Shown here: positions 1 through 64,000 of the stretch, one piece after another
Layout: each line of letters starts with the position of its first letter
Position numbering within the stretch: the stretch's first letter is position 1
Assembly: GCA_035444565.1 (NCBI GenBank)
Contig: DAOMOX010000002.1
Location: 211,207-275,206 of the forward strand
Direction of reading: 5' to 3'
Length of the DNA stretch: 64,000 bases
Origin: Candidatus Dojkabacteria bacterium
Lineage (GTDB): Bacteria > Patescibacteriota > Dojkabacteria > B142 > OLB20
Program-made: the position numbers and the translations under genes
The notes under the pieces: generated by a model
Seen by the model: the letters and a program-made list of their open reading frames with translations, nothing else
Told to the model about the DNA's origin: nothing
Database searches by the model: none

Positions 1-1265
1 TCGTAAATTTTTGAAAGACAGTGATCTACAGACTCTGCCGAGACTACAGCTGCATGATAGTTCCCAGTATGTCCTACCATATCAGGACTACTTAAGTTTG
101 CAACGATAAAATCGAATGAATCGTGAATTATTGCGTTGGTAACCTCTTGAGCAATTTTATAGTTTCTCATAGTTGGTTCTAATGCATATTTTGGTTTTAC
201 ATAGCGATTAGATTCAAACATTTTCCATGTTTCTTTCGGTAGCTCAGTCTCTCTTTGTCCATTTAAGAAATATGTTAGATGAGGAAATTTTTCGGTTTCT
301 GTTACATGTAATTGTTTTAGACCATTTTCCGAAATTACTTCAGCTAAAGTTCCACTCACATCATCTCTGGGGAATGCTATATTCAGTGTGTCAAATTCTT
401 CACTTGCTTTAACAAATGAAGTAATTTCAAAATTTCGGATATCTTCTTGAAGAATTCTTTTGATAATTTGATACTGCCTGTCAGTCCGAAAGTGAGTCAT
501 AATCAACCCGTCATTCTCAGACAACAAATACTTTTTATCTAGTACGTATTGTTCGAAATACTCATCAGTTTGGTTTCGGTTGTATTCCAAATTAATAACT
601 GACTCCCAATTCTCAATTTCATTACCTTTTCCTTTATAAATCAATTGGAATGCTTTGTCAGTTTTATCCCAATCTCTATCTCTGTCTAAAAATACTCTGC
701 CTTGTAAGGTACTTATAGTAATTTTTAATTTCTTCCTTTTCGCTATCTCCTTTTCTAACATCGTCATGTATTTACTTATCGATTTTGGAGCTACGTCTCT
801 ACCATCTGAAAAAATGTGCAAACTAATTGGATAATCAAAACTAAGTTTTTCCAACATTTCTAATATCGCAAAGAGATGACGAATATGGCTGTGAACTCCA
901 CCATCACTTAAAATTCCCATCAAATGCAGAGTTGATTTGTTTTTTACGACGTAGTTAATCGTTTGTAATAATTCAGTGTTTGTGAAAAATTCTCCAGTTT
1001 CGATGTCTTTATCAATCTTTGGAAGTTCTTGCCAAATTACGCGACCAGAGCCAATCGTAAGATGATTAATCTCTGATGTACCAAATTGTCCTTCAGAAAG
1101 TCCAACAGATTCACCGTCAGTTTTAAGTGAAGTGTTGGGATATTCTCTAATCAATTTGTCGAAATTTGGAGTTTTTGCGTTATCGATTGCATTGAACTTG
1201 TCAGGAGGAGCAATTCCCCATCCATCCATAATTACCAATACAACTTTTTTTCTCTTCTTAGTCAT
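1..1265 (-). CDS. gpmI: 2,3-bisphosphoglycerate-independent phosphoglycerate mutase, N-terminal about 421 aa (runs off window start)
   Basis: Reverse-strand ATG at 1263-1265 gives MTKKRKKVVLVIMDGWGIAPPDKFNAIDNAKTPNFD, the iPGM N-terminus. A GHTGNYHAAVVSAE motif lies in frame near the window start. The gene is not in the ORF track because it runs off the edge. Confidence 0.85.
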   Translation of the reverse strand, partial: MTKKRKKVVLVIMDGWGIAPPDKFNAIDNAKTPNFDKLIREYPNTSLKTDGESVGLSEGQFGTSEINHLTIGSGRVIWQELPKIDKDIETGEFFTNTELLQTINYVVKNKSTLHLMGILSDGGVHSHIRHLFAILEMLEKLSFDYPISLHIFSDGRDVAPKSISKYMTMLEKEIAKRKKLKITISTLQGRVFLDRDRDWDKTDKAFQLIYKGKGNEIENWESVINLEYNRNQTDEYFEQYVLDKKYLLSENDGLIMTHFRTDRQYQIIKRILQEDIRNFEITSFVKASEEFDTLNIAFPRDDVSGTLAEVISENGLKQLHVTETEKFPHLTYFLNGQRETELPKETWKMFESNRYVKPKYALEPTMRNYKIAQEVTNAIIHDSFDFIVANLSSPDMVGHTGNYHAAVVSAESVDHCLSKIY

Positions 1266-1266
1266 T

Positions 1267-2532
1267 TTATTTCTTTGATAAATTCCTCTCAATTTCCATC
1301 AATCTATTGTATTTCGAAACTCTCTCACCTCGAGTAGGTCCGACTTTTATAAATTGACTTCCTACAGCGACTGCTAAATCAACCATAGCCGAATCATTGG
1401 TCTCACCACCACCTCGATGTGATGTAGTGGTCATCAGTCCATGTTTATTGGCTAACATACAAGTATCTACAGTTTCGGTTAGAGATCCTGCCTGGTTCAA
1501 CTTGATAAGAATTGCTGAAATTGCCTTCATGTCGATTGCTTTCTGAAGTCTTTCAAGGTTTGTAACGGTAAGGTCGTCGCCAATATGTACAATATTATGT
1601 TTATCCGTTATTGGTAACATCTTCACCCAGTTCTCCCAATCATCTTCATGTAACATATCTTCATAAGTGACGATTGGATATTTTTCTAGCCAGCTTTCAT
1701 AATAAGCAATCAGCTCATCTGCTGTTAAGGTACGATTTTCTACTTTTAGATGATATTTTCCGTCCTCGTAAAACTCGCTTGCTGCGGCATCAATTGAAAT
1801 ACCAACATCTTTACCAGCTTCGTATCCTGCTTTTTCAATTGCTTGTGTAATGTATTTGAATGGTGCCTCATTATCTGGAATTCCATTTGGAGCGAATGCT
1901 CCTTCATTCCCAACATTTGTAGAAAGTTTGTTTTCTTTAAGTACCTTTTTTAATTGATGGTAAATTTCAATAACAATACGTACTTTTTCAGCAGCACTTT
2001 GATTTCCGATTGCAGAAACACAGAATTCTTGTAAATCAGTTGTATCATCTGCATGCTTTCCCCCTTCAATCATCACTATCATAGGTGCGGGAAGTTTAGA
2101 AAGATCCACACCTGTTTTGTATTTATCAATAATGTATTGATAAAGTTCTTTACCCTCTAAACTTGCTGTTGCTCTAGCGACTGCCAACGAAACTGCAAGA
2201 ATTGTATTTCCACCGAGATTGGCTTTGTTTGGTGTCCCATCAAGCTCAATCATCTTCTCGTCTATTAGTCTCTGGTCCCCGGATTCCATCCCAATTAACA
2301 TTGGAGCAATCTTCTCATGAACATTTGAAATAGCATTTAAAACACCTTTTCCATCATAACGTTTTTTATCCTCGTCATTCAAAACAACTGCTTCGTGTGA
2401 GCCTGCTGAAGCCCCATAGGGTACGGAAGCGGCACCTTTATGACCTGAATCAAGAGTCACTTCGACTTCGAGAGTGGGATAACCACCTGATGCGAGGATT
2501 TCATACGCGTCTATCTGGGAAATTTTTGCCAT
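1267..2532 (-). CDS. eno: enolase
   Basis: 421-aa ORF with enolase N-terminal signature (ASVPYGASAGSHEAVVL...KKRYDGKGVLNAI) and full length. It lies 1 nt upstream of gpmI. Confidence 0.95.
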   Translation of the reverse strand: MAKISQIDAYEILASGGYPTLEVEVTLDSGHKGAASVPYGASAGSHEAVVLNDEDKKRYDGKGVLNAISNVHEKIAPMLIGMESGDQRLIDEKMIELDGTPNKANLGGNTILAVSLAVARATASLEGKELYQYIIDKYKTGVDLSKLPAPMIVMIEGGKHADDTTDLQEFCVSAIGNQSAAEKVRIVIEIYHQLKKVLKENKLSTNVGNEGAFAPNGIPDNEAPFKYITQAIEKAGYEAGKDVGISIDAAASEFYEDGKYHLKVENRTLTADELIAYYESWLEKYPIVTYEDMLHEDDWENWVKMLPITDKHNIVHIGDDLTVTNLERLQKAIDMKAISAILIKLNQAGSLTETVDTCMLANKHGLMTTTSHRGGGETNDSAMVDLAVAVGSQFIKVGPTRGERVSKYNRLMEIERNLSKK

Positions 2533-2680
2533 TTATATAACTATAAAATATAAAACCGTTGAATATTATATGCTTAATTAATTAGTAAAGTAAAACTGCG
2601 TACAAAGCTCGATAATTTAATATTTAATTATTTTTTTTGGATAATTCTATGTTAATATTATTCATATTATTCTTATACCA

Positions 2681-3622
2681 ATGTTTACCGCTCTATTTAC
2701 CAGTTTCTTCGTAGTTGTTCCAGTTGTACTTTTCTTTCTGCTTATACTTTCAGTATTTACAGTTGAGCAGCAAACTGTCGCAATAGTCGAACGTTTTGGT
2801 AAATTTGTGCGTATGGCAAAACCTGGATTAAATGTTAGAATCCCTTTTATTGACAGAGTTGCAGGTCGAGTGACATTGAGAATTCAACAATTAGACGTAA
2901 AAGCTGAAACAAAAACAAAAGACAATGTTTTTGTTACAGTCATTGTCTCAGTTCAGTATTACATTTTGCCTGAAAAAGTCTACGAAGCTTTTTATAAATT
3001 GAATAATCCAGCATTACAAATAAACTCTTATGTCTTTGATACTATCAGGGCGAGAGTACCAAAGATAACATTAGACGAGCTGTTTGAAAGAAAAGAAGAA
3101 ATTGCTCAAGCAGTAAAGGAAGAGTTAAATGAAACCATGGTCAACTTCGGTTTCGAAATTTTAAACTCATTAGTAACTGACATCGAACCTGACATGAAAG
3201 TAAAAGAAGCTATGAATGAAATCAATGCAGCGCAAAGATTGAGAGTAGCCGCAAGCGAGAAAGGAGAAGCAGAGAAAATCATCAAAGTTAAAGCTGCGGA
3301 AGCGGACGCTGAATCAAAAGCATTACAAGGTAAAGGTATCGCTGATCAAAGACGCGCAATCATTGAAGGTCTTAAGGAATCTGTAGATAACTTCCAGAAA
3401 AGTATTCCTGATTCAAGTGCTCAAGATGTTATGAATCTCGTACTAATGACTCAATATTTCGACACTTTGAAGGAAATCGGAGCGGATTCAAAAACTAATA
3501 CATTGCTTATCCCTCATGGTCCTGGTGCTATGCATAATCTCTCAGACCAGCTCAGAGAGGCGATGATTACATCAAACGTTGTGAACAACAGTTCTAAACA
3601 TCCGAATGGGTATCCTTCATAA
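2681..3622 (+). CDS. SPFH/band-7 (stomatin/prohibitin-like) membrane protein
   Basis: N-terminal TM helix, then an SPFH core (VAIVERFGKFVRMAKPGLNVRIPFIDRV...) and a C-terminal coiled-coil (AEKIIKVKAAEADAESKALQ). Confidence 0.85.
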   Translation: MFTALFTSFFVVVPVVLFFLLILSVFTVEQQTVAIVERFGKFVRMAKPGLNVRIPFIDRVAGRVTLRIQQLDVKAETKTKDNVFVTVIVSVQYYILPEKVYEAFYKLNNPALQINSYVFDTIRARVPKITLDELFERKEEIAQAVKEELNETMVNFGFEILNSLVTDIEPDMKVKEAMNEINAAQRLRVAASEKGEAEKIIKVKAAEADAESKALQGKGIADQRRAIIEGLKESVDNFQKSIPDSSAQDVMNLVLMTQYFDTLKEIGADSKTNTLLIPHGPGAMHNLSDQLREAMITSNVVNNSSKHPNGYPS

Positions 3623-4019
3623 ATTTGAATGATTTAGAGACCATTCCTCGGAGTACGGACATTTCAATTTCCGATAGTCTTTTTACATAAAGACAACCAA
3701 CACTGACTTTGTGTTTACCCAATTTCTCAAGGTCAGTTTTATGTTTATCAAAACCATCCATGAAATACAGCGTGAGTTGTTGTTTGCGGGGAGAAAATCC
3801 GATGAGGGGCCAGTCACCTTCCTGTTTACTTCTTTCTGATTTGTAGTGATAAGTTCCGAACCCTATTATGCTATCCCCCCACATTACTGCTTTTTCACCA
3901 GTAACATCTTCGTATAATTTCAGCAAAACCAAACTATCTTCTCGCTTTTCATCACTCTCCACAGTGTTAATAAAATCCATCACACTAGAATCATTTTTTT
4001 TAGTCTTTAATTCTGCCAT
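3594..4019 (-). CDS. DUF1801/YdhG-like domain protein
   Basis: 141 aa containing GDSIIGFGTYHYKSERSKQEGDWPLIGFSPRKQQLTLY, typical of DUF1801. Its 3' end overlaps the slipin gene convergently by 29 bp. Confidence 0.55.
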   Translation of the reverse strand: MAELKTKKNDSSVMDFINTVESDEKREDSLVLLKLYEDVTGEKAVMWGDSIIGFGTYHYKSERSKQEGDWPLIGFSPRKQQLTLYFMDGFDKHKTDLEKLGKHKVSVGCLYVKRLSEIEMSVLRGMVSKSFKFMKDTHSDV

Positions 4020-4686
4020 TTTTATTTGTTAATAATTTATTTCTAAAAGCTTCAATGAAAAATACAGTACCTATCATTTCAAGTCCTTCTTCAATTCCAA
4101 CAAAAAGTACATAAATTGTGGAACCGTAAGTCTGTCCGCCTATGACTTCCACTCCAATTACAGTAATATAGGTAATAATTCCTAAAAGTTGTAATAATTT
4201 AACACTTTTATCTCTTTCCTTTATTACTTCCCTGATAATAAACAGCGAAATTAAAAGAAATATTATTCCCAGTGTAAAGACCCATGATAAAGAAGCGAGT
4301 TCGTTCAGTAAATTATTTCCAGAAAAGTTCTTTTTAAATAAATCATTCAAATATTCGTGTATTGAGAAATATTCATCAATTGCTAAACCCCAGAATATTA
4401 ATATCCACAAGAAATCGTGTAACTTTTTGCTTTTTAAGAAATATTCAAGAGCAAGAATTCCACAGTAAAACGCAAAACTTACTGTCAAAATACTCGCAAG
4501 AGTGAGTTCTTCATCCATATAGAACATGCTAGTACTCATATTTAGGACCTTTAACGGATGCAGTAAAAAGTGGAACAAGACAGTTAAAAATGAGGCAAGG
4601 AAGAATACTCTTGAAACAGTGCTAAATTTTATTTCTTTCAATGTCTTCACCTGGTAATCGTAATTAACAATTAATAATTTTATCAT
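4000..4686 (-). CDS. polytopic membrane protein, unknown function
   Basis: 228 aa with about 6 hydrophobic helices and no recognisable motif. Confidence 0.5.
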   Translation of the reverse strand: MIKLLIVNYDYQVKTLKEIKFSTVSRVFFLASFLTVLFHFLLHPLKVLNMSTSMFYMDEELTLASILTVSFAFYCGILALEYFLKSKKLHDFLWILIFWGLAIDEYFSIHEYLNDLFKKNFSGNNLLNELASLSWVFTLGIIFLLISLFIIREVIKERDKSVKLLQLLGIITYITVIGVEVIGGQTYGSTIYVLFVGIEEGLEMIGTVFFIEAFRNKLLTNKNGRIKD

Positions 4687-4792
4687 TTATAGAAATAAAA
4701 GCCGATAGAAAGATGTTTACTAGCAGATTAACCCAACTTTGTGTTACGGAATTTTATCTGTTATAAGTATTTAGTTAATTAAAAATTTATTA

Positions 4793-5092
4793 ATGGATGA
4801 TTTTCAAAAATTATTTGAGATAAATAAATACCTAAGCAATAAATTCGGCAACGATGATCCCTTCCAAATTGTCACTAGACTTGCAGAAGAGACTGGGGAA
4901 ATCGCTGAACAGATTAATCACTTTGAAGGAATTGGAATAAAAAAAGATAAACATGGTGAACCGGATAAATACGACTTAGCAAGCGAAGTGAGAGATGTGA
5001 TTATTGTTGCTCTACAAGTCGCAATGCGTTATGGAGTTGAGGATGAGTTAAAGAAATCGATTAACGACTTCTACAAAAAGACGATATCTTGA
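4793..5092 (+). CDS. MazG-like nucleotide pyrophosphohydrolase (all-alpha NTP-PPase)
   Basis: 99 aa with an EETGEIAEQ (EExxE) metal-binding motif and the small all-alpha fold size typical of MazG/HisE-like proteins. Confidence 0.7.
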   Translation: MDDFQKLFEINKYLSNKFGNDDPFQIVTRLAEETGEIAEQINHFEGIGIKKDKHGEPDKYDLASEVRDVIIVALQVAMRYGVEDELKKSINDFYKKTIS

Positions 5093-5111
5093 TAAGTTTT
5101 ATTCCTCGAGA

Positions 5112-5840
5112 TTATTCGACTATAAAATCCAAAGTATACTCATAAAGTTTTTCAAGAACACCTTCCTCATAGAAAGTGTGGGTCGCACCTTCGACAATTT
5201 TATAAGGAAATTTTCCTTCAATTTGTTTTAACCATTCGTCTTTGATGTTATATGCACCAGCGAAAATGAAATAACTATTTCGTTGGATTTCTTTGAAGTA
5301 ATCACTTATTTTTAATGCAGATTTCCAATCTTCAACCATTTCCTTAGAAATTATTATCACTAACCCCCAATTCAAAATATATTTATCAAGACTTTCATCA
5401 TATTTTGCATTTTTTTCTTCCAAAGAATTCATGCCCTTTGTTGGATCCCAATAGATGAATTTATTAATCCCTTCTAAACCAGCCTTCATAACAACATAAC
5501 ATCCCATACTATGACTTATTATATTTATTTCAGAGTAACTATCCTGAAAATATTCCACTACCTGTCTTAAGTCGTCTACGTGATTCTTAATTGAGACCTC
5601 AGAAATTTGTCTCGCATTTTTCCGGGGGCTGTATAAATCGAAGCGAAATGTATCATAACCTTTATCATTGAAATACTTTGGAGCATTGTTGTAGTGATGT
5701 TCGGTTTGATTTCCTGATAACCCGTGGACGAAAATAAGCAACTTATTTGTTTTCTTAGAGGAGTTGAGATGCCCGTAAACCGTAAATCCGTCTTTGGTTT
5801 TTAGGTGGATTTGTTTTTCCATTATTTCCCAGAAATCCAT
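5112..5840 (-). CDS. alpha/beta-hydrolase (esterase/lipase-like)
   Basis: An HG oxyanion motif (LIFVHGLSGN) and a nucleophile elbow (SHSMG). Confidence 0.75.
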   Translation of the reverse strand: MDFWEIMEKQIHLKTKDGFTVYGHLNSSKKTNKLLIFVHGLSGNQTEHHYNNAPKYFNDKGYDTFRFDLYSPRKNARQISEVSIKNHVDDLRQVVEYFQDSYSEINIISHSMGCYVVMKAGLEGINKFIYWDPTKGMNSLEEKNAKYDESLDKYILNWGLVIIISKEMVEDWKSALKISDYFKEIQRNSYFIFAGAYNIKDEWLKQIEGKFPYKIVEGATHTFYEEGVLEKLYEYTLDFIVE

Positions 5841-6205
5841 TTTAAAGCAACATCGAAGTCATCAAAGTATTTAGTCTCGAAGGTATTCACATCATTAACC
5901 CCTTGATCTGTGTAATTTGATACATCATTAACCACAAAAGCAAATCGCTTAAGTCTTATTTGATTATAAATAGTAACAATGTTTTGATCTCTCCAACTAC
6001 TTATTTCTGGTGTCAATTTAAAGCTAAAATTTCTCATATCAACTAATATCCCTTCAGGTTTATATTCTTCAACATAGGAGCGAAAATCTAAAGCTTCTCT
6101 CTGAAAGTCGTTGTCTTTCATGTTTTTAGTTTCACTTTTCCAAATCAACTGTAGCGTTTTATCTTCTAAGATTACATCTTTGAATTTATTACTAAATTTT
6201 TTCAT
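5822..6205 (-). CDS. hypothetical protein
   Basis: 127-aa ORF that overlaps the downstream hydrolase gene by 19 nt, suggesting translational coupling. No motif recognised. Confidence 0.4.
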   Translation of the reverse strand: MKKFSNKFKDVILEDKTLQLIWKSETKNMKDNDFQREALDFRSYVEEYKPEGILVDMRNFSFKLTPEISSWRDQNIVTIYNQIRLKRFAFVVNDVSNYTDQGVNDVNTFETKYFDDFDVALKWISGK

Positions 6206-6229
6206 AACTGTCTCTCAAAATATAAAATA

Positions 6230-6685
6230 TTATCTATTTAGTTTAACTAATACTCTTTTATCTTCATCACTATCGGGGTCGAGTATATAAAACTTCTCAG
6301 GAATTAATTTACATAAACGGTATTTAAATGGTTCCGTTAAAGTCTCTCTATTCAAATCGATAAAACTCGTTTGATAAGTTTTAAGTCCTTCATCAATTTT
6401 TTCATCTTTCAGTATTTCAACTCTTCCACTCCCTTGAATTCCATTACCTTCACCTTCTCTCTGATGTGAATCAAAAATTGTAAAAGCGACTTTCGGGTTG
6501 ATTAATATGTTTTCAACATGCAAAGTATCAATTTGCGAGATGAAGTAAATATTGAAATGTTTATCTATACAATAATACAATGTACAGACCCAGGGCTCCT
6601 CGCCATTTATTGTAGCTAGTGACAAATAATTATTTGAATTAATTATCTCTTTAAATCGATTTTTAATTTTTTCCGCTTTATTCAA
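6230..6685 (-). CDS. pyridoxamine 5'-phosphate oxidase-like FMN-binding split-barrel protein
   Basis: 151 aa with an N-terminal NYLSLATINGEEPWVCTLYY stretch typical of the PNPOx-like family. Confidence 0.6.
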   Translation of the reverse strand: MNKAEKIKNRFKEIINSNNYLSLATINGEEPWVCTLYYCIDKHFNIYFISQIDTLHVENILINPKVAFTIFDSHQREGEGNGIQGSGRVEILKDEKIDEGLKTYQTSFIDLNRETLTEPFKYRLCKLIPEKFYILDPDSDEDKRVLVKLNR

Positions 6686-6703
6686 AATAAATCAAGAAGT
6701 CAA

Positions 6704-7024
6704 TTACACGAAAATATCATTATCTTTATTAAATTCAGGGCTTGAAATCAAAAAGTATTTCATCTCCCCTTCCATTTCATATTCAGTCATCTTTGGGATA
6801 AAAACTAAGTCCTCACTTTTTACTGAATGTACTTGATCACCCACAGTGAATTTACCCTTCCCTGAGATAATGAAGTAAATTCTATCTTCCATTCTGTTTT
6901 TTATTCTGGGATGTTTGCCGTTTAAAGTTATTAGTGATCCACTAAAGTCCTTATTAATCTTATACTCAGCGATGTGCATATTCTCTCGAACTTTTTTGTT
7001 GGTTTTTTCGGAGTTTATAAACAT
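6704..7024 (-). CDS. cupin domain protein
   Basis: 106-aa small beta-barrel pattern (GKGKFTVGDQVHSVKSEDLVFIPKMTEYEMEGE). Confidence 0.55.
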   Translation of the reverse strand: MFINSEKTNKKVRENMHIAEYKINKDFSGSLITLNGKHPRIKNRMEDRIYFIISGKGKFTVGDQVHSVKSEDLVFIPKMTEYEMEGEMKYFLISSPEFNKDNDIFV

Positions 7025-7173
7025 TTTAGTAATGTGAAAAGCGGTTACTATTTATATATCACAAATTATTTCAAAATGTTACTGATATTTTACAAACTGT
7101 TTAAACAAAAACAATGTACATAGAAGTATAATATATTTCATTAATTAATATTTCCCATTATTAACTAACCAGC

Positions 7174-8007
7174 ATGGCAAGATGGAGCAAAATTTCTAGT
7201 AGAGGCAACGTTGAAGACAGAAGGTCCCTCGGACCTGTTGCTATAGGAGGAATCAGTTTGACCTCAATAGCACTAGTATTTTTCATGAATTATTTAAATG
7301 GTGGTGGTGTTGAAGGCGGGTTAAATGAAGTATTAAACACAGTACTACAGCAACAAACTCAAACACAGCAAGTTTCTGATGATACATCGGAATTTGCAGG
7401 TCAAGATCCATACGAAGAATTTGCTTCAACTGTGTTGGGGTCAAACAACGAGGCTTGGATGAACGAGTTCGAAGAGATAGATGAATTTTATGAAGAACCG
7501 AGACTTGTTCTGTTCCGACAAGCAACACAGTCTGCCTGTGGTGTAGCGACTTCACAAGTAGGGCCTCATTATTGTCCAGCTGATAAGACTATTTATCTGG
7601 ATGAGACTTTCTTTGATGAATTAACAAGTAGATTTGGAGCACAAGGAGGTGATGTTGCACAGGCATATGTGATTTCTCATGAGATTGGACACCATGTTCA
7701 AAATTTATTAGGTGATTTAGGCAAACTTTCTCGGGGAGATAACGAAACCTCTGTCGCGGTTGAACTTCAGGCGGATTGTTACGCTGGTGTTTGGGCAAAT
7801 TCATTGATTGATGATGATGTTTTCGAACCAGGAGAAATCAGAGAAGCAATGGACGCCGCTGCTGCAGTCGGAGACGATAGGATTCAGGAGAAAATACAGG
7901 GTTACTCGAATCCAGAAACATTCACTCATGGTTCCTCCGAGGAACGCGAAGCGTGGTTCACAAAGGGTTACGATACAGGAGATGCCGAGGTTTGTGATAC
8001 GATTTAA
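7174..8007 (+). CDS. ypfJ: YpfJ-family neutral zinc metallopeptidase
   Basis: 277 aa with an N-terminal TM helix, an HEIGHHVQ (HExxH) motif and a conserved ELQADCYAGVW segment. Its local GC content looks higher than the flanking genes. Confidence 0.8.
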   Translation: MARWSKISSRGNVEDRRSLGPVAIGGISLTSIALVFFMNYLNGGGVEGGLNEVLNTVLQQQTQTQQVSDDTSEFAGQDPYEEFASTVLGSNNEAWMNEFEEIDEFYEEPRLVLFRQATQSACGVATSQVGPHYCPADKTIYLDETFFDELTSRFGAQGGDVAQAYVISHEIGHHVQNLLGDLGKLSRGDNETSVAVELQADCYAGVWANSLIDDDVFEPGEIREAMDAAAAVGDDRIQEKIQGYSNPETFTHGSSEEREAWFTKGYDTGDAEVCDTI

Positions 8008-8942
8008 GTGACGGAAACTTCTTCATCAAAATAGGCCTTAAGCAATGGAGTAATTTCCTTACGCATGATAATCCCATCTCTTTCGGCGATTTCTGTTTCA
8101 AATTTAATATTCAATATCTTTTCTAAAACGTTCCCGGTCAATTCATCAATAGCCAGGAAATAGTTTCTTCCAATCTCAATATCGATACATGTTAAAAATA
8201 CGTAATCTAAATCTCTAGCTATCTTCAAGTTGTTCAGAATATTTGTAATTTCTACGAGATTCTCTTCAACGAACTGTTTAGCATTTATAATCTCAAGCTG
8301 TGCAATTCCAACTTTGATGCCTTCAAATTCTGGGGTGGAAAAGTCTCCTTCAATTATTTCTGAGAGTGGTTGTGTGAATTTTGATTTGAATTTGAACATT
8401 TCATGAATATAGTTATCTGGCTGTTCGAATTGACTTAATAACCATTCTGCCATTTTATGATCTCTTTCAGTCGTGACGTTCGCTTTGAAATTGATAGTAT
8501 TTGATACAATCGCACTATATAACAATACTGCTGATTCTTTGGATATTGAAGTTCTAGATTCATAAAACTTCTCTGCGATAAGTGTCGCAGCAGAGCCAAC
8601 TAATTCAATTTGCACTTTCGCATTTGAGAAATTATCAGCCTCATTTACCTTTCTATGATCGATTATTTCTATTACCTTTTCTGGATTAATTTTATCGGAC
8701 AATCCCCTGATATCACTTGCGTCAACGATTATTATTGAATCGATTTCCTGATTGAGTTTATTAGCATCATTTATTGGCTCGATACTGAATTTATCAAACA
8801 CATATTGCGCTTCTCTATGTGGTTTTCCAAAAACTCCCGCAACTACATTTCTCCCATTCTTGTTTAAGAATTCTGCGTATGCATAAGCACAAGCTGTGCC
8901 ATCTAAATCTGGATTTTCGTAAGCGGTGATGAGAGTTTTCAT
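8004..8942 (-). CDS. DHH/DHHA2 phosphoesterase, family-II inorganic pyrophosphatase (PpaC)-like
   Basis: 312 aa that is colinear with PpaC as I remember it (ENPDLDGTACAYAYAEF; IIVDASD; EIIDHRKV; SAIVSNTINFKANVTTERD). The canonical DHN and DHH motifs read DAS and DHR. Confidence 0.65.
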   Translation of the reverse strand: MKTLITAYENPDLDGTACAYAYAEFLNKNGRNVVAGVFGKPHREAQYVFDKFSIEPINDANKLNQEIDSIIIVDASDIRGLSDKINPEKVIEIIDHRKVNEADNFSNAKVQIELVGSAATLIAEKFYESRTSISKESAVLLYSAIVSNTINFKANVTTERDHKMAEWLLSQFEQPDNYIHEMFKFKSKFTQPLSEIIEGDFSTPEFEGIKVGIAQLEIINAKQFVEENLVEITNILNNLKIARDLDYVFLTCIDIEIGRNYFLAIDELTGNVLEKILNIKFETEIAERDGIIMRKEITPLLKAYFDEEVSVT

Positions 8943-8966
8943 AAATTGATAACTATAGATATGTAA

Positions 8967-9284
8967 CTATTTAATCATTATTAACACCATTTTAAATCTC
9001 TCAATCGCTTTTAATGCGTGAGGTTCATCTGCTTTCATCATTATTGTTTCCCCAGCTTTTACTTTGTGTTTCTTACCCGAAATTGTAACTTCAGCTAATC
9101 CGTCAGTTACAATCACCAACGCATCATATGGAGATTTGTGTTCGCTGAGTCCTTGACCGATATCAAATGCAAACAAAGTTACGTTTCCAGATGGTTTTTT
9201 AACAATTTCTCGACTAACTACTGAACCTTCTTGGTAATTTATTAGTTCGTTAAGATTTTTGGCTGTGTCCATTATATTTATCAA
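8967..9284 (-). CDS. cupin-2 domain protein
   Basis: 105-aa cupin barrel (GLSEHKSPYDALVIVTDGLAEVTISGKKHKVKAGETIMM). Confidence 0.65.
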   Translation of the reverse strand: MINIMDTAKNLNELINYQEGSVVSREIVKKPSGNVTLFAFDIGQGLSEHKSPYDALVIVTDGLAEVTISGKKHKVKAGETIMMKADEPHALKAIERFKMVLIMIK

Positions 9285-9325
9285 TAAAATAAGTGGTTAG
9301 ATATTGAACAGTTTTTGAAGTGGCG

Positions 9326-9575
9326 GAGCAACGCCAGGTTGCTCCCGACAACAGTAAAGCTTGACTATACCTCGTTTGACTTTACTATTCGGAGCAACGC
9401 CAGGTTGTTCCCGTCAACTGTATGGTTCATCTTCACTTCGTTTGATTCACCAACAGTTACGTAACCAAAACGAAGATTTTGTAAAACAAAATCTATTCTT
9501 TTTGCACTCACGCCAGTGTATTTGCTCGCAAACTCGCTTTTGAATGCGGAGCAACACCAGGTTGCTCCCGATAGT
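9326..9575. repeat. three copies of a palindromic GC-rich hairpin unit (GGAGCAAC-NCCAG-GTTGCTCC), two of them inside an approximately 70-bp repeated tRNA-trailer-like unit
   Basis: Copies start near 9326, 9391 and 9548. Each is an 8-bp perfect inverted repeat with a 5-nt loop. The flanking 40 nt (GGTTCA.CTTCACTT.GTTT.ATTCACCAACA) is also repeated, and the last copy is the immediate 3' trailer of tRNA-Ser. Confidence 0.6.
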
Positions 9576-9616
9576 TGTAAGGTTCAACGTCACTTTGTTC
9601 GTTTCACCAACAACTT

Positions 9617-9701
9617 CGGAGAGAGCGAGATTCGAACTCGCGGTACCTTGCGGTACACAGTCTTTCCAGGACTGCCAATTAAACCACTCTTGCATCTCTC
9701 C
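9617..9701 (-). tRNA. tRNA-Ser (anticodon GGA), class II with long variable arm
   Basis: Reverse complement folds as a cloverleaf: acceptor GGAGAGA/TCTCTCC, 3-bp D-stem, anticodon stem CAGTC/GACTG with loop CTGGAAA, variable stem-loop GTACC-GCAA-GGTAC, T-arm GCGAG-TTCGAAT-CTCGC and discriminator G. Confidence 0.9.
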
Positions 9702-9914
9702 TTATTAAGTTTTTATTGTCTTTCTCCCGTGCGTTTCATTTACGGGACTAATTCGATCTAAGCTTCGCTTTGCTCAACTTGATCTCATGAGCACGACTGC
9801 CAATCAAAACATAAAAATATTCTAGTTAGAGAAAACTCTTGTTATATCCTTGGTAGCATTAATGCGAAGAAGGACATCTCTCCTTATTTAGTTTTTATTG
9901 TCTTTCTCCCGTGC
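9693..9914. repeat. 40-bp direct repeat (39/40 identical) flanking a degraded duplicate of tRNA-Ser
   Basis: Copies at 9693-9732 and 9875-9914. The first copy holds the first 9 nt of tRNA-Ser plus its upstream region. The 142 bp between them keeps tRNA-Ser fragments (TTGGCAGTC D/anticodon segment, TCGAAT T-loop) on the minus strand. Confidence 0.55.
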
Positions 9915-9919
9915 TCTAG

Positions 9920-9957
9920 TTAATCCAGCCCTTTTATTGAGGGCTGGATTAATTTTA
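9920..9957 (+). terminator. strong hairpin (12-bp stem, TTAATCCAGCCC/GGGCTGGATTAA) followed by TTTT on the plus strand
   Basis: Perfect inverted repeat at 9920-9931 and 9941-9952 with a 9-nt loop and a T-run at 9953-9956. No plus-strand gene is evident upstream, so it may insulate the tRNA-Ser promoter region. Confidence 0.4.
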
Positions 9958-10290
9958 CCACCTCCCACGTACTTTCTCGAGAATCTTTTGATAATTTGTC
10001 AAAATAATATTTTACTACGTTGTTATATATAACATTACTTTATATATATCCCCAGGATGAATATGTCCCAGTGGCAGAGCGCTATGACGATTGATTTGTA
10101 TAAATCATGTTGTAGTGAATGGCATAATTATTCATACACAAACTCCGGGAACGAAGCCGACAACAGTATTGCTACTATAGTCGTAGACGAAAAAGGAGTT
10201 TATAGTCAACTTTAAGTAATACGAGTTGATTTTGCCTGAAAAGATTTATTCTTCCAGAAAATTTCCATGTTTAATTGCTAATATTCATTT

Positions 10291-10554
10291 ATGAAAGAAC
10301 GAATATTTAGTAAAAAAACGATATTTAGATTCATTATAGCCACCTACATCTTTTCAAGTTTTTTAGCGTTGGGAGTTATTGGGGAGAGAAATTACAGGTC
10401 GAATTTAATCAAGTATGGATATGAATTAGGAAGTGAAAAGACAATAGAAAATATTGTGGGGCAGATTGAGAGTGACCCGTGTGGCGAGATTTTAATATTT
10501 CAGAGAGATAAAAATTTCTCCCTCACTCCAAGCCAATGTTTAAAATCAAAATAA
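10291..10554 (+). CDS. small hypothetical protein with N-terminal hydrophobic segment
   Basis: 87-aa ORF with a signal/TM-like stretch (FRFIIATYIFSSFLALGVIG) and two Cys, convergent with the 1211-aa gene. A real product is uncertain. Confidence 0.3.
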   Translation: MKERIFSKKTIFRFIIATYIFSSFLALGVIGERNYRSNLIKYGYELGSEKTIENIVGQIESDPCGEILIFQRDKNFSLTPSQCLKSK

Positions 10555-10559
10555 TCAAA

Positions 10560-13500
10560 TTACTCTGTAGAAGCTTTCTTATATACCATACCTGTTCTCA
10601 ATGCCAAAATTGGTAATATAATTCTCCACAACCAGTATTTTGACATCTTAAATGATTCTATGAAGTCCACCGGTGTCTGTGTAGTATTTAATCCTCCAGA
10701 AGGTGTTAGTAATACCTTAGGTTTCAAAACAACTTGCTTGTCTTTTATGCTAGCTGCATTTTCTTGATACCAATTTTGGGCTGCTTCTTTAGTCATTCCT
10801 AATTTTTTCAATTTCTCTAGAGCCGATTCTACTGTATCAGAATCATCTAGCGTAAACTCCTTGATTAAATTATCATTTTCGTAATCTCCTGATAATTCCT
10901 TCATTCCAATTTCAATCTGTGGATGCTGGTTAAGCAAGGAGAAATTAGGACCATTACCTGACTTAAATAGTGACCCAGCCATAATAGCTGTCCACAAGGA
11001 GAGCATAAATCCTTCAAGTTTTAATTCTTTCGCTTGTTTCTCACCACCTGGTAAACCCCCTACTGACTCGATATAATCCTCCACAATCTTATCGTTTGTC
11101 GCAATGCCAAACAGAAATGCAGCAACATTATCGGCAAACATACTAACTCCTCCAGACAAAACAGTACTTAGATTAAGCTTAAGCATAAGCTTAGCCTTTG
11201 GCTCCAAATCACCCATGGCTTCGTCCACGCTACCAAATACTGATTTTGCAGACTCTATCATCGCACCAACATGCGATAATTGAGTTAACAATGCATAGAG
11301 CACTTCCTTCGCAGAATGTGATAGACCTTCTGCAATTTCTGATTCTTCGACATTAAATCCACCCATTTTAACAATTGCATCTCTTAAAGCCTGCCTATCT
11401 ACCACGTTGAGGTCATCATAAGAAAGACCCAACACTTTTGTAAGTTCAGGGTTAGCAACTCCTTCATCTAACATTTTTAATAGGGTGTCGACTAATTCAG
11501 GTTTAATGGTTGAATAGTCTATAGGTTCTTTTCCAGATCCATTTGAGAATTTTGCAATCAGCACTTCTTTGTAATCCTCAAAGAATTTATTTACCTTGCT
11601 CAATACCTTTAACATACCCTTTTCATTTCTATGTTCACCTAAACTGACTATAAATTCACTCATATATTTACTAATAGTTGTCATTTCTGCACCAGAAGGA
11701 ACATCTTCGTTTGTTCCGGTCATTACCGTAAAGGACATAATAGACTGTATGATATCAGTATTACCTGAAGCTAAATTAAATCCTTGTAAAAATTGAATGA
11801 ATTCCTCGTATGATATTTCTTGTCCTTCCACCAATCTGTCGAAAATGGTAAGCCCTGCTTCGTGATGTTCATCAGTTTCTAAAAATACAGCTTTATCCAC
11901 TAGTTCTCTTGGATCCTTCACAGCGCCCTTTACTGTCGAAAATACATTTACTACGCCATCTTGAAGTGTATGGCCAAGTGCCTTTAAACTATTAGTCACC
12001 ACATACCCGGGCATAACGAAAGATCGAGAATCTGTAATTTTAACTTTTGCAAAAAATTCTCTAACTAATGCATCTGACCTAGATTCGTCTGGGGACAATT
12101 CTAGTACTTCTCTTATAAATTGACCTAAATCAAATTCTAATTCGGGGTTCTCATCTCTATATAATTTAGCCTTCTCTATAAGATCATCATATGAACTTAT
12201 ACTTGAAGGGTCAGTTGATTCGAGGAAAGTAAGAAATTCATATTCAGTAACAACTCCTTTTAATTTAGTTATATCTACAGCAGTGGATTCTTTCAGGTTA
12301 TACGAAAGTTGCTCAATTTCCGCCCTTATCGATGCTTTCTCTTCTGACGGCATGACTTCTTTACTCAAGTGTTTTAATAAAGTATCAAGAGATATTACAG
12401 ATCCATCTCCTTTATAAAGTGAACGAAATGCATCATGATGTTCAATATCCGAGAACTTCACAACTCTGAAGTCTTCAATGTCCACGACTGTAGTTCCTCT
12501 CATAATCTCTTTTATTGTGGTCAATGGGTTTATCAGACCTTCCCCAACCTTACCAAGACCTATACCTATACCTTTTCCAAATTCAGATACAAATCTTGGA
12601 TTAGTAAGTGGATTTATTCCAAAAGATTCCTTCAGTGACCAACCAGAAGCGGTTAATCCTGATGCAAACGTAGCAATAATACCTTCCCCTTGACTTTTCT
12701 TAATATACTCAGGGAGGAAATCTCTTTCTAATGCTTCAGTTATTGCAAAAATGTTAGGAGGATCGCCTATCCCTATTAAGCCTGATGCATTTGCTGCATA
12801 GAACATTATTGCACCTCTTAAGCCACCTAGTTTGTTCATATTGATTGAAGTTTCAACCGCACTTGTGGCCTCTATAATCTCCATAGCGGTCTCTAAGTCT
12901 TTCGATACATTTAAACCATTTAGGTTTTCTAACATATTCTCAATCATTTTCTTTTTTGTTGCTATGTCTAGCAATTCATTTCCTAATTGGTTACCTAAGT
13001 CAGCCCCTAGATATGTTGTGAAAATGGGTGATAGTGCACCAATCATTCCCATTCCTCTAGAAGTAGTTGAAACTAACATGTCTTTGTAAAATCTATTCAA
13101 TCTTTCTAAATCTTCTCTCAATTCTTCTTGTTGATGAACTCTTTCTTCCTCATCTTCTACATTAAATTTTTGAATCTTTTCTGTTACAACTTTTCTTAAA
13201 TCTGCGGAAGAATAATCAATAGTCGAGCGATCATCATCTTCAGTACTAACAGACTCGAAGAAATTAAATTGCTTTTCACCTTCATCTACTAATTCTTGTT
13301 CTCTTTCTCTTCCCAGTAGGCTTTTGGTCCTTTCTATAAATCCTCTTTTTGGTTTGTCCGTTCCAATTCTTTCCTCATCTAAGTTTAATTGTTCGATGAT
13401 TTTATTTTCCATCAAAGCAGTTATGTTTGTTAAGACAGACAGTGCACCTGTTAAGATCAGATTAATAGGTGGAGTACCTCCCGTAAGTTCATGGATTATC

Positions 13501-14195
13501 TCATGTCCAAAATGCTTGTCAGCTTCATTACCATATTTTTGGAGAATAAAATCACAGGTATAAGCTAATCCTATGGATCTAGCTGCACTAAATTCGTTAA
13601 ATGTTTTCTCACCTTTACTTTTCGCGATTTGACCTACTGTGGTTGCAAAATGAACAAGCATCACACCCATTACTCCTTTACCAAGATAGGAAAGCTTTTC
13701 TTCTGAGTGTGAGTCTTCCTCTACAATTTCATCACCACTGTCATTTCTTCCTGCAGCCTCCAGTTCATCTTTAATATTCTGCAGCTTCTTTTCAAATTCC
13801 TCGTCTGTCAGATTATCTGCGGGATTGGCAGAATCTAAATTATTACCCCTATTACCTTTACCTTTGGCACTTTTTCCGTCAACCACTGAACCAGTAATTC
13901 CATTTGAATTGGCATCACCTGTATCTGGTTTGGGAATTATTCTTCTTAGAAACGGATTAGTTATAACAGGAGTAATAGCAGCCATGGCAAGAGTTTTTCC
14001 CAAGAAATCTCTTCTACCTTCATCAACAACTTTATTCTTTCCACCGCCGAATATCCTATCGCAAACATTCAAATATAATCCTACTAATGTTGGATCTGGT
14101 TCAGAGTATTCCGGCCTAGTTCCACCTTCAGGAAACATATCTCCCATCCTGCCTACAGGACCTTTCATATGTTGTTCTATTAATTCGTCAACCAT
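10560..14195 (-). CDS. giant (about 1200 aa) protein of unknown function with twin-arginine-like motif, HExxH motif and C-terminal hydrophobic segment
   Basis: RRDFLGK followed by the hydrophobic TLAMAAITPVI sits about 60 aa into the annotated ORF. An in-frame TTG 19 codons upstream of RR could be the true start. An internal HEIIH motif is present, and a C-terminal hydrophobic stretch (YWLWRIILPILAL) is followed by KK. Otherwise there are no recognisable domains. Confidence 0.6.
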   Translation of the reverse strand: MVDELIEQHMKGPVGRMGDMFPEGGTRPEYSEPDPTLVGLYLNVCDRIFGGGKNKVVDEGRRDFLGKTLAMAAITPVITNPFLRRIIPKPDTGDANSNGITGSVVDGKSAKGKGNRGNNLDSANPADNLTDEEFEKKLQNIKDELEAAGRNDSGDEIVEEDSHSEEKLSYLGKGVMGVMLVHFATTVGQIAKSKGEKTFNEFSAARSIGLAYTCDFILQKYGNEADKHFGHEIIHELTGGTPPINLILTGALSVLTNITALMENKIIEQLNLDEERIGTDKPKRGFIERTKSLLGREREQELVDEGEKQFNFFESVSTEDDDRSTIDYSSADLRKVVTEKIQKFNVEDEEERVHQQEELREDLERLNRFYKDMLVSTTSRGMGMIGALSPIFTTYLGADLGNQLGNELLDIATKKKMIENMLENLNGLNVSKDLETAMEIIEATSAVETSINMNKLGGLRGAIMFYAANASGLIGIGDPPNIFAITEALERDFLPEYIKKSQGEGIIATFASGLTASGWSLKESFGINPLTNPRFVSEFGKGIGIGLGKVGEGLINPLTTIKEIMRGTTVVDIEDFRVVKFSDIEHHDAFRSLYKGDGSVISLDTLLKHLSKEVMPSEEKASIRAEIEQLSYNLKESTAVDITKLKGVVTEYEFLTFLESTDPSSISSYDDLIEKAKLYRDENPELEFDLGQFIREVLELSPDESRSDALVREFFAKVKITDSRSFVMPGYVVTNSLKALGHTLQDGVVNVFSTVKGAVKDPRELVDKAVFLETDEHHEAGLTIFDRLVEGQEISYEEFIQFLQGFNLASGNTDIIQSIMSFTVMTGTNEDVPSGAEMTTISKYMSEFIVSLGEHRNEKGMLKVLSKVNKFFEDYKEVLIAKFSNGSGKEPIDYSTIKPELVDTLLKMLDEGVANPELTKVLGLSYDDLNVVDRQALRDAIVKMGGFNVEESEIAEGLSHSAKEVLYALLTQLSHVGAMIESAKSVFGSVDEAMGDLEPKAKLMLKLNLSTVLSGGVSMFADNVAAFLFGIATNDKIVEDYIESVGGLPGGEKQAKELKLEGFMLSLWTAIMAGSLFKSGNGPNFSLLNQHPQIEIGMKELSGDYENDNLIKEFTLDDSDTVESALEKLKKLGMTKEAAQNWYQENAASIKDKQVVLKPKVLLTPSGGLNTTQTPVDFIESFKMSKYWLWRIILPILALRTGMVYKKASTE

Positions 14196-14346
14196 TTTTC
14201 ACAATAAAAAAAGACTCGAAAGTCAAAAACAAAACTCAATTTTATTACTCATCTGTCAACTAGTCAATACCGAATTGGTAATTGTCTATTTTATATTTGA
14301 CACCAAAATAGCTGAGATATATAATCAAATCAGTTATATTACACAA

Positions 14347-15384
14347 ATGGAAATCAAGTATTCAGTAACAGAACAATTACTTAACATTATAAGTAAATTT
14401 CAAGAACTTCATGGTCGTGTTTATGGTGCCTACCATTTTCTAGATCATGAGACACAACGAAAAATCTTTCTCGAAGCCGAAGAAATCGCTGCTTTCTCTG
14501 CCGTCATAAATGATATTGGTGCTATGGAGGAGCTTAGTAAAGACTGGGATACTAGTCTTATTAATAAATTACTAAGTGCAGAAGATAAAATCTATTATCA
14601 CAATTACCTTTCAATTCTTAGAGAATTTCCTAAATTAATTCCCATTAAAGGAAATCTTATTACTTCCGAGATGTTAAAAACCATTCACAAAAATCTTCTA
14701 TCTCAAGAATCATCTTATTTTAGAACAGATACTAAGGAGATTTCATCAATAACAATCGAAGATGGAATTAAATACGAATACCAATCAACTGTGCGAACAC
14801 ATCCGAATGCAATCGTACCGAAATTGAATGAGTTCTCTAAGTGGCTGGAAAGCAATCAAGGTTTAAACCCTGTGATTTTGGCAGCGATAACGTACTTTAA
14901 AATTGCTGAAATCCATCCGTTCCATGAAGCAAATGGAAGATCCTCAAAAATATTATCTCGTGCTAAATTATACAAACATGGAATTGACACACACTTATTA
15001 CTAACTATTGATGATTATCTATTAACTAACCAACATTATTACTTCGATATCATTGAACAAACAATAAATAGCCAAGACTTAACAAAATGGATTGAGTTTT
15101 ACGCTAAAAGTTTATTACATGGAGTTACCCAAACTGCTAGATTAATCTACAACCATACAGCAGGGACTATCGATATTATGGAAAATAAGTTCACAATCCT
15201 AAAGCCCAGAGAAAAAGAAGTGATGCAAATCATAATGGATACACAAAATTCTAGCGGAGCAGAAATTGGAAGAGAGCTCAACATGACAAGACAAAACGTC
15301 AATGTCATAATTAAAGGTCTCCTGAAGAAAGGTTTAATAAAGAAAATAGGGAAGAACACAGGAGTAAGATATATCCCTTCCTAA
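14347..15384 (+). CDS. Fic-family protein (AMPylase-type) with C-terminal winged-HTH
   Basis: The Fic motif HPFHEANGRSSK matches HxFx(D/E)(A/G)N(G/K)R. The C-terminal helix-turn-helix reads TRQNVNVIIKGLLKKGLIKKIG. The true start is Met175 of the 519-aa track ORF, because the upstream part overlaps the 1211-aa gene on the other strand. Confidence 0.85.
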   Translation: MEIKYSVTEQLLNIISKFQELHGRVYGAYHFLDHETQRKIFLEAEEIAAFSAVINDIGAMEELSKDWDTSLINKLLSAEDKIYYHNYLSILREFPKLIPIKGNLITSEMLKTIHKNLLSQESSYFRTDTKEISSITIEDGIKYEYQSTVRTHPNAIVPKLNEFSKWLESNQGLNPVILAAITYFKIAEIHPFHEANGRSSKILSRAKLYKHGIDTHLLLTIDDYLLTNQHYYFDIIEQTINSQDLTKWIEFYAKSLLHGVTQTARLIYNHTAGTIDIMENKFTILKPREKEVMQIIMDTQNSSGAEIGRELNMTRQNVNVIIKGLLKKGLIKKIGKNTGVRYIPS

Positions 15385-15385
15385 T

Positions 15386-16037
15386 TTATTTCTCTGAACT
15401 TTTCAACCATTTAATTCCTAAGTACACAAATGGTGTTTCGATAATTGACATGAAGCATTTCAGAAGCCAATAAGGAATAATTAAACTTATAAGGAAGATT
15501 GCGTTTTCACTTACTCCCGAACTTAATGAATAAAATGCAAGAATCATAAACACAGAAGTATCAACAAATTGCGCGATAAAATTTGAGATATTATTTCTTA
15601 ACCACAGTTTAGATTTTCCCATTCTTTCACGGATTTTACTGAATATCTAAAATTTCTGCAAATGCGAAAGCAGTTAAACTAGCAGCAGAAATCCTTGCCG
15701 ATTTAAAGAATATAGTATCGTAAGCTGATTCGATTGCTTCAGAACGAGGAGAGGGAGTTAACCAAGTGGCAAAAAGTGAGAACATCATTATGAAAAAGAT
15801 TGTTAACAAACCGGACCTGACAATACTCCGTGCCCTTTCTTTTCCATACACTTCGATTACAACATCATTGATTGTGAAAAGTATAGGAATTAAAAAAATT
15901 GCTACACTTGCGTTTAATTGATAACCCAGAATATTGACCAAAGGAAATGTTTTGACACCACTTACCTCAGCCAGTACAAGACATGCTATATAAAAAGCAA
16001 CAAGCAAATCCATTTTATTAATTTTTTTGAAAAACAT
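15386..16037 (-). pseudogene. yhhQ: queuosine-precursor transporter (YhhQ/DUF165, VUT family) split by a frameshift
   Basis: Two adjacent ORFs (133 aa and 78 aa) sit in different frames. Together they align to YhhQ across the break (…AFAEILDIQ* / IFSKIRERMGKSKLWLRNNISNFIAQFVDT…). This implies a 3n+2 deletion near 15638-15646. Confidence 0.65.
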
Positions 16038-16146
16038 AATCCTAAGTAAAAAGTAATGGCTGATTATAATATTTTGGAAATCATTATGGAAATCTGAGGA
16101 ATTAAAGTTTGATTTTAATCATCGCGGCTTGTAAAATCACAATACT

Positions 16147-17259
16147 ATGTCAAAACGCGCAGAAAAACTCGCAGGAATTATCCTGAATCATTCATTAAAT
16201 GTTCAGAAAGGTGAGAGACTCACTATTTCAGCCTCTGATTTTTCAAGTATAGAACTACTAGAACCACTTTATGAACAAGCAATCCTAAAAGGTGCACTTG
16301 TAAATCTCGATATCTTCACAGGGAACTTCAGTGTTGGGAGAGCGGACTTTGGGAATTTTGCAAAAACTTTCTACAAAAATGCTTCTAAAGCACAACTAGA
16401 AGATGTTTCATTATATTCGTTGCAAACAGATTGGGCTGACAAAGTTGTAAAAATTGTTTCAATTCACGATAAAAACTTTTTGAGTAAAATCAATAGTTCG
16501 AAGATCTCATTAAGACAATCAGCTTTGAGGCCTGTTTCAGACAAGATGTTACAAAAACCATGGTGTTTGACATATTATCCCACGAAAGCATTGGCAGAAA
16601 ACTCGGGAATGACATTAGATGAGTTCACCGACTTTTACTACGATGCTTGCAATGTCGACTATGCAGACATGGATGCTGAAATCCTTCCCTTACAAGAATT
16701 ATTAGATAAGGGTGAACGAGTTGAGATAAAAGGTGATGGGATAGAACTATCATATAACATTAAAAATCGCCTCTCACTAGGTGTAGATAATGGCAAACAT
16801 AATATTCCTGATGGTGAGTGTTTCATTGCTCCAATGGAAAATTCCACTGAAGGATTTATAGAATTTGAATTACCTCAGATTTACAATGGGAATGAAGTTG
16901 AAGGTATAAAATTAGAATTTCAAAAAGGAAAAATTGTAAAATATTCATCAAAGTCTAACTCCAAATTCCTAAAAAGTATTTTCGAAAGCCACGACGGCAA
17001 TAAACGAATTGGTGAATTTGGAATAGGTATGAATAAAAAGATCACAAACTACATAAAAGATATTTTATTTGATGAAAAAATTTACGGGACAGTTCATTTC
17101 GCTCTTGGAATGTCATACCCCTACAAACGAGGTGGTGGTAAAAATCAAGCACCAATACACTGGGATATGATTAAGGATCTGAGGCATAAGGGAAGTATTA
17201 TTTCAGTCGATGGAACAATTATTTTCAAAGACGGAAAGCTGCAGAAATTAAAAAATTAA
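16147..17259 (+). CDS. aminopeptidase, M29 (AmpS/aminopeptidase T) family
   Basis: 370 aa with conserved C-terminal blocks (NIPDGECFIAP…GTVHFALGMSY…PIHWDMI). Confidence 0.6.
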   Translation: MSKRAEKLAGIILNHSLNVQKGERLTISASDFSSIELLEPLYEQAILKGALVNLDIFTGNFSVGRADFGNFAKTFYKNASKAQLEDVSLYSLQTDWADKVVKIVSIHDKNFLSKINSSKISLRQSALRPVSDKMLQKPWCLTYYPTKALAENSGMTLDEFTDFYYDACNVDYADMDAEILPLQELLDKGERVEIKGDGIELSYNIKNRLSLGVDNGKHNIPDGECFIAPMENSTEGFIEFELPQIYNGNEVEGIKLEFQKGKIVKYSSKSNSKFLKSIFESHDGNKRIGEFGIGMNKKITNYIKDILFDEKIYGTVHFALGMSYPYKRGGGKNQAPIHWDMIKDLRHKGSIISVDGTIIFKDGKLQKLKN

Positions 17260-17295
17260 AAAATTAAGAAATTCAAGGATGAATAAATTCCAGGT

Positions 17296-17922
17296 TTAAT
17301 TTACTACAATATCCTCAATCACCACATCCTCAACTGGCTTATCATTTGCACCAGTTTCTGTTTTTCCAATAGCTTCAACAACCTCAATACCACTGATTAC
17401 TTTTCCAAATACTGGGTGTTTATCGTCTAGGAAATTATTATCAACTAGATTGATAAAAAACTGACTACCACCTGTGTTTGGACCAGAATTTGCCATCGAC
17501 AGAGTGCCTTTGTTATTTTTATTGTCATCAGTGAACTCGTCCGGAATTGTATATCCTGGTCCTCCCGAACCTATACCATCAGGATCACCACCCTGAATCA
17601 TAAAACCATCAATTACTCTGTGGAAAATTACACTATCATAGAAGTCTTCTTGGGCGAGTTTAAGAAAATTATTTGCCGTTATCGGCATTGTCTCATTAAA
17701 CAACTCTATAGTTATATCTCCTTTGTTTGTTTTCATAACTACTGTTTTATTTGGTTGTGGAGTCTCGTTAATCATTTCTGAATTTAAATTAGTTAAAGTA
17801 TTATCAGCTGCAGCCTCTTCAGTCACAGTTACTTCGTCTGTATTACGCACGCAGCCAGTGATAAATAGAATGCTAACAAGAATTGTGACAAGGAAGAAAG
17901 ATTTTTTCATAATTTTATGCAA
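17296..17922 (-). CDS. ppiB: cyclophilin-type peptidyl-prolyl cis-trans isomerase, lipoprotein
   Basis: Lipobox LFITGC, then cyclophilin motifs ([36 protein letters not shown]). Confidence 0.9.
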
Positions 17923-17984
17923 AATAACCTAAACAGATTAGCATAAAATTTATCCCGCCCTCAACCCCCTGTAAAAAACAGGGG

Positions 17985-18425
17985 GAAGTTGGGATTAACT
18001 GTTTCGTAAGCCGGATTCTGTATCCTCGCGCTATGCGCAATTGAGATAGTCATTTGTCTATGCCCCCTATTACGAGGTTGCTCCGAGCAGGGGTTACCAT
18101 GCACTTATTTGTTGCCAAATAAGCCGGTGGTCTCTTACACGCCCTTTGATGTACTAATTATCAAAAGACACTGGCTTGGCCAGCCACCTTTTCAAGTTCA
18201 CTTATAGATATTCGTCTTCATTACGATCTTTTTCAGGCGGGCTGACAACCCATTCCTTCTATAAGTACTTTGCTCTCTGTTGCCCTTTTATCCGTAAGTT
18301 CACACCTACCCAGCCACTTCGTCTTCACTTATGTGAGGATCTGTGAATGGTACCCATCCCGTTTTAAAACGAGACAGAAATGGAGTCCGGACTTTCCTCC
18401 CCTCTTTCTAATTCCCAAAGGACCA
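17985..18425 (-). ncRNA. rnpB: RNase P RNA, bacterial type A
   Basis: Reverse complement carries the universal blocks GGAGGAAAGTCCGGACTCC (P4 5' strand), GGGCAACAGAGAGCAAA, GTGTAAGAGACCACC, GGAGCAA…AATAGGGG, AAATGACTATC and ACAGAATCCGGCTTA (P4 3' strand) in the canonical order. An AT-rich insertion sits in the middle, and the ends are approximate (about 15 nt either way). The track ORFs 18270-18455(+), 18380-18562(+) and 18460-18681(-) fall in the GC-rich rnpB zone (the last also lies inside the 185-aa gene) and are treated as spurious. Confidence 0.8.
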
Positions 18426-18472
18426 AGAAGGAGGAGCGACCATCAAAAACAGTGATTAATTATATCACGGAA

Positions 18473-19030
18473 CTAATATGTGATACGATCTTCGAAGGTA
18501 TAGGATTTTTCTCTGTAAACAAGTGTGATTTCGATCTTATAAGAATCTTTTGGTATCGATAAATCAAAATTACTTGGATTTGAGGCACTTCTTGAAAGTT
18601 CGTATTTAGTAAAAGATTCTTTTCCTTGTATATCCCAGTAAATATCAAACGTGTCTCCACTAGTACCCCATGGTTTACCACTCACATAAGGGACAAATCC
18701 AAGATTTACGTTCACTAGTGCCATTGTTTGACTATTAACATTTGCACTAATTTCTCCATCGATTGTAACATCTGCCTGTGTATCTGAAGGAGTTGGGGCT
18801 ACAGATCCGTACATCGCAAAAAGTATAATGCTACCAAGGGTAATAAAACCAATAAGTGGATAAATATTTTTACCTAGGAAACCATAACGAGGATTTTCAA
18901 AATTATTAAGCCTACTTTTAAGATGGAATATGTATAAAACAAGTGTGACAATTACAGAGATAATTACCAGACCAATTAACAACCCTGTCAGAGAGTAACC
19001 TTGATCGTAAATTCCAAAAATATTATCCAT
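18473..19030 (-). CDS. bitopic membrane protein (2 N-terminal TM helices plus a beta-rich C-terminal domain), last gene of the VirB4-like cluster
   Basis: 185 aa with hydrophobic helices LTGLLIGLVIISVIVTLVLYIF and IYPLIGFITLGSIILFAMYG. Function unknown. Confidence 0.5.
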   Translation of the reverse strand: MDNIFGIYDQGYSLTGLLIGLVIISVIVTLVLYIFHLKSRLNNFENPRYGFLGKNIYPLIGFITLGSIILFAMYGSVAPTPSDTQADVTIDGEISANVNSQTMALVNVNLGFVPYVSGKPWGTSGDTFDIYWDIQGKESFTKYELSRSASNPSNFDLSIPKDSYKIEITLVYREKSYTFEDRITY

Positions 19031-19077
19031 AATATTTAATAATATAATATTTCTAGAAATAATAGTAATTAGTTAAT

Positions 19078-21354
19078 TTAACCTTGTGTAACATTTGGTC
19101 CAATATTCTGATTATTATTAGTTGTGTTAGCTTGAGGATAATTTACACCAAGTTGATTAATGTTTGAATATTGATTCGTTGGAGGCTGATTTGGCGTATT
19201 ATAGCCAATATTAGGTTGCATTTGTTGATTAACTCCGCCTGCATTCATTGGGGCAGGATTTTGCGGATACATTGGTTGTATATTCTGAGGAGTGGAGTTC
19301 GGGGTAGTCGTGATATTACCTCCAACATTCTGAGCATTTTGACTCATACCAGATTGACCTTGGTTTAGATAACTAGCTCCTGGGGTATTAGTTGCAGGTG
19401 TATTTTGAACAACATTAGTAATATTAGGATCTTTGGCAGTTTGAGGATTAGCCATCTCTTCGGAAATTGGAATTTGTAATTTCTCCAACCTTTGTTTCTC
19501 AGCCTTTTGAAGATTTGCATCTTCCATAGCTCTCATCTCTCTCGGATTAGTTGTTATAAGATTATGTTCATTTTCACTCGCAATAACTTGAATACCTACA
19601 TGATTATTTCCCGCAAAGAAGATACCTTCGCCGATTCCAGCAGTGAGTAGATATTGCTTTTCTCCCATTGATAGGTAGAAGACTTTTTGAAGTTTATCTG
19701 CTGCCGCTGTACTTTGTTTCAATAACACTTGAATTGATGAGTTGGTTACCACAGCTCTTCCATAATCCGTTCCAAGGAAGTCCTCTACGTCTTGGGTAAT
19801 TGTAGTCAAACCAAGTGCGTATTTTCTAGCTCTTTTTGCGATAGAGTGTAAGAACCTAGCACCCTCTTCGAATTGCATCATCCACCAAGCTTCGTCAATG
19901 ATTAATAAGCGCTCTCTTCTGTCTTTTTTAACTCTAGTCCAGATGTAATCCAACATCAGGTACATAGCAATTGGCCTCAGATCTTCAGCTAAATCTCTAA
20001 TACTAAAGACTGTGAATGAGTTTTTGATTTCGATGTTTGTTTTTTGGTCAAAAATACCTGCCGAACTACCTTTGATATATTTTTCAATCTTTTGTGCTAG
20101 CACATGTGCTTCATTTTCAGCCATTGCCATCAAAACTTTGTACAAGTCCTCTAGCAGTGGAGGTTCTCTTCTTTGGGTTGCAGGGTCAGGGGTTATGCCT
20201 TTTTCTTTATAAGTTAGTATTAATGCCCTATCAAGTATGGAACTCTCCATAGAAGTCAATGTTCCACCAACCATAAGCCTGATTAAACCATTTAATAGCA
20301 GAATTTTAAATCTCAATTCGTCTTCGTCTTTATCATAAATACCCGAAAGTTCGAATGGATTAAGTTTCTGACCTCCATCTTGAGAGAATGAGATATAATC
20401 ACCACCAGCAGTTAAACAAAGTTTTTCATATTCCTTCTCAGGGTCAATGATGATTATCTGTGTTCCCATCATTAAACTTCTGATGGCTTCAAGTTTGACC
20501 ATATAACTTTTTCCAGCTCCAGATGTAGCGAAAACTACCATGTTTGCATTTGGCATTTGGAACCTATCGAATATAATCAGACTTTTATTATGTTTATTAA
20601 TTCCGTAGAGGATTCCATCATCCATGGTAAGCTCGGATGAGACAAATGGAAAGGTAGTTGCAAGAGAAGTGGTATCCATATTTCTTGTAAGGTATATTTT
20701 GTCCATTCCCAGTGGCATACTAGTCACAAAGCCTTGCTCTTGTTGAAGTGATGCGATTTTAGTAATTACACCAAGAGCTGATAATGTTGATTCAACGTTT
20801 CTTGAGATTTTCTCTAATTCTTGTAGATTCGTTGATCTTATAGTTATATAGAGTGCAAAATGGAAAAACTTTTCATTACCACTAGCAATTGCTTGTTGTA
20901 ACTCTTCTGCATCTTTGAGGGTGATTTTGATATTTGGATCAGGGATTTTACCAGCTTCAACGTCGATATTTAAAGATGCTTGTAACTCAGCAATTTTTCT
21001 TTTCAATCTAGATAAAATCAGTGCTGAATCAACAGGATAATAAAAAGAGCTGATAGTAAGGGGTCTTTCAAAATTGATAAGTGGTGACAACCAGTTTGCA
21101 CTTACCCATCTTGGGAATCCCGTTGCAAAAAAAGTACGGAAGTACTTGCCCCCGATAAGCATATGATTGAAGTCGATTTCAATCGCCGGTGGAGCAATAA
21201 TGTCTTTGACATCCACTACTGCCTTTGAAAAATCGTCAACTGCAGCCTGTTCAAGTTGATTTTGATCAGGAGCTCCCACCATTTGAACTTGTGGAGAGTT
21301 GCTTTTCTGACCTTTTTTTAATTTATCAAATATTTTAAGTTTTGGTATTTTCAT
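19078..21354 (-). CDS. VirB4/TrbE/TraC-family type-IV-secretion ATPase with Asn/Gln/Pro-rich C-terminal tail
   Basis: N-terminal CagE/TrbE/VirB4 region (GGKYFRTFFATGFPRWVSANWLSPL), Walker A VVFATSGAGKSY and Walker B LLIIDEAWWM (the DEAW signature). The last 123 aa are low-complexity N/Q/P/T-rich. Confidence 0.8.
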   Translation of the reverse strand: MKIPKLKIFDKLKKGQKSNSPQVQMVGAPDQNQLEQAAVDDFSKAVVDVKDIIAPPAIEIDFNHMLIGGKYFRTFFATGFPRWVSANWLSPLINFERPLTISSFYYPVDSALILSRLKRKIAELQASLNIDVEAGKIPDPNIKITLKDAEELQQAIASGNEKFFHFALYITIRSTNLQELEKISRNVESTLSALGVITKIASLQQEQGFVTSMPLGMDKIYLTRNMDTTSLATTFPFVSSELTMDDGILYGINKHNKSLIIFDRFQMPNANMVVFATSGAGKSYMVKLEAIRSLMMGTQIIIIDPEKEYEKLCLTAGGDYISFSQDGGQKLNPFELSGIYDKDEDELRFKILLLNGLIRLMVGGTLTSMESSILDRALILTYKEKGITPDPATQRREPPLLEDLYKVLMAMAENEAHVLAQKIEKYIKGSSAGIFDQKTNIEIKNSFTVFSIRDLAEDLRPIAMYLMLDYIWTRVKKDRRERLLIIDEAWWMMQFEEGARFLHSIAKRARKYALGLTTITQDVEDFLGTDYGRAVVTNSSIQVLLKQSTAAADKLQKVFYLSMGEKQYLLTAGIGEGIFFAGNNHVGIQVIASENEHNLITTNPREMRAMEDANLQKAEKQRLEKLQIPISEEMANPQTAKDPNITNVVQNTPATNTPGASYLNQGQSGMSQNAQNVGGNITTTPNSTPQNIQPMYPQNPAPMNAGGVNQQMQPNIGYNTPNQPPTNQYSNINQLGVNYPQANTTNNNQNIGPNVTQG

Positions 21355-22018
21355 CCGCTTTAAATGAAGTATATTTAGTTGTAGCCAACTCCAAATTCTT
21401 CGCTCCGATTTTGTCAGGATCGTACATAGAATAATAAAGTCTTACTAGTTGTTCGTTATTTAACTGCCAAGTCTCAATTCCCATTTTCTTAAATTGTTTA
21501 AATACATGATCACGCTTAGGATACAAATTAATTTTAGCTTTATCGAAAATTGCTTTACGATTCGTAATTTGAATTCTTTTTCCAAATATTTGCTTAACTA
21601 TTCCCGTCCTTTGAACCTCTGCAGAAATCTCCGGAATTACTATGAAAAATCTTTTATCCAAGACTTCTCTATTGTATGTTAGATTTTTTATGAATTGTAA
21701 GTAGATTTCAATTTGTCGAATTAATGCCTTTGATGCTTGTTGTTGTTTAAAAGATACTAATTTTTCAACATATGCTGTTAAATCAGAGCGTTCTGTTAAA
21801 ATTACTACCTGCATTTGGAAATTAAGAGAATTTAACATTCCTGCGAACATCTTTATTTTTGCATCTTGTTCCTCCTCGGATAAAAGATCAAAGTTTACAG
21901 CACCAGTTTCAATAACCAATGATACTCTTCCATCTTTTAATAAAACCAAGTCATCTCTAATGTCTTCGATTTCAAGATGATCTTGAGTACTTATTTTTGA
22001 ATTTGAAACTATTCCCAT
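21335..22018 (-). CDS. hypothetical protein resembling the detached extreme N-terminal segment of VirB4
   Basis: 227-aa soluble ORF carrying LLKDGRVSLVIETGAVNFDLLSEEEQDAKIKMFAGMLNSL, the pattern of the VirB4 N-terminus. It overlaps the VirB4-like gene start by 20 nt. Confidence 0.4.
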   Translation of the reverse strand: MGIVSNSKISTQDHLEIEDIRDDLVLLKDGRVSLVIETGAVNFDLLSEEEQDAKIKMFAGMLNSLNFQMQVVILTERSDLTAYVEKLVSFKQQQASKALIRQIEIYLQFIKNLTYNREVLDKRFFIVIPEISAEVQRTGIVKQIFGKRIQITNRKAIFDKAKINLYPKRDHVFKQFKKMGIETWQLNNEQLVRLYYSMYDPDKIGAKNLELATTKYTSFKADENTKT

Positions 22019-22815
22019 TATTTAGCTTTAAACTTATAAAGAATGTCTTGGTTATCTTTTACATTTATTCTGTAATACTCAAAGACTAATTTAGGTGCCG
22101 CAATGCTTACAAAATAAACACCTGGACTAAGAGCCGTATCTAAATTAAACTGTCCTTTATCATCTGTAGTTACTTCGTTGATAAATTCACCGCTCTCAGA
22201 GTTTACACTAACTAACGCACCTTGTACTGGATTATCTTTATTATCTACTACAAATCCTTTAATCATTATTGTTTTAGATGAGCTGCCTTGTTCAGAAGTA
22301 ATTGTAGATGTATTTAGAGAAGTATCTGATGATTGTGTCCCGAACATTTCTTGTTCAATTTGTTTTAATCTTAGCTCCTCCTCTCTATCAGCAACAGTAA
22401 ACTCTTTCTGTACTTCAAATTTAGTCAGCGGAGCTACGGATGCTCGAATACGGCCTTCTTTTTTAACTTTCTCTAATGTTTCTTCTTTTGTTCTTTTCAC
22501 TTCTTCATGAAAAACATCTGGAACAACCCCAGTTTTTTTCCAAACTCGCTCTTGGGAAGTAAACATTGCAACAATGAAATTAGTCAACCACACAGAAGAA
22601 TATTGACCATTAATTTTTATCAGAGAAAGAAAAATCCCTAATATTACTGCGATTATAATTAATACAACTCTCAGAATCCCAGGTAAAGGTGTGAAATATA
22701 TTCCCAATGCTATCATCAGTAAGGTCGCAAGATAGGCAAATTGTTTTACAGAGAGAGCACCAAAGAGTTTGAACTCTACTTCCATTATGTTTTGTGGGAC
22801 TGCGTGTCTCTCCAT
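22018..22815 (-). CDS. 2-TM membrane protein (VirB3-like topology) fused to a carboxypeptidase-regulatory-like beta-sandwich domain
   Basis: N-terminal hairpin of two TM helices (LATLLMIALGIYFTPLPGILRVVLIIIAVILGIFL). The C-terminus (GFVVDNKDNPVQGALVSVNSESGEFINEVTTDDKGQFNLD) resembles a CarboxypepD_reg domain. It overlaps the next gene by 1 nt. Confidence 0.45.
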   Translation of the reverse strand: MERHAVPQNIMEVEFKLFGALSVKQFAYLATLLMIALGIYFTPLPGILRVVLIIIAVILGIFLSLIKINGQYSSVWLTNFIVAMFTSQERVWKKTGVVPDVFHEEVKRTKEETLEKVKKEGRIRASVAPLTKFEVQKEFTVADREEELRLKQIEQEMFGTQSSDTSLNTSTITSEQGSSSKTIMIKGFVVDNKDNPVQGALVSVNSESGEFINEVTTDDKGQFNLDTALSPGVYFVSIAAPKLVFEYYRINVKDNQDILYKFKAK

Positions 22816-23283
22816 TTATTTGATACTTTTTATAACAAAATCAACCGAGCCACCTGGTGTTGGAACGGTTACTTTATCACCTTTCTTTTTGCCTGAGAGT
22901 GATTTCCCCAGAGGTGAATCCATGGAAATTTTTCTTTCCGTAGGATCAGCTTCGTTATGTCCGACGATGATGTATTCCACATCTGCTCCTCCATCAGACT
23001 TTTGAATAGTAACTCTCCTTCCCAAATCAACAACTCCAGAATTTGATTTAGTTGAAATTTCTGCATTTGATAATAATTCTTTTAGTTGATTTATTCGATT
23101 TTCGTTAAATTCCTTTGATTCAATAGCCGATTTATAGGCAGCATTTTCCGATAAATCACCTTGTTGTCTAGCTTTCTCGATTTCGTCTGCAATTTTAGTT
23201 CGAACTATTGTCTCCCTTTCTTCTATTTCAGAAACAATTTTATCGTAACCTTCTTGTGTAAAAATTTGTTTTGGATTATTCAT
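22816..23283 (-). CDS. greA: transcription elongation factor GreA
   Basis: 155 aa with a GDLSENAAYKSA motif and a C-terminal FKBP-like domain. It is embedded between the 1036-aa gene and the VirB3-like gene with 0-1 nt spacers. Confidence 0.9.
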   Translation of the reverse strand: MNNPKQIFTQEGYDKIVSEIEERETIVRTKIADEIEKARQQGDLSENAAYKSAIESKEFNENRINQLKELLSNAEISTKSNSGVVDLGRRVTIQKSDGGADVEYIIVGHNEADPTERKISMDSPLGKSLSGKKKGDKVTVPTPGGSVDFVIKSIK

Positions 23284-23284
23284 A

Positions 23285-26200
23285 TTATTTTTTTAATTCA
23301 AACTTAAAAATCTTATCTCCTGTCAGAACACCAGAATATATGTATTTATTATTATCTTTAATAAAATCAGTGCCTTCCGGAGTTACATCGAATTCTGGGT
23401 CAAATGCAATCTCTAAATCATAGTTGCTCTCTATTCCAGGATTCTTGTTTAATCTTAACATAAAAATCGTTTGTTTTGTTTCCGGATTTGCGAATTGACT
23501 AGATGTAAAGCTCATTCCATAAGATAAATCATCATCTTCTAAATAGATATTACAAGTCTTATCTGTTGAATAAGTTGTTGATACTAACTCTGGGGCTACA
23601 TCAATATTTTCAATATTTTGAGCACCACCATTTACACACAAATATCCATTTTGTAAATTATCAACATTATTCAACCTCAAATTGAGCGTAGACTTTGCAA
23701 TATAGTCAGCATCGATATTGATAGCACCAGATATTGTCGAAATCGGGTACTTAATCAGATCGCTTTTTGCATCTGGATTGTGATTCATTCCAAAGAATAT
23801 TTCTGCATTAGGCGAATAGCCAACACCTGTAATTGACCTGAGAAATGATTCAAACTCTGGGTTATTTGAATAGTAGAGCATATCTTTCGTATTATGTGAA
23901 TATACCAATGTATTCACTATGTCGTTTATATTGTTATTAAGATTATTAAACGCATCAGCTATATTTTTTGCATATAAATTCATAATAATCTCATTCCTGG
24001 CAATTAAGTCATTTGAATTGTTTAAAAGACTAATGTTATTCAGCAAATTATCATCATTAAAATTAAGTTGTCGGAAATTAATATCACCTTGGTTTTGCAT
24101 AGCATTACTCAAAGTACCGACATTTGTGGAGATAACTAAGTCAATATTAGATTTCGTGTTTAGTTCGAAATTTCTTTCAATTACTCTTAAGAAAAGATTC
24201 GGTTCGGAAATATTGTATAAATCCTGAAAGACGATATTCTCTGCGCTAACTTCCTTACTGGAAACTAAATTTATAGAAGAAACCACATCACTTGAAACCA
24301 CATCCTTGTTTAATACAGGCGTTTTGAGGATTTCTGTATTCAATGTCTTTAATGTACCTTGGTCTATGGTGAAATTGATATAACCAACAATAGCACCGCC
24401 AGAGCTACTATACCTCGTATTGTCTTGAACAACTACCAAGTAATTTATTGGCTTTTCTCGCCCCATCAGTAATGGAAGATTATTATACTGATTTGCAATG
24501 AATTGCGAGGCTTTAAATTTCTCATCTAAATCAAGCATTTTTTCTGATGTATTTTGTATTAATTCTGCAGGAAGTCTTTGAGAGTATACGTATGCTTCTT
24601 CTTTTGATGAGGAAATCCGCCCTAAACTATCTTCAATGATTCCTCTTTGAGCATACATAGTATCCAACTCTTCTTTGAAGTTTTCACTGTCATTAGTGCT
24701 TAGCAATCTGTCCTCACCAAATCTGTATACAATACTCGGATTCGAATTATTAATAAATGTTTGCATAGGAATATATGCGTTCAATAAATCGGTATACCCT
24801 TCTGAGTAATCAATTGAACTCGCAAGATATTTCTGAGTAGAACTATATAAATCTTCTTTATTTAACAAAGAAAACAAATACTGTAAATCTTCAACTCTTG
24901 CCTGCGCTGACTCTAAGTTATCTTTAAGTTTAAGGTTATTGTCACTTGCTTCTACGAAGTTTAAGCTAGATACGTTTTCGATTACCCGATCATAATAAAC
25001 CCTCGTGAAAAATATATTTCTACTTAAACTAAACAGCGGAGAAATCAGCATGAAATAAATTACAGCAAATCCCGTGATTAGAAACAATGTTACAACGAAA
25101 TCGGTAACTGTGACGTTTTTTAGGAAAAATATTCTTCTACTAAATCCAAATAAAATATCATGAAGTGAAGTGTCAATTTTTTGTAGTATTGATTGTTTTT
25201 CCTTAGGTTTCTTGGATGATTTGTTGTTTACGTTCGCCTGTATCATGTTTCCTGTTCTGGCCATATCAAGCTTCTTCCTTTCTGCAATTAATTTAGAAAT
25301 CGCGTCACCATCACCACCTTCATTCTCAGCAACGAAAAAGAAATCACGAATTTTTTCAGACATGTTCTTAGTATTTGATACTTTCAATGAAGCATCCTCT
25401 TTAAGTGCTTTCTCAATTATTAATAGTTCTTGAATATACTCAATGGTTTGAATTAATGATCTATCAAACTCAATACGAGGTCTCCAGCCAATAGTTACTA
25501 AACTCTCTGCAGGTTTATACAATATTAATGAAGGATATTGGTCGTCTTCACTATCAAATCGTATCTCTCTTGCTGTAGGCAATAATTCTAAGAGTTTATA
25601 TGCAATTGAAAGTATTGTGACTTCTTCTGGATTAGCTAATGTGAATATTTTTCCTTTTGTACTCGCGGAGAATTGCGCTTTCAACACTCCATAAGCTGCA
25701 TCAAGATAATGAATGTAGTAATTAGCTTCTAATCCATCACCAGGTACTTTCAAGTCTTTTCCTTCAAGCCCATACCTAATAAGTTTAATGAGACTAGAAT
25801 TTTGATCAAATTCTGTACCTCGGCCAATTATTTCACCTAGTCTTAATATTCTGGCATTTATCCCCACTCTCTGAATGTACTCTTGAACCAAACTTTCAGA
25901 GTATCTTTGTATCTCAAGCTCCATATATTGTGAATGGTTCGAAGTACTATTCAGCCCGTAATTGTAATCGAGATGAGCATTTGAAATATTTAATTGATGT
26001 GCTTTTATTGAAGTTGTTAGAAGGAATTTGGAGTCAAATTTTGAACATAAATCCAAGATTGAATCTAAATAGTTAGAATTTTGCAGGTACTTTTGAGTAG
26101 AGATTTTTTCTTTAAGGTGTGTTGATTTATGTTCGAAATAAAACACATAATCAAGCCTGCGTAAATCAAGACCTAAGGTATTAATCGCAGAGAAATTTAG

Positions 26201-26395
26201 AACTGTAAGATTTTTGTACTTAACTAGTGGATCAAGAAGCTTACGAGATGCGTTGCTTTCACTGTCAATGATAATCACGTAACCACCCTGTTCCAGCAAG
26301 GATCGTGCGATCTCGACACCAAGTACATTCGCACCTTTAACGATAATAGAGGTAGGAAACCTCACTGAACCATGTAATTTTTTAACTACATTCAT
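23285..26395 (-). CDS. giant membrane protein: cytoplasmic SDR/epimerase-like N-domain, single TM helix and large extracytoplasmic C-domain
   Basis: The N-terminus is Rossmann-like (IIVKGANVLGVEIARSLLEQGGYVIIID) with a YxxxK motif (AAYGVLK). A TM helix sits near residue 440 (VTDFVVTLFLITGFAVIYFMLISPLF). An approximately 580-aa N/S/L-rich C-terminal region has no recognised motif. Confidence 0.55.
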   Translation of the reverse strand: MNVVKKLHGSVRFPTSIIVKGANVLGVEIARSLLEQGGYVIIIDSESNASRKLLDPLVKYKNLTVLNFSAINTLGLDLRRLDYVFYFEHKSTHLKEKISTQKYLQNSNYLDSILDLCSKFDSKFLLTTSIKAHQLNISNAHLDYNYGLNSTSNHSQYMELEIQRYSESLVQEYIQRVGINARILRLGEIIGRGTEFDQNSSLIKLIRYGLEGKDLKVPGDGLEANYYIHYLDAAYGVLKAQFSASTKGKIFTLANPEEVTILSIAYKLLELLPTAREIRFDSEDDQYPSLILYKPAESLVTIGWRPRIEFDRSLIQTIEYIQELLIIEKALKEDASLKVSNTKNMSEKIRDFFFVAENEGGDGDAISKLIAERKKLDMARTGNMIQANVNNKSSKKPKEKQSILQKIDTSLHDILFGFSRRIFFLKNVTVTDFVVTLFLITGFAVIYFMLISPLFSLSRNIFFTRVYYDRVIENVSSLNFVEASDNNLKLKDNLESAQARVEDLQYLFSLLNKEDLYSSTQKYLASSIDYSEGYTDLLNAYIPMQTFINNSNPSIVYRFGEDRLLSTNDSENFKEELDTMYAQRGIIEDSLGRISSSKEEAYVYSQRLPAELIQNTSEKMLDLDEKFKASQFIANQYNNLPLLMGREKPINYLVVVQDNTRYSSSGGAIVGYINFTIDQGTLKTLNTEILKTPVLNKDVVSSDVVSSINLVSSKEVSAENIVFQDLYNISEPNLFLRVIERNFELNTKSNIDLVISTNVGTLSNAMQNQGDINFRQLNFNDDNLLNNISLLNNSNDLIARNEIIMNLYAKNIADAFNNLNNNINDIVNTLVYSHNTKDMLYYSNNPEFESFLRSITGVGYSPNAEIFFGMNHNPDAKSDLIKYPISTISGAINIDADYIAKSTLNLRLNNVDNLQNGYLCVNGGAQNIENIDVAPELVSTTYSTDKTCNIYLEDDDLSYGMSFTSSQFANPETKQTIFMLRLNKNPGIESNYDLEIAFDPEFDVTPEGTDFIKDNNKYIYSGVLTGDKIFKFELKK

Positions 26396-27105
26396 TGTTG
26401 GGCAGTTAATTCAACTGGTTTTGCAAATAAATTAACCTCTAAACTCAATTCGACATCTTTTAGTTTGTCTCTTTCAGACTGTTCTGTAGGTAATATTTCA
26501 ATCTCGAGTGTATCAAAACCTTTTTTACTAAATGTTAAGATATGTGTACTGTCAATGCCTATGGGAATTGACCTTAAAGGTGTTTTACCTATATCTCTTC
26601 CGTCTAGTTTAACATCTACATCATCCACTGTCGAAAGTATATCTAGGGTTGGTTCAACACCTTTTGTGAAGCTCTTTTTAGCTGTTAATATGTGACCTTC
26701 TGAAAATAATAATGATGGACCTAAATCATATCCGATAACAACGTCAACGTCATTTTCAAAATTTATATTTCTTTCGAACTCAGAATAAAACCCATCATTA
26801 CCAGGTCTCACAATCTTAATATTATGCTCTCCTGCTTCAATTGGATAAACCTCAAGAAATGACTCTTGATCAGACGTTACACCTGCAGAATTACCATCAA
26901 CGAACACTTCCAATTCTCCCGAGAAAGCCTTAACTTTCAAGCCACTATAACTATCTCTTGAATCAATACCAAATATATTAATCCACTCGAAGTTCCATGA
27001 CTGCCATGGTGACCAAAAAGCTAATAAAATTAGAGATAATATTAACAGTGAAATTCTAGTAACTTTGCGCATTTTCAATAAAAAACTAATAGGAAATCCT
27101 ATCAA
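26392..27105 (-). CDS. signal-anchored protein with two PEGA-like domains
   Basis: N-terminal hydrophobic anchor (ISLLILSLILLAFW). Two segments match the PEGA pattern (…VDG…G.TP……G.H.I…KKGF…). It overlaps the downstream 1036-aa gene by 4 nt. Confidence 0.5.
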   Translation of the reverse strand: MIGFPISFLLKMRKVTRISLLILSLILLAFWSPWQSWNFEWINIFGIDSRDSYSGLKVKAFSGELEVFVDGNSAGVTSDQESFLEVYPIEAGEHNIKIVRPGNDGFYSEFERNINFENDVDVVIGYDLGPSLLFSEGHILTAKKSFTKGVEPTLDILSTVDDVDVKLDGRDIGKTPLRSIPIGIDSTHILTFSKKGFDTLEIEILPTEQSERDKLKDVELSLEVNLFAKPVELTAQQ

Positions 27106-27192
27106 TGAAAATTATAGCAAGAGTAAATGATGATGGGAACTAAAGAATTTAAAATGCTAGTTATAATTTTCGATAATGATAAATTATTAGAA

Positions 27193-27462
27193 TCACACTT
27201 CTACCATAATTGCTCCTCGTAGTAAGGCATGATCATTATCTGGGGTAATTACAATTTTGTAAGGTTCTCTTTTTATAACATGAGAGCCAACCACCTCAAT
27301 CGGGTCACCTTGGGACAAATCAACAAATTCACCTTCAACTATTTGACCATCTGCCCATCTTGGAGCGCGAACATCTACAGTCATGAGTCCTTTCTCACCA
27401 ACTCCGAATATTCCTAATTGTACATACTTAAAATATGGAGAAGTAGACGTTTCAGTTGACAT
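27193..27462 (-). CDS. hypothetical small protein
   Basis: 89-aa ORF between rpsI and the PEGA gene with no motif recognised. Confidence 0.4.
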   Translation of the reverse strand: MSTETSTSPYFKYVQLGIFGVGEKGLMTVDVRAPRWADGQIVEGEFVDLSQGDPIEVVGSHVIKREPYKIVITPDNDHALLRGAIMVEV

Positions 27463-27498
27463 GAGTATTCCGTAACAGGTGAAATACGATTATGAAGT

Positions 27499-27957
27499 TT
27501 AACGTTTCGAGAATTGGTGAGATTTTCTAGCCTTGACTCTGCCAGTTTTCTTTCTCTCAACCATTCTATCATCTCGAGTCATGAAAGAAGCCTTTCGAAG
27601 TGTAGCTTTCAGAGTTTCGTCTGATTTGACGAATGCTCTGGCAATTCCCAAACTGATTGCTTCTCTTTGAGCTTTTTTTCCACCACCTTTAACTTTAGAT
27701 GTGAAATAGAAGTCACTTAATTTTTCGAGAAGAATTAGTGGTCCGTTTACAACTTTTTGGTCTGATTTAAGTGGGAAATATTGTTTCAGCTCCATACCAT
27801 TTATAGTGCTCGTACCTTTTGATTCGAACAATCTCACTGTAGCTACAGCTGTTTTTCTTCTTCCTAGAGCGTAGTAATATTTCTCTATTTTAGCTTTTGG
27901 TTCAGCTTTCACTTCTTTTGTGGCTTTTGGTTTTGTATCTTTTTTGGTCTCTGTCAT
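27499..27957 (-). CDS. rpsI: 30S ribosomal protein S9 (with N-terminal lysine-rich extension)
   Basis: A GRRKTAVATVRL motif and the C-terminal …KARKSHQFSKR. Confidence 0.9.
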   Translation of the reverse strand: MTETKKDTKPKATKEVKAEPKAKIEKYYYALGRRKTAVATVRLFESKGTSTINGMELKQYFPLKSDQKVVNGPLILLEKLSDFYFTSKVKGGGKKAQREAISLGIARAFVKSDETLKATLRKASFMTRDDRMVERKKTGRVKARKSHQFSKR

Positions 27958-28394
27958 TTGGTTTTAATTTCAAGTTTAACTGGTTTTTGTGATTCATGTT
28001 TATGTTTTTCATCAGCATAAACATAAAGGTTGTTTAAAAATTCGTCTCTTAATTTAGTTTTAGGTAACATTCCTGAGATTGCTTTTTCAATAACTCTCTC
28101 TGGGAACTTCTCTAGCATTTCTTCGAGAGGGACTTCTTTGAATCCACCTCTATATGTAGAGTGGGTATAATACATTTTCTTTTTTAATTTATCTTTGTAT
28201 ACATCAACTTGTTTAGCGTTGATAATGACTAATGCATCACCTCCAACCATGTTTGTTGTTTTTGTTGTTTTATTCTTACCAATCAAAATACTAGCGCAAT
28301 AGGTTGCCAATCTTCCTAGTCGGACACCTTTTGCATCAACTAAGTACCATTGTTTATTCAAGTCCTGTTTTTTAATTACTGTAGTGTTTTTCAT
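27954..28394 (-). CDS. rplM: 50S ribosomal protein L13
   Basis: Conserved L13 N-terminus (WYLVDAKGVRLGRLAT). Confidence 0.9.
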   Translation of the reverse strand: MKNTTVIKKQDLNKQWYLVDAKGVRLGRLATYCASILIGKNKTTKTTNMVGGDALVIINAKQVDVYKDKLKKKMYYTHSTYRGGFKEVPLEEMLEKFPERVIEKAISGMLPKTKLRDEFLNNLYVYADEKHKHESQKPVKLEIKTK

Positions 28395-28399
28395 TATTA

Positions 28400-28930
28400 T
28401 TATATTCCTGATCTAGATTTAGCTTTACCTTGTGCACCTTTTTCCATGTTTTGGCTTTTGGCTTGTGACATGTCTTTTATTTCGTTTACTTCATACTTCT
28501 TTGATTCAGACGATGTGGTTTCTTTTTTCTTTGATTTTTTAGTTGTTTTTTTCGCACCAATTTCTTTGTATACATAACCTTTTACAATCATTTTTATCAT
28601 GGGAGAATTGTCTCCTTTTCTTAGACCTGTTTTGTACAAATTAAGGTAGCCACCATCAGAATCATCCAATCTTTTTGCAAGAATGTTTATTGCTTTGTCG
28701 GTAGCTAATTTATTAAATAAAATTTTATTTAATTTCATTTCTGCATGTCTTTTGTTCTTTTCTTTTGCAATATTAATCATCTTGTCGAACAAGGGAACTA
28801 TCGCTTTCGCCTTGCTAGCCGTTGTTTCTAAATACTCGTAAGTAACTAAATCAGTTAGTAGACTCCTTTTTAATGATTCCGAGTGAGCTTTGTTACTTGC
28901 TAGTTTTGTTATTTTCGGTCTATTGTTCAT
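28400..28930 (-). CDS. rplQ: 50S ribosomal protein L17 (C-terminal K/E-rich extension)
   Basis: L17 core (…TTASKAKAIVPLFDKMI…GDNSPM) plus an approximately 45-aa basic tail. Confidence 0.85.
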   Translation of the reverse strand: MNNRPKITKLASNKAHSESLKRSLLTDLVTYEYLETTASKAKAIVPLFDKMINIAKEKNKRHAEMKLNKILFNKLATDKAINILAKRLDDSDGGYLNLYKTGLRKGDNSPMIKMIVKGYVYKEIGAKKTTKKSKKKETTSSESKKYEVNEIKDMSQAKSQNMEKGAQGKAKSRSGI

Positions 28931-28933
28931 CTA

Positions 28934-29881
28934 TTAATTGATTTCAAATGTTAATCCTTTATCAGACATGATATCTTCTAACTCGGTCATTGATTTCTTT
29001 CCCATACCTTTGAAGTTTGCAACTTCTTCTCTTGGAAGTCCTGCCAAACCTCTCAAATCACTGATACCTGAATTTAGTAAAGCGTTGGTTAATCTAGTTG
29101 AGAGATTAAGCTGGCTTACTAAAATCTTATCTTCTGTTAATTCATGATCAGCTTCTTCCTTGATTATATTCTCCTCAGCTAATATTGGGTCACCACCAAA
29201 TTGAGCTAGTAGTCTATTTGCCATCTCATCGTAGATTTCACCAGCTTTCAACAATGCTTCGGAAGCTGTAACTGTAGCATTTGTATAAATATCCAAATCT
29301 ATTTGATCAAGATCAGTGTATTCACCCAACCTAGCTTTTGTAATATTTACATCTACTCTATTTACAGGACTGAAGTTTGAATCGACTGGAATTACTCCAA
29401 TTTCTTTTCGTCTTTCTTCGTCTGCATATGAATATCCAACACCATTCTCTACTACAACTTCAAGTTTCAATGAAGTATCGCCTGTAAGAGTTGTGATTTC
29501 CAAATCTTGGTTTATGATTTCTACATCACTTGGAACATCAAAATCATTAGCTGTAACGATAGTAACTTTATCTTTATTACCCTTAACATTTAATGTAAGA
29601 GTTGTAGGATCATCACTATATTTCTTAATAGCTAAGTTTTTGAGCTTCAAAATAACGAAAATCACATCTTCTTGAACATTGTCCATACTTGTGTATTCAT
29701 GTTTTACTCCATCAATCTTTACTGAAGTTACAGCTGCTCCAGGAACGGAAGAAAGAAGAATTCTTCTCAATGTATTACCCAGTGTATGACCATATCCGCT
29801 TGGGAGTGGACCGATTTGAATCTGTCCAAGTCCTGGATCGTCTTTTACAACTTTAACTTTAAATTTATCAAGTGAAATCAT
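28934..29881 (-). CDS. rpoA: DNA-directed RNA polymerase subunit alpha
   Basis: 315 aa with N-terminal-domain and C-terminal-domain motifs (GHTLGNTLRRILLSS; C-terminal LSTRLTNALLNSGI). Confidence 0.95.
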   Translation of the reverse strand: MISLDKFKVKVVKDDPGLGQIQIGPLPSGYGHTLGNTLRRILLSSVPGAAVTSVKIDGVKHEYTSMDNVQEDVIFVILKLKNLAIKKYSDDPTTLTLNVKGNKDKVTIVTANDFDVPSDVEIINQDLEITTLTGDTSLKLEVVVENGVGYSYADEERRKEIGVIPVDSNFSPVNRVDVNITKARLGEYTDLDQIDLDIYTNATVTASEALLKAGEIYDEMANRLLAQFGGDPILAEENIIKEEADHELTEDKILVSQLNLSTRLTNALLNSGISDLRGLAGLPREEVANFKGMGKKSMTELEDIMSDKGLTFEIN

Positions 29882-29908
29882 GTTATTAAATCTAATTTAA
29901 AATAATTA

Positions 29909-30493
29909 TCATCGTGAATAGAACTCAATAATTTGCTGTTCTTCAATTCCTTGATCAAGCATGTCTCTTGTTGGCAATGTCTTAACTTGACCTTCTTTTA
30001 GCCATTCTGGAACTTTTACATTTTTAAGTTCAGCTTGCATCACCTTGATATGATCTTCTTTTTGGAATTTTGCCTCCAAAGCAACTTGATCTCCAACTTT
30101 CAATGTGTATGATGGAATAGTTACTTTTTCTCCATTAACTGTTACGTGTCCATGAGTGACAAATTGTCTTGCTTGGTTTCGGGTTTTTGCAAGTTTGAGT
30201 CTATAAACAACATTATCTAATCTAAGTTCCAATAACTGCAACATTCTAGTTCCAGTATTACCTGTGGCTTTACTAGCATCTTGATAGATTTTTTTGAATT
30301 GTTTCTCCATCAAACCGTAAATTCTCTTCACTTTTTGCTTTTCTCTAAACTGAACTGCATAGTTTGAAGGTCTAGATTTTGAAGTAGTGTGTACTCCTGG
30401 TGGATTTGGTCTCTTTCTCCATGATTCATTACCGAAGATATCGTAATTTTCTCTTCTACTAATTTTCCATTTTGGTCCTGTATATCTTGCCAT
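29909..30493 (-). CDS. rpsD: 30S ribosomal protein S4
   Basis: MARYTGPKWKISRRE… with an S4 domain. Confidence 0.95.
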   Translation of the reverse strand: MARYTGPKWKISRRENYDIFGNESWRKRPNPPGVHTTSKSRPSNYAVQFREKQKVKRIYGLMEKQFKKIYQDASKATGNTGTRMLQLLELRLDNVVYRLKLAKTRNQARQFVTHGHVTVNGEKVTIPSYTLKVGDQVALEAKFQKEDHIKVMQAELKNVKVPEWLKEGQVKTLPTRDMLDQGIEEQQIIEFYSR

Positions 30494-30517
30494 TATTAAT
30501 TATCTACTTATAAAGAA

Positions 30518-30964
30518 TTAACTACCTCTTGGTTTTTTTCTAGGTGTTGTACCACCATGAGGGATAGATGTGTGATCTGATAGTGATGTCAATCTAAGTC
30601 CTCCTGTCCTCAAACCCTTTACAGCTGCTTGACGTCCCATTCCTGTACCTTTTACAATCACAGTGCCTGTTGTAACTCCAAATTTCTGAGCTTTTGCTAC
30701 AGCATCCTCTGCTGCTTTTGTTGCGGCAAATGCAGTACTTTTCTTTGAACCTTTGAAACCAACTGCTCCTGGACTACTCCAAGATAAAACATTACCATCG
30801 TAATCTGTGATGGTCACCATAGTATTGTTATAACTTGAAGAAATGAAAACTTTTACTTTTTGAACACTAAGTTTCTTTTTCTTTTTGTTTTTGAACTTTT
30901 TGCTTCCAGTATTTGCTCCGGTTGCTTTTGTTTCTTTTTTGTCTTTTTTACCTGCTTTAGCCAC
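30518..30964 (-). CDS. rpsK: 30S ribosomal protein S11 (N-terminal basic extension)
   Basis: S11 core (…TITDYDGNVLSWSSPG…). Confidence 0.9.
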   Translation of the reverse strand: MAKAGKKDKKETKATGANTGSKKFKNKKKKKLSVQKVKVFISSSYNNTMVTITDYDGNVLSWSSPGAVGFKGSKKSTAFAATKAAEDAVAKAQKFGVTTGTVIVKGTGMGRQAAVKGLRTGGLRLTSLSDHTSIPHGGTTPRKKPRGS

Positions 30965-30992
30965 TTTTAAGTAGTTTATAATAAAAATAGAT

Positions 30993-31373
30993 TTAAGTTT
31001 TTTCTAGTTTTCTCTTCAATCCTCCGACTGCGATATTTCTTCCTTTTCTAGTTACAGCGTTTGTTCTTGTTTGTTGACCTCGAACTGGAAGTCCTAATTT
31101 ATGTCTAATTCCTCTGTAGCTTTTGATGTCTTTAAGTCTTTTAACATTTCTAAATACTGTTTGTCTAAGATCTCCTTCTAGTGTTTTCTCTGCGAGTGCA
31201 TTTGAAATTCTTTTGATTTCTTGATCAGATAAATCCTTTACTCTTTTGTTTGGATCTACGTTTGTCTGTTCTAAAATCTTCTTTGAAGTTGTATGACCAA
31301 CTCCGTATATATAGGGTAATGCATATTCAATTTTTTTCTCTAAAGGCAAACTAATGCCAGCAATTCTTGCCAT
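30993..31373 (-). CDS. rpsM: 30S ribosomal protein S13
   Basis: MARIAGISLP… with an S13 signature. Confidence 0.95.
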   Translation of the reverse strand: MARIAGISLPLEKKIEYALPYIYGVGHTTSKKILEQTNVDPNKRVKDLSDQEIKRISNALAEKTLEGDLRQTVFRNVKRLKDIKSYRGIRHKLGLPVRGQQTRTNAVTRKGRNIAVGGLKRKLEKT

Positions 31374-31382
31374 ATTTAATAA

Positions 31383-31514
31383 TTAACCTTGTTTCTGCTT
31401 GTGACGTGGGTCACGTTTGCAGTATATATAAACTATTTTATTACCGTTTGCTTTTGAACGTTTAACAATGTAACAGTGTTCACAGCGTTTTTTAACAGAT
31501 GCTTTTACTTTCAT
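31383..31514 (-). CDS. rpmJ: 50S ribosomal protein L36
   Basis: Not in the ORF track because it is shorter than 60 aa. Reverse translation gives [43 protein letters not shown], a zinc-ribbon L36. Its start overlaps the infA stop (TAATG). Confidence 0.85.
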
Positions 31515-31744
31515 TAGAATCTATATGTAATTCTTCCTTTAGTTAAATCATAAGGTGTCATTTCGAGTTCTACTTCGTCACCTTTTTGTAATTTAATATA
31601 ATGCATTCGCATTCGACCTGATATGTGTCCCATTACTACATGCTTGTCACCCTTTAGGTCAATTTCAATCTTAAATTTTGTTCCTGGGAGAGTTTCAATA
31701 ATTGTCCCTCGAACTTTAAAAATTTTATCCTTATCAGATACCAT
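31514..31744 (-). CDS. infA: translation initiation factor IF-1
   Basis: 76-aa S1-like OB fold (…[20 protein letters not shown]…). Confidence 0.9.
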
Positions 31745-31897
31745 TAACTAACAATATTTCTAAATAAAAAATTGCGGCAATAAAGCCACATCACAGTAAA
31801 TGCGAATCTCGCAGTTACTCAATCGCTATATTATTTATCAAAACCTGAAAGCCATAAGCGATATAGGATTATAGCAGATAGAGTTTTTATAGACAAC

Positions 31898-32647
31898 CTA
31901 TCTTGTTAATATTTTTGCTTTGGTTTTGCCTACTGCGATTGTGTGTTCAAAGATAGCTGATCTTTTTCCATCAACTGTTAAGGTTGTCCAGCCATCATCC
32001 AATATCTCAATTTCAGAGAGTCCTTCATTTATCATAGGTTCGATTGCAATAGTCATACCTTCTTTCAATACTGGTCCATCTCCTTGCTCTCCAAAACATG
32101 GTATGTATGGCTCTTCATGGAGTTTTCTACCAATTCCGTGTCCTGTCATTTGAGTTATTACATTGAAACCAGCCAACTCAGCAATTGTTTGAATTGCATA
32201 TCCTATATCTCCAACAGTGTTTCCTTCTACAGAAAGCTCAATGCTTTTTGATAGAGCAAGCTTTGTAGTCTCTAAAAGTCTGACTGCATTATCATCAACT
32301 TTTCCAACCGGAACCGTTAATGCTGAATCCAGATAGAAATCTTGATAGATAATTCCCATATCGATGCTTATAATTTGACCTTCAACTGTGTATTCTTCAG
32401 GACTTGGGATTCCATGAACAGCAACATCATCTATGCCAGTACAGATGTTGGCTTCATACCCTTGATAACCTTTGAACGCAGGTAATACATTAAATTTTTT
32501 GCAAAGATCTCCCGCTTTATCGTCTAATTCCTTGGTAGTGATACCAGGTTTTACCGTCTCAGCGAGTGTGTTTAATATTTCAGCTAGAATACTGCCACCT
32601 GATTTCATGATGGCAATTTCTTTTTTTGTTTTAATTTTGATTGCCAC
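31898..32647 (-). CDS. map: methionine aminopeptidase type I
   Basis: 249 aa with MetAP metal-binding blocks. It overlaps the secY stop, and no adk lies between secY and map. Confidence 0.9.
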   Translation of the reverse strand: MAIKIKTKKEIAIMKSGGSILAEILNTLAETVKPGITTKELDDKAGDLCKKFNVLPAFKGYQGYEANICTGIDDVAVHGIPSPEEYTVEGQIISIDMGIIYQDFYLDSALTVPVGKVDDNAVRLLETTKLALSKSIELSVEGNTVGDIGYAIQTIAELAGFNVITQMTGHGIGRKLHEEPYIPCFGEQGDGPVLKEGMTIAIEPMINEGLSEIEILDDGWTTLTVDGKRSAIFEHTIAVGKTKAKILTR

Positions 32648-34141
32648 TTATTTGTATTGCTCGTAACTTCTAGTGACAGTAAGTGATTTCATCTGTCTAA
32701 TAGTATCCAAAACCACACCTACCACAATCAATATACTTGTCCCTCCAATACCTGATAAAATCGCTAGGTTTGCACCCTGGGGTGTAAGTCTAGCCAAGTT
32801 AGGAATTATAGCAATTGTTGCTAAGAAAAGACTTCCTACTACTGTCAATTTTATAAGTACATTTGTAATATATTTCTGAGTGACTTTACCCGGTCTCAAC
32901 CCTGGAATAAAACCACCACTTTTCTTAAGATTGTCGGCTGTGTCAGCTGGTTTGTAGGTGACAAATGTATAGAAGAATGAGAAGATTACAATCATTAAAA
33001 AGAAAGTCACAAGATACAAAACACTATCTCTCAAGAAATCTCCACTATTAAGAAAAGCTGAATTATTACCTAAAAACGATTCGTTGATTTTAGTTCCTAT
33101 ACTATATAGCCTAGACTCAGAATCAGCCGTGCCAATTAACAATTGTGCAATAATCTGAGGAAATGATAATAATGCCGAAGCAAAAATAACGGGCATAACC
33201 CCAGCCTGATTCAATTTTAATGGTAGGTAAGTTGCTTGAACTCCTGCTGCTCTAAATCTTCTCGCGTATTGTATAGTCACTTTTCGAACTGCTTCGTTGA
33301 TATACACAATACTCATAATCAGCAAGTAAAAACCCGCTATGAAGAAATATATCAATTTGAAGTTATCATTGATTAATACATTAAAATTTCCATTTTTGAG
33401 TAGTTCAATATCATTTGATAAAAATACAAAATCTCTAGCAACTAGATTAGGAACAACAGTAAGGATACTAATAGTGATGATTATCGAGATTCCATTTCCA
33501 ATTCCATGAGCAGTTATGAGCTCTCCAAGCCACATCAAAACCATACTTCCTGCAGTAAGTGAGACAACCATCGTAACAATATCGAAATTTGTTACATTAT
33601 CAAGTAGACCTGCTAATTGAGGTACTGTCGCAGTGACACTTTTTAATACTGAATAAATCACTACGGCCTGAACCACAGTTAATGGAACGGCTAATATCCT
33701 AGTGTATTGGTTAATAACGGTTCTTCCTCTTTCACCTTCTTTGGATAATTCTTCTAATTTAGGGATAATTGATGTGAGTAATTGCAATACAATTGAAGCA
33801 TTAATGTATGCTCCCAAACCTATCGCAACTACTGAAGGATTATCTAATCGTCCTCCAGTAACTATTGAGAAGAAATTTGTTAGTGGATTGTTACCGAATG
33901 CTTCAGCAAATAATTGAGTATCAATACCTGGAAGAGGTACAGCTGCTAATATTCTATAAACAACAACCAAACCGACAGTAATCAAGATTTTCTTTCTAAT
34001 CTCTGGAGATCTCAATGATTCACTTAAAGAGATTTGATCTTTATCGGTTGTACTTGAAAATTTTGGCTTAGGTGTGATTCTATTTTTGAATCTGCTGACA
34101 TTCAATTTGGGGAGTTTAAGTCGTGATTTTGAAAGTTTCAT
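32648..34141 (-). CDS. secY: preprotein translocase subunit SecY
   Basis: 497 aa with 10 TM helices and the operon position that identifies SecY. Confidence 0.9.
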   Translation of the reverse strand: MKLSKSRLKLPKLNVSRFKNRITPKPKFSSTTDKDQISLSESLRSPEIRKKILITVGLVVVYRILAAVPLPGIDTQLFAEAFGNNPLTNFFSIVTGGRLDNPSVVAIGLGAYINASIVLQLLTSIIPKLEELSKEGERGRTVINQYTRILAVPLTVVQAVVIYSVLKSVTATVPQLAGLLDNVTNFDIVTMVVSLTAGSMVLMWLGELITAHGIGNGISIIITISILTVVPNLVARDFVFLSNDIELLKNGNFNVLINDNFKLIYFFIAGFYLLIMSIVYINEAVRKVTIQYARRFRAAGVQATYLPLKLNQAGVMPVIFASALLSFPQIIAQLLIGTADSESRLYSIGTKINESFLGNNSAFLNSGDFLRDSVLYLVTFFLMIVIFSFFYTFVTYKPADTADNLKKSGGFIPGLRPGKVTQKYITNVLIKLTVVGSLFLATIAIIPNLARLTPQGANLAILSGIGGTSILIVVGVVLDTIRQMKSLTVTRSYEQYK

Positions 34142-34162
34142 TTAGTTTATGTTAAACGTTAC

Positions 34163-34612
34163 TTAGAGAACTTTGCCACCTGCTTTTTCGATTTGTGCTT
34201 GTACAGATTTGGATACGGCAATATTTTCAACTGTGATTTTCTTTTTTAATTCGCCATTATTCAGAATCTTCACTTTTACATTTTTTCCTTTCTCACTAAT
34301 CAACCCTGCTTCTCTTAATTTTTCGACATTGATTGTATCGCCATCTTTGAAATCGTTTAATTTTTCAATTTTTACAATTTCAACTTTATTTTTAAGTTGG
34401 AAATATGCTCGTGAAAAACCTTTTAATTTAGGGATTCTGCGAGACAGAGGCATCTGACCTCCTTCGAATCCTTTTCTAGCAAGTTTATAGCCTGTTCGAG
34501 ATTTTGCTCCTTTTGATCCACGACCAACGGTATGACCTCCTTTTCCTGAGCCATATCCTCTTCCAATTCTTTTTTTGTTTTTAGTTGTCTTTAGTAAATA
34601 GTTATGTATCAT
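34163..34612 (-). CDS. rplO: 50S ribosomal protein L15
   Basis: Glycine-rich N-terminus (RIGRGYGSGKGGHTVGRGSKG). It lies directly after rpsE with no L30 gene. Confidence 0.9.
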   Translation of the reverse strand: MIHNYLLKTTKNKKRIGRGYGSGKGGHTVGRGSKGAKSRTGYKLARKGFEGGQMPLSRRIPKLKGFSRAYFQLKNKVEIVKIEKLNDFKDGDTINVEKLREAGLISEKGKNVKVKILNNGELKKKITVENIAVSKSVQAQIEKAGGKVL

Positions 34613-35187
34613 GATTTCATTGATTGTAATGCTTCAATTGTTGCGTAAACATTAGTAATAGGGTTTGAAGCACCGATAATTTTAGTTAGGATGTCTTTTA
34701 CACCGACAAGTTCGAGAACAGATCTCATAGATGCACCTGCAATTACTCCAGTTCCAGGAGCTGCTGGTTTCATAAAGATTTTCACAGCACCTTTCTTGTG
34801 TAAAATTTCGTGTGGAATTGTTGTATTGTGTAAAGTTACCGTTACCATATTTTTCTTTGCTTTGTTGTATGCTTTTGTTTCAGCGCTTTTTACATCTGCT
34901 CCTTTTCCAACTGCTGCACCAACTTTTCCTTTTCTATCGCCAACAACGACTAAAACACTCAAACTCATTCTTTTTCCACCTTTGTAAGTATGTGATACTC
35001 GTCTAATTGATACGATTCTCTTCTCAACATCATCCGGATTTTGTCGTCTTTGGTTTTTATTATTGTTTCGTTGATTATTTCTGGATTTATTTCTGTCAAA
35101 AGTCGTAGTTCTGCCACCAGCTCTGCTAGGTTCTTTTTTAACTTCATTTGTATCAACTTTTTTTGTTTCTTGCACTTCTGTCGCCAT
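34609..35187 (-). CDS. rpsE: 30S ribosomal protein S5 (N-terminal basic extension)
   Basis: S5 core (…IRRVSHTYKGGKRMSLSVLVVVGD…). Confidence 0.9.
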   Translation of the reverse strand: MATEVQETKKVDTNEVKKEPSRAGGRTTTFDRNKSRNNQRNNNKNQRRQNPDDVEKRIVSIRRVSHTYKGGKRMSLSVLVVVGDRKGKVGAAVGKGADVKSAETKAYNKAKKNMVTVTLHNTTIPHEILHKKGAVKIFMKPAAPGTGVIAGASMRSVLELVGVKDILTKIIGASNPITNVYATIEALQSMKS

Positions 35188-35201
35188 TAATATTTGTCTA
35201 A

Positions 35202-35543
35202 TTAAAATATAAGTCCACCATCTTTTGCCCCTTGGGCAAGTTCTTTGATTCTACCATGGAATTTAAATCCATTTCTGTCAAACACGACTTTCGTTATCTT
35301 TTTTGCCTGAGCTAATTTTGCTAAACTCTCTCCTACCAATTTTGCTTTTTCAGACTTTGTACCCTTTTCAAGTTTTACATCGCTAGTTGCCATCAATGTT
35401 TGACTATTTGAATCATCAACTAGTTGTGCATAGATGTGTTGGTTAGTTTTATAAACAGACAATCTTGGTCTTTCCATAGTTCCAATCACTCTATTTCTGA
35501 TTTTTAATTTTCTTCTATTTCGTCTATCTGTTTTTGTAATCAT
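35202..35543 (-). CDS. rplR: 50S ribosomal protein L18
   Basis: 113-aa L18 fold in the operon position. Confidence 0.9.
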   Translation of the reverse strand: MITKTDRRNRRKLKIRNRVIGTMERPRLSVYKTNQHIYAQLVDDSNSQTLMATSDVKLEKGTKSEKAKLVGESLAKLAQAKKITKVVFDRNGFKFHGRIKELAQGAKDGGLIF

Positions 35544-35560
35544 TGTTTCAATTTAATACT

Positions 35561-36127
35561 TTATGATGTAGCTCCAGATTTTCCGGACTTACGTTTAACT
35601 TGCTCATCAGCATATCTGATACCTTTACCTTTGTAGGGTTCAGGTTTTCGCAGTTCACGAATCTCAGCTGCTGTTTGACCTACTAATTGTTTATCTGTTC
35701 CTTTTACTGTGATTTTCTCTTGGTCTTCCATAATTAATTCAACTCCTTCTCTTGCTTCGTAATGTACGATGTGAGAGAAACCGAGCTTTAACTCTAGTTT
35801 TCTATTTGATTTTAATTCACCGCGATAACCTGTTCCATGAATTTCTAATTTTCTTTCAAAACCTTCTGTAACACCTTGCACCATGTTGGCGATTAGTGAT
35901 CGGTATAAGCCATGATAGGACTTCCCAGTAACAGTGTTTGACTTTTTATCAACAATAACTTCATCATTCTCTATTTTGATAGTTACGCCTTTTCTAACCG
36001 ATAATGATTGGGTTCCTAATGGACCTTCAACAGTAACTAAAAGATAATGATAATCACCGCCATCCTCAATATTGACTTTGACTTTGGAACTATCGAATTT
36101 TATTGGCATTTGACCGATTTTTGACAT
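35561..36127 (-). CDS. rplF: 50S ribosomal protein L6
   Basis: 188-aa two-domain L6. Confidence 0.9.
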   Translation of the reverse strand: MSKIGQMPIKFDSSKVKVNIEDGGDYHYLLVTVEGPLGTQSLSVRKGVTIKIENDEVIVDKKSNTVTGKSYHGLYRSLIANMVQGVTEGFERKLEIHGTGYRGELKSNRKLELKLGFSHIVHYEAREGVELIMEDQEKITVKGTDKQLVGQTAAEIRELRKPEPYKGKGIRYADEQVKRKSGKSGATS

Positions 36128-36129
36128 TA

Positions 36130-36528
36130 TTACCAGATTTCACATAAATACTCACCACCGACTTTGCTTTTTTTAGCGTCATCTCCGCTTAAAACTCCTT
36201 GCGGTGTAGAAATAATAGCAATACCTTTACCACTTAAGACTTTAGGTATTTCTTTGTAATTAACATATTTCCTCAATCCAGGTTTTGAGATTCTTTTCAT
36301 ACTTCTCATAGCTGGCTCTGAACCGAAATATTTTAATTTAACATTCAAAGTTTGCTGAGGAAGATTTTCTTCATTAGACACTTCGTAATCCTCAATCATA
36401 TTCGATTTTTTCAATATTTCACTGATTGCAACAAGCATTTTTGTAGAAGGAATTGTCACAAACTCTTGTTTGCGCAATTGAGCATTTCTAACTCTTGTTA
36501 AATAATCAGCTATTGTATCGTTTACCAT
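36130..36528 (-). CDS. rpsH: 30S ribosomal protein S8
   Basis: 132 aa, MVNDTIADYLTRVRNA…. Confidence 0.9.
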   Translation of the reverse strand: MVNDTIADYLTRVRNAQLRKQEFVTIPSTKMLVAISEILKKSNMIEDYEVSNEENLPQQTLNVKLKYFGSEPAMRSMKRISKPGLRKYVNYKEIPKVLSGKGIAIISTPQGVLSGDDAKKSKVGGEYLCEIW

Positions 36529-36545
36529 AATTTGAATTTAAAAAC

Positions 36546-36740
36546 TTACCAAGAAGATTTTTTTAGCCCAGGTATATCACCTTTGTGGGCTAATCTTCTT
36601 AGACAAATCCTACATAATTTAAAGTATCTATGATAACTTCTTGATCTTCCACAGATTTCACAACGTGAAAATGCTTGAGTTTCATATTTTGCATGTTTAT
36701 TTAATTTTCTTGCTTTTGCTTCTTGAGCTGCTGTAGACAT
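36546..36740 (-). CDS. rpsZ: 30S ribosomal protein S14, zinc-binding type Z
   Basis: 64 aa with a CxxC…CxxC pattern ([22 protein letters not shown]). Confidence 0.9.
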
Positions 36741-36755
36741 ATTTATTTATTAAAT

Positions 36756-37310
36756 TTAAACTTTTTGAAAAGGCATGCCAAGTAATGAAAGTAAAGACTT
36801 CGCTTGATCATTATTGTCAGCACTGGTACAGATTATAACCTGTAACCCCCTTATTTTACTAACTTTTGTTGCATCAACTTCAGGAAAAATTGTATGTTCT
36901 TTCAATCCAAGGGCATAATTTCCTTGTCCATCGAATGCGTTTACAGGAACACCTCTAAAGTCTTTAACTCTAGGGAGTGCAACTGAAACCAATCTATCCA
37001 AGAAATACCACATCATATCTTTTCTCAAAGTAACCTTGACTCCAATATCCATGCCTTTTCGGATTTTGAAGTTTGAGATTGCTTTCTTGCTCTTTGTAAT
37101 CATAGGCTTCTGTCCAGAAATCAATGCGATATCTCGAACCATTTCTTCGATTGCTGTGTTATCAGTCTTAGCTTCACCCAATCCAGAATTAATAATAATT
37201 TTTGTAAGATTAGGAACTGCCATTTTGTTTTTTATTCCAAGGGTCTTCTGAAGCTCTGGTAAGACTTCTTTCTCATATTTAATTTTTAGTCTTGGTTTTT
37301 CGTTTGCCAT
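36756..37310 (-). CDS. rplE: 50S ribosomal protein L5
   Basis: 184 aa with the L5 signature. Confidence 0.9.
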   Translation of the reverse strand: MANEKPRLKIKYEKEVLPELQKTLGIKNKMAVPNLTKIIINSGLGEAKTDNTAIEEMVRDIALISGQKPMITKSKKAISNFKIRKGMDIGVKVTLRKDMMWYFLDRLVSVALPRVKDFRGVPVNAFDGQGNYALGLKEHTIFPEVDATKVSKIRGLQVIICTSADNNDQAKSLLSLLGMPFQKV

Positions 37311-37312
37311 AA

Positions 37313-37627
37313 TTAAGAAATTTCTTTATTTGTTTTTTTAGATATTCTAACTTTCTTACCTTTTTCAACCTTGTATCCTACTCTTGTAGTTTTTCCCGTT
37401 TTTGGGTCAATCAGCATTACTTTTGCTACAGGAATAGGTGCTTCAAATTCTTGAATTGTTCTTTTTTTCTGTTCTTGTGTAGTTTGTGATTTTTTGTGTC
37501 TTTTGACTATATTTACACCTTCCACAACAACTTTAGATACTTTTGGTAAAGTGAATTTCACAATTCCTTGTTTACCTCGATCTTTTCCTGATAATACTTT
37601 TACTGTATCGCCTTTTTTGATTTTCAT
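37313..37627 (-). CDS. rplX: 50S ribosomal protein L24
   Basis: [21 protein letters not shown], a KOW motif. Confidence 0.9.
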   Translation of the reverse strand: MKIKKGDTVKVLSGKDRGKQGIVKFTLPKVSKVVVEGVNIVKRHKKSQTTQEQKKRTIQEFEAPIPVAKVMLIDPKTGKTTRVGYKVEKGKKVRISKKTNKEIS

Positions 37628-38010
37628 TAGAGTACCTCCTGAGCTAAACTAACAATTTTTCCGTATCCTTTTTCTCTAAGCTCTCTAGCAACTGGACCGA
37701 AAATTCTAGTTGCTTTTGGTTCTTTTTTTGCTTTATCGATAATTACTGCTGCATTGTCATCAAATCGAATGTATGATCCATCTTTTCTCTTTACTTCTTT
37801 TGTTGTTCGGACAACTACTGCGTCAACCACATCTCCTTGTTGATAGTTACTATTCGGCAATGCTTTCTTGACTGATGCTTTTACCATTTCTCCTACTGAA
37901 GCAAATCTCTGGAAACTGTTTCCTTTGCCCCTTCCCATAACACGTATTACCATGATTGTCTTGGCTCCGCTGTTATCAGTTACAGTTAATCTCGATAAAT
38001 TCTGTACCAT
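37627..38010 (-). CDS. rplN: 50S ribosomal protein L14
   Basis: [17 protein letters not shown]…. Confidence 0.95.
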
Positions 38011-38285
38011 TATTTCACTTTTTCAACTAGATAAAATTTCTTAGTCTTACTAACAGGTTTACCTTCCAAAATCCAAACTATATCTCCTTTTACAAATTCA
38101 CCCTCGACCTTTTTGTGTACTAAATAGTTTTTGTGCTTTTTAATAATTTTCTTATACAAAGGATGTGAGTATTTGATCTCAACTCGAACCTTGATGGTTG
38201 AGTCGTCAATTACGTTTATAATCACACCTTGTAATTTCTTTGGTTGTGTTTTTGTTTCTGTTGTTTCTTTTGTTTTCTTAGTCAT
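38010..38285 (-). CDS. rpsQ: 30S ribosomal protein S17
   Basis: 91 aa with an OB fold and basic N-terminus. Confidence 0.9.
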
Positions 38286-38300
38286 TATTTATATTTGTAA

Positions 38301-38633
38301 TTATTTATCAGCTTTTTTCTTTGTTGTTTTCACTTTTACTTCCTCTTTATCTTTTTTAACCTCTGCTTCTTTTTTTGACTCTTTTTTTGTTTCTTTTTTA
38401 GTTTCTTTTTTCTCTGCTTCGACTTTTTTAACAGGTGCATGTAAACCTAATTCAATTTCTTTAATCAAAGTATTAATTGTAGCTACCTCTTTTCTCTTTT
38501 TGATTATTTGTGAATAATCTTTCTCCTGACCTATCCTCACATCATATCGAAGGTCTGCAAGTTCTTTAGAGACTTTCTCATGTCTTGTCTGCAATTCTTT
38601 TAATTCCATTGTTTTTAATTTTGATTTGTTCAT
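38301..38633 (-). CDS. rpmC: 50S ribosomal protein L29 with long K/E-rich C-terminal extension
   Basis: L29 helical core ([21 protein letters not shown]…) followed by an approximately 45-aa KKETKKE repeat tail. Confidence 0.85.
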
Positions 38634-39040
38634 CCTTGTCTCGATATGATTCTAGTTAATACAGGTAATTTTTGTGATGCTTTTCGAAGTGCTTCCACTG
38701 CGATTGCTTCATCAACTCCACCAATTTCGAACATTACACGACCTGGCTTTACTACAGCTACATAACCTTCAACACTACCTTTACCTTTACCCATCCTTAC
38801 CTCAGCTGGTTTTTTCGAGTATGGTTTGTGAGGGAATACTCTAATCCAAAGTTTTCCTTTTCTCTTCATCTCTCTAACCAAAGCTTTTCTAGCTGCTTCA
38901 ATCTGTCTACTGTTCACCCAGCTTCGTGTTACAGACTGTAGACCGAAGTCTCCGCTTGAAAGTTCATTACCAGTACTGGCTGTTCCTTTCATTCTGCCTC
39001 TAAATGCTTTTCTGTATTTTGTGTTTGATGGCTGTAACAT
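38630..39040 (-). CDS. rplP: 50S ribosomal protein L16
   Basis: [19 protein letters not shown]…. Confidence 0.95.
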
Positions 39041-39042
39041 TA

Positions 39043-39696
39043 TTAAAAATCGCTATCATCTAAATCTAATTTTTCTCCAGTATAAACCCAGACTTTAATT
39101 CCATGTTTACCTGCATTTGGTACTTGTGCATCTACGTAAGCGTAATCAATTTTTGCTCTAAGAGTTTGCATAGGTACTGATCCCCATTGGAATTTCTCTA
39201 CCCTAGCAATCTCTGCTCCTTTGATACGACCGCCAACCCATATTTTGATACCTTTAACATCTGGTGACTTCTTTGCATTTTCGATCTCTCGACTTGCTGC
39301 GAATTTAGGAACTATTCTTCTTACAAGTTGATTTTTAATATTCTCTGCAATCAATCTTGCCTGTATTTCAGGATTTTTAATTTCAAAAACTTTCAATTCA
39401 ACTTCTCCTTTGATCATTTTATTTAGTTCTTTTTTTAATTCCTCGATTCCTGCTCCTCCTCTACCAATAACAACACCAGGTCTAGCAACTCTTACCTCAA
39501 TTATCACTTTATTCATTGATCTTTTTATTTTTACTAAATTCACCCCTGAAGCTTCGATTTTGTTTCGAATGAATTTTTTAATTTTAAGATCATCATGTAA
39601 TAAATCAGCGAACTGCTCTTTCGGTGCATACCAGAAAGATCCCCAGCCTTTGTTGACTCCTATTCTAAAACCTGTTGCGTTTATTTTATTACCCAT
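39043..39696 (-). CDS. rpsC: 30S ribosomal protein S3
   Basis: 217 aa with a KH domain and S3 C-terminus. Confidence 0.95.
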
Positions 39697-39707
39697 TGTT
39701 TGTTTAA

Positions 39708-40061
39708 TTAATTTATTTGTTGAACTCCAATAGTTATATGACAGTTTCTTTTTAATATCTGATGATATCTGCCTCTTGCTACTGCCAATCCTCTTTTGAA
39801 GGTTGGCGCTTCATTAACAAATGCTTCGCTAATTACAAGTTTCTTTTTGTCCCAGCTATTGTTATGAACTGCATTACTAATTGCAGAATTAACAACTTTA
39901 AGAACATCCTCAGCAACTGCTTTGTTTGTAAATTTCAAAATATCTAACGCTTTTAAAGCTTCTTTACCTCTTACCAAATCCAAAACCAATCTAGTTTTTC
40001 TAGCTGATGATTTCACATATTTAGTTTTTGCGTATACTGTTTTTTCTGACATTTTAATCAT
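39708..40061 (-). CDS. rplV: 50S ribosomal protein L22
   Basis: 117 aa with the L22 signature. Confidence 0.9.
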
Positions 40062-40362
40062 TTAATACTCTACCAATAGAACCTGTTGCTTTACCAATCT
40101 TACCTTTCTTACTGTGTCCTTGGAATTTCCTGGTTTGTGAAAATTCTCCAAGTTTATGACCAACCATAGACTCAGTAACAAATACATTTATAAAATCTTT
40201 TCCATTATGAACTTCGAAAGTCACCCCAACCATCTCTGGTGAAATTGCACTATCTCTTGCCCATGTTCTGACACCACCTCTTTGACCAGATTGTTCATGT
40301 TTCTCAATTTTTTTTATTAATTTAGGATCAATATATGGTCCTTTTTTACTTGATCTAGACAT
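40054..40362 (-). CDS. rpsS: 30S ribosomal protein S19
   Basis: [15 protein letters not shown]…. Confidence 0.95.
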
Positions 40363-40367
40363 TTTTA

Positions 40368-41237
40368 TTAAACAATAGTTTTATATTTTTTACTTTGTCG
40401 ACCTTTTTTATTTGGTCTTCTTTTAATTATATATTTATTTGTAATTTTATTATTTCTTGTTTTCTTTCCGACTCGATTGCCCCATCGATCCTGTGCTGGA
40501 CCTCCTGGACCGTGTCTACCACTCTTACCTTGACCATCTCCATGTGGATGCTTACCTCCACTCATTGCAACACCTCGAACAGTTGGTCTGAAGCCCATTT
40601 TGCGCTTACGACCAGCTTTTCCTAGTTTTACATTTTTTACATCAATATTGCCAACAGTACCAACAGTAGCCATACACTCTGATCTTACCAATCGAATTTC
40701 TCCGCTAGGCATTTTGAGTTGTGCGTAATCTTGAGTAAATCCTTGGATTTGGATGGCCGAGCCAGCAGCTCTAGCAATTATACCACCATTTCCCCTTGTT
40801 GTCTCAATATTATGAACGAAGGTCGATGCTGGAATGTTCTTCAATGGCATCGCATTTCCAACTTTTGCAGATACTTTTTCACCTGCTATAACAGTATCAC
40901 CAACTTTCAACTTAACAGGAGCCAAAATGTACCTTCTCTCACCATCGATGTATTTTATCAATGCAATGTGAGAAGTTCTGTTTGGATCATATTCAATAGA
41001 TTCTACAGTACCAGGGACATCAAATTTGTCTCTTTTGAAATCAATAATTCTAAATCTTCTTTTTACTCTACCACCCTTGTGTCGAACAGTCTGTTTCCCT
41101 CTGAAGTTCTTACCTGCACTGTATTTAACGTTTTCAAGTAAAGCCTTGTGAGGTTTCTTTTTTGTGAGCCCAGAAAAATCCAATAACTCGGTATTTCTTC
41201 TTGTTGCTGTTGTAGGTTTGAATTGTCTTAAAGCCAT
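40368..41237 (-). CDS. rplB: 50S ribosomal protein L2
   Basis: 289 aa with a G/R/H-rich C-terminus. Confidence 0.95.
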
Positions 41238-41521
41238 TATTTTATATTAAAAACTTCTATCGAATCGCCTTCTTTCAATGTGACGATTGCTTTTTTATAT
41301 GTAGATCTTCTTCCTTTTTGTCTGGTTTTCCCAAACATAACTTTTTTTCCTAAAACATTTAATAATCTGACGTTTTCGACCTTCACACCGTATTTTTCTG
41401 CTATGGACTTTCCAATAGCAATTTTACCTGCCTTTGGATTCACGATGAATGTATATTGATTCAATTCATCTGCCAATCTCATTGTTTTTTCACTTATTAA
41501 AGGTTTTACTATATTTTCCAT
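41237..41521 (-). CDS. rplW: 50S ribosomal protein L23
   Basis: 94 aa in the operon position. Confidence 0.9.
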   Translation of the reverse strand: MENIVKPLISEKTMRLADELNQYTFIVNPKAGKIAIGKSIAEKYGVKVENVRLLNVLGKKVMFGKTRQKGRRSTYKKAIVTLKEGDSIEVFNIK

Positions 41522-41523
41522 TA

Positions 41524-42177
41524 TTATTCAGATTTTTTATCTTTTTTATCACTCCAGTATTCTTTGATTTTCTCTACTGTTTCTGGAGTTAAAACAATAT
41601 TTTTATATTTTAATACTTGATATGCGTTTAAACTGTTTACTACTTCTGTATCAACAACTTTCAGATTTGATGATGCTTTCATAAGATTTTCATCTTTTGC
41701 ATGTGTGACTATCAAAGTCTTTCCATCAATTTTTGCCTTTTTAAATATATCTGCCAATGTTTGTGTTAATTTTTCATCTTTTAGACCAAATCCTTCGAAA
41801 ATATGTACTACTTTGTCAGTTGCTTTTGTAGTCAATGCTGATCTCATAGCAACTGCTCGTTCTTTTCTGTTCATTGTTAATTTGTGGTTCGCCCAGTTCT
41901 TTGGACCAAATGCAACTCCTCCACCTCGAAAAATTGGGTTTCTGATGGAACCTGATCTTGCACGACCTGTTCCCTTTTGTTTCCATGGTTTTTTACCACC
42001 TCCGCTGACGTCGCCTCTTGTTTTTGAATGTGCATTGCTTTGTCTTTGGTTTGCTAGATATACTTTCAATGCTTTATCTAACAATACTTTGTTAACTTCA
42101 GATTCAAATATATCCTTAGGCAAAGTGATTGTCTTCTCTGATTTACCGCCTGTTTTTGTAAATAAAATCGCTTTCAT
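41524..42177 (-). CDS. rplD: 50S ribosomal protein L4
   Basis: 217 aa with the L4 fold. Confidence 0.9.
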   Translation of the reverse strand: MKAILFTKTGGKSEKTITLPKDIFESEVNKVLLDKALKVYLANQRQSNAHSKTRGDVSGGGKKPWKQKGTGRARSGSIRNPIFRGGGVAFGPKNWANHKLTMNRKERAVAMRSALTTKATDKVVHIFEGFGLKDEKLTQTLADIFKKAKIDGKTLIVTHAKDENLMKASSNLKVVDTEVVNSLNAYQVLKYKNIVLTPETVEKIKEYWSDKKDKKSE

Positions 42178-42178
42178 T

Positions 42179-42799
42179 TTAATCTCTTGATTTAATTAGT
42201 ATATATGCACCTTTGTTACCTGGAACTGCTCCTTTGATTCCTAACAATTCATTTTTCTCGTCAATAAAGACGACTTCTAAGTTCTTTACTGTAACTTGCT
42301 CTCCACCCATTCTACCTGCCATTTTTTTACCTTTGTAAACTCTACCTGGTGTAGTACCTGACCCAATAGAACCTGGTGCTCTCCATCTGTCTGATTGACC
42401 GTGAGTTTTAGGTCCTCCGTGGAAATTCCATCTCTTCACAACACCTTGGAAACCTTTACCTTTTGAGCTTCCCGTGACGGAAACTATTTCTCCATTTTTA
42501 AATTGAGAAACTGTTAGTTTGGAATTTTCATCAATTTCTAGAACTAATTCTCTTATTTCTTTGATGTAGTTAGGTACAAAACCTAGTTTTTTGTATTTAC
42601 CAACTTCAGGTTTATTTGCATTTTTCTTTTTGCCTTTACCTAGGATAGTAGCATTGTAACCATCTTTGTCACTATTTTTAATACCAATGACATAGACATC
42701 ACTGACATCAAGAATTGTGACAGGAATAACTGCCCCATCTTCGTCGTAGATTTGAGTCATCTCTCTTTTTTGTGCCAATAATGCTTTCATCTCTATCAT
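42179..42799 (-). CDS. rplC: 50S ribosomal protein L3
   Basis: 206 aa with the L3 signature. Confidence 0.95.
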   Translation of the reverse strand: MIEMKALLAQKREMTQIYDEDGAVIPVTILDVSDVYVIGIKNSDKDGYNATILGKGKKKNANKPEVGKYKKLGFVPNYIKEIRELVLEIDENSKLTVSQFKNGEIVSVTGSSKGKGFQGVVKRWNFHGGPKTHGQSDRWRAPGSIGSGTTPGRVYKGKKMAGRMGGEQVTVKNLEVVFIDEKNELLGIKGAVPGNKGAYILIKSRD

Positions 42800-42825
42800 T
42801 AATTTTTGTAAGTAAATTTTGTCTC

Positions 42826-42852
42826 TTTATAAAAAATTGAGCCCTAAGGGCT
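42826..42852 (-). terminator. short GC hairpin plus U6 between rpsJ and rplC (attenuator or terminator-like)
   Basis: Minus-strand RNA reads AGCCC-UUA-GGGCU followed by CAAUUUUUUAUAAAG. It sits inside the operon between the S10 and L3 genes. Confidence 0.35.
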
Positions 42853-42945
42853 ACAGTTTATTAGCTGTTTACCTTTTTTATATTTACTCTAGTTTGATTT
42901 CAGGTTTCTCCAATACTGGAAAATTAACCATAAAATATTTATAAA

Positions 42946-43245
42946 TTATTTAATTTCTATCCATACACCTGCAGCAAGCTGTAAGTGTGTGAGCGAATCA
43001 ACTGTTTTACTTGTTGGTTCTATTATATCAATAAGTCTCTTATGTGTGTTTAATTCGAAATGCTCTTTTGATCTACTATCAACATGTGGTGAACGTAATG
43101 TGACAAACTTCATCTTCTTTGTAGGAAGTGGGATAGGACCCAAAGTTTTTGCACCTGTTCGTACTGCAGTCTCGATAATCTGCTCAGCAGCCTTATCTAC
43201 AACTTTACTATCATAACCTTTTATTTTAATTCTAATTTTTTGCAT
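42946..43245 (-). CDS. rpsJ: 30S ribosomal protein S10
   Basis: 99 aa with the IRIKIKGYD…[10 protein letters not shown]10 signature. Confidence 0.95.
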
Positions 43246-43257
43246 TTATTTAAAAGA

Positions 43258-43296
43258 GCTTTTATCTAAAAGAAGGGATCCTCAATCAGAGGATCC
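43258..43296 (-). terminator. Rho-independent terminator downstream of tuf
   Basis: 9-bp GC stem GGGATCCTC/GAGGATCCC with a 5-nt loop, followed on the minus-strand RNA by UUCUUUUAGAUAA. Confidence 0.7.
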
Positions 43297-43309
43297 CATT
43301 TATTTCATA

Positions 43310-44506
43310 TTATTTAATAATTTTAGTAACAACACCTGCTCCTACTGTTCTTCCTCCCTCTCGAATAGCAAATCTCATTTTCTCTTCGATTGCTGCTGGA
43401 GTTGAAAGTTTTACAGAGAATTTAGCATTATCTCCAGGCATTACCATTTCTGTTCCACTTGGAAGTGTAACTTCTCCGGTTACATCAGTTGTTCGAATGT
43501 AGAACTGAGGTTTGTATCCTGTAAAGAATGCTGTGTGTCTTCCACCTTCGTCCTTGGTCAAGATGTATGCTTCAACTTCAAATTCTGTGTGTGGATTGAT
43601 TGAACCTTTTTGAGCAAGTACTTGACCTCTCTCAATATCTTCTCTTTTTAAGCCTCGGATAAGTACTCCAACATTATCACCAGCCATACCTTCTTCGAGT
43701 TGTTTGTTAAACATCTCTACTCCAGTTACTGTGATTTGTTTGATGGATTCACTTAGACCAACTTGATCGATAACATCACCAACTTTTACTTTACCTCTGT
43801 CAATTCTACCTGTTGCTACTGTACCACGACCCTCGATTGAGAATACGTCTTCTACAGCCATTAAGAATGGTTTGTCGATTTCTCTTTCTGGTTCTGGGAT
43901 AAATGTATCCAATGCATCCATAAGTTCTTGCATTGTTTTATCACCTTCGTCTCCACCTTCTAGACCTTTCTTTGCACTACCTTTGATAATAGGTGTTTCG
44001 TCACCAGGGTATTGGTATTTCTTAAGGATGTCTCGGATTTCTTCTTCTACAAGCATAAGCAATTCTTCGTCCATGTCATCATCAAAAACATTGATGAAAA
44101 CTACGATATGTTCTACACCAACCTGTCTAGCTAAGATGACATGTTCTTTTGTTTGAGGCATTGGACCATCAGCTGCAGATACGACCAAAATAGCACCGTC
44201 CATTTGTGCGGCACCAGTAATCATATTTTTGATGTAGTCTTTGTGACCTGGACAATCAATATGAGCATAATGTCTATTCTCTGATTCGTATTCAACGTGT
44301 GAAGATGCTACTGTAACAATCTTTGTTTTATCTCGAACTACTCCACCTTTTGCAATTTCTGCATATCCTTTTTCTGATGCTGTTCTTCCTTTTCTTTGAG
44401 CAAATGCAATCAATGCTGCTGTTAATGTAGTTTTACCATGATCGATATGACCTAGTGTACCGACATTAATGTGTGGTTTTGTTCTGTCGAATTTTTTGTC
44501 AGCCAT
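43310..44506 (-). CDS. tuf: elongation factor Tu
   Basis: 398 aa with [13 protein letters not shown] and DCPGH motifs. Confidence 0.97.
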
Positions 44507-44673
44507 TGTAAAAAACTTAAAATAATAAATAATTATAATTCCATCTTCTGATGGCAGTTTGAATTACATACAAACGAAAAGCTATAAAATAGCCAAAATA
44601 GCGAAACATTTATAACAAATTTAAACTGTTTTCGCAAGTATTTTGTGCTACTGTTTCAAACAAATTCGTTTTA

Positions 44674-46821
44674 TTACGACTTTACTCCCAAAGCTTCATT
44701 TACAAGTCCATCAGGTACTTTTTGGTAATGGCTAAATTCCATCACGGATGTAGCCTTACCTTTACTCATTGATCTAATATCATTAATCCATCCAAACATA
44801 TTACCTAGAGGCACTTCTGCAAATATTTCTTGCACCTTACCTTTTGGATTCATACTCTTTATAACACCTCTTTTTGATGAAAGAGCTCCTGTCACATCTC
44901 CTGCAAATTCGTCAGGTGCTACAACACTTACTTTCATAATTGGTTCCAGTAATATTGGCTTAGCTTTTCTCATAGCTTCTTTCAAACCTTTTGAACCTGC
45001 AATTCTAAATGTATCAGTATTTGAGTCAACATCATGATAAGAACCGTCAGTAAGCGTAACCATAACATCAACAACGGGAAAACCTCCAAGTACACCTGAT
45101 TTCATCGCATCAACCATACCTTTTTCGACGGATGGTACGTATTCAGTAGGAATTGCACCACCTTTGATTTTGTTTACAAACTTGAATCCTGCACCTTGCT
45201 CTTGAGGTTCTATAATAAAGGTGATGTCAGCAAATTGACCTGCACCTCCAGTTTGCTTCTTCAACAGTTCATGATGTTCAACGTTTCCTTCGATTGTTTC
45301 TCTGTATGCTACCTGTGGTTTACCAGCGGTAACATCAATTTTATATTCTCTTTTTAATATATCCATTTTGATTTCAAGATGAAGCTCTCCCATTCCTGAA
45401 ATAATTGTTTGTCCGGTTTCCTTGTTACTTTCTGCCTTAAAAGTAGGATCTTCTTGCATCAATCTTCTTAGAGTTTCACCGAGTTTTTCTTGATCGGATT
45501 TCGTCTTTGGCTCGATTGCCAAACTCACAACAGGCTCTGGGAACTCAATACTCTCAAGAGCAACCGGTCTATCTTCCATACATAGTGTATTACCAGTATA
45601 AGAATCTTTAATCCCAACAAGTCCGACAATGTCACCTGCACGAGCTTTTGAGATATCTTCCCTGTCATTTGCATGCATCAACAATACTCGACCAATTCTT
45701 TCTCGATTTCCTTTAGTACTATTATAAACAGTAGAACCGGCGTTTAGAGTACCACTATAAATCCTAGCGAATGTTAACTGACCAATATGTGGATCAACTG
45801 CAACCTTGAATACCAAAGCTACGAATTCTTCGTCTTCTTTGATTTCTAATTCAACTCGTTCTTTTGTCTCTGTATTAACTGCAACAACTTTTCCGAGTTT
45901 CTCTACAAGTTCTCCAGTCTCAGGATCATGTAATGTGTATACTTTTTGATATGGAGAAGGCAAGTATCGACAAATCGCGTCTAGCAATACCTTTGTATCC
46001 GCCATTCTAGAATCCCCTCCCATAACTGGGAAGATTTTTCTAGCCAATGTGTGCATTCTAAGTGCTGTATAAATTTCATCAACTTCTAATACTCCATCTT
46101 CTAAATATTTCTCCATCAATGTATCGTCTGCTTCCGCAACTTTCTCAACCAAAGTGTCATGGAGTTCTTCTACTCTTGCTTTTATATCAGCAGGAATTTC
46201 GATTTCGACAAATTCTTGTCTTTCTTCGTCAGCATATTGATAAGCTTTCATCGTGACCAAATCAACATATCCACTAATTTCATGCTCTTTTCCAATTGGA
46301 TATTGTATTGCTACAGCATCAGAGCTAAGTTCATCTTGGATTGACTTTAAAGACATCTCGAAGTCACCACCGATTAGATTTAATTTATTTACAAAAGCGA
46401 TTCTAGGAACATTATATTTGTCGGCTTGACCCCATACTTTTCCAGATTGTGGTTCTACTCCCATCTTTCCATCAAAAATCACTACAGCACCATCAAGTAC
46501 TCTAAGTGATCTTTCTACCTCTGCTGTGAAATCTACATGACCTGGTGTATCGATAATATTGATACGATGTATTACATCATTTAGAGTCCATAAACATGTA
46601 GTAGCAGCTGATTGAATTGTGATACCTCTTTCTTTCTCCTGATCCATAAAATCCATGTCTGCACCGCCATCATGAGTCTCCCCGATGTTGTGCTTCTTAC
46701 CAGTGTAAAAGAGAATTCTCTCTGTAGTTGTGGTTTTACCAGCATCAACATGAGCAATAATACCAATATTTCTATAGTTCTGAAGATCTTTAACTACTGA
46801 ATAATCAAATTTTGTAGCCAT
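44674..46821 (-). CDS. fusA: elongation factor G
   Basis: 715 aa with AHVDAGKTTTTE and DTPGHVDF motifs. No rpsL or rpsG lies upstream in the window. Confidence 0.97.
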   Translation of the reverse strand: MATKFDYSVVKDLQNYRNIGIIAHVDAGKTTTTERILFYTGKKHNIGETHDGGADMDFMDQEKERGITIQSAATTCLWTLNDVIHRINIIDTPGHVDFTAEVERSLRVLDGAVVIFDGKMGVEPQSGKVWGQADKYNVPRIAFVNKLNLIGGDFEMSLKSIQDELSSDAVAIQYPIGKEHEISGYVDLVTMKAYQYADEERQEFVEIEIPADIKARVEELHDTLVEKVAEADDTLMEKYLEDGVLEVDEIYTALRMHTLARKIFPVMGGDSRMADTKVLLDAICRYLPSPYQKVYTLHDPETGELVEKLGKVVAVNTETKERVELEIKEDEEFVALVFKVAVDPHIGQLTFARIYSGTLNAGSTVYNSTKGNRERIGRVLLMHANDREDISKARAGDIVGLVGIKDSYTGNTLCMEDRPVALESIEFPEPVVSLAIEPKTKSDQEKLGETLRRLMQEDPTFKAESNKETGQTIISGMGELHLEIKMDILKREYKIDVTAGKPQVAYRETIEGNVEHHELLKKQTGGAGQFADITFIIEPQEQGAGFKFVNKIKGGAIPTEYVPSVEKGMVDAMKSGVLGGFPVVDVMVTLTDGSYHDVDSNTDTFRIAGSKGLKEAMRKAKPILLEPIMKVSVVAPDEFAGDVTGALSSKRGVIKSMNPKGKVQEIFAEVPLGNMFGWINDIRSMSKGKATSVMEFSHYQKVPDGLVNEALGVKS

Positions 46822-46952
46822 CGCAAAAAAATATTAAAAAAATCAAATATGTCAGGGTAGTAATTTCCTGAAGCCAAAAAGATACAACAGAAATTGTTAT
46901 CTCTCAATAAGGATTTTATATGATTGGGGGGAAATTTGCAAAATTGGTGGGA

Positions 46953-47867
46953 TTATATTTTCATTTTTACCTGTGTAATCCCTGTCGCGAGAATTATAAA
47001 AGTTCCACCTAGTATTTGATGATAATTTAAGCTTTCTCCTAGTAATAATAAGGCAAGAATCACAACGAATATCGAAGTCATAGACGACATCATCGTCATA
47101 TAGCTCGCTGTGCCATATTTCAAACTTCTATTCAGAAATGTCCAAAGCATTGCAACGAAAAATCCATTAATTACCATGTAAACAAAATAAGTACTATTTA
47201 ACAAATCTAATTGAAGAACTCTGCCAATATTTTCCGGTAAAAAACCCGAAAAAAGGCTAAATAATATTATCACTGGAATCCCTGCTATTGGTCGTAAGAA
47301 CGCTACAAGTTCACCACTCACTTCTGTCCCGGCAGTTAATTTTCTAACCATGATATTACCAATTGAAAAAGCTACACAAGCTATTAATATAAATAAATCA
47401 CCCCAATGTGGAATTATTGACTTACCTTGAGTGGAGATTAAATAAGCACCAATAAGCATGATTAACGCTGCAAGGAGTTTAGCCCTTGTTAACCTTTCGT
47501 TTAAGAAATATGCTGCGAATAGAATTGTAGTAACCATTCCCAACTTAACTAAGAATCCCGCATTAACCGCTGATGTATTTGCAATACCGAAATTATTACT
47601 TAGACCTCCTATTCCAAAATGTATAGCATTTGCTAGTAAGATCCATTTTAGATATTTGTTATTAAATATATTTCTAAGTTCGTTCTTTTTAAATATTAGC
47701 AATTGTATAAATAGGAATATTGCTGCAAAAAATGCGGTCTGAACCGTAAAAGTTATCGCCTGAGCACCTTCGTTGTAAGCTAGTTTAGCAGTGAAGATTT
47801 GGAATGCCCAAAAGATTGATAAGAACAATACATTTATAAAAGGCTTACGTAATAACTGCTTATTCAT
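46953..47867 (-). CDS. DMT-superfamily (EamA-like) transporter
   Basis: 304 aa with 10 TM helices and the duplicated EamA-type architecture. Confidence 0.6.
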   Translation of the reverse strand: MNKQLLRKPFINVLFLSIFWAFQIFTAKLAYNEGAQAITFTVQTAFFAAIFLFIQLLIFKKNELRNIFNNKYLKWILLANAIHFGIGGLSNNFGIANTSAVNAGFLVKLGMVTTILFAAYFLNERLTRAKLLAALIMLIGAYLISTQGKSIIPHWGDLFILIACVAFSIGNIMVRKLTAGTEVSGELVAFLRPIAGIPVIILFSLFSGFLPENIGRVLQLDLLNSTYFVYMVINGFFVAMLWTFLNRSLKYGTASYMTMMSSMTSIFVVILALLLLGESLNYHQILGGTFIILATGITQVKMKI

Positions 47868-48628
47868 AATAAATAAATTTGAATAAACTCAATTAACCCA
47901 TCATCCTTAAAATCGCCGATCACTAAATCAGCCCGAGATTTCACTTCATCCTCAGCATTACCCATTGCTACCTTGACTCCACATTCATTTAACATCGGCA
48001 TATCACCGATACTATCTCCTACGCCAAGAGTCTCATCCGTTTTCAACTTTAATACATTTTTCACATATTTCACACCTTCACCTTTAGATACTTCTTTGTT
48101 TGTTATATGTATATGCGCACCATCGGGATAGAAAGAACTCACTAAGGTTGAAATATGGAAATTGTCCGCAATCGGCTCTATGATATCCAAGACTTCTCTA
48201 GTTTTTACCTTTGAATCTGTGTTGATTGACAAGATGGTAATGTCCTCTTCACCTACGTCTTTAATATCATCAATCCAATTTCCATTAACACAAACCCCAT
48301 AGAAACAGTCCATTGGATTGGTCAGATCAATTAATTTGTTGATTTCATCTTTTGATAATGATTTTTCATACTCATATTTCATACTAGGGGCTAACACTTT
48401 ACTACCAGTTTCGAGGACATGATAAAATTCGTTTAAACCACCTTTTTTAATAATTCTACCAGCACTATTCACACTTCTACCAGTACACAACGAAACTTGG
48501 TATTTTTCAGCCAATTTTGATAAGGCGTTTAACATTTCATCCGAAACAGGAGTCATATAGTTTTTGGCAATAACACCATCAACGTCAAGAAATATTAATT
48601 TTACTTTGTCAAAATCTATTTTTTTCAT
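47864..48628 (-). CDS. HAD-superfamily hydrolase (Cof/IIB-like phosphatase)
   Basis: Motif I FLDVDGVI, plus C-terminal motifs GDSIGDMPML and KVAMGNA. Confidence 0.7.
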   Translation of the reverse strand: MKKIDFDKVKLIFLDVDGVIAKNYMTPVSDEMLNALSKLAEKYQVSLCTGRSVNSAGRIIKKGGLNEFYHVLETGSKVLAPSMKYEYEKSLSKDEINKLIDLTNPMDCFYGVCVNGNWIDDIKDVGEEDITILSINTDSKVKTREVLDIIEPIADNFHISTLVSSFYPDGAHIHITNKEVSKGEGVKYVKNVLKLKTDETLGVGDSIGDMPMLNECGVKVAMGNAEDEVKSRADLVIGDFKDDGLIEFIQIYLL

Positions 48629-48630
48629 AT

Positions 48631-49155
48631 TTAAAATTTATCTCTATAACCCAGACTATGCATAAATTTAGGATACTCTCCTTTCTTTTGAAGATAGCTT
48701 GGTAAAACTTCATAAATATATAATTCTTCTAGCAATCTGAAGATCACAATAAAAACGGTGAGAGCAATTGGATGATATTTCAGAACAACAATCCATAAAT
48801 ACACTATCTCAAATAAATTGGGGAAAACGATGAAATATCTTGGGTTTTTGGTTTTTATGTAGAAGTATTGACCAACAAGTCTGAAAATGAAGAATGTTAT
48901 CAGAAGGAGTGAAAATTCAATTCTTAAGCCTATTATCAACATGACCACATAGTCGAACCAGTCTAATGGTTTATCAATACGATGGTATTGTTCAGGGCTA
49001 AATCCACATCTATGTTTGAGTATGTACCCATCAATGAAATCCATTATCAATACACACACAAAACCTAATACTGGCCAAACAAACATTGATAGTGCTGCAG
49101 ATATTCTTAAGAAGATGATTGTTGCTATGATGTTTTTATTGGAATTCTTCATCAA
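48631..49155 (-). CDS. small polytopic membrane protein, weak CDP-alcohol-phosphatidyltransferase-like motif
   Basis: 174 aa with a DFIDGYILKHRCG…D…D pattern that loosely resembles the CDP-OH phosphatidyltransferase motif. The resemblance is weak. Confidence 0.35.
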   Translation of the reverse strand: MMKNSNKNIIATIIFLRISAALSMFVWPVLGFVCVLIMDFIDGYILKHRCGFSPEQYHRIDKPLDWFDYVVMLIIGLRIEFSLLLITFFIFRLVGQYFYIKTKNPRYFIVFPNLFEIVYLWIVVLKYHPIALTVFIVIFRLLEELYIYEVLPSYLQKKGEYPKFMHSLGYRDKF

Positions 49156-49204
49156 TATTTGAAGTTCATGAGATAATAAGTCAATATTAGCAATTATATA
49201 TCAA

Positions 49205-50083
49205 ATGATTAAAGTAGACACTCAAGTACCTGATTTTCCTATCCTTCTTAGAGTGTTTGGAAATTATCCAGTAAGTAATTTAGATTTAATTCCACAGGTC
49301 TTTCTGAAACATATGTATATTCTTACGACATCTGATTATGGAGAGCTAGACGACCTCACTGAAAGATTCGGTAGACAGGTAATAAATACAGAAATTGACA
49401 GAGAAATGGCTATCAGAAATTCGGGTGCATTTTTAAATTCTGGGATAGAGCGAATCAGAGAAAACGGGTATGATCAGGTTTTATTAATGGCATCTGGTTA
49501 TGAAACTTCATTTGGGAGGGTTATTGGTTTATTAAATAGAGCAATAAATCAGTTCATTAGACAAGACATAATATATTTTATACTACCAAGTATACATTAC
49601 GATGGCAGATTGCCTGAAAAAGAACTTGATGTCATTTCCGATATAGGTTTAGTTTTCCCGAGCGAGAGTATGGCATGGTTAGACTTAATTTCATTTAAGA
49701 GTTTTGAACCAGAATTAAGTATGAAAGGTACGCTAGGCTCTACAGATAGAGGAATCCCACTGGGTGGAATAGAGCTAATGATTACAATTATGAAGGACTA
49801 TGCTCAGAATGGAACAATACCTACAATGACCGGGATAAATTCTCCTCATATTATACGAAGTGAAGGGTCACCTTATCTGGACGAATTCGGTGGGACAAGG
49901 CATGATAAGCCGGTATCTGTAGAGGCAACACCAAACGATATTAAACGGGAAAGAAGATTATTAACAATTGAATCTGCATGCAGGAAATTAGGTTTAGAAC
50001 TAGAAGGACTCTCAGATCTTTTTCAGAATACCTGCATAATAGGAGAATACGAACTATCAGAGGTAAACTCAAATTATCAATAA
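49205..50083 (+). CDS. hypothetical protein (292 aa)
   Basis: Good ORF with no motif recognised. It overlaps the downstream minus-strand gene by 15 nt. Confidence 0.5.
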   Translation: MIKVDTQVPDFPILLRVFGNYPVSNLDLIPQVFLKHMYILTTSDYGELDDLTERFGRQVINTEIDREMAIRNSGAFLNSGIERIRENGYDQVLLMASGYETSFGRVIGLLNRAINQFIRQDIIYFILPSIHYDGRLPEKELDVISDIGLVFPSESMAWLDLISFKSFEPELSMKGTLGSTDRGIPLGGIELMITIMKDYAQNGTIPTMTGINSPHIIRSEGSPYLDEFGGTRHDKPVSVEATPNDIKRERRLLTIESACRKLGLELEGLSDLFQNTCIIGEYELSEVNSNYQ

Positions 50084-50947
50084 CACAATTCCAGCTGTAA
50101 CACCAAGCACTCCTATCAACTTATTCATCCCAAGTTTCTCTCGGAATAGTATTGCAGAGAGCACTGTGATGGCTCCTATTGAAGCAGTATTGATAATGTT
50201 TACATAACCGACATTTGGAGTGTATTCGTAGGCGTATTGCATTGTAAGATTGAAAAACCCTGTTGTGATTCCCATCAGTATAAACCAGAAGTAATTGCTC
50301 TTGTTTTTCACATATTTTAATAATGTTTTATCGACTCTAACTTTGCGGAATAAATCAAAAGAGAATAACAGCCAGAGGAAAATTAATACATAATAACCTC
50401 TGATAAAAGGATCTACACCCTGATCGAGAAGCCACTTTGCTGCGAGGGCATTGGTTCCAAAAAGGAAAAATGAAATGAATGAGTCTCGAATCCAACCGTT
50501 TGATTCTTTTTTCTTTGACTCTGCCTTGTCTGATTTGATGATTAAAGCCAAAAACATAATCACGATGAATATCGCAATCACATTTTTTAATGTTAGTTCG
50601 GAATTAAATAAGAAAACTGAAGCAACTGCGGTATAGATAGCATAAGATTTTTGAATCATTAAACTATAGCCTGGGTTTGAAGCTTTTCGAATCCCTTCAA
50701 GCGAAAATATCTGCCCAAGATAACTCAAGAAAAAAGCCGTTGCCAAGAGAAACAAGATGTATTCAAATTGAAGTTCAGTGTTTCTTCTCTGGAAAACTGC
50801 TATAGCAATGAAGGTGAAAGCTGAGAAAGCCCACATATAAAAGTTATTCACACTTGATGGGACACCTTTCTTTTGAAGTACTCGTAGTGCTAGGTAAGTG
50901 ACTACCGAAAAAGCATACATAAGAAGTGAGTAGGTTATCCAGGACAT
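50069..50947 (-). CDS. polytopic membrane protein, probably DMT/EamA-like
   Basis: 292 aa with about 10 TM helices. Confidence 0.5.
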   Translation of the reverse strand: MSWITYSLLMYAFSVVTYLALRVLQKKGVPSSVNNFYMWAFSAFTFIAIAVFQRRNTELQFEYILFLLATAFFLSYLGQIFSLEGIRKASNPGYSLMIQKSYAIYTAVASVFLFNSELTLKNVIAIFIVIMFLALIIKSDKAESKKKESNGWIRDSFISFFLFGTNALAAKWLLDQGVDPFIRGYYVLIFLWLLFSFDLFRKVRVDKTLLKYVKNKSNYFWFILMGITTGFFNLTMQYAYEYTPNVGYVNIINTASIGAITVLSAILFREKLGMNKLIGVLGVTAGIVLLII

Positions 50948-50996
50948 GTTCAGTTAGTAATTTAGACGATTATAGCAGGGTTAAAACGATAACTAA

Positions 50997-51014
50997 AGGC
51001 GCCCTGTCGGGCGC
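50997..51014 (-). terminator. GC hairpin GGCGCCC-TGTC-GGGCGCC with U-rich 3' flank on the minus strand
   Basis: 7-bp GC stem. On the minus-strand RNA it is followed by UUUAGUUAUCGUUUU. It lies about 220 nt downstream of the plsC-like gene stop, so it may end that transcript or an unannotated short RNA in 51015-51232. Confidence 0.4.
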
Positions 51015-51232
51015 CTTAAAAGCGTAGAAGAATGACCCTACCGGGAATTGTCTCCCAGAAGGAGATCTCCCTTTGGTAGAAAACCTGGTTATGACCTCCC
51101 GCGGAACAATGTCGAACTCTTTGACACTTATATTCAATAAATTGAAGCGACTTCTCGGACTTCTTGATTTTCAAGTCATGTATGGACACCAGATCATAAT
51201 TGGTCACGAAAATAAATCAATTACAGCTTACT

Positions 51233-52003
51233 TTAAAGCCCACCAAAATGCTGTACGTAATACGATTTTAGTTGTTGACTAATCTCTTTCCCAGAATATG
51301 TTTTTAGATTTCTTAATTCATTATTACTTAGTTTATTGTATTTAATTGCAAGTGTTTTATTTCCTAACATCTTATTTAGTCCGGGAATATCAAGAAAGCG
51401 CACAAATTCCATAATACCTGAGTTTTCAATATTTACAAGGAATACTTGTAAATCGGGGTTAGTTATTTGTTTAAATAGAAAGCCTACCCCATCTTTCCAG
51501 TTTGTCCTATTGATTGTTTCGCCACCAGTCGGGAATATCAAAACACTACCGCCATTATTGATAATCTCTGCTGCCTTTGAAATCATTTGTCTATTCTTCG
51601 TTTTTGCTTGTTCGCGACTAATTTTCCCCTCAAATCTGGAGTAGTAATAACGGTATTTCCAGCGTTCAAACCAATGCGAGTGTTCTTTATTTGATAAGTA
51701 TGCGGTCAACAATCTACCTTTACAAACATCACCTAGATTTTCCCAAAATTTTATCCCAACCCAATGCAACCCTTTTTCTGGGATTAATGATAGTAAAGAA
51801 ACAGAATCAATAGAACCATGGTGATTTGAAATTATAAGTTTAGGACCATTTGTAAAAGTAGCTTGGTCCTCTACCTTAGTTTCGATTTTTACATTTAACT
51901 TAGCCAGTAATGATTTAAACCCATTGTTCAAGCCAATCTCTAACACTTCAGAATTTAATTCTTTTATCAGTCTGGGATTAATCGGATTGTCAATATTTAA
52001 CAT
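51233..52003 (-). CDS. lysophospholipid (1-acyl-sn-glycerol-3-phosphate) acyltransferase family protein
   Basis: Acyltransferase motif I NHHGSID (NHxxxxD) and motif III FPTGGET. Confidence 0.7.
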   Translation of the reverse strand: MLNIDNPINPRLIKELNSEVLEIGLNNGFKSLLAKLNVKIETKVEDQATFTNGPKLIISNHHGSIDSVSLLSLIPEKGLHWVGIKFWENLGDVCKGRLLTAYLSNKEHSHWFERWKYRYYYSRFEGKISREQAKTKNRQMISKAAEIINNGGSVLIFPTGGETINRTNWKDGVGFLFKQITNPDLQVFLVNIENSGIMEFVRFLDIPGLNKMLGNKTLAIKYNKLSNNELRNLKTYSGKEISQQLKSYYVQHFGGL

Positions 52004-52194
52004 CGTATTTTATTTAAATAACTTTAACAATATTAAAATATAATACCCTATTCATGCCTTGATACTAGCTCAACAGAAGTGATTTTGCAATGAAGGGAAG
52101 ACTATCCGTGAAGAGAAACATAATTATACAAGTAGAGAGTCCCACACCTAAGCAGAAATAATTATCTATAACAATGGATTGGCCTGAAGGGTGT

Positions 52195-52335
52195 GACTTA
52201 AGAGGATGGTGACCCTACCTACCTGCCGGCAGGCAGGCCGGGAATGGCCACAGGCCACAACTCAGGTTAAGTTCAAACTTCCTTCTGATTAAATCAGAAG
52301 TCGTTTTCACTAACACCTGGTATGTTGAACTCCTC
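52195..52335. ncRNA. GC-rich structured element immediately 3' of tRNA-Glu; candidate small RNA (SRP-RNA-like segments), strand unresolved
   Basis: A 140-bp island of roughly 55-60% GC in an AT-rich genome. It contains CAGGCAGGCCGGGAAUGGCCACAGGCC, reminiscent of the SRP RNA helix-8 region (AGGUCCGGAAGGAAGCAGCC), and a GNRA-like GGAA loop on the plus strand. There is no ORF. Confidence 0.25.
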
Positions 52336-52340
52336 CATTA

Positions 52341-52412
52341 TGACCCCTACGGGACTCGAACCCGTGTTACTACCTTGAGAAGGTAACGTCCTAACCACTA
52401 GACGAAGGGGCC
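52341..52412 (-). tRNA. tRNA-Glu (anticodon CUC)
   Basis: Reverse complement GGCCCCTTCGTCTAGTGGTTAGGACGTTACCTTCTCAAGGTAGTAACACGGGTTCGAGTCCCGTAGGGGTCA folds as a cloverleaf. The anticodon loop is TTCTCAA and the T-loop is TTCGAGT. Confidence 0.9.
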
Positions 52413-52435
52413 TCATTTCTTAATCTCTTAATTCC

Positions 52436-52810
52436 TCAATTTTTCAATCTCTCAACCTCTTCCTTCTTCACTCTAATCGTAACAGGTTTATCTTTCGGTC
52501 TAAACTTTTTTTCATCAATTGCTTGTTCGAAATCAATTCTCAGCTGATCAATTTCTTCTTTAGAGAGTGCTCTTTCTAATTTCAATGCCCTAGAAATAGC
52601 ACGCTTTTTTATCGCGAGATCAAATGCTTCCATAGTCATCGAAATATTTGCTCCCCTGCCTTCAAGTTTAGATCTTGGATCTACCTTAACAGCATTGTCT
52701 GAAGTTCTTACAAGTCTCAATAATTGATTTTTCGGAAGCTTGATACCAGTAGCAATACATGTCCTCATCGGAACGTGTTTTTCTTTTGCAATTTTTGTCT
52801 TTTTGGTCAT
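52436..52810 (-). CDS. ylxR: YlxR/DUF448 family RNA-binding protein
   Basis: 124 aa with HVPMRTCIATG and lying downstream of nusA, the usual arrangement. Confidence 0.8.
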   Translation of the reverse strand: MTKKTKIAKEKHVPMRTCIATGIKLPKNQLLRLVRTSDNAVKVDPRSKLEGRGANISMTMEAFDLAIKKRAISRALKLERALSKEEIDQLRIDFEQAIDEKKFRPKDKPVTIRVKKEEVERLKN

Positions 52811-52842
52811 TTTTTGATTTTAATTACTCTAAATAGAATAAT

Positions 52843-54195
52843 TTAATCTTTTACTTCCTTCTTTGTCTTTTTTGCTTTTACTGGCTTTTCCTCTGCTTCC
52901 TCTTCTTTTGATTCCTCCATTTCTCCATTCTCCTCTGTTTCTTCATTTTTTAATTCCTTAATTTCTACATTTTCTTCCGTTTCTTCATTTTTTAATTCCT
53001 TAATTTCTACATTTTCCTCAGTTTCTTCATCTTTTAATTCCTTAACATCCTCATTTTCCGCAGCTGGTTCCATCTTTGCTCTTCGAGCATCAGCTAACTT
53101 TTGTCTTTGTTCTTCGTCAAGTTGATTGTCATTTACTTTAACTGTCTCTCCTTGAATATCAATATTCCAGCTTGTAAGTTTTGCAGCTAGACGGACATTC
53201 TGACCATCTCGACCGATTGCAAGAGAAAGTTGTTCATCTGGAACTATGACCAAAGCATCTTTCTTTTTATCATCTTTTATTGTGACTCTTATAACCTGTG
53301 CGGGACTTAGTGAGTTTGCAATAAACTCGCTAGTATCTTCTGCATAAGCAATAATATCAATTTTCTCTTCATGATTACCGAACTTCAATTCGTTCATAAT
53401 CGCATTGATTCTGACACCTTTTTGACCGACACATGAGCCTATTGGGTCGACTCCTTCTACATTTGAGCTGACTGCAACTTTCGATCTAGATCCAGCTTCT
53501 CTTGCAATGGATTTGATTTCCACTGAACCTGAGACAATTTCTGGAACCTCAAGTTTGAATAAAGCTTCTAAAAACATAGGATCCGCTCTTGAGACTATTA
53601 ACTGCTTTCCTCTTGAGGTCTCTCTAATATCTTTTAACAATACTTTTAATCTGCTTCCACTTTTGTAAAACTCTGAAGGTATTCTATCCTCTTGTGGCAT
53701 AATCGCTGTCGCTCGTCTGATTTCGAAGATTACGTTATCTCCATCCATTCTTTGTACTACAGCGTATTCTATCTCACCGATATGGCCAGTGAATTCAGCC
53801 ATAACAGCATTTTTCTCAGATTCTCGAATTTTCTGTAAAATAACTTGCTTTGCTGCCTGAGCTGCTACTCTTCCAAAATCACCACTTGGAGTGATGTCTA
53901 CCTGAATATGGTCTCCGACTTTTAGCTTTGGTTCAATCTTAACAGCATCTTCAAGAGAGATCTGTGAATCAGTATTTGTAACCATATCAACGACTTTCTT
54001 ATCCGCAAATACAGAGATCATTCCGTTACTTTTATCAATATCAACAATAACAGACTCAACTTCCTCTTCAGGATAGTCTCTTCGAAAACCGGTCTGAATA
54101 GCTAGTTTGATTGCTTCTAGAACATCATCTGGATCGATATTTCTCTCTGCAGCTATTTGGTTGACTGCTACCATAAAATCAGTTTGTAATCCCAT
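52843..54195 (-). CDS. nusA: transcription termination/antitermination factor NusA with repetitive acidic C-terminal tail
   Basis: 450 aa with the NusA N-terminal domain, S1 and KH domains. The C-terminus carries 3 tandem 15-aa acidic repeats (EENVEIKELKNEETE). Confidence 0.95.
   Translation of the reverse strand: MGLQTDFMVAVNQIAAERNIDPDDVLEAIKLAIQTGFRRDYPEEEVESVIVDIDKSNGMISVFADKKVVDMVTNTDSQISLEDAVKIEPKLKVGDHIQVDITPSGDFGRVAAQAAKQVILQKIRESEKNAVMAEFTGHIGEIEYAVVQRMDGDNVIFEIRRATAIMPQEDRIPSEFYKSGSRLKVLLKDIRETSRGKQLIVSRADPMFLEALFKLEVPEIVSGSVEIKSIAREAGSRSKVAVSSNVEGVDPIGSCVGQKGVRINAIMNELKFGNHEEKIDIIAYAEDTSEFIANSLSPAQVIRVTIKDDKKKDALVIVPDEQLSLAIGRDGQNVRLAAKLTSWNIDIQGETVKVNDNQLDEEQRQKLADARRAKMEPAAENEDVKELKDEETEENVEIKELKNEETEENVEIKELKNEETEENGEMEESKEEEAEEKPVKAKKTKKEVKD
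52937..53068. repeat. three tandem 45-bp repeats inside the nusA 3' coding region
   Basis: tttcttcattttttaattccttaatttctacattttc(t/c)tc… occurs three times and encodes the acidic NusA tail repeats. Confidence 0.8.
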
Positions 54196-54390
54196 TTAAT
54201 TCATTTAAAAGTTAATATCGTAATGTAAATTTGTTAAAACAAAAGTGAGCTATTTAGCCCACCCCTTTAGTACAAATCTCTTTATTGATGATATCAAAAA
54301 ATAGGGAAATTTTAAAGCAAAAGGAAAGGATTAATATGAAAAGATTTAGAGATGTATAAATTAAGAATTATTCTTTTTTTATTTCCCCTT

Positions 54391-54471
54391 GATCCCGCCT
54401 TCAACATAAGGGCGGGAGGGATCTCTCAAAAAATAAATTCTGCTTTCATAGAGATCCCCACTTTCGTGGGG
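54391..54471. promoter_or_regulatory. two GC hairpins in the nusA upstream/leader region (also 3' of the SprT-like gene)
   Basis: Hairpins CCCGCC-N11-GGCGGG (54394-54416) and CCCCAC-TTTC-GTGGGG (54456-54471). On the minus-strand RNA the first hairpin read (CCCCAC/GTGGGG) is followed, about 15 nt later, by UUUAUUUUUU. No rimP ORF is present. Confidence 0.4.
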
Positions 54472-54490
54472 AAATTGAAATTCTTATTTT

Positions 54491-54949
54491 CTACATCGCT
54501 TCCCTCAAGTATTCCCTCCATTCTTTTTTTAACCACCGTTTGGAAAATTGATAAATCTCACCCAAATCTCTCTTGTACATATCCTTCCTAATAATCCCAC
54601 CTTTATGCGGATGATTGTAGATTTGATTTAGTGGTGAATGAAATCCATGTGAGTAATGAATCATTTCGTGTGAAATGGTCCCCAAAACAACTGTTTCAGG
54701 AATTCTTTCGTCTTTGAAATAACTAGTAATAGTTATTAAGCTTATACGATCATCGTCATACTTCTCATCTAAGTCTTTTAACAATTTTCCAATTCCTCGA
54801 GTTTTACGATTTGCCCAACTGATACTTCCAAGTTGTCGATATGACTTTTTACCAAATTTAATTAGCACAGGATTTTTTCGAGGAACGTCCACAAAATGGT
54901 TTTCCCACAAATCGAACATTTTCTCTGCAAGCCATGCATTGTCTCTCAT
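54491..54949 (-). CDS. SprT-like/YgjP-like zinc metalloprotease-domain protein
   Basis: 152 aa with an HEMIHYSH (HExxH) motif and a small-protein size typical of SprT/DUF45-like proteins. Confidence 0.55.
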   Translation of the reverse strand: MRDNAWLAEKMFDLWENHFVDVPRKNPVLIKFGKKSYRQLGSISWANRKTRGIGKLLKDLDEKYDDDRISLITITSYFKDERIPETVVLGTISHEMIHYSHGFHSPLNQIYNHPHKGGIIRKDMYKRDLGEIYQFSKRWLKKEWREYLREAM

Positions 54950-55057
54950 ATTATTTTTACTACTTTATTTATTATACATTTTTAGTAAATATACCATCAT
55001 TTAATCAATTCCCCTCAAGTATAAAACTGTTATACTAGAATGAATTAGTGAATCTAA

Positions 55058-55756
55058 ATGTTTCGAAAATTAAGGAGTATCAATTTAATATACAAAATAA
55101 AAAGAACACTTAGACCTAGCAAGAGATTACTAATTTCTATCTTTTTATTCCTATTCGGATTAATAGTGATACCTTTGTTTGTAGTTAATTTCTATGTGAG
55201 GAAAGAATTTCGAGAATTTATTTATACTGAAACCGAATTCCAAAATATTAGTGACACAAGAGTGGGGATAGTTTTTGGAGCAGGTTTGGATAAAAAAGCA
55301 GAAAACCCAAGCATCATTCTCCGGGACAGACTTGATACGGCTGTAATTCTTTACAATTCAGGCAAAGTCCAAAAACTAATTGTTTCAGGTGATAATCGTT
55401 TCGTAAACTATGATGAACCAACTGTAATGTATGAGTATTTGATTAAAGAAGGTGTTAGCGAATTCGATATCGAAAGAGATTACGCAGGGAGAAACACCTA
55501 CGATACTTGTTTTAGGGCGAAAGAAATATTTGGTGTTTCAGAAGCAGTATTAATTTCACAAGAGTTTCATTTACCCAGAGCCTTGTTTACTTGTCAAAAC
55601 CTCGGGTTTCAAGTCCAAGGAGCTTCTGCGGATAGAAATATCTATATTAAACGCTATTACAATAATTTCCGAGAGACGTTTGCGATGATTGATACATTTA
55701 TTAAAGTGTATATTTCTCCACCTGAGGTTGTCTTAGGGGAGAAAATTGTTATTTGA
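55058..55756 (+). CDS. SanA/YdcF (DUF218) family envelope protein
   Basis: N-terminal TM helix, then GIVFGAGLD…LIVSGDNRFVNYDEPTVM…. Confidence 0.75.
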   Translation: MFRKLRSINLIYKIKRTLRPSKRLLISIFLFLFGLIVIPLFVVNFYVRKEFREFIYTETEFQNISDTRVGIVFGAGLDKKAENPSIILRDRLDTAVILYNSGKVQKLIVSGDNRFVNYDEPTVMYEYLIKEGVSEFDIERDYAGRNTYDTCFRAKEIFGVSEAVLISQEFHLPRALFTCQNLGFQVQGASADRNIYIKRYYNNFRETFAMIDTFIKVYISPPEVVLGEKIVI

Positions 55757-55901
55757 GAGATGATTGTTGAAGTATTTCCTGCAGTTATTTCTCCAAACAG
55801 GCTTTTCGCCCTTACATTTCTAAACGACATATGAGTCATGCCTTCATTACATTTCGGCAGACTTTATTTTGCAACTTTTCGCTAAGCTCAAAGGCAAAAT
55901 A

Positions 55902-55973
55902 TGAGCTGGGCGGGGCTCGAACCCGCAACAAACGGCTTAAGAGGCCGCTGCTCTACCATTGAGCTACCAGCCC
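55902..55973 (-). tRNA. tRNA-Lys (anticodon CUU)
   Basis: Reverse complement GGGCTGGTAGCTCAATGGTAGAGCAGCGGCCTCTTAAGCCGTTTGTTGCGGGTTCGAGCCCCGCCCAGCTCA. The anticodon loop is CTCTTAA. Confidence 0.9.
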
Positions 55974-55989
55974 ATTAGATATAAATTAC

Positions 55990-56063
55990 TGCACCCGGAG
56001 GGACTCGAACCCCCACAAACCTAGTTCCGAAGACTAGTGCTCTATCCATTGAGCTACGGGTGC
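55990..56063 (-). tRNA. tRNA-Arg (anticodon UCG)
   Basis: Reverse complement GCACCCGTAGCTCAATGGATAGAGCACTAGTCTTCGGAACTAGGTTTGTGGGGGTTCGAGTCCCTCCGGGTGCA. The anticodon loop is CTTCGGA. Confidence 0.9.
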
Positions 56064-56099
56064 ATATCAAAATTTAGACTCAATATTTTCTTTATTAAA

Positions 56100-56540
56100 T
56101 TATACATACCTAAGTTTCCAACTTTTATTCTCAATTGCCGTTTTCCTTCTATGACAATTTGCACATCTTACATCGCATTTAGATATTTCAACTATCAACC
56201 TAGATATTGAACCCGTACTGTTAATTATACGACTTACTTCACTAACTTTGCTAGTCCTATCTTTGTGATCGAATTCAAGTACTAAAATATCAAATTCGCC
56301 ACAGTCTACACAGGGATGTTCAAATAAATATGTTGATATGTATTCATATGCTTGTTCTCTGACAAGTTTCTTCCTTCGAATAGATTTGTTCAGATAATAA
56401 TCTCTATTCTCCAAGTAGTGTTGTCGTATATATTTTCTAGAACATTCTCTACAATAGGAAGACAATTTTATATTTTTAAATTTCCAATTGAAGTTGTTTT
56501 TATTTAGGAGTAATTTGCACGATGCGCATCTTTTCATCAA
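56100..56540 (-). CDS. HNH endonuclease
   Basis: 146 aa with CxxC…CxxC zinc-finger pairs and an HNH core (VLEFDHKD…CANCHRRKT). It lies directly upstream of the tRNA-Arg/tRNA-Lys pair. Confidence 0.7.
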   Translation of the reverse strand: MMKRCASCKLLLNKNNFNWKFKNIKLSSYCRECSRKYIRQHYLENRDYYLNKSIRRKKLVREQAYEYISTYLFEHPCVDCGEFDILVLEFDHKDRTSKVSEVSRIINSTGSISRLIVEISKCDVRCANCHRRKTAIENKSWKLRYV

Positions 56541-56623
56541 AAAAGAAAATATATATCTTTATTATCTTCTAGTGGTTAAATGTTAAACATGCGTCAGGAT
56601 ACATATAAAAATCTATTGTTCTA

Positions 56624-56905
56624 TTATTCATCTGAGAAGTAATCCATCGATTCCGTTATTTTAGCTTCTCTTCTCATCCTCCATGCTGTAGGAAATGTGG
56701 CCACACCTAAAGCCAAAGTAGGGAACCCAAAAAATACACCAGTAAGAGGTGGGATTAATGAATCTAATTTACATCCCAGATATAAACCAGATGCTAATAT
56801 AGTACTACCCACTAGAGACATCACAACACTTGAAGTAAATCCGCGCGTAGATTCTATCTTCTTTGTACCCACTAAGTCTTGATGTCTTTTATCAGGAATC
56901 CCCAT
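56624..56905 (-). CDS. small membrane protein (93 aa)
   Basis: Two hydrophobic helices and no motif. Confidence 0.4.
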   Translation of the reverse strand: MGIPDKRHQDLVGTKKIESTRGFTSSVVMSLVGSTILASGLYLGCKLDSLIPPLTGVFFGFPTLALGVATFPTAWRMRREAKITESMDYFSDE

Positions 56906-56985
56906 TATTAATCAATAATTTTTTGAGAATATAAGCTGTTATTATATACTATGTTTTGAATCTTAGTTTTCAATGAATAATTCCT

Positions 56986-57915
56986 ATGTCAAATAAAACT
57001 CACGAACTCATAATTATCGGCTCAGGCCCAGCAGGACTTACCGCAGCCATTTATGCCTCCAGAGCAAATCTCAAACCTTTAGTAATTGGCGGATTGAAGT
57101 TTGGTGGTCAATTAATGGATACAACTGAAGTAGAGAACTTTCCAGGATTTCCAGAGGGAATCATGGGACCAGAGCTAATGCAGAAATTCATCGAACAGGC
57201 AAAAAGATTCGGGGCAGAAATAATTTTCAAAGATGTTTCTAAAGTAGATATACAAAGTGATATCAAGAAAGTATGGGTTGGAGAAGAAATGTATCAATCA
57301 AAAGCTATTATTCTTGCGACCGGTGCGCAACCAAAGAAATTGGGACTAGATAGCGAAGATAAATATTGGGGGAAAGGAGTTTCGAGTTGTGCCACATGTG
57401 ACGGAGCATTTTTCCGAGGTGTGGAGATTGCAGTGGTCGGTGGTGGAGATAGCGCAGTGGAAGAAGCTACATTCTTAACTCGCTTCGCAAGCAAAGTTCA
57501 TCTAATTGTACGAAAAGATTCTCTTAGAGCTTCCAAAATCATGCAAGACAGAGCAACAAATCACGAAAAGATCGAAATTCACTGGAATACTGAAGTCCAA
57601 GAAGTTTTAGGGGATGGGAATAAAGTTACTGGATTAAAAATATTAAATAATAAAACTAACAAAACTAGTGAATTACCACTAGCTGGGATGTTCTTAGCTA
57701 TCGGGCATATCCCAAATGTAAAATTAGTCGAAGGAGTTATTAATCAAGATGATCTCGGCTATTTAGAAACAGATTCTGGAAGCACATACACAAATATCGA
57801 CGGTGTATTTGTCGCTGGAGATGTTAAAGATCATAAATACAGGCAAGCAATCACTGCTGCAGGTATGGGCTGTATGGCAGCAATCGATGCAGAACGTTGG
57901 TTAGAAACTGCTTAG
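56986..57915 (+). CDS. trxB: thioredoxin-disulfide reductase
   Basis: FAD motif IIGSGPAGLTAA, redox-active CATC, and an NAD(P)H motif VVGGGDSA. Confidence 0.95.
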   Translation: MSNKTHELIIIGSGPAGLTAAIYASRANLKPLVIGGLKFGGQLMDTTEVENFPGFPEGIMGPELMQKFIEQAKRFGAEIIFKDVSKVDIQSDIKKVWVGEEMYQSKAIILATGAQPKKLGLDSEDKYWGKGVSSCATCDGAFFRGVEIAVVGGGDSAVEEATFLTRFASKVHLIVRKDSLRASKIMQDRATNHEKIEIHWNTEVQEVLGDGNKVTGLKILNNKTNKTSELPLAGMFLAIGHIPNVKLVEGVINQDDLGYLETDSGSTYTNIDGVFVAGDVKDHKYRQAITAAGMGCMAAIDAERWLETA

Positions 57916-57922
57916 AAGTTTG

Positions 57923-58984
57923 CTATCTCAGTCTAACTTGGATATTTAATAAAGAAGTTTTGGTGGTATCAGTGATATCATAAAATTCTACAATTCCTGT
58001 TTCGGCAGTACCACTCAGAGTTCCAATTTCAACAGTCTGATCAAATTTTACATAATCTTGAGAAGTATTATCAGATAACCCTTGAAGTTGTGATTCAATT
58101 ATTACCTTTCCCTCTGTATCAACTAGACGGACTCCAATTTTGTTGTTTTTGAAACCTTTCAACTCTCCAACAAAATCCAAATCAGTGGTGTTAACCAATT
58201 GATTTTTTACAGGCCCAATTACGTTAATCTTCTCTGCCACAGTACTTCTAGAGAATTTGAGTGAAACTGTTTTAGAGATTGGAGAATTTATGTCATCATC
58301 AGCTGGATATATAACCAAATATCCTACAGATACTGTCGGTGATTTTGTAATATCTATAACTTCATTAACAAGAGCTTTATTATTTACAAGAGCGATATCA
58401 TTTTTGATAAATCCACCAAGCTCTACTCCATTATCGTCAAATATTTTTACTGCAATTCTGCTTATCGATTCAACTTCAACACTTAAATCCACATCCCCAG
58501 AAACTTCCTGAAATTCTTCCGGTTTAATTGTCTTCATAGATTGAGTAATTGAAGGGGTAATTGTCCCATCACCTGGAATTGGCACTACGGTAACTGCTAA
58601 ATTTGTTTTTAACTCATCAATTTGTCTCTGTAGACTGAGTTGTCTGATGAAAAGTAAACCTACAATTATTATGACAAAAACAATTAAGTAATATAGATAT
58701 TGACTTTGACTTGTTTTTGATTTTACTTTTTCTTCTTCGAAGGACTGTTTAAAGACTTCTGCAAGAACCTTAGGGTCTGGTTTCTTTGTCTTTTCACTTG
58801 GTAAAATTTTTTCAAACTTAGTCCCAGGAGTATTTAGGTTCATGACATTCGCGTCATCAAAATGACTATCTGGTGACTGATCCCCTGTCACCTCTGGAGC
58901 CTGTTTAACTACAGGTTCGGCAACTGGTTCTGGAATCGAATCGTTACTAGTATTTTCGTTATCGAAAGTAGAATCCATACTCAT
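57923..58984 (-). CDS. bitopic membrane protein, unknown function
   Basis: 353 aa with an acidic N-terminal cytoplasmic region, one TM helix (YLYYLIVFVIIIVGLLFI) and a beta-rich exterior. Confidence 0.5.
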   Translation of the reverse strand: MSMDSTFDNENTSNDSIPEPVAEPVVKQAPEVTGDQSPDSHFDDANVMNLNTPGTKFEKILPSEKTKKPDPKVLAEVFKQSFEEEKVKSKTSQSQYLYYLIVFVIIIVGLLFIRQLSLQRQIDELKTNLAVTVVPIPGDGTITPSITQSMKTIKPEEFQEVSGDVDLSVEVESISRIAVKIFDDNGVELGGFIKNDIALVNNKALVNEVIDITKSPTVSVGYLVIYPADDDINSPISKTVSLKFSRSTVAEKINVIGPVKNQLVNTTDLDFVGELKGFKNNKIGVRLVDTEGKVIIESQLQGLSDNTSQDYVKFDQTVEIGTLSGTAETGIVEFYDITDTTKTSLLNIQVRLR

Positions 58985-59032
58985 GAATAATATATATTTA
59001 AAAGTTTAGCACAAAGAAATCAGGAGAGAAAT

Positions 59033-60256
59033 CTAAATAGTGTCACTATTTTGAGTCAATAATTTTTCTTCAAAATCTTTTATGTCTCTATGTTGAACCT
59101 CAACTTCACCCTCATTGTCTTCTTCTTCATATTCATCCCCCTCTTCATCGTCATATTCCTCATCTTCTTCATTTTTTATTAGTCTTGCGAATTTGAAAAT
59201 GAAATATAGCACTATTACTAAGATTATCAATATAATTCCGATTATCATAAATTCTACGAGAATTTTATCTAATATTGCTCCTGTAAGATCTTTAACGTAA
59301 TCCATTATTAACTTAACATTTGCTTCGTTATAAATTTTTGATGATAAGTTAATGTTTCTCCATAGAAGAAAGTCTGCAACAAGTCTCAAGGCAACCTTGG
59401 ATATCAAACTGAGTAAAACTATCAAGACTGCAACATTTCCAATTATTTTTAAAAAAGCTAATGCGGGTTTTTCTGAAAACCTAATAGCGAGGAATCCACT
59501 CACGAATGCAGTTAGAAATCCGAAAATTGAATACAATTTAATATTTTCTAATACAGTTGGAATTTTTGAAAACTCTGAATTATTAAACCTCTGTAGATTT
59601 TCGTCTTTCAAGGTGTACTCTTCGTCTATCTCACCTAACACTTCCCCCAAGAATCCTTCTAGAAAAGTTTGTCCATTCACATTTCCCAATCTAGCGACAA
59701 AATCTTTTTCAATAAATTCTTTCAAAAATGGACCTCCACATTCAATTTCTCCGATAAGGTAAGTAGCGTCAGTGATATCCGACAAGGAACTACATTGGGG
59801 CAAATCTGAGTATCCAGATATGGTTATTAAATCATTCACAAAATTTTCATCACTTCCTGCTTTTTCGTAATTCTCAATAATTAGCTCTTTGGGGAAATAT
59901 AGCATAAACTCTGAGTCTCCTTTCAGCCAATTCGTCACATATTCAACGTTTTTGCCCCATGCATTCGTCAAAACACTTTCGAAATTAATATTTTCTAAAA
60001 TCGTTCGGATTATCCGTGCAGTTAATTTTGGGGGGAAACTGTTCTCATCATCGACTTCAAGCTCATTTTTTAGGTAATTATCTAAGTTTTCGTCAATAAT
60101 TTCCGAAACCCTTTCTGTTGATTCTACTTGTTCAAAAGCATTTATATGAACTTGGGGATCTAATAATCGAAATCTGAAGTAAACCGAGACAAAACTCACT
60201 AAAATGAGAATAGTTGTTATTAATGAAAAGTTGAAACTGATAAAACGTTTTATCAT
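59033..60256 (-). CDS. membrane protein with acidic C-terminal tail, unknown function
   Basis: 407 aa with N-terminal and C-terminal TM segments and a terminal DEEYDDEEGDEYEEED tail. Confidence 0.5.
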   Translation of the reverse strand: MIKRFISFNFSLITTILILVSFVSVYFRFRLLDPQVHINAFEQVESTERVSEIIDENLDNYLKNELEVDDENSFPPKLTARIIRTILENINFESVLTNAWGKNVEYVTNWLKGDSEFMLYFPKELIIENYEKAGSDENFVNDLITISGYSDLPQCSSLSDITDATYLIGEIECGGPFLKEFIEKDFVARLGNVNGQTFLEGFLGEVLGEIDEEYTLKDENLQRFNNSEFSKIPTVLENIKLYSIFGFLTAFVSGFLAIRFSEKPALAFLKIIGNVAVLIVLLSLISKVALRLVADFLLWRNINLSSKIYNEANVKLIMDYVKDLTGAILDKILVEFMIIGIILIILVIVLYFIFKFARLIKNEEDEEYDDEEGDEYEEEDNEGEVEVQHRDIKDFEEKLLTQNSDTI

Positions 60257-60385
60257 GATTTCTTTAATCTACCCAATATTACATTTTCTGGCAAGTATTA
60301 GAAGATATTTTAATCAGCTAAATTACCTTTTCATTTACTACTTATATCACTACTGATAAAATACGAATATTCTTATTGAAACCAC

Positions 60386-60862
60386 TTGTATATAAATTTA
60401 GGTAAAACAAAAAAAAGAAAACCTGAGCAAATCTCCCTTGATTTAAAGAAAGACAAACTCGAGGGATATTATACGATAAAAAGAAAATTAGCCTATATGG
60501 AGGCCACAGTTGAAGCTTTACCATATTGGAAGAATTTCCTCAGTGTATTGTCATTTTTACTTTTTGTTCTATTGGTAATTTTCAATATCTACATTGTAAT
60601 AACCAAATACCAAGAATTACCCAAAGAATTGCCACTTATTTACTCACAATCAAACAATACTTGGAATTTGATTGATAAGGAATTCTATTTATTAATACCG
60701 TTCGTACTCTTAATTGTGTTATTTATTTTAATAAGATTAAATACCCTGACTTTTAAGTTCGACAGAAGATTGGCTACTATGATAAATTTGACACTTATTC
60801 TTACATCGTTACTAGGATTCATTGCCTATGTTCAATTATTTTCATTTGTATTAATTTACTAA
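60386..60862 (+). CDS. small polytopic membrane protein
   Basis: 158 aa with about 4 TM helices. It lies 1 nt upstream of the MraY/WecA-like gene. Confidence 0.45.
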   Translation: MYINLGKTKKRKPEQISLDLKKDKLEGYYTIKRKLAYMEATVEALPYWKNFLSVLSFLLFVLLVIFNIYIVITKYQELPKELPLIYSQSNNTWNLIDKEFYLLIPFVLLIVLFILIRLNTLTFKFDRRLATMINLTLILTSLLGFIAYVQLFSFVLIY

Positions 60863-60863
60863 G

Positions 60864-62069
60864 TTGTTTGATTTAGAATTTATAAAACCCTACCTAGAAT
60901 TCAGTCCTCAACTTTTTGTGGCATTCACTATCAGCTTGTTGCTCACTCCTTTTGTGGGTTACATTGCAAGAAGATATGGATTTATCGACTTACCTCTTTC
61001 ACAAAGACCTCGCGCAGAGAAAACATTGGAGCAGAAAATTCATAATCGAACACTTCCTCGTCTGGGTGGACTTGCGGTATTAGTGCCGTTTCTGTTGATT
61101 TTTATGACTTCGGTTGAGTTGACAACTCAGATGTGGGGAATAATCTTTGGAGTCTTGGTACTGATGATTTCGGGTGCAGTTGATGACAAATTCGACCTTT
61201 CAAGTAAACAACAGTTCTTTTTTCAAATTTTAGCATCCATAATCACTGTAATTGCTGGTACTAGCATCACTTTTATACAAGTTATGGGTGTTGAAATTGA
61301 CCTAAATCTATTTTCAAAAGAATTTTTCATAGGTGACTTGATTTACAATTTCGTTTTCCCTGCTGATCTTTTCACAGTATTCTGGATTGTAACCATAATC
61401 AATGCCTTGAACTGGGTGTTTGGAATAGATGCTCTTGGCGAAGGAATTACCATCATCACGTCAATCACAATTATGTTCATCGCCGTTAAAACCGGTAGAC
61501 CAGAACTCGCGATTTTACCTGCAGCATTAGGTGCTTCACTATTAGGCTACTTCCCATATAATTATCCACCGTCTAAAATCATCAGTGGAACAATCGGAAC
61601 GAGTTCTTACGGATATCTAGTAGCTGTATTGGCTACGATATCAGGAGCGAAAATCTCCACTGCTATATTGTTGTTAACGCTACCACTTTTCGACATGTTC
61701 TGGGTGATAATTTATCGTCTCACTCACTTTAAAAACGTTCCTCTGTTGAAAAGACCATTTCAGAGTGGTCGTGTCCACCTCCATCACAGATTAATGAATG
61801 CTGGATATACCATGAAAGAAACGGTTGTAATAGAAACAGCAGTAATGGCCGTAATTGCAGTTCTGGCATATTATCTAGCAGGATTTGGAGCAAAATTACT
61901 TTCAATATCAATCTTTATGGCAATTATCGCTTTAATTGCATCAATCACAGTATTATCTTCACGAAAGAAAAGAGCCCAAGAAAGATTAAAACGTATGAAA
62001 GCGAGAGATGACGTTCCACCACCAACTATTGAGAAGGATATCCCCCCTGAGGAAAGATACGCTTACTGA
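60864..62069 (+). CDS. MraY/WecA-family polyprenyl-phosphate N-acetylhexosamine-1-phosphate transferase
   Basis: Mg-binding ISGAVDDKFDL and a second conserved block NALNWVFGIDALGEG, with about 10 TM helices and a basic C-terminal tail. Confidence 0.8.
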   Translation: MFDLEFIKPYLEFSPQLFVAFTISLLLTPFVGYIARRYGFIDLPLSQRPRAEKTLEQKIHNRTLPRLGGLAVLVPFLLIFMTSVELTTQMWGIIFGVLVLMISGAVDDKFDLSSKQQFFFQILASIITVIAGTSITFIQVMGVEIDLNLFSKEFFIGDLIYNFVFPADLFTVFWIVTIINALNWVFGIDALGEGITIITSITIMFIAVKTGRPELAILPAALGASLLGYFPYNYPPSKIISGTIGTSSYGYLVAVLATISGAKISTAILLLTLPLFDMFWVIIYRLTHFKNVPLLKRPFQSGRVHLHHRLMNAGYTMKETVVIETAVMAVIAVLAYYLAGFGAKLLSISIFMAIIALIASITVLSSRKKRAQERLKRMKARDDVPPPTIEKDIPPEERYAY

Positions 62070-62198
62070 GTTGTCGTTCCTGCGAAAGCAGGAATCTCTA
62101 TGGAGTAATACATTTTCCCTAATTTAGACTCCTGACTACGCAGGAGTGACAATGAGAAAATGTTTCTGCTATACTTTTAATCAATTTTTTTAATACTT

Positions 62199-62480
62199 AT
62201 GTCAGCACTAGTTACAAAAATCACAGAAGATCGCCATGAGGGCAAAAACCCAAAAAGGAAATATCAAATTGAAATACTAAGAGATGTTTGCATCGGGGCT
62301 GCGAGTTGCGTGGCTATTGCTCCTGAAACTTTCGGTCTTGATGACGAAAACAAAGTAGTTATCGTGGAGAGTGACTGGGATGAAGATGAAATTGTGCTAG
62401 CTGCTGCCCAGTCATGTCCTGTTTTCGCGATTATCGTGAAAGACGCACAGACTGGACAACAGATTTTCCCAGTCGTTTAA
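62199..62480 (+). CDS. ferredoxin-like [4Fe-4S] protein
   Basis: Cys pattern CIGAASC…C…CP that fits a single-cluster ferredoxin. Confidence 0.55.
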   Translation: MSALVTKITEDRHEGKNPKRKYQIEILRDVCIGAASCVAIAPETFGLDDENKVVIVESDWDEDEIVLAAAQSCPVFAIIVKDAQTGQQIFPVV

Positions 62481-62759
62481 TTATTGTCCTAAGCCAAAAC
62501 TTTGTATTAGTTCAGGAAGATTTTCTCCAGTGAACGGAGAATTAGGTGAGACCAATTGTACTGCACCAGATAAACAATTTTCAACAGCACATGCATCTAG
62601 ACGATCCGCCCCTATAGCCCATGCTATTCCTCCCAATACAGCACCTGCAGCAACACCTCCTAAAATCCATGCTAATTTACTTCGATTTGAGGTAGGTTGA
62701 GTCTCTGATTGCATGTCCAAATCAGCTAAGTCTTGATAGTGATCAACTCCATAAGCCAT
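62481..62759 (-). CDS. small membrane protein (92 aa)
   Basis: One glycine-rich TM helix (LAWILGGVAAGAVLGGIAWAIGA) and a noticeably GC-richer gene. Confidence 0.4.
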   Translation of the reverse strand: MAYGVDHYQDLADLDMQSETQPTSNRSKLAWILGGVAAGAVLGGIAWAIGADRLDACAVENCLSGAVQLVSPNSPFTGENLPELIQSFGLGQ

Positions 62760-62911
62760 ATTTTTTAGTTAATAATTTAGTTGAATAAATTATATCATAC
62801 CTTTACGTTTTGCATATATATCCATTCGCCATATATAATATTGGTCAAATTTAAAAAATATAACTTCGCTATGTCCTTTCTGTTAAAATAACATTTCCTT
62901 AATTATACAAA

Positions 62912-63658
62912 ATGTTAGAAATAAAAAATTTATATTGTCAGTCTGCTGATGGAAAAGGAATCTTGAAAGGAGTGAACTTGGATATAAAACCAGGAGAGCT
63001 TCATGTTTTGATGGGCCCGAACGGCTCTGGTAAATCCACACTATCGAAGACATTGATGGGACATCCGAGTTTCGAAATCACCAACGGCTCTATAGAGCTT
63101 GATGGTGAGAATATTACTGAGGAAGAAGCGAACGAAAGAGCTCATAGTGGTCTTTTTGTTGCTTATCAATATCCTGTTGAGGTGCCAGGTGTGAATTTCT
63201 CAAATTTCTTAAGATTAGCTTATAACTCAAGCAAATCTGACAAAGAAAAACTCCCAGTATTCAAATTTCGAAAACTTCTCAAAGAGAAGGCACAAGAGTT
63301 AGATTTCTCTGAAAGTCTTCTGGATAGGAACTTAAATGAGGATTTATCTGGAGGAGAAAAGAAAAAAGCTGAGATTTTACAACTAGCAGTGTTAAAACCT
63401 AAATATGCAATTCTCGATGAAACCGACTCTGGACTTGACCTTGATGCATTGAAATCTGTTTTTCAAGCTGTGAACAATATTATTGCTTCCGAGAAAAAAC
63501 TAGGAGTGTTGATTATTACTCACTATCAACGTATTTTCGATTATATTACTCCTGATTATGTACATGTATTAAGTGATGGAAAAATTGTAGAAAGCGGAGA
63601 TAGGGAACTGATAGATAAAATTGAAAAAGACGGATATAAACAATTCAAAAATGTCTGA
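62912..63658 (+). CDS. sufC: Fe-S cluster assembly ATPase SufC
   Basis: Walker A GPNGSGKST and an ABC signature LSGGEKKKAEI. It ends in a TGA stop, consistent with the standard code. Confidence 0.95.
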   Translation: MLEIKNLYCQSADGKGILKGVNLDIKPGELHVLMGPNGSGKSTLSKTLMGHPSFEITNGSIELDGENITEEEANERAHSGLFVAYQYPVEVPGVNFSNFLRLAYNSSKSDKEKLPVFKFRKLLKEKAQELDFSESLLDRNLNEDLSGGEKKKAEILQLAVLKPKYAILDETDSGLDLDALKSVFQAVNNIIASEKKLGVLIITHYQRIFDYITPDYVHVLSDGKIVESGDRELIDKIEKDGYKQFKNV

Positions 63659-64000
63659 TAAATCCCTCCAACGACAAAAAACAAACGCAGGCAATCTACT
63701 TGAAGAAGAGACGCAAATCGCACGTCAAATTAACACGGATTATGACGAAAAATATGGATTCAGTGACTCTCATATTTCGAAAACAGATATCGGAGCTGGA
63801 ATAAGCGAAGAAATTATAAGAAAGATTTCAAAATTAAAAAATGAAGATGAATGGATGCTCGATTTAAGATTGAAAGCTTATGAATATTTCATCTCAAAAG
63901 AAATGCCAACCTGGGGAGCAGATCTTTCTGAAATAGATTTTGACAAAATCCACTACTTCGTCAGAGCCACAGAGAAGCAAGGACGAAACTGGTCTGAAGT
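63651..64000 (+). CDS. sufB: Fe-S cluster assembly protein SufB, N-terminal part (runs off window end)
   Basis: The ATG at 63651 overlaps the sufC end by 8 nt. The N-terminus reads …YGFSDSHISKTDIGAGISEEIIRKIS…WMLDLRLKAY, as in SufB. Confidence 0.8.
   Translation, partial: MSDKSLQRQKTNAGNLLEEETQIARQINTDYDEKYGFSDSHISKTDIGAGISEEIIRKISKLKNEDEWMLDLRLKAYEYFISKEMPTWGADLSEIDFDKIHYFVRATEKQGRNWSE

Follow-up and report, generated by a model that had tools for sequence, protein, structure and literature searches.

The pSK41/pGO1-type systems of Firmicutes, in which a small VirB3-like membrane protein and a protein of ~227 aa accompany a VirB4-type ATPase that lacks the first N-terminal subdomain, are plasmid-borne and conjugative and have a relaxase and a coupling protein nearby. 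In pSK41 itself the three genes are trsC (135 aa), trsD (227 aa) and trsE (672 aa), with a 14-nt gap between trsD and trsE; TraD and TraE of pIP501 are grouped with TrsD/TrsE by the name of the NCBIfam family NF041427 alone. Similar split pairs occur on C. botulinum pCBG, where a 257-aa 'TraC family protein' (WP_040109983) lies between a PrgI family protein and a 620-aa ATPase, and on a Pontibacillus plasmid, where the pair follows a small unannotated (hypothetical) gene. A full-length VirB4 made as one polypeptide is exemplified by TrwK of R388 (PDB 7O41/7O43/8RTD), and the role of the VirB4 N-terminal domain has been described by Mace et al.

For Patescibacteria, Quiñonero-Coronel et al. (2025, Microb Genom, PMC12102498) counted 2,272 TrsD homologues, 1,664 of them adjoining virB4, and in the portion of the article on which we draw TrsD is described as remotely homologous to the VirB4 N-terminus, PrgI/VirB3 as adjoining VirB4, the locus as lying among housekeeping and ribosomal genes, the TrsD homologues of Gracilibacteria as not adjacent to virB4 and the T4SS as essential for the episymbiotic lifestyle. 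That portion gives no function for TrsD, contains no statement that the adjacent VirB4 is without exactly the segment that TrsD matches, and makes no mention of fused TrsD-VirB4 proteins. The name 'TrsD' is absent from the main text of Guglielmini et al. 2014 (PMC4027160), elsewhere cited as the source of the TrsD-VirB4 homology.

We analysed a stretch of 64,000 nucleotides from Candidatus Dojkabacteria (the window) in which a PrgI/VirB3-like gene, a TrsD-like gene and a VirB4 gene follow one another in the pSK41 order. The split of VirB4 in this locus is genuine, ancient and conserved, and the locus is an instance of the Patescibacteria TrsD + VirB4 arrangement as set out in the cited portion of PMC12102498, that is, an already known arrangement and no new system; our result is an incremental clarification of a published observation rather than a discovery. 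The small gene and VirB4 are adjacent and separate in 79/79 usable species-level loci (Dojkabacteria and other Patescibacteria), so that the split, common to these relatives and to the pSK41/pGO1-type Firmicutes plasmids, is no local event. In its gene order, with a small protein in the range of ~200-260 aa flanked by a VirB3-like gene and a VirB4 gene that is short at its N-terminal end, the window compares with pSK41, pCBG and the Pontibacillus plasmid. Unlike the plasmid-borne pSK41/pGO1 system, the window locus is chromosomal (its neighbours are greA, the RNase P RNA and ribosomal protein genes), its sequence similarity to pSK41 is remote (27.9 bits against a 200-bit model cutoff), and it alone of the two has a CarboxypepD_reg domain added to the PrgI-like protein and an N/Q-rich tail on VirB4. 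This locus most likely encodes the core of a chromosomal T4SS whose VirB4 motor consists of two polypeptides that would reassemble non-covalently.

PrgI/VirB3-like, TrsD-like and VirB4 genes in the window

All features described here lie on the minus strand. The first gene (22018..22815) encodes a 265-aa PrgI/VirB3-like membrane protein that matches Pfam PF12666 PrgI over residues 6-91 (E 3.3e-8), has two TM segments predicted from hydropathy (residues 21-39 and 41-72) and carries a C-terminal CarboxypepD_reg beta-sandwich (residues 185-256, PF13620 E 3.3e-10). A VirB3-type small membrane protein is accordingly present near VirB4, as this PrgI-like gene lies two genes upstream of the ATPase. 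Its stop codon and the start of the TrsD-like ORF (22018 down to 21335, ATG start, 227 aa plus stop) overlap by 1 nt at a TAATG junction. The TrsD-like ORF in turn overlaps by 20 nt (21335..21354, ATGAAAATACCAAAACTTAA) with the VirB4 ORF (19078..21354, ATG start, 758 aa plus stop), which is in frame +1 relative to it; the frame of the ATPase ORF is open for just 90 nt upstream of its own ATG, with an in-frame TAA at 21444. The two ORFs with their overlap had been listed in the earlier note, and the peptide strings quoted there are indeed present.

Given the order PrgI/VirB3-like, TrsD-like, VirB4 and the overlaps of 1 nt and 20 nt, the three genes are probably co-transcribed and translationally coupled. 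A promoter/terminator scan of positions 17900-23600 returned sites no more numerous than in shuffled sequence, and nothing between the 227-aa and the 758-aa genes. The pair is no chance pattern of ORFs: a 620-kb Candidatus Dojkabacteria contig is recorded as encoding P0001, a protein identical to the 227-aa product, and the homologues at E<=1e-3 number 650.

Relation of the two products to full-length VirB4

The 758-aa product is a VirB4-type ATPase without the first N-terminal subdomain, as judged from NCBIfam, Pfam and PDB 4ag5 matches. It scores 395.7 bits against conju_CD1110 NF045971 (cutoff 325, E 4e-118, residues 36-589 on 174-735/752) and 129.6 bits against TIGR00929 (VirB4_CagE), a diderm-centred model whose cutoff of 643 bits lies above this value. 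Pfam matches comprise P-loop_TraG, AAA_10 and DUF87, and residues 266-600 match the VirB4 C-terminal domain of PDB 4ag5 (E 6e-46). An end-to-end alignment of the 758-aa protein to full-length VirB4, which would have spoken against a split, was not seen: the protein begins at position 174/752, 292/894 or 240/792 of the three full-length VirB4 profiles.

The protein opens with a leader (residues 1-52, 21199..21354) in which a short hydrophobic/basic motif, MKIPKLKIFDKLKK, is followed by a variable linker; this motif is also found at the N-terminal end of the VirB4 body of relatives, and the leader is 34-175 aa long in 78/79 related loci, with a single outlier of 7 aa. Then comes the second half of the VirB4 N-terminal domain (residues 53-260, 20575..21198), starting IAPPAIEIDF...GGKYFRTFFATGFPRWV, which aligns to the fused CPR protein P0244 from residue 213, to B. 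cereus VirB4 from residue 231 and to TrsE from residue 48, and gives sub-threshold matches to the ends of PF03135 and PF11130. The block that had been thought to open this ORF (IIAPPAIEIDF...GGKYFRTFFATGFP) is therefore present, but preceded by a 51-residue leader. The Walker A segment ATSGAGKSY (residues 276-284, 20503..20529), containing SGAGKS, falls inside the P-loop_TraG and AAA_10 matches, and a Walker B segment, LLIIDEAW, was read from the sequence at residues 483-490 (19885..19908). The low-complexity C-terminal tail (residues 611-758, 19081..19524) is rich in N, Q, P and T (28, 21, 17 and 14 of 148 residues, respectively) and lies outside every VirB4 profile, the profile matches stopping at about residue 600.

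The first alpha/beta subdomain of the canonical VirB4 N-terminal domain is here a soluble polypeptide of its own, the 227-aa protein, in which hydropathy reveals no TM segment. Its similarity to VirB4 N-termini, asserted in the earlier note, is found with the profile VirB4_plasma (NF045975, positions 100-280/894, E 1.4e-9) and as a weak match to the A. tumefaciens VirB4 profile (positions 20-67). The protein is more than the 'extreme N-terminal segment' of the earlier note: it spans an entire folded subdomain of ~185 residues, which makes up about the first half of the N-terminal domain. Against TrsD/TraD NF041427 it scores 27.9 bits (E 1.8e-6, residues 6-130 on profile 10-144/201) and misses the curated cutoff of 200 bits; on these scores it is homologous to TrsD/TraD but outside the narrow Firmicutes-plasmid subfamily that NF041427 describes. 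A 54-sequence profile of the 227-aa protein aligned by hhalign to pSK41 TrsD (89%, E 2.3e-6, 177 columns, 8-203 versus 30-218 of 227), and judged by this profile alignment the two are homologous nearly end to end. From this homology, together with the description in the cited portion of PMC12102498, we infer that the 227-aa protein belongs with the Patescibacteria TrsD homologues. The split falls at the same point in pSK41 as in the window, residue 48 of TrsE pairing with residue 63 of the 758-aa protein. P0001 and most homologues have a precomputed PF26593.2 (TraC-like) match on record; local Pfam matches of the 227-aa protein to PIN-TPR-GreABC (E 0.07) and DUF7113 (E 0.16) were at chance level and were discarded.

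Because a phmmer search of the 227-aa protein against PDB sequences gave no match even at E<=10, the protein is tied to VirB4 structures only by comparison of folds. Its AlphaFold2 model (m467f300de445, mean pLDDT 72.7) has an ordered alpha/beta core at residues 15-198 (21425..21976) flanked by residues 1-14 and 199-227 with pLDDT <50, which are predicted to be disordered. In a Foldseek search of the PDB with this model TrwK/VirB4 chains took all of the first 14 places (E 2e-3 to 4e-2), ahead of a match at E 0.31, R388 TrwK being the best fold match. Sequence identity of TrwK to the window proteins is very low (ATPase E 0.008, no sequence match for the small protein), and the two systems belong to different lineages, the window system being monoderm MPF_FATA-like and that of TrwK diderm MPF_T. 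Whereas TrwK is one polypeptide, the VirB4 of the window is two.

An N-terminal domain and an ATPase domain in one polypeptide are absent from the window, and the segment missing from the 758-aa protein is supplied by the 227-aa product. On the VirB4_plasma profile the 227-aa protein covers positions 100-280/894 and the 758-aa protein 292-893/894, and when concatenated (227+758 aa) they align as a single stretch (7-827 on 100-893/894, E 2e-84); the concatenate also aligns over 22-795 on 20-723/792 of TIGR00929 and scores 406.2 bits against NF045971 (cutoff 325). The two products are collinear, complementary homologues of one VirB4, and the natural fission proposed in the earlier note, with the N-terminal part provided by a separate gene, is borne out by these profile ranges.

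Natural proteins join the same two parts. To P0244 (787 aa), a fused CPR protein encoded immediately after a PrgI gene on contigs of two independent samples, the 227-aa protein aligns at residues 2-224 (35% identity) and residues 53-607 of the ATPase at residues 213-767 (57% identity), and the same fusion is present in 43/120 of the closest relatives of P0244 (Amesbacteria-type). On the fused B. cereus pJ62_2 VirB4 (830 aa) the 227-aa protein aligns to residues 28-198 and the ATPase to residues 231-821. When P0244 is modelled in its fused form (pLDDT 85.3), superposition on full-length TrwK gives TM 0.76/0.75.

Putative role of the free subdomain

If the two products reassemble as we propose, the first alpha/beta subdomain of the VirB4 N-terminal domain comes from the 227-aa product and everything else (that domain's second half, the RecA-like ATPase domain, the low-complexity tail) from the 758-aa product, and the two would associate non-covalently, presumably with 1:1 stoichiometry, into a VirB4-like protomer. 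By analogy with the covalently attached subdomain of R388 TrwK, the free subdomain would offer a membrane-proximal surface to be wrapped by VirB3, here through a putative contact with PrgI, and may supply part of the contacts between VirB4 protomers. Because TrsD and the adjacent VirB4 are exactly complementary and natural fused versions exist, sequence comparison suggests a structural hypothesis for TrsD, namely that it would complete the VirB4 N-terminal domain that binds VirB3.

Alternatively, the 227-aa protein, though descended from a VirB4 N-terminus, could by now act independently as an accessory factor, such as an assembly chaperone, a regulator or an adaptor, with partners of its own, a reading that we regard as unlikely. 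Evolution of the small protein is faster than that of the ATPase (35-65% versus 57-81% identity in the same loci, for instance), so some functional divergence is possible, and other CPR homologues carry disordered tails of 100-500 aa that end in [LM]PP[IL][AP]EI or HPFVVEEL.DDYG, conserved motifs that look like docking peptides for another partner; moreover, TrsD is reported to be unlinked to virB4 in Gracilibacteria, and no function is given for it in the portion of PMC12102498 cited above. The 227-aa protein of the window, however, has neither a long tail nor a terminal motif, and in the fused P0244 model the domain packs into a full VirB4 fold matching that of TrwK. Fused and split forms are also interleaved among close relatives, with ~7 state changes on a rough NJ tree by Fitch parsimony, and so free an interchange speaks for one and the same job of the piece in either state.

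A more speculative idea, to which we give little weight, is that the free first subdomain might set the number of VirB4 protomers that engage PrgI/VirB3 (e.g. a 'central' ring) or recruit another partner. TrsD would then be more than a detached piece of VirB4, being a regulatory or adaptor subunit specific to the monoderm/CPR T4SSs that are essential for episymbiosis. This idea would fit the docking-like C-terminal motifs of other CPR TrsD homologues, as well as the fused and split states between which Microgenomates have switched repeatedly.

The junction and the split among relatives

Returning to VirB4 as two separately translated polypeptides, we weighed this reading against programmed +1 (or -2) ribosomal frameshifting in the 20-nt overlap, raised as a possibility in the earlier note, which would yield one VirB4 of ~980 aa and make the split only apparent. 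The ORFs overlap with the downstream frame at +1, the geometry of the window is kept in its five closest relatives (overlap of 20 or 29 nt) and the joined product would resemble the natural fused VirB4 proteins. This overlap geometry is, however, confined to those five relatives: across the 79 loci VirB4 is in frame +1 relative to the small gene in 37, +2 in 30 and 0 in 12, and the two genes overlap by up to 140 nt or lie up to 651 nt apart (39 overlap, 40 abut or leave a gap), so that no recoding geometry is conserved. VirB4 also has its own ATG and its conserved hydrophobic/basic N-terminal motif, in lineages without an overlap as well, and pSK41 TrsD and TrsE do not overlap at all. A prfB-like shift site consists of CUU UGA preceded by a Shine-Dalgarno sequence. 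The overlap at 21335-21354, where a slippery sequence might have been sought, holds no such site and reads ACU UAA A. Frameshifting is therefore very improbable, and the 20 nt look like an ordinary overlap of adjacent genes that is compatible with translational coupling, with no conserved recoding site. That a single virB4 was broken, be it by an indel from sequencing or assembly or by a recent pseudogenising frameshift, deserves practically no credence, for although a +1 offset between adjacent halves is what a single-base indel would leave, independent assemblies have the split in identical or near-identical form (4 contigs carry P0001; L007 is 99% and L003 94% identical), each of the 79 related species-level genomes has it too, both products are well conserved (34 columns of the small protein are invariant), and gene-like ends have evolved at the junction in the form of a variable tail and a conserved leader.

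These results bear on annotation: the 227-aa 'hypothetical protein' should be called a TrsD-like VirB4 N-terminal subdomain protein, and no flag of truncation, frameshift or pseudogene belongs on the 758-aa gene.

Two further points concern the subdomain and its homologues. Secondary-structure elements seem to follow one another in a similar order in both halves of the N-terminal domain when fused P0244 is modelled, so the 227-aa protein was considered as a possible paralogue (internal repeat) of the domain's second half in place of its missing first half; this idea was dropped, as it has no support from sequence (hhalign of the two profiles gives a probability of 0.1%). The long-tailed TrsD homologues ending in LPPIAEI were considered as a case of another split point and set aside, the VirB4 downstream of them keeping its own leader and the IAPEAIEVDF block.

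Complementary products of the trsD-like and VirB4 body genes

The minus strand of the window carries a 227-aa ORF (22018..21335), whose product is TrsD-like, and a 758-aa ORF (21354..19078) encoding the VirB4 ATPase body, both with an ATG start and overlapping by 20 nt exactly as the earlier note described, and its proposal that the pair represents a natural split of VirB4 is supported by profile comparison. The 227-aa protein matched positions 100-280 of the 894-position NCBIfam model VirB4_plasma (E 1.4e-9), that is, the VirB4 N-terminus. The 758-aa protein did not align end-to-end: it matched positions 292-893 of VirB4_plasma, positions 174-735 of 752 in the CD1110-type VirB4 model (E 4e-118, exceeding the cutoff) and positions 240-723 of 792 in TIGR00929, and thus on its own lacks the first 170-290 VirB4 profile positions. 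HMMER analysis of the 227+758 concatenate returned a single collinear stretch (residues 7-827 on VirB4_plasma positions 100-893, E 2e-84) that beats either part singly on this model, and residues 22-795 aligned to TIGR00929 positions 20-723. By these alignments, each product supplies one half of a VirB4, complementary to the other.

In the fused homologue P0244 (787 aa) the small-protein domain runs directly on into a Walker-A ATPase, with 35% identity between the 227-aa protein and P0244 residues 2-224 and 57% identity between residues 53-607 of the 758-aa protein and P0244 residues 213-767. Modelled in AlphaFold2 with 54 homologues, the 227-aa protein has a mean pLDDT of 72.7 and an ordered alpha/beta core (residues 15-198) with disordered ends, and a model of P0244 (m3350b5e9bfb6; pLDDT 85.3, pTM 0.74) superposes on full-length TrwK, the VirB4 of plasmid R388, with TM scores of 0.76/0.75 over ~836 columns. 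Since the N-terminal domain of TrwK, which is wrapped by VirB3 and forms the VirB4 dimer interface, spans residues 15-400 (PMC9259494), the superposition indicates that the small protein corresponds roughly to the first half of this domain. The PrgI/VirB3-like, TrsD-like and VirB4 proteins are probably co-expressed, and the TrsD-like protein probably docks on the VirB4 body, at its second N-terminal subdomain, to give a canonical VirB4 protomer; by analogy with R388, it may supply the surface through which VirB3 and adjacent protomers are bound. The main alternative, that the free piece now serves independently as an adaptor or regulator, is hinted at by the small protein evolving faster than the ATPase and by tail motifs on TrsD-like proteins of other lineages; we consider it unlikely, and the window 227-aa protein bears no such motifs.

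In the P0244 model, both halves of the VirB4 N-terminal domain (residues 16-198 and 218-371) have a like order of secondary structure: three strands, helix, strand, two helices, strand, helix, strand, helix. This predicted order may point to an ancient duplication within the domain that would place the split between the repeats, and profile comparison of the two halves gave no sequence support for it (hhalign probability 0.1%).

Two genes with independent starts

The earlier note had also raised a programmed frameshift. In the window the 758-aa ORF lies in frame +1 relative to the 227-aa ORF, and only 90 nt are open 5' of its ATG. Among 80 loci fetched from species-level genomes, of which 79 were usable (one is cut by a contig end), the VirB4 body lies directly 3' of the small gene in all 79 and is fused to it in none, so the split is common to all these orthologous loci. 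Relative to the small gene, VirB4 is in frame +1 in 37 loci, +2 in 30 and 0 in 12; the genes overlap in 39 and abut or are gapped in 40, the extremes being a 140-nt overlap and a 651-nt gap, and the 20-nt, frame +1 overlap is retained in the closest relatives only. Moreover, the VirB4 body begins with its own conserved hydrophobic/basic motif (MKIPKLKIFDKLKK, MGLIPFIGKKK, MDLPLNLPLPFLNKK), followed in 78/79 loci by a variable leader of 34-175 aa, and the small protein has a variable tail. The varying frames and spacing and the separate N-terminal motif lead us to reject a frameshift, and we conclude that two genes are present, each with a start of its own, parted at a disordered linker; the 20-nt overlap is compatible with translational coupling. 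Sequencing error or a pseudogene is ruled out by the adjacent, separate pair in 79/79 loci.

TrsD and fused VirB4 homologues

The pair is a case of the known TrsD plus VirB4 arrangement of pSK41/pGO1-type systems and Patescibacteria (CPR). The 227-aa protein matches the NCBIfam TrsD/TraD model far below its cutoff (E 1.8e-6), and a precomputed hit to PF26593 (TraC-like), the Pfam model of such domains, is on record for an identical protein and for most homologues. Staphylococcus plasmid pSK41 has the order trsC (135 aa), trsD (227 aa), trsE (672 aa); a Dojkabacteria profile aligns near end-to-end with pSK41 TrsD (hhalign 89%, E 2.3e-6) and TrsE starts at the same conserved block as the 758-aa protein, so the split point is common to CPR chromosomes and pGO1/pSK41-type plasmids. 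Passages on TrsD in Quiñonero-Coronel et al. 2025 (PMC12102498) describe it as the commonest T4SS component in Patescibacteria (2,272 homologues, 1,664 adjoining virB4), point to a distant homology with the N-terminus of VirB4, give its function as unassigned and list it as essential in Ca. S. epibionticum; we saw no mention there of a fused TrsD-VirB4 group. Our addition is modest: we show explicitly that both products are complementary, give evidence that the split point is shared, and bring out a substantial set of CPR VirB4 proteins with the fusion.

Queried exhaustively with the small protein, a set of 1.84 billion representatives yielded 1,646 HMMER matches, and in the best 150 of these the domain is always at residues ~5-220. 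P0244, one of the matches, is encoded on contigs of two independent samples, directly 3' of a PrgI gene and near dnaN/dnaA, and its fusion is not a one-off: among its 120 closest relatives (Amesbacteria/Microgenomates), 43 have the fused N-terminal domain, in 68 the ATPase stands alone (573-667 aa) and an intein is present in 9, the fused group falling within entries P0271-P0386 and locus L001:6001-8364. Outside CPR, tblastn detected the domain in 65 Firmicutes plasmids. It is fused in a B. cereus 830-aa VirB4 (residues 28-198, with residues 231-821 aligning to the window 758-aa protein), whereas C. botulinum pCBG encodes it separately (order PrgI, 257-aa 'TraC family protein', 620-aa ATPase), as does a Pontibacillus plasmid. 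Fused CPR proteins are nested in split clades in rough neighbour-joining trees of the ATPase body, and Fitch parsimony over the sampled CPR gives a split root with ~7 state switches; because support values are lacking for these trees and a number of the 'ATPase-only' entries could be incomplete genes, we conclude only that the fused/split state is labile, as expected of a piece whose job is the same attached or free.

In nine VirB4 homologues from CPR (1158-1215 aa; P0308, P0309, P0312, P0318, P0319, P0360, P0362, P0371, P0387), a homing-endonuclease intein (PF14890 Intein_splicing and PF14528 LAGLIDADG_3) interrupts the ATPase.

Tails and neighbouring genes

A 148-residue N/Q/P/T-rich low-complexity tail (19081-19524, minus) ends the window VirB4 ATPase, past all VirB4 profiles; in other lineages a comparable region is borne by the TrsD-like protein, not VirB4. 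Such TrsD-like proteins of other CPR lineages (P0168-P0267; L087:725-2842, L088:5001-6818) have Q/N/P/S-rich disordered tails of 100-500 aa, with the motif [LM]PP[IL][AP]EI[KTE] at the extreme C-terminus in 33/150 representatives and a second C-terminal motif, HPFVVEEL.DDYG, in ~18. These motifs look like docking peptides and do not mark another split point, since the downstream VirB4 starts with its own leader.

Directly 5' of the 227-aa ORF lies that of a 265-aa PrgI (VirB3-like) protein (22815..22018, minus), its stop overlapping the next start in TAATG. It has two TM segments and, C-terminal to this hairpin, a CarboxypepD_reg beta-sandwich (residues 185-256), a domain also present in genes 5' of TrsD homologues at L088:3748-4947 and L089:511-1740 (399 and 409 aa); an extracytoplasmic domain appended to VirB3 seems unusual. 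A 185-aa ORF (18473-19030, minus) lies 47 nt 3' of VirB4; TM segments are predicted at its residues 10-41 and 55-78, its matches to pilin-like families are only weak (N_methyl E 0.015, ComGE E 0.034), and its product is a possible membrane component of T4SS or pilin-like type.

Directly 3' of the T4SS genes is a full-length bacterial class A RNase P RNA (17992-18455, minus; Rfam RF00010, 110.3 bits), which accounts for spurious short ORFs there. This RNA, greA, closely packed ORFs at ~27.5-47 kb that we take from their layout to be a ribosomal protein cluster, and an identical 227-aa protein recorded on a 620-kb contig of Candidatus Dojkabacteria identify the window (35% G+C) as a chromosomal region of a CPR/Patescibacteria bacterium. 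A 1211-aa ORF (10560-14195, minus), overlapped at its 5' end by a 519-aa plus-strand ORF (13825-15384), has one strongly hydrophobic segment only and matched no family at E<=0.01 in a Pfam scan. Lying 5' of greA, closely packed and co-oriented with the T4SS genes (23285-27105), are ORFs for a 1036-aa product that combines an N-terminal NAD-dependent epimerase domain and DUF4012 (23285-26395, minus) and a 237-aa PEGA-domain protein (26392-27105, minus).

Follow-up and report, generated by a model that had tools for sequence, protein, structure and literature searches.

A lineage-wide membrane protein of Candidatus Dojkabacteria joins a UDP-xylose synthase-like domain to a DUF4012 ectodomain

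Nucleotide-sugar-type SDR domains that are tethered to the cytoplasmic membrane are known from surface-polysaccharide synthesis. In WbpM, PglF and CapD (Polysacc_synt_2), transmembrane (TM) helices at the N-terminus precede a C-terminal SDR domain whose catalytic set is intact, and a large outside domain is absent. Human UXS1 (PDB 2b69, 4gll) is anchored at its N-terminus and other extended SDRs are soluble. NmrA-type regulators and the structural pseudo-ketoreductase subdomain of polyketide synthases retain the Rossmann/SDR fold under selection for binding or scaffolding with altered catalytic or cofactor motifs, and to our knowledge none of these proteins is linked by a TM segment to a domain outside the cytoplasm. 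LCP (LytR-CpsA-Psr) proteins such as B. subtilis TagT/U/V, S. pneumoniae Cps2A and S. aureus LcpA combine a short or cytoplasmic N-terminus with one TM helix and a catalytic domain outside. Canonical DUF4012 proteins also have an N-in TM helix and an outside domain, preceded by a short cytoplasmic tail. DUF4012 is enriched in CPR, Gram-positive bacteria, Cyanobacteria and Chloroflexi (PMC6744442), and the CPS/EPS cluster of Bifidobacterium longum 105-A carries a DUF4012 gene (BL105A_0406) between wzz and the priming glycosyltransferase gene (PMC5412050). In the literature searched, we found no experiment on any DUF4012 protein. The Dojkabacteria protein described here has an architecture that is new, but it is assembled from known domain families.

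The window analyzed is a stretch of 64,000 nucleotides of a Candidatus Dojkabacteria contig (DAOMOX010000002.1). At positions 23285..26395 of its minus strand, an open reading frame runs from ATG to stop and encodes 1036 amino acids, which form an SDR-like domain, a linker, a TM helix and a DUF4012 ectodomain. An earlier interpretation made from the letters alone (the sequence-only reading) had not given the strand; the strings it quoted are all found in the translation (KGANVLGVEIARSLLEQGGYVIIID, residues 20-44; YGVLK, residues 235-239; VTDFVVTLFLITGFAVIYFMLISPLF, residues 430-455). It had also proposed to search for the same architecture in other CPR genomes, and homology searches recovered full-length homologues in more than 120 protein clusters and in the loci of 62 GTDB species-representative genomes, nearly all of which are Candidatus Dojkabacteria (WS6). 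The homologues comprise 1006-1070 amino acids, share 26-99% identity and originate from many independent assemblies of unrelated projects. They share the single-frame architecture, and the position of the TM helix is constant. Thus, the open reading frame is a real gene, neither a chance product nor an assembly fusion, and the protein constitutes a lineage-wide component of Candidatus Dojkabacteria. That adjacent epimerase and DUF4012 genes were joined by a sequencing or assembly error, and would turn out as two genes on resequencing, had been raised as an a priori possibility and has nothing else in its favor; in view of the single-frame homologues in independent assemblies and the constant position of their TM helix, its probability is negligible and we rejected it.

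The cytoplasmic N-terminal domain (residues 14-330; 25406..26356, minus strand) adopts an extended-SDR fold of the UXS/epimerase type. In the Pfam search it matched PF01370 with an E-value of 9e-12 (45.3 bits vs. a cutoff of 20.9), and phmmer aligned it with human UXS1 (2b69) over about 310 residues (17-324, E 6e-15). The AF2 model of this domain shows the Rossmann beta-alpha-beta pattern and matched UXS1 in Foldseek with an E-value of 1e-16 and TMt values of 0.71-0.85. These data indicate that the fold is nearest to that of UDP-xylose synthase, and the Rossmann-like extended-SDR assignment of the first 330 or so residues, which had been made from motifs, is backed by profile search and by structure comparison. 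Column conservation amounts to 0.55-0.68 in the SDR-like domain vs. 0.25-0.44 in the ectodomain, which makes the former the best-conserved part of the protein.

The domain shares with UXS1 and the PF01370 enzymes the two-lobed fold, the Asp at the end of beta2, the Ser/Thr position and the Tyr. In contrast, its catalytic and cofactor motifs are altered. Where UXS1 reads TGGAGFVG, the Gly-rich dinucleotide-binding motif at residues 19-26 (26318..26341, minus strand) is degenerate and reads VKGANVLG, so that an intact TGxxGxxG was found neither in the UXS1 alignment nor in the column counts of 50 family members. The family consensus at this loop is [V/I]-[R/G/K]-G-x-[N/D/S/T]-x-L-G: the first glycine is kept in 15 of the 50 sequences, the second is replaced by N, D, S or T in 48, and the third is Gly in 48. 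The catalytic-site position is occupied by YMELE (residues 157-161; 25913..25927, minus strand). Here, Tyr157, which aligns with the catalytic Tyr of UXS1 and lies at the N-terminus of helix 159-176 in the AF2 model, is invariant (50/50), but position 161, that of the catalytic Lys, is Glu in 48 sequences and Asp in two. The catalytic Ser/Thr-Tyr-Lys set is thus incomplete, with Thr128/Ser129 and Tyr157 conserved and the Lys absent in 50/50. The sequence-only reading had taken YGVLK (residues 235-239; 25679..25693, minus strand) for the catalytic YxxxK. This motif is conserved in the family but non-catalytic; it aligns with 'NGLVA' within the 'VNGLVA' region of UXS1, downstream of 'DG..R.F.YV.D', and the true site is Y157-M-E-L-E161. 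As we read the UXS1 alignment, 'HLAA' is replaced by 'YFxH' and the Asn of 'RxxNxYGP' by Glu. D44, the acidic residue that ends beta2 at the position contacting the adenine ribose of NAD, is invariant (50/50).

Canonical SDR chemistry is doubtful with Glu in place of the catalytic Lys, a degenerate Gly-rich loop and exchanges at further positions of the cofactor motifs. Judged from these motifs, the N-terminal domain is probably not a canonical SDR enzyme, and we infer that it may have lost NAD binding. Since the domain is the most conserved one and keeps D44, Ser/Thr128-129 and Tyr157, it more likely represents a nucleotide- or nucleotide-sugar-binding module, or a dimerising scaffold, at the cytoplasmic face. 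The same retained residues could also permit an unusual activity. The domain might even be catalytically active on nucleotide sugars while anchored in the membrane, as a decarboxylase of the UXS type, an epimerase or a reductase whose catalytic set is unusual, since UDP-xylose synthase is its nearest relative in sequence and fold, purifying selection on it is stronger than on the rest of the protein, and some atypical SDRs are active without the full YxxxK. We consider this unlikely, because established enzymology predicts that a Glu in place of the SDR Lys raises the pKa of the Tyr rather than lowering it, and because the first two glycines of TGxxGxxG are mostly lost, with N, D, S or T at the position that has to come close to the pyrophosphate. 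The replacements in 'HLAA' and 'RxxNxYGP' point in the same direction, as does the low model confidence of the predicted substrate loop (residues 141-152). In this unlikely case, the enzyme would hand a modified sugar straight on to envelope assembly, with DUF4012 as no more than its anchor or partner.

The SDR-like domain is connected to the membrane by a basic, K-rich linker (residues 331-429; 25109..25405, minus strand), which was delineated from consensus, composition and AF2 model. It contains a conserved helix at about 363-390 (consensus GALxRLIAERKxQExxRxGSIxxAN), in which L369, E372, R373 and A387 are invariant, and a juxtamembrane helix at 403-421. For the stretch 334-400 helices are predicted at low pLDDT. 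The single TM helix (residues 430-455; 25031..25108, minus strand) corresponds to the only hydrophobic region in 50/50 family members examined, and both AF2 models extend it into a long helix. The flank N-terminal of the helix contains more K+R than the other (2.8 vs. 1.6), and the sole conserved Cys pair (C920/C948) is located C-terminal of the membrane span. For these reasons, the predicted topology is consistent with N-in/C-out, and a single TM helix with a large exterior domain, as originally proposed, was borne out. UXS1 and other extended SDRs differ from this arrangement, in which the SDR-like domain precedes the basic linker, the TM helix and an ectodomain of about 580 residues. WbpM, PglF and CapD also keep an SDR domain at the membrane, but in the Dojkabacteria protein the order is reversed (SDR, then TM), the catalytic set is incomplete and a Pfam search gave no match to PF02719.

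The region behind the TM helix comprises 581 residues (456-1036) and is rich in N (12.6%), L (10.5%) and S (9.6%), as had been described from the sequence. The statement that it lacks a recognisable motif did not hold, since the region corresponds to DUF4012 (PF13196). The Pfam score is just below threshold (25.1 bits vs. a cutoff of 28, E 2.7e-5), but most listed homologues carry a precomputed PF13196 match, and a phmmer search with the ectodomain reached canonical DUF4012 proteins with PF13196 scores of 84-110 bits. When the family alignment was compared with 65 canonical DUF4012 proteins by hhalign, columns 637-1041 aligned with canonical positions 57-489 (99.8%, E 6e-30, 394 columns). As in the canonical DUF4012 proteins, a TM helix precedes the extracytoplasmic domain. 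Taken together, these profile comparisons show that the ectodomain is homologous to canonical DUF4012 proteins.

In the AF2 model (pLDDT 95), the ectodomain consists of three parts. The first is a helical stalk (residues 456-645; 24461..25030, minus strand) of long helical hairpins and a small beta hairpin. It is followed by the DUF4012 alpha/beta core, whose fold weakly resembles that of LCP proteins (residues 646-860; 23816..24460, minus strand), which harbors the motif YLVVVQDNTRYSSSGG with invariant D658, G666 and G667. The C-terminal beta-sandwich (residues 861-1036; 23288..23815, minus strand) carries the invariant C920/C948; its all-beta secondary structure is modelled at pLDDT >90, it is covered by the DUF4012 homology, and it gave weak matches to the N-terminal domain of M1 aminopeptidase and to OST1 beta-sandwiches. 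Homology with the canonical proteins extends over the core and the beta-sandwich and includes the YL...Q[D/N]N strand motif and the invariant GG. The core motif YL.l.QN[N/P].E.R.tGG is retained in part: strand, D/N658, N659 and G666-G667 are kept, but R and S stand at the E and R positions in this protein. The E-x-R of 'NNxExRPxGG' is replaced by sequences of the 'DNTRYSSSGG' type, which explains why the PF13196 score falls just below threshold; with this loss, the ectodomain of the Dojkabacteria subfamily could itself be non-catalytic. The canonical proteins also lack the SDR domain and the stalk of about 180 residues.

The gene is embedded in a packed same-strand array that reads rpsI, an 89-aa open reading frame, a PEGA protein, the SDR-DUF4012 gene, greA, PrgI-like, TrsD-like and VirB4. 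The PEGA protein (237 aa; 26392..27105, minus strand; PF08308, E 2.5e-9) has an N-terminal TM helix, a WSPW motif and PEGA beta-sandwich domain(s), and its stop overlaps the start of the SDR-DUF4012 gene by 4 nt (ATGA). A PEGA gene is located upstream in 59/60 loci, and orthologues with 35-41% identity lie directly upstream in other loci, which identifies this membrane protein as a translationally coupled constant partner. On the other side, greA (22816..23283, minus strand; GreA_GreB N- and C-terminal Pfam domains) starts 1 nt past the stop and is present downstream in 52/54 loci. Thus, the conserved unit consists of the PEGA protein, the SDR-DUF4012 gene and greA, although greA is probably a conserved neighbor rather than a functional partner.

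A constant greA neighbor would also suit a transmembrane sensor or regulator, in which the ectodomain senses the state of the envelope or of a host surface and an NmrA-like pseudo-SDR relays the signal by binding either a cytoplasmic partner or a dinucleotide. NmrA and other atypical SDRs serve as regulators, and the receptor-like bitopic layout, the highly conserved non-canonical SDR domain and the conserved linker helix would fit this role. However, greA adjacency alone is uninformative, and Pfam and NCBIfam revealed no output domain of the DNA-binding, kinase or any other kind. Moreover, ectodomain relatives exist without any cytoplasmic domain, so that the function of the ectodomain appears autonomous. 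We regard such a sensor as improbable.

Farther downstream, Pfam and NCBIfam searches identified type IV secretion genes of the Patescibacteria type, which resemble Gram-positive conjugation systems (18473..22815, minus strand): a PrgI-like gene with CarboxypepD_reg (22018-22815), a TrsD/VirB4-N-like gene (21335-22018), a CD1110-type VirB4 (19078-21354) and a gene for a 185-aa TM protein (18473-19030). This set matches the one described for Patescibacteria (bioRxiv 10.1101/2025.01.22.634366). The order PEGA, SDR-DUF4012, greA, PrgI, TrsD, VirB4 is retained in about half of the species, some of them distant (26-30% identity), and with its large extracytoplasmic domain and long helical stalk the protein might be an accessory or structural part of this system, such as an envelope-spanning stalk or an adhesin-like subunit energised by VirB4. 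Several observations make this very unlikely. Only 21/43 loci with sufficient flank have VirB4 within the 8 kb downstream, and the trio remains whole in loci without VirB4 nearby (e.g., L002, L003). Linkage to the ribosomal-protein operon is just as strong in the VirB4-linked loci (24/53 loci have S9 upstream), which shows general small-genome synteny rather than functional coupling. The association with VirB4 on which the sequence-only reading had remarked is therefore a synteny of about half of the species, with greA always separating the SDR-DUF4012 gene from the secretion genes. Pfam and NCBIfam revealed no similarity to any type IV secretion component, with matches only to Epimerase, DUF4012 and dTDP-glucose dehydratase, and the protein is missing from the catalogued Patescibacteria components (bioRxiv 10.1101/2025.01.22.634366). 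We infer that the protein does not belong to the core of the neighboring VirB4 system.

Canonical DUF4012 relatives, which occur in polysaccharide or MreB contexts, also argue against a secretion role. In Magasanikbacteria, where these proteins have about 480-500 residues, mreB directly follows the DUF4012 gene in 3/3 loci, a GT4 gene is located downstream, and a GT2 gene is found directly upstream in one locus and further upstream in another. GT2/MreB/GT4 or priming-GT/Wzz neighbors of the canonical genes thus contrast with PEGA and GreA in Dojkabacteria. With moderate confidence, we propose that the protein is a bitopic factor of cell-envelope glycopolymer assembly, with a pseudo-SDR inside, an LCP-like, glycan-handling DUF4012 domain outside and PEGA as partner, and that it does not belong to the secretion system. 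In this N-in/C-out protein of the cytoplasmic membrane, the SDR-like domain would bind a nucleotide(-sugar) or dimerise as scaffold, and the ectodomain would act on envelope glycopolymers together with the PEGA protein and, most likely, would handle a polyprenyl-phosphate-linked glycan or attach it as LCP transferases do. The whole protein would thereby connect the synthesis of envelope polysaccharides on its cytoplasmic, precursor side with an assembly step outside the membrane.

For the relation to LCP proteins, structure comparison of the AF2 model yielded weak but repeated resemblance of the DUF4012 core to these cell-wall glycopolymer transferases, and the topology is shared. No Foldseek match reached E<=1e-3 (target-normalised TM-scores only 0.27-0.36), Pfam matches of the protein did not include an LCP domain, and hmmsearch of the core profile against PDB recovered no LCP. 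hhalign of DUF4012 vs. LCP reached 6-21% probability (P 0.001-0.006), with the best score partly resulting from aligned TM helices. Homology of DUF4012 and LCP is not confirmed by sequence profiles. LCP proteins have a lipid-binding groove and bind Mg2+ and the polyprenyl pyrophosphate through a conserved set of Arg and Asp residues; the candidate counterparts in the Dojkabacteria protein (D658, R661, D726, D752, R801) are only partly conserved, and DUF4012 differs from TagT/U/V, Cps2A and LcpA by an additional beta-sandwich, to which the Dojkabacteria protein adds the stalk. It is a tentative and rather doubtful idea that DUF4012 constitutes an unrecognised, highly diverged branch of LCP-fold glycopolymer transferases in monoderms and CPR, which in Dojkabacteria is wired to a nucleotide(-sugar)-binding pseudo-UXS. 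If true, the state of the precursor pool in the cytoplasm would control whether an envelope glycan is attached or released outside the cell, and cell-wall assembly would involve a type of coupling across the membrane that is new. Ordinary LCP proteins are also encoded by Dojkabacteria, and thus DUF4012 is not simply an LCP replacement. On one Dojkabacteria contig (L068), a bona fide LCP gene lies directly upstream of the PEGA and SDR-DUF4012 gene pair.

The gene of the SDR-DUF4012 protein (SDR-like domain, linker, TM helix, DUF4012 ectodomain) occupies positions 23285..26395 of the minus strand, and ORF listing and translation gave 1036 codons from ATG to stop. When the same interval was translated on the plus strand, only stops were obtained. 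The gene belongs to a same-strand array, which starts with a ribosomal-protein/rpoA operon having rplM and rpsI as its last genes. An 89-aa ORF without Pfam match (27193-27462, minus strand) comes next and is followed by the gene of a 237-aa membrane protein (PEGA protein; 26392..27105, minus strand), the stop codon of which overlaps the start codon of the SDR-DUF4012 gene (ATGA). The greA gene starts 1 nt past the SDR-DUF4012 stop, and the array ends with genes for a PrgI-like protein, a TrsD-like protein, a CD1110-type VirB4 and a 185-aa TM protein. Scanning for promoters and terminators yielded the same counts as shuffled sequence and was thus uninformative on operon boundaries. A family HMM run against the 132 ORFs of the window found no paralogue besides the gene itself. 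Among 62 related loci the 89-aa ORF was detected only in a near-identical contig (L007), so it represents either a very recent insertion or a spurious ORF.

A sequence-only reading had described an SDR-like domain joined through a membrane span to an exterior domain, and all sequence strings it quoted were recovered (KGANVLGVEIARSLLEQGGYVIIID at residues 20-44, YGVLK at 235-239 and the helix VTDFVVTLFLITGFAVIYFMLISPLF at 430-455). It had also raised the possibility that the ORF represents two genes. However, when 5.8 billion proteins were searched, 165 matches were significant, and the best 120 of them were nearly all 1006-1070 aa long, covered 97-100% of the query and ranged in identity from 99% down to 27%. 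The matches listed came from Candidatus Dojkabacteria and carried automatic names (NAD(P)-dependent oxidoreductase, nucleoside-diphosphate-sugar epimerase, DUF4012 domain-containing protein). A filter-free phmmer search of 1.84 billion representatives with only the ectodomain as query gave just 86 matches, most of them in proteins of about 1000-1070 aa in which the match began near residue 430-450, which is the same architecture. Scanning one genome per GTDB species, we found 62 loci with the gene, labeled either Dojkabacteria/WS6 or with generic third-party MAG labels. The window itself matched the MAG contig JAJTYI010000001.1 ("bacterium isolate DTUPAT2") at 99%. Full-length single-ORF homologues in 62 species loci refute an artefactual fusion of two adjacent genes, and we regard the chance of such an artefact as negligible.

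The assignment of a Rossmann/SDR-like N-terminus held up in several analyses. Pfam placed an Epimerase match (PF01370) at residues 24-241 (E 9e-12), and the best PDB match by phmmer was human UDP-xylose synthase/UDP-glucuronate decarboxylase (UXS1; residues 17-324, E 6e-15). The full-length AF2 model (pLDDT 83.6) showed the Rossmann beta-alpha-beta order, and Foldseek ranked UXS1 at the top (E 1e-16, target-normalised TM-score up to 0.85), followed by GalE, RmlB, ArnA and similar enzymes. The prediction of an SDR fold is sound. In contrast, the YGVLK string previously taken for the catalytic YxxxK motif aligns with the non-catalytic NGLVA of UXS1, and the catalytic tyrosine of UXS1 corresponds to Y157 (local sequence SQYMELE). 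This tyrosine is invariant across 50 diverse family members, but the position of the catalytic lysine (Y157 + 4) is occupied by Glu in 48 of them and by Asp in the other 2. The equivalent of the TGxxGxxG motif reads [R/G/K]-G-x-[N/D/S/T]-x-L-G; its first Gly is present in 15/50 members and its second essentially never. According to our reading of the alignment, HLAA of UXS1 is replaced by YFxH in the family and the Asn of RxxNxYGP by Glu188. The family still has an invariant D44 at the beta2 end and conserved Thr128/Ser129.

Conservation is clearly highest in the N-domain (mean majority fraction of 0.55-0.68 vs 0.25-0.44 in the ectodomain), in which the invariant polar residues include Q36, R79, R80, D82, Y83, S107, Q163, Y165, E167, E172, R182, R185 and D232. 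Taken together, these data suggest a constrained yet non-canonical SDR domain, for which standard SDR redox chemistry is unlikely; its YxxxE is a clear pseudo-enzyme signature. An active membrane-anchored sugar enzyme would explain the retention of D44, Thr128/Ser129 and Y157, but the loss of the lysine in 50/50 members and the degenerate glycine motif make this alternative unlikely. As descriptions of activity, the automatic oxidoreductase and epimerase names are probably incorrect. The domain may instead bind a nucleotide or serve as dimerising scaffold; the latter is conceivable given the conserved residues along helix alpha5, the site of the dimer interface in UXS-type enzymes. The family offers a clean pseudo-enzyme case, in which an SDR fold without catalytic lysine is still under strong selection.

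Residues 331-429 form a basic linker (14% Lys) of low model confidence, which holds a conserved helix (GALxRLIAERKxQExxRxGSIxxAN) and a juxtamembrane helix. Each of the 50 members has one hydrophobic region, K+R are enriched at the N-terminal flank of the TM helix, and the sole conserved Cys pair (C920/C948) lies in the C-terminal part. These features agree with the cytoplasmic N-domain, single span and exterior domain proposed before, and since no signal peptide precedes the N-terminal fold, which is of cytoplasmic type, an N-in/C-out topology follows. That the protein acts as a sensor or regulator is improbable.

The ectodomain comprises 581 residues after the TM helix and is rich in N, L and S. 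Although this region had been considered to lack any recognisable motif, phmmer and hhalign identify it as DUF4012. The PF13196 match (residues 649-783, E 2.7e-5) scores slightly below the gathering score, and most homologues among the matches listed carry it. Phmmer with the ectodomain reaches canonical DUF4012 proteins, which themselves score 84-110 bits on PF13196. When the family was compared by hhalign with 65 canonical DUF4012 proteins (mainly Magasanikbacteria proteins of about 490 aa), we obtained 99.8% (E 6e-30) over 394 columns, with family columns 637-1041 pairing with canonical columns 57-489. On sequence grounds the C-terminal domain can thus be assigned to DUF4012, and the span of the alignment indicates that homology takes in the alpha/beta core as well as the C-terminal beta-sandwich. 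Compared with the canonical proteins, the Dojkabacteria protein adds a helical stalk of about 180 aa (456-645) and the whole cytoplasmic part, and its core motif is YLVVVQDNTRYSSSGG, whereas canonical DUF4012 has YL.l.QNN.E.RPtGG. D658, G666 and G667 are invariant within the family.

A contig-truncated protein of 751 aa from another HKST-UBA MAG (P0161; locus L006, 1-2256) combines the C-terminal half of the same pseudo-SDR domain with a DUF4012 carrying the canonical QNPSELRSTGG (PF13196 E 2e-19), so the fusion extends over divergent DUF4012 versions. At another locus (L004, 2-1090, plus strand) a gene encoding at least 362 aa overlaps by 4 nt the downstream canonical DUF4012 gene (P0163). 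It was considered as a split version of the fusion, but it shows no Pfam match and does not encode an SDR. For that lineage it may represent a different coupled partner.

In the very confident AF2 model of the ectodomain (113-sequence alignment; pLDDT 94.9, pTM 0.89), the TM helix extends as long helical hairpins; the other two parts are an alpha/beta domain and an all-beta sandwich, which recurrently and weakly resembles the M1 aminopeptidase N-terminal domain and OST1/ribophorin. Weak structural matches suggest a fold like that of the LytR-CpsA-Psr (LCP) glycopolymer transferases; a PDB search with TagU of B. subtilis as query identified 3pe5 and the other matched entries as LCP proteins. 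An hmmsearch of the DUF4012 core profile against the PDB found no LCP protein and only 2 chance coiled-coil matches. Hhalign gave 12% against 4 PDB LCP sequences and 6-21% against a 124-sequence LCP alignment, where part of the score came from TM-helix pairing; a third database search for LCP yielded largely close relatives of TagU and hardly broadened the set. In all three hhalign comparisons the best local pairing was identical and matched the DUF4012 segment ID.V..iN..L..lL...G.I.V (beta-alpha-beta) with the LCP signature vDyyv.vNm.gF.d.vDavGGi.V, and the relaxed alignment was co-linear over about 200 columns. As the profile comparisons gave no confirmation, DUF4012-LCP homology is unproven and the resemblance may be taken as a fold-level lead, short of established membership. 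We consider it the strongest new idea of this work, albeit one based on weak structural matches.

Canonical DUF4012 genes occupy envelope contexts. One such gene of B. longum belongs to the CPS/EPS cluster, where the priming glycosyltransferase gene and wzz flank it (PMC5412050). In three of three Magasanikbacteria loci (L069, 7001-9480; L070, 5487-9497; and a third), a canonical DUF4012 gene of about 490 aa sits directly upstream of mreB with a GT4 glycosyltransferase gene downstream; a GT2 gene (Glyco_trans_2_3) is found directly upstream of DUF4012 in L070, and the third locus has one at a greater distance upstream. In one Dojkabacteria contig (JBMCLZ010000060.1), a bona fide LCP protein of 522 aa (P0289; L068, 3081-4688, plus strand) is encoded directly upstream of the PEGA and SDR-DUF4012 pair, and its gene is the sole LCP gene found within the about 1.1 Mb of loci covered.

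We infer a mechanism in which the SDR-DUF4012 protein would act in envelope glycopolymer assembly, and we give this role about even chances. The ectodomain would work outside together with the PEGA protein and might, in an LCP-like manner, act on a polyprenyl-phosphate-linked glycan; true LCP-type chemistry within this role is tentative and rather doubtful. The cytoplasmic pseudo-UXS domain would bind a nucleotide or nucleotide sugar, or scaffold cytoplasmic machinery. Dojkabacteria are CPR bacteria of ultra-small size that depend on a host and encode very few genes. Their poorly understood phylum appears to carry this unusual architecture universally, and because a 1036-aa protein is kept in apparently every species found, with the cytoplasmic domain most constrained, it is likely to be central to building the envelope. 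DUF4012 is widespread, uncharacterised and enriched in CPR, Gram-positive bacteria, Cyanobacteria and Chloroflexi (Meheust et al.; PMC6744442). Both domains are known Pfam families, and the proteins had been deposited; our literature search found neither a report on the fusion nor experiments on any DUF4012. The lineage-specific fusion, the YxxxE signature and a possible functional assignment for DUF4012 are new. The fusion provides a "Rosetta-stone" link from DUF4012 to nucleotide-sugar and polysaccharide metabolism, which together with the putative LCP-like fold would suggest a testable function for the whole family.

For the neighbourhood we searched six-frame ORFs of the 62 loci by phmmer with the neighbours from the window, counting loci with enough flank. 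The PEGA protein was encoded directly upstream in 59/60 loci and GreA directly downstream in 52/54; S9 was found upstream in 24/53, PrgI downstream in 24/48 and VirB4 downstream in 21/43. The PEGA proteins are orthologous (35-41% identity, N-terminal TM helix, WSPW and FSEGH motifs), and in another clade (L002, L003) the trio of PEGA, SDR-DUF4012 and greA stands alone in a different neighbourhood. S9 and VirB4 occur in the same loci, except for two (L016, L018) with VirB4 and no S9 within range, so the VirB4 link is no stronger than the ribosomal-protein link. The co-operon with VirB4 suggested earlier is therefore a packed same-strand array in the window but no constant association. This array could indicate an accessory component of a type IV secretion system (T4SS), but given the inconstant association and the published Patescibacteria T4SS component list (VirB4, TrsD, PrgI/VirB3, VirB6, VirB2-like), which contains nothing resembling the protein (bioRxiv 10.1101/2025.01.22.634366), we consider this very unlikely.

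Several minor observations concern the remaining genes. In the PrgI/VirB3-like protein (22018-22815, minus strand), a Ser/Thr-rich linker leads to a C-terminal CarboxypepD_reg-type beta-sandwich (residues about 185-256), and such an extracellular addition is unusual for VirB3-like proteins. VirB4 (19078-21354, minus strand; CD1110 family, E 4e-118) is matched only from about model position 174 on, and a 227-aa gene directly upstream (21335-22018, minus strand; 20-nt overlap) matches N-terminal mycoplasma-type VirB4 and TrsD; thus, the VirB4 N-domain appears to be encoded separately. VirB4 ends in a Q/N/P-rich low-complexity tail of about 160 aa. An unannotated 1211-aa ORF without Pfam match (10560-14195, minus strand) overlaps by about 370 nt an opposite-strand Fic/DOC + winged-helix ORF with a TTG start (13825-15384, plus strand); the start codon of one or the other has probably been set wrongly. 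Over positions 1-64000, GC skew is negative in nearly every 2-kb bin, cumulative skew drops steadily without a turning point and the minus strand carries most genes, which is consistent with a location within one replichore.
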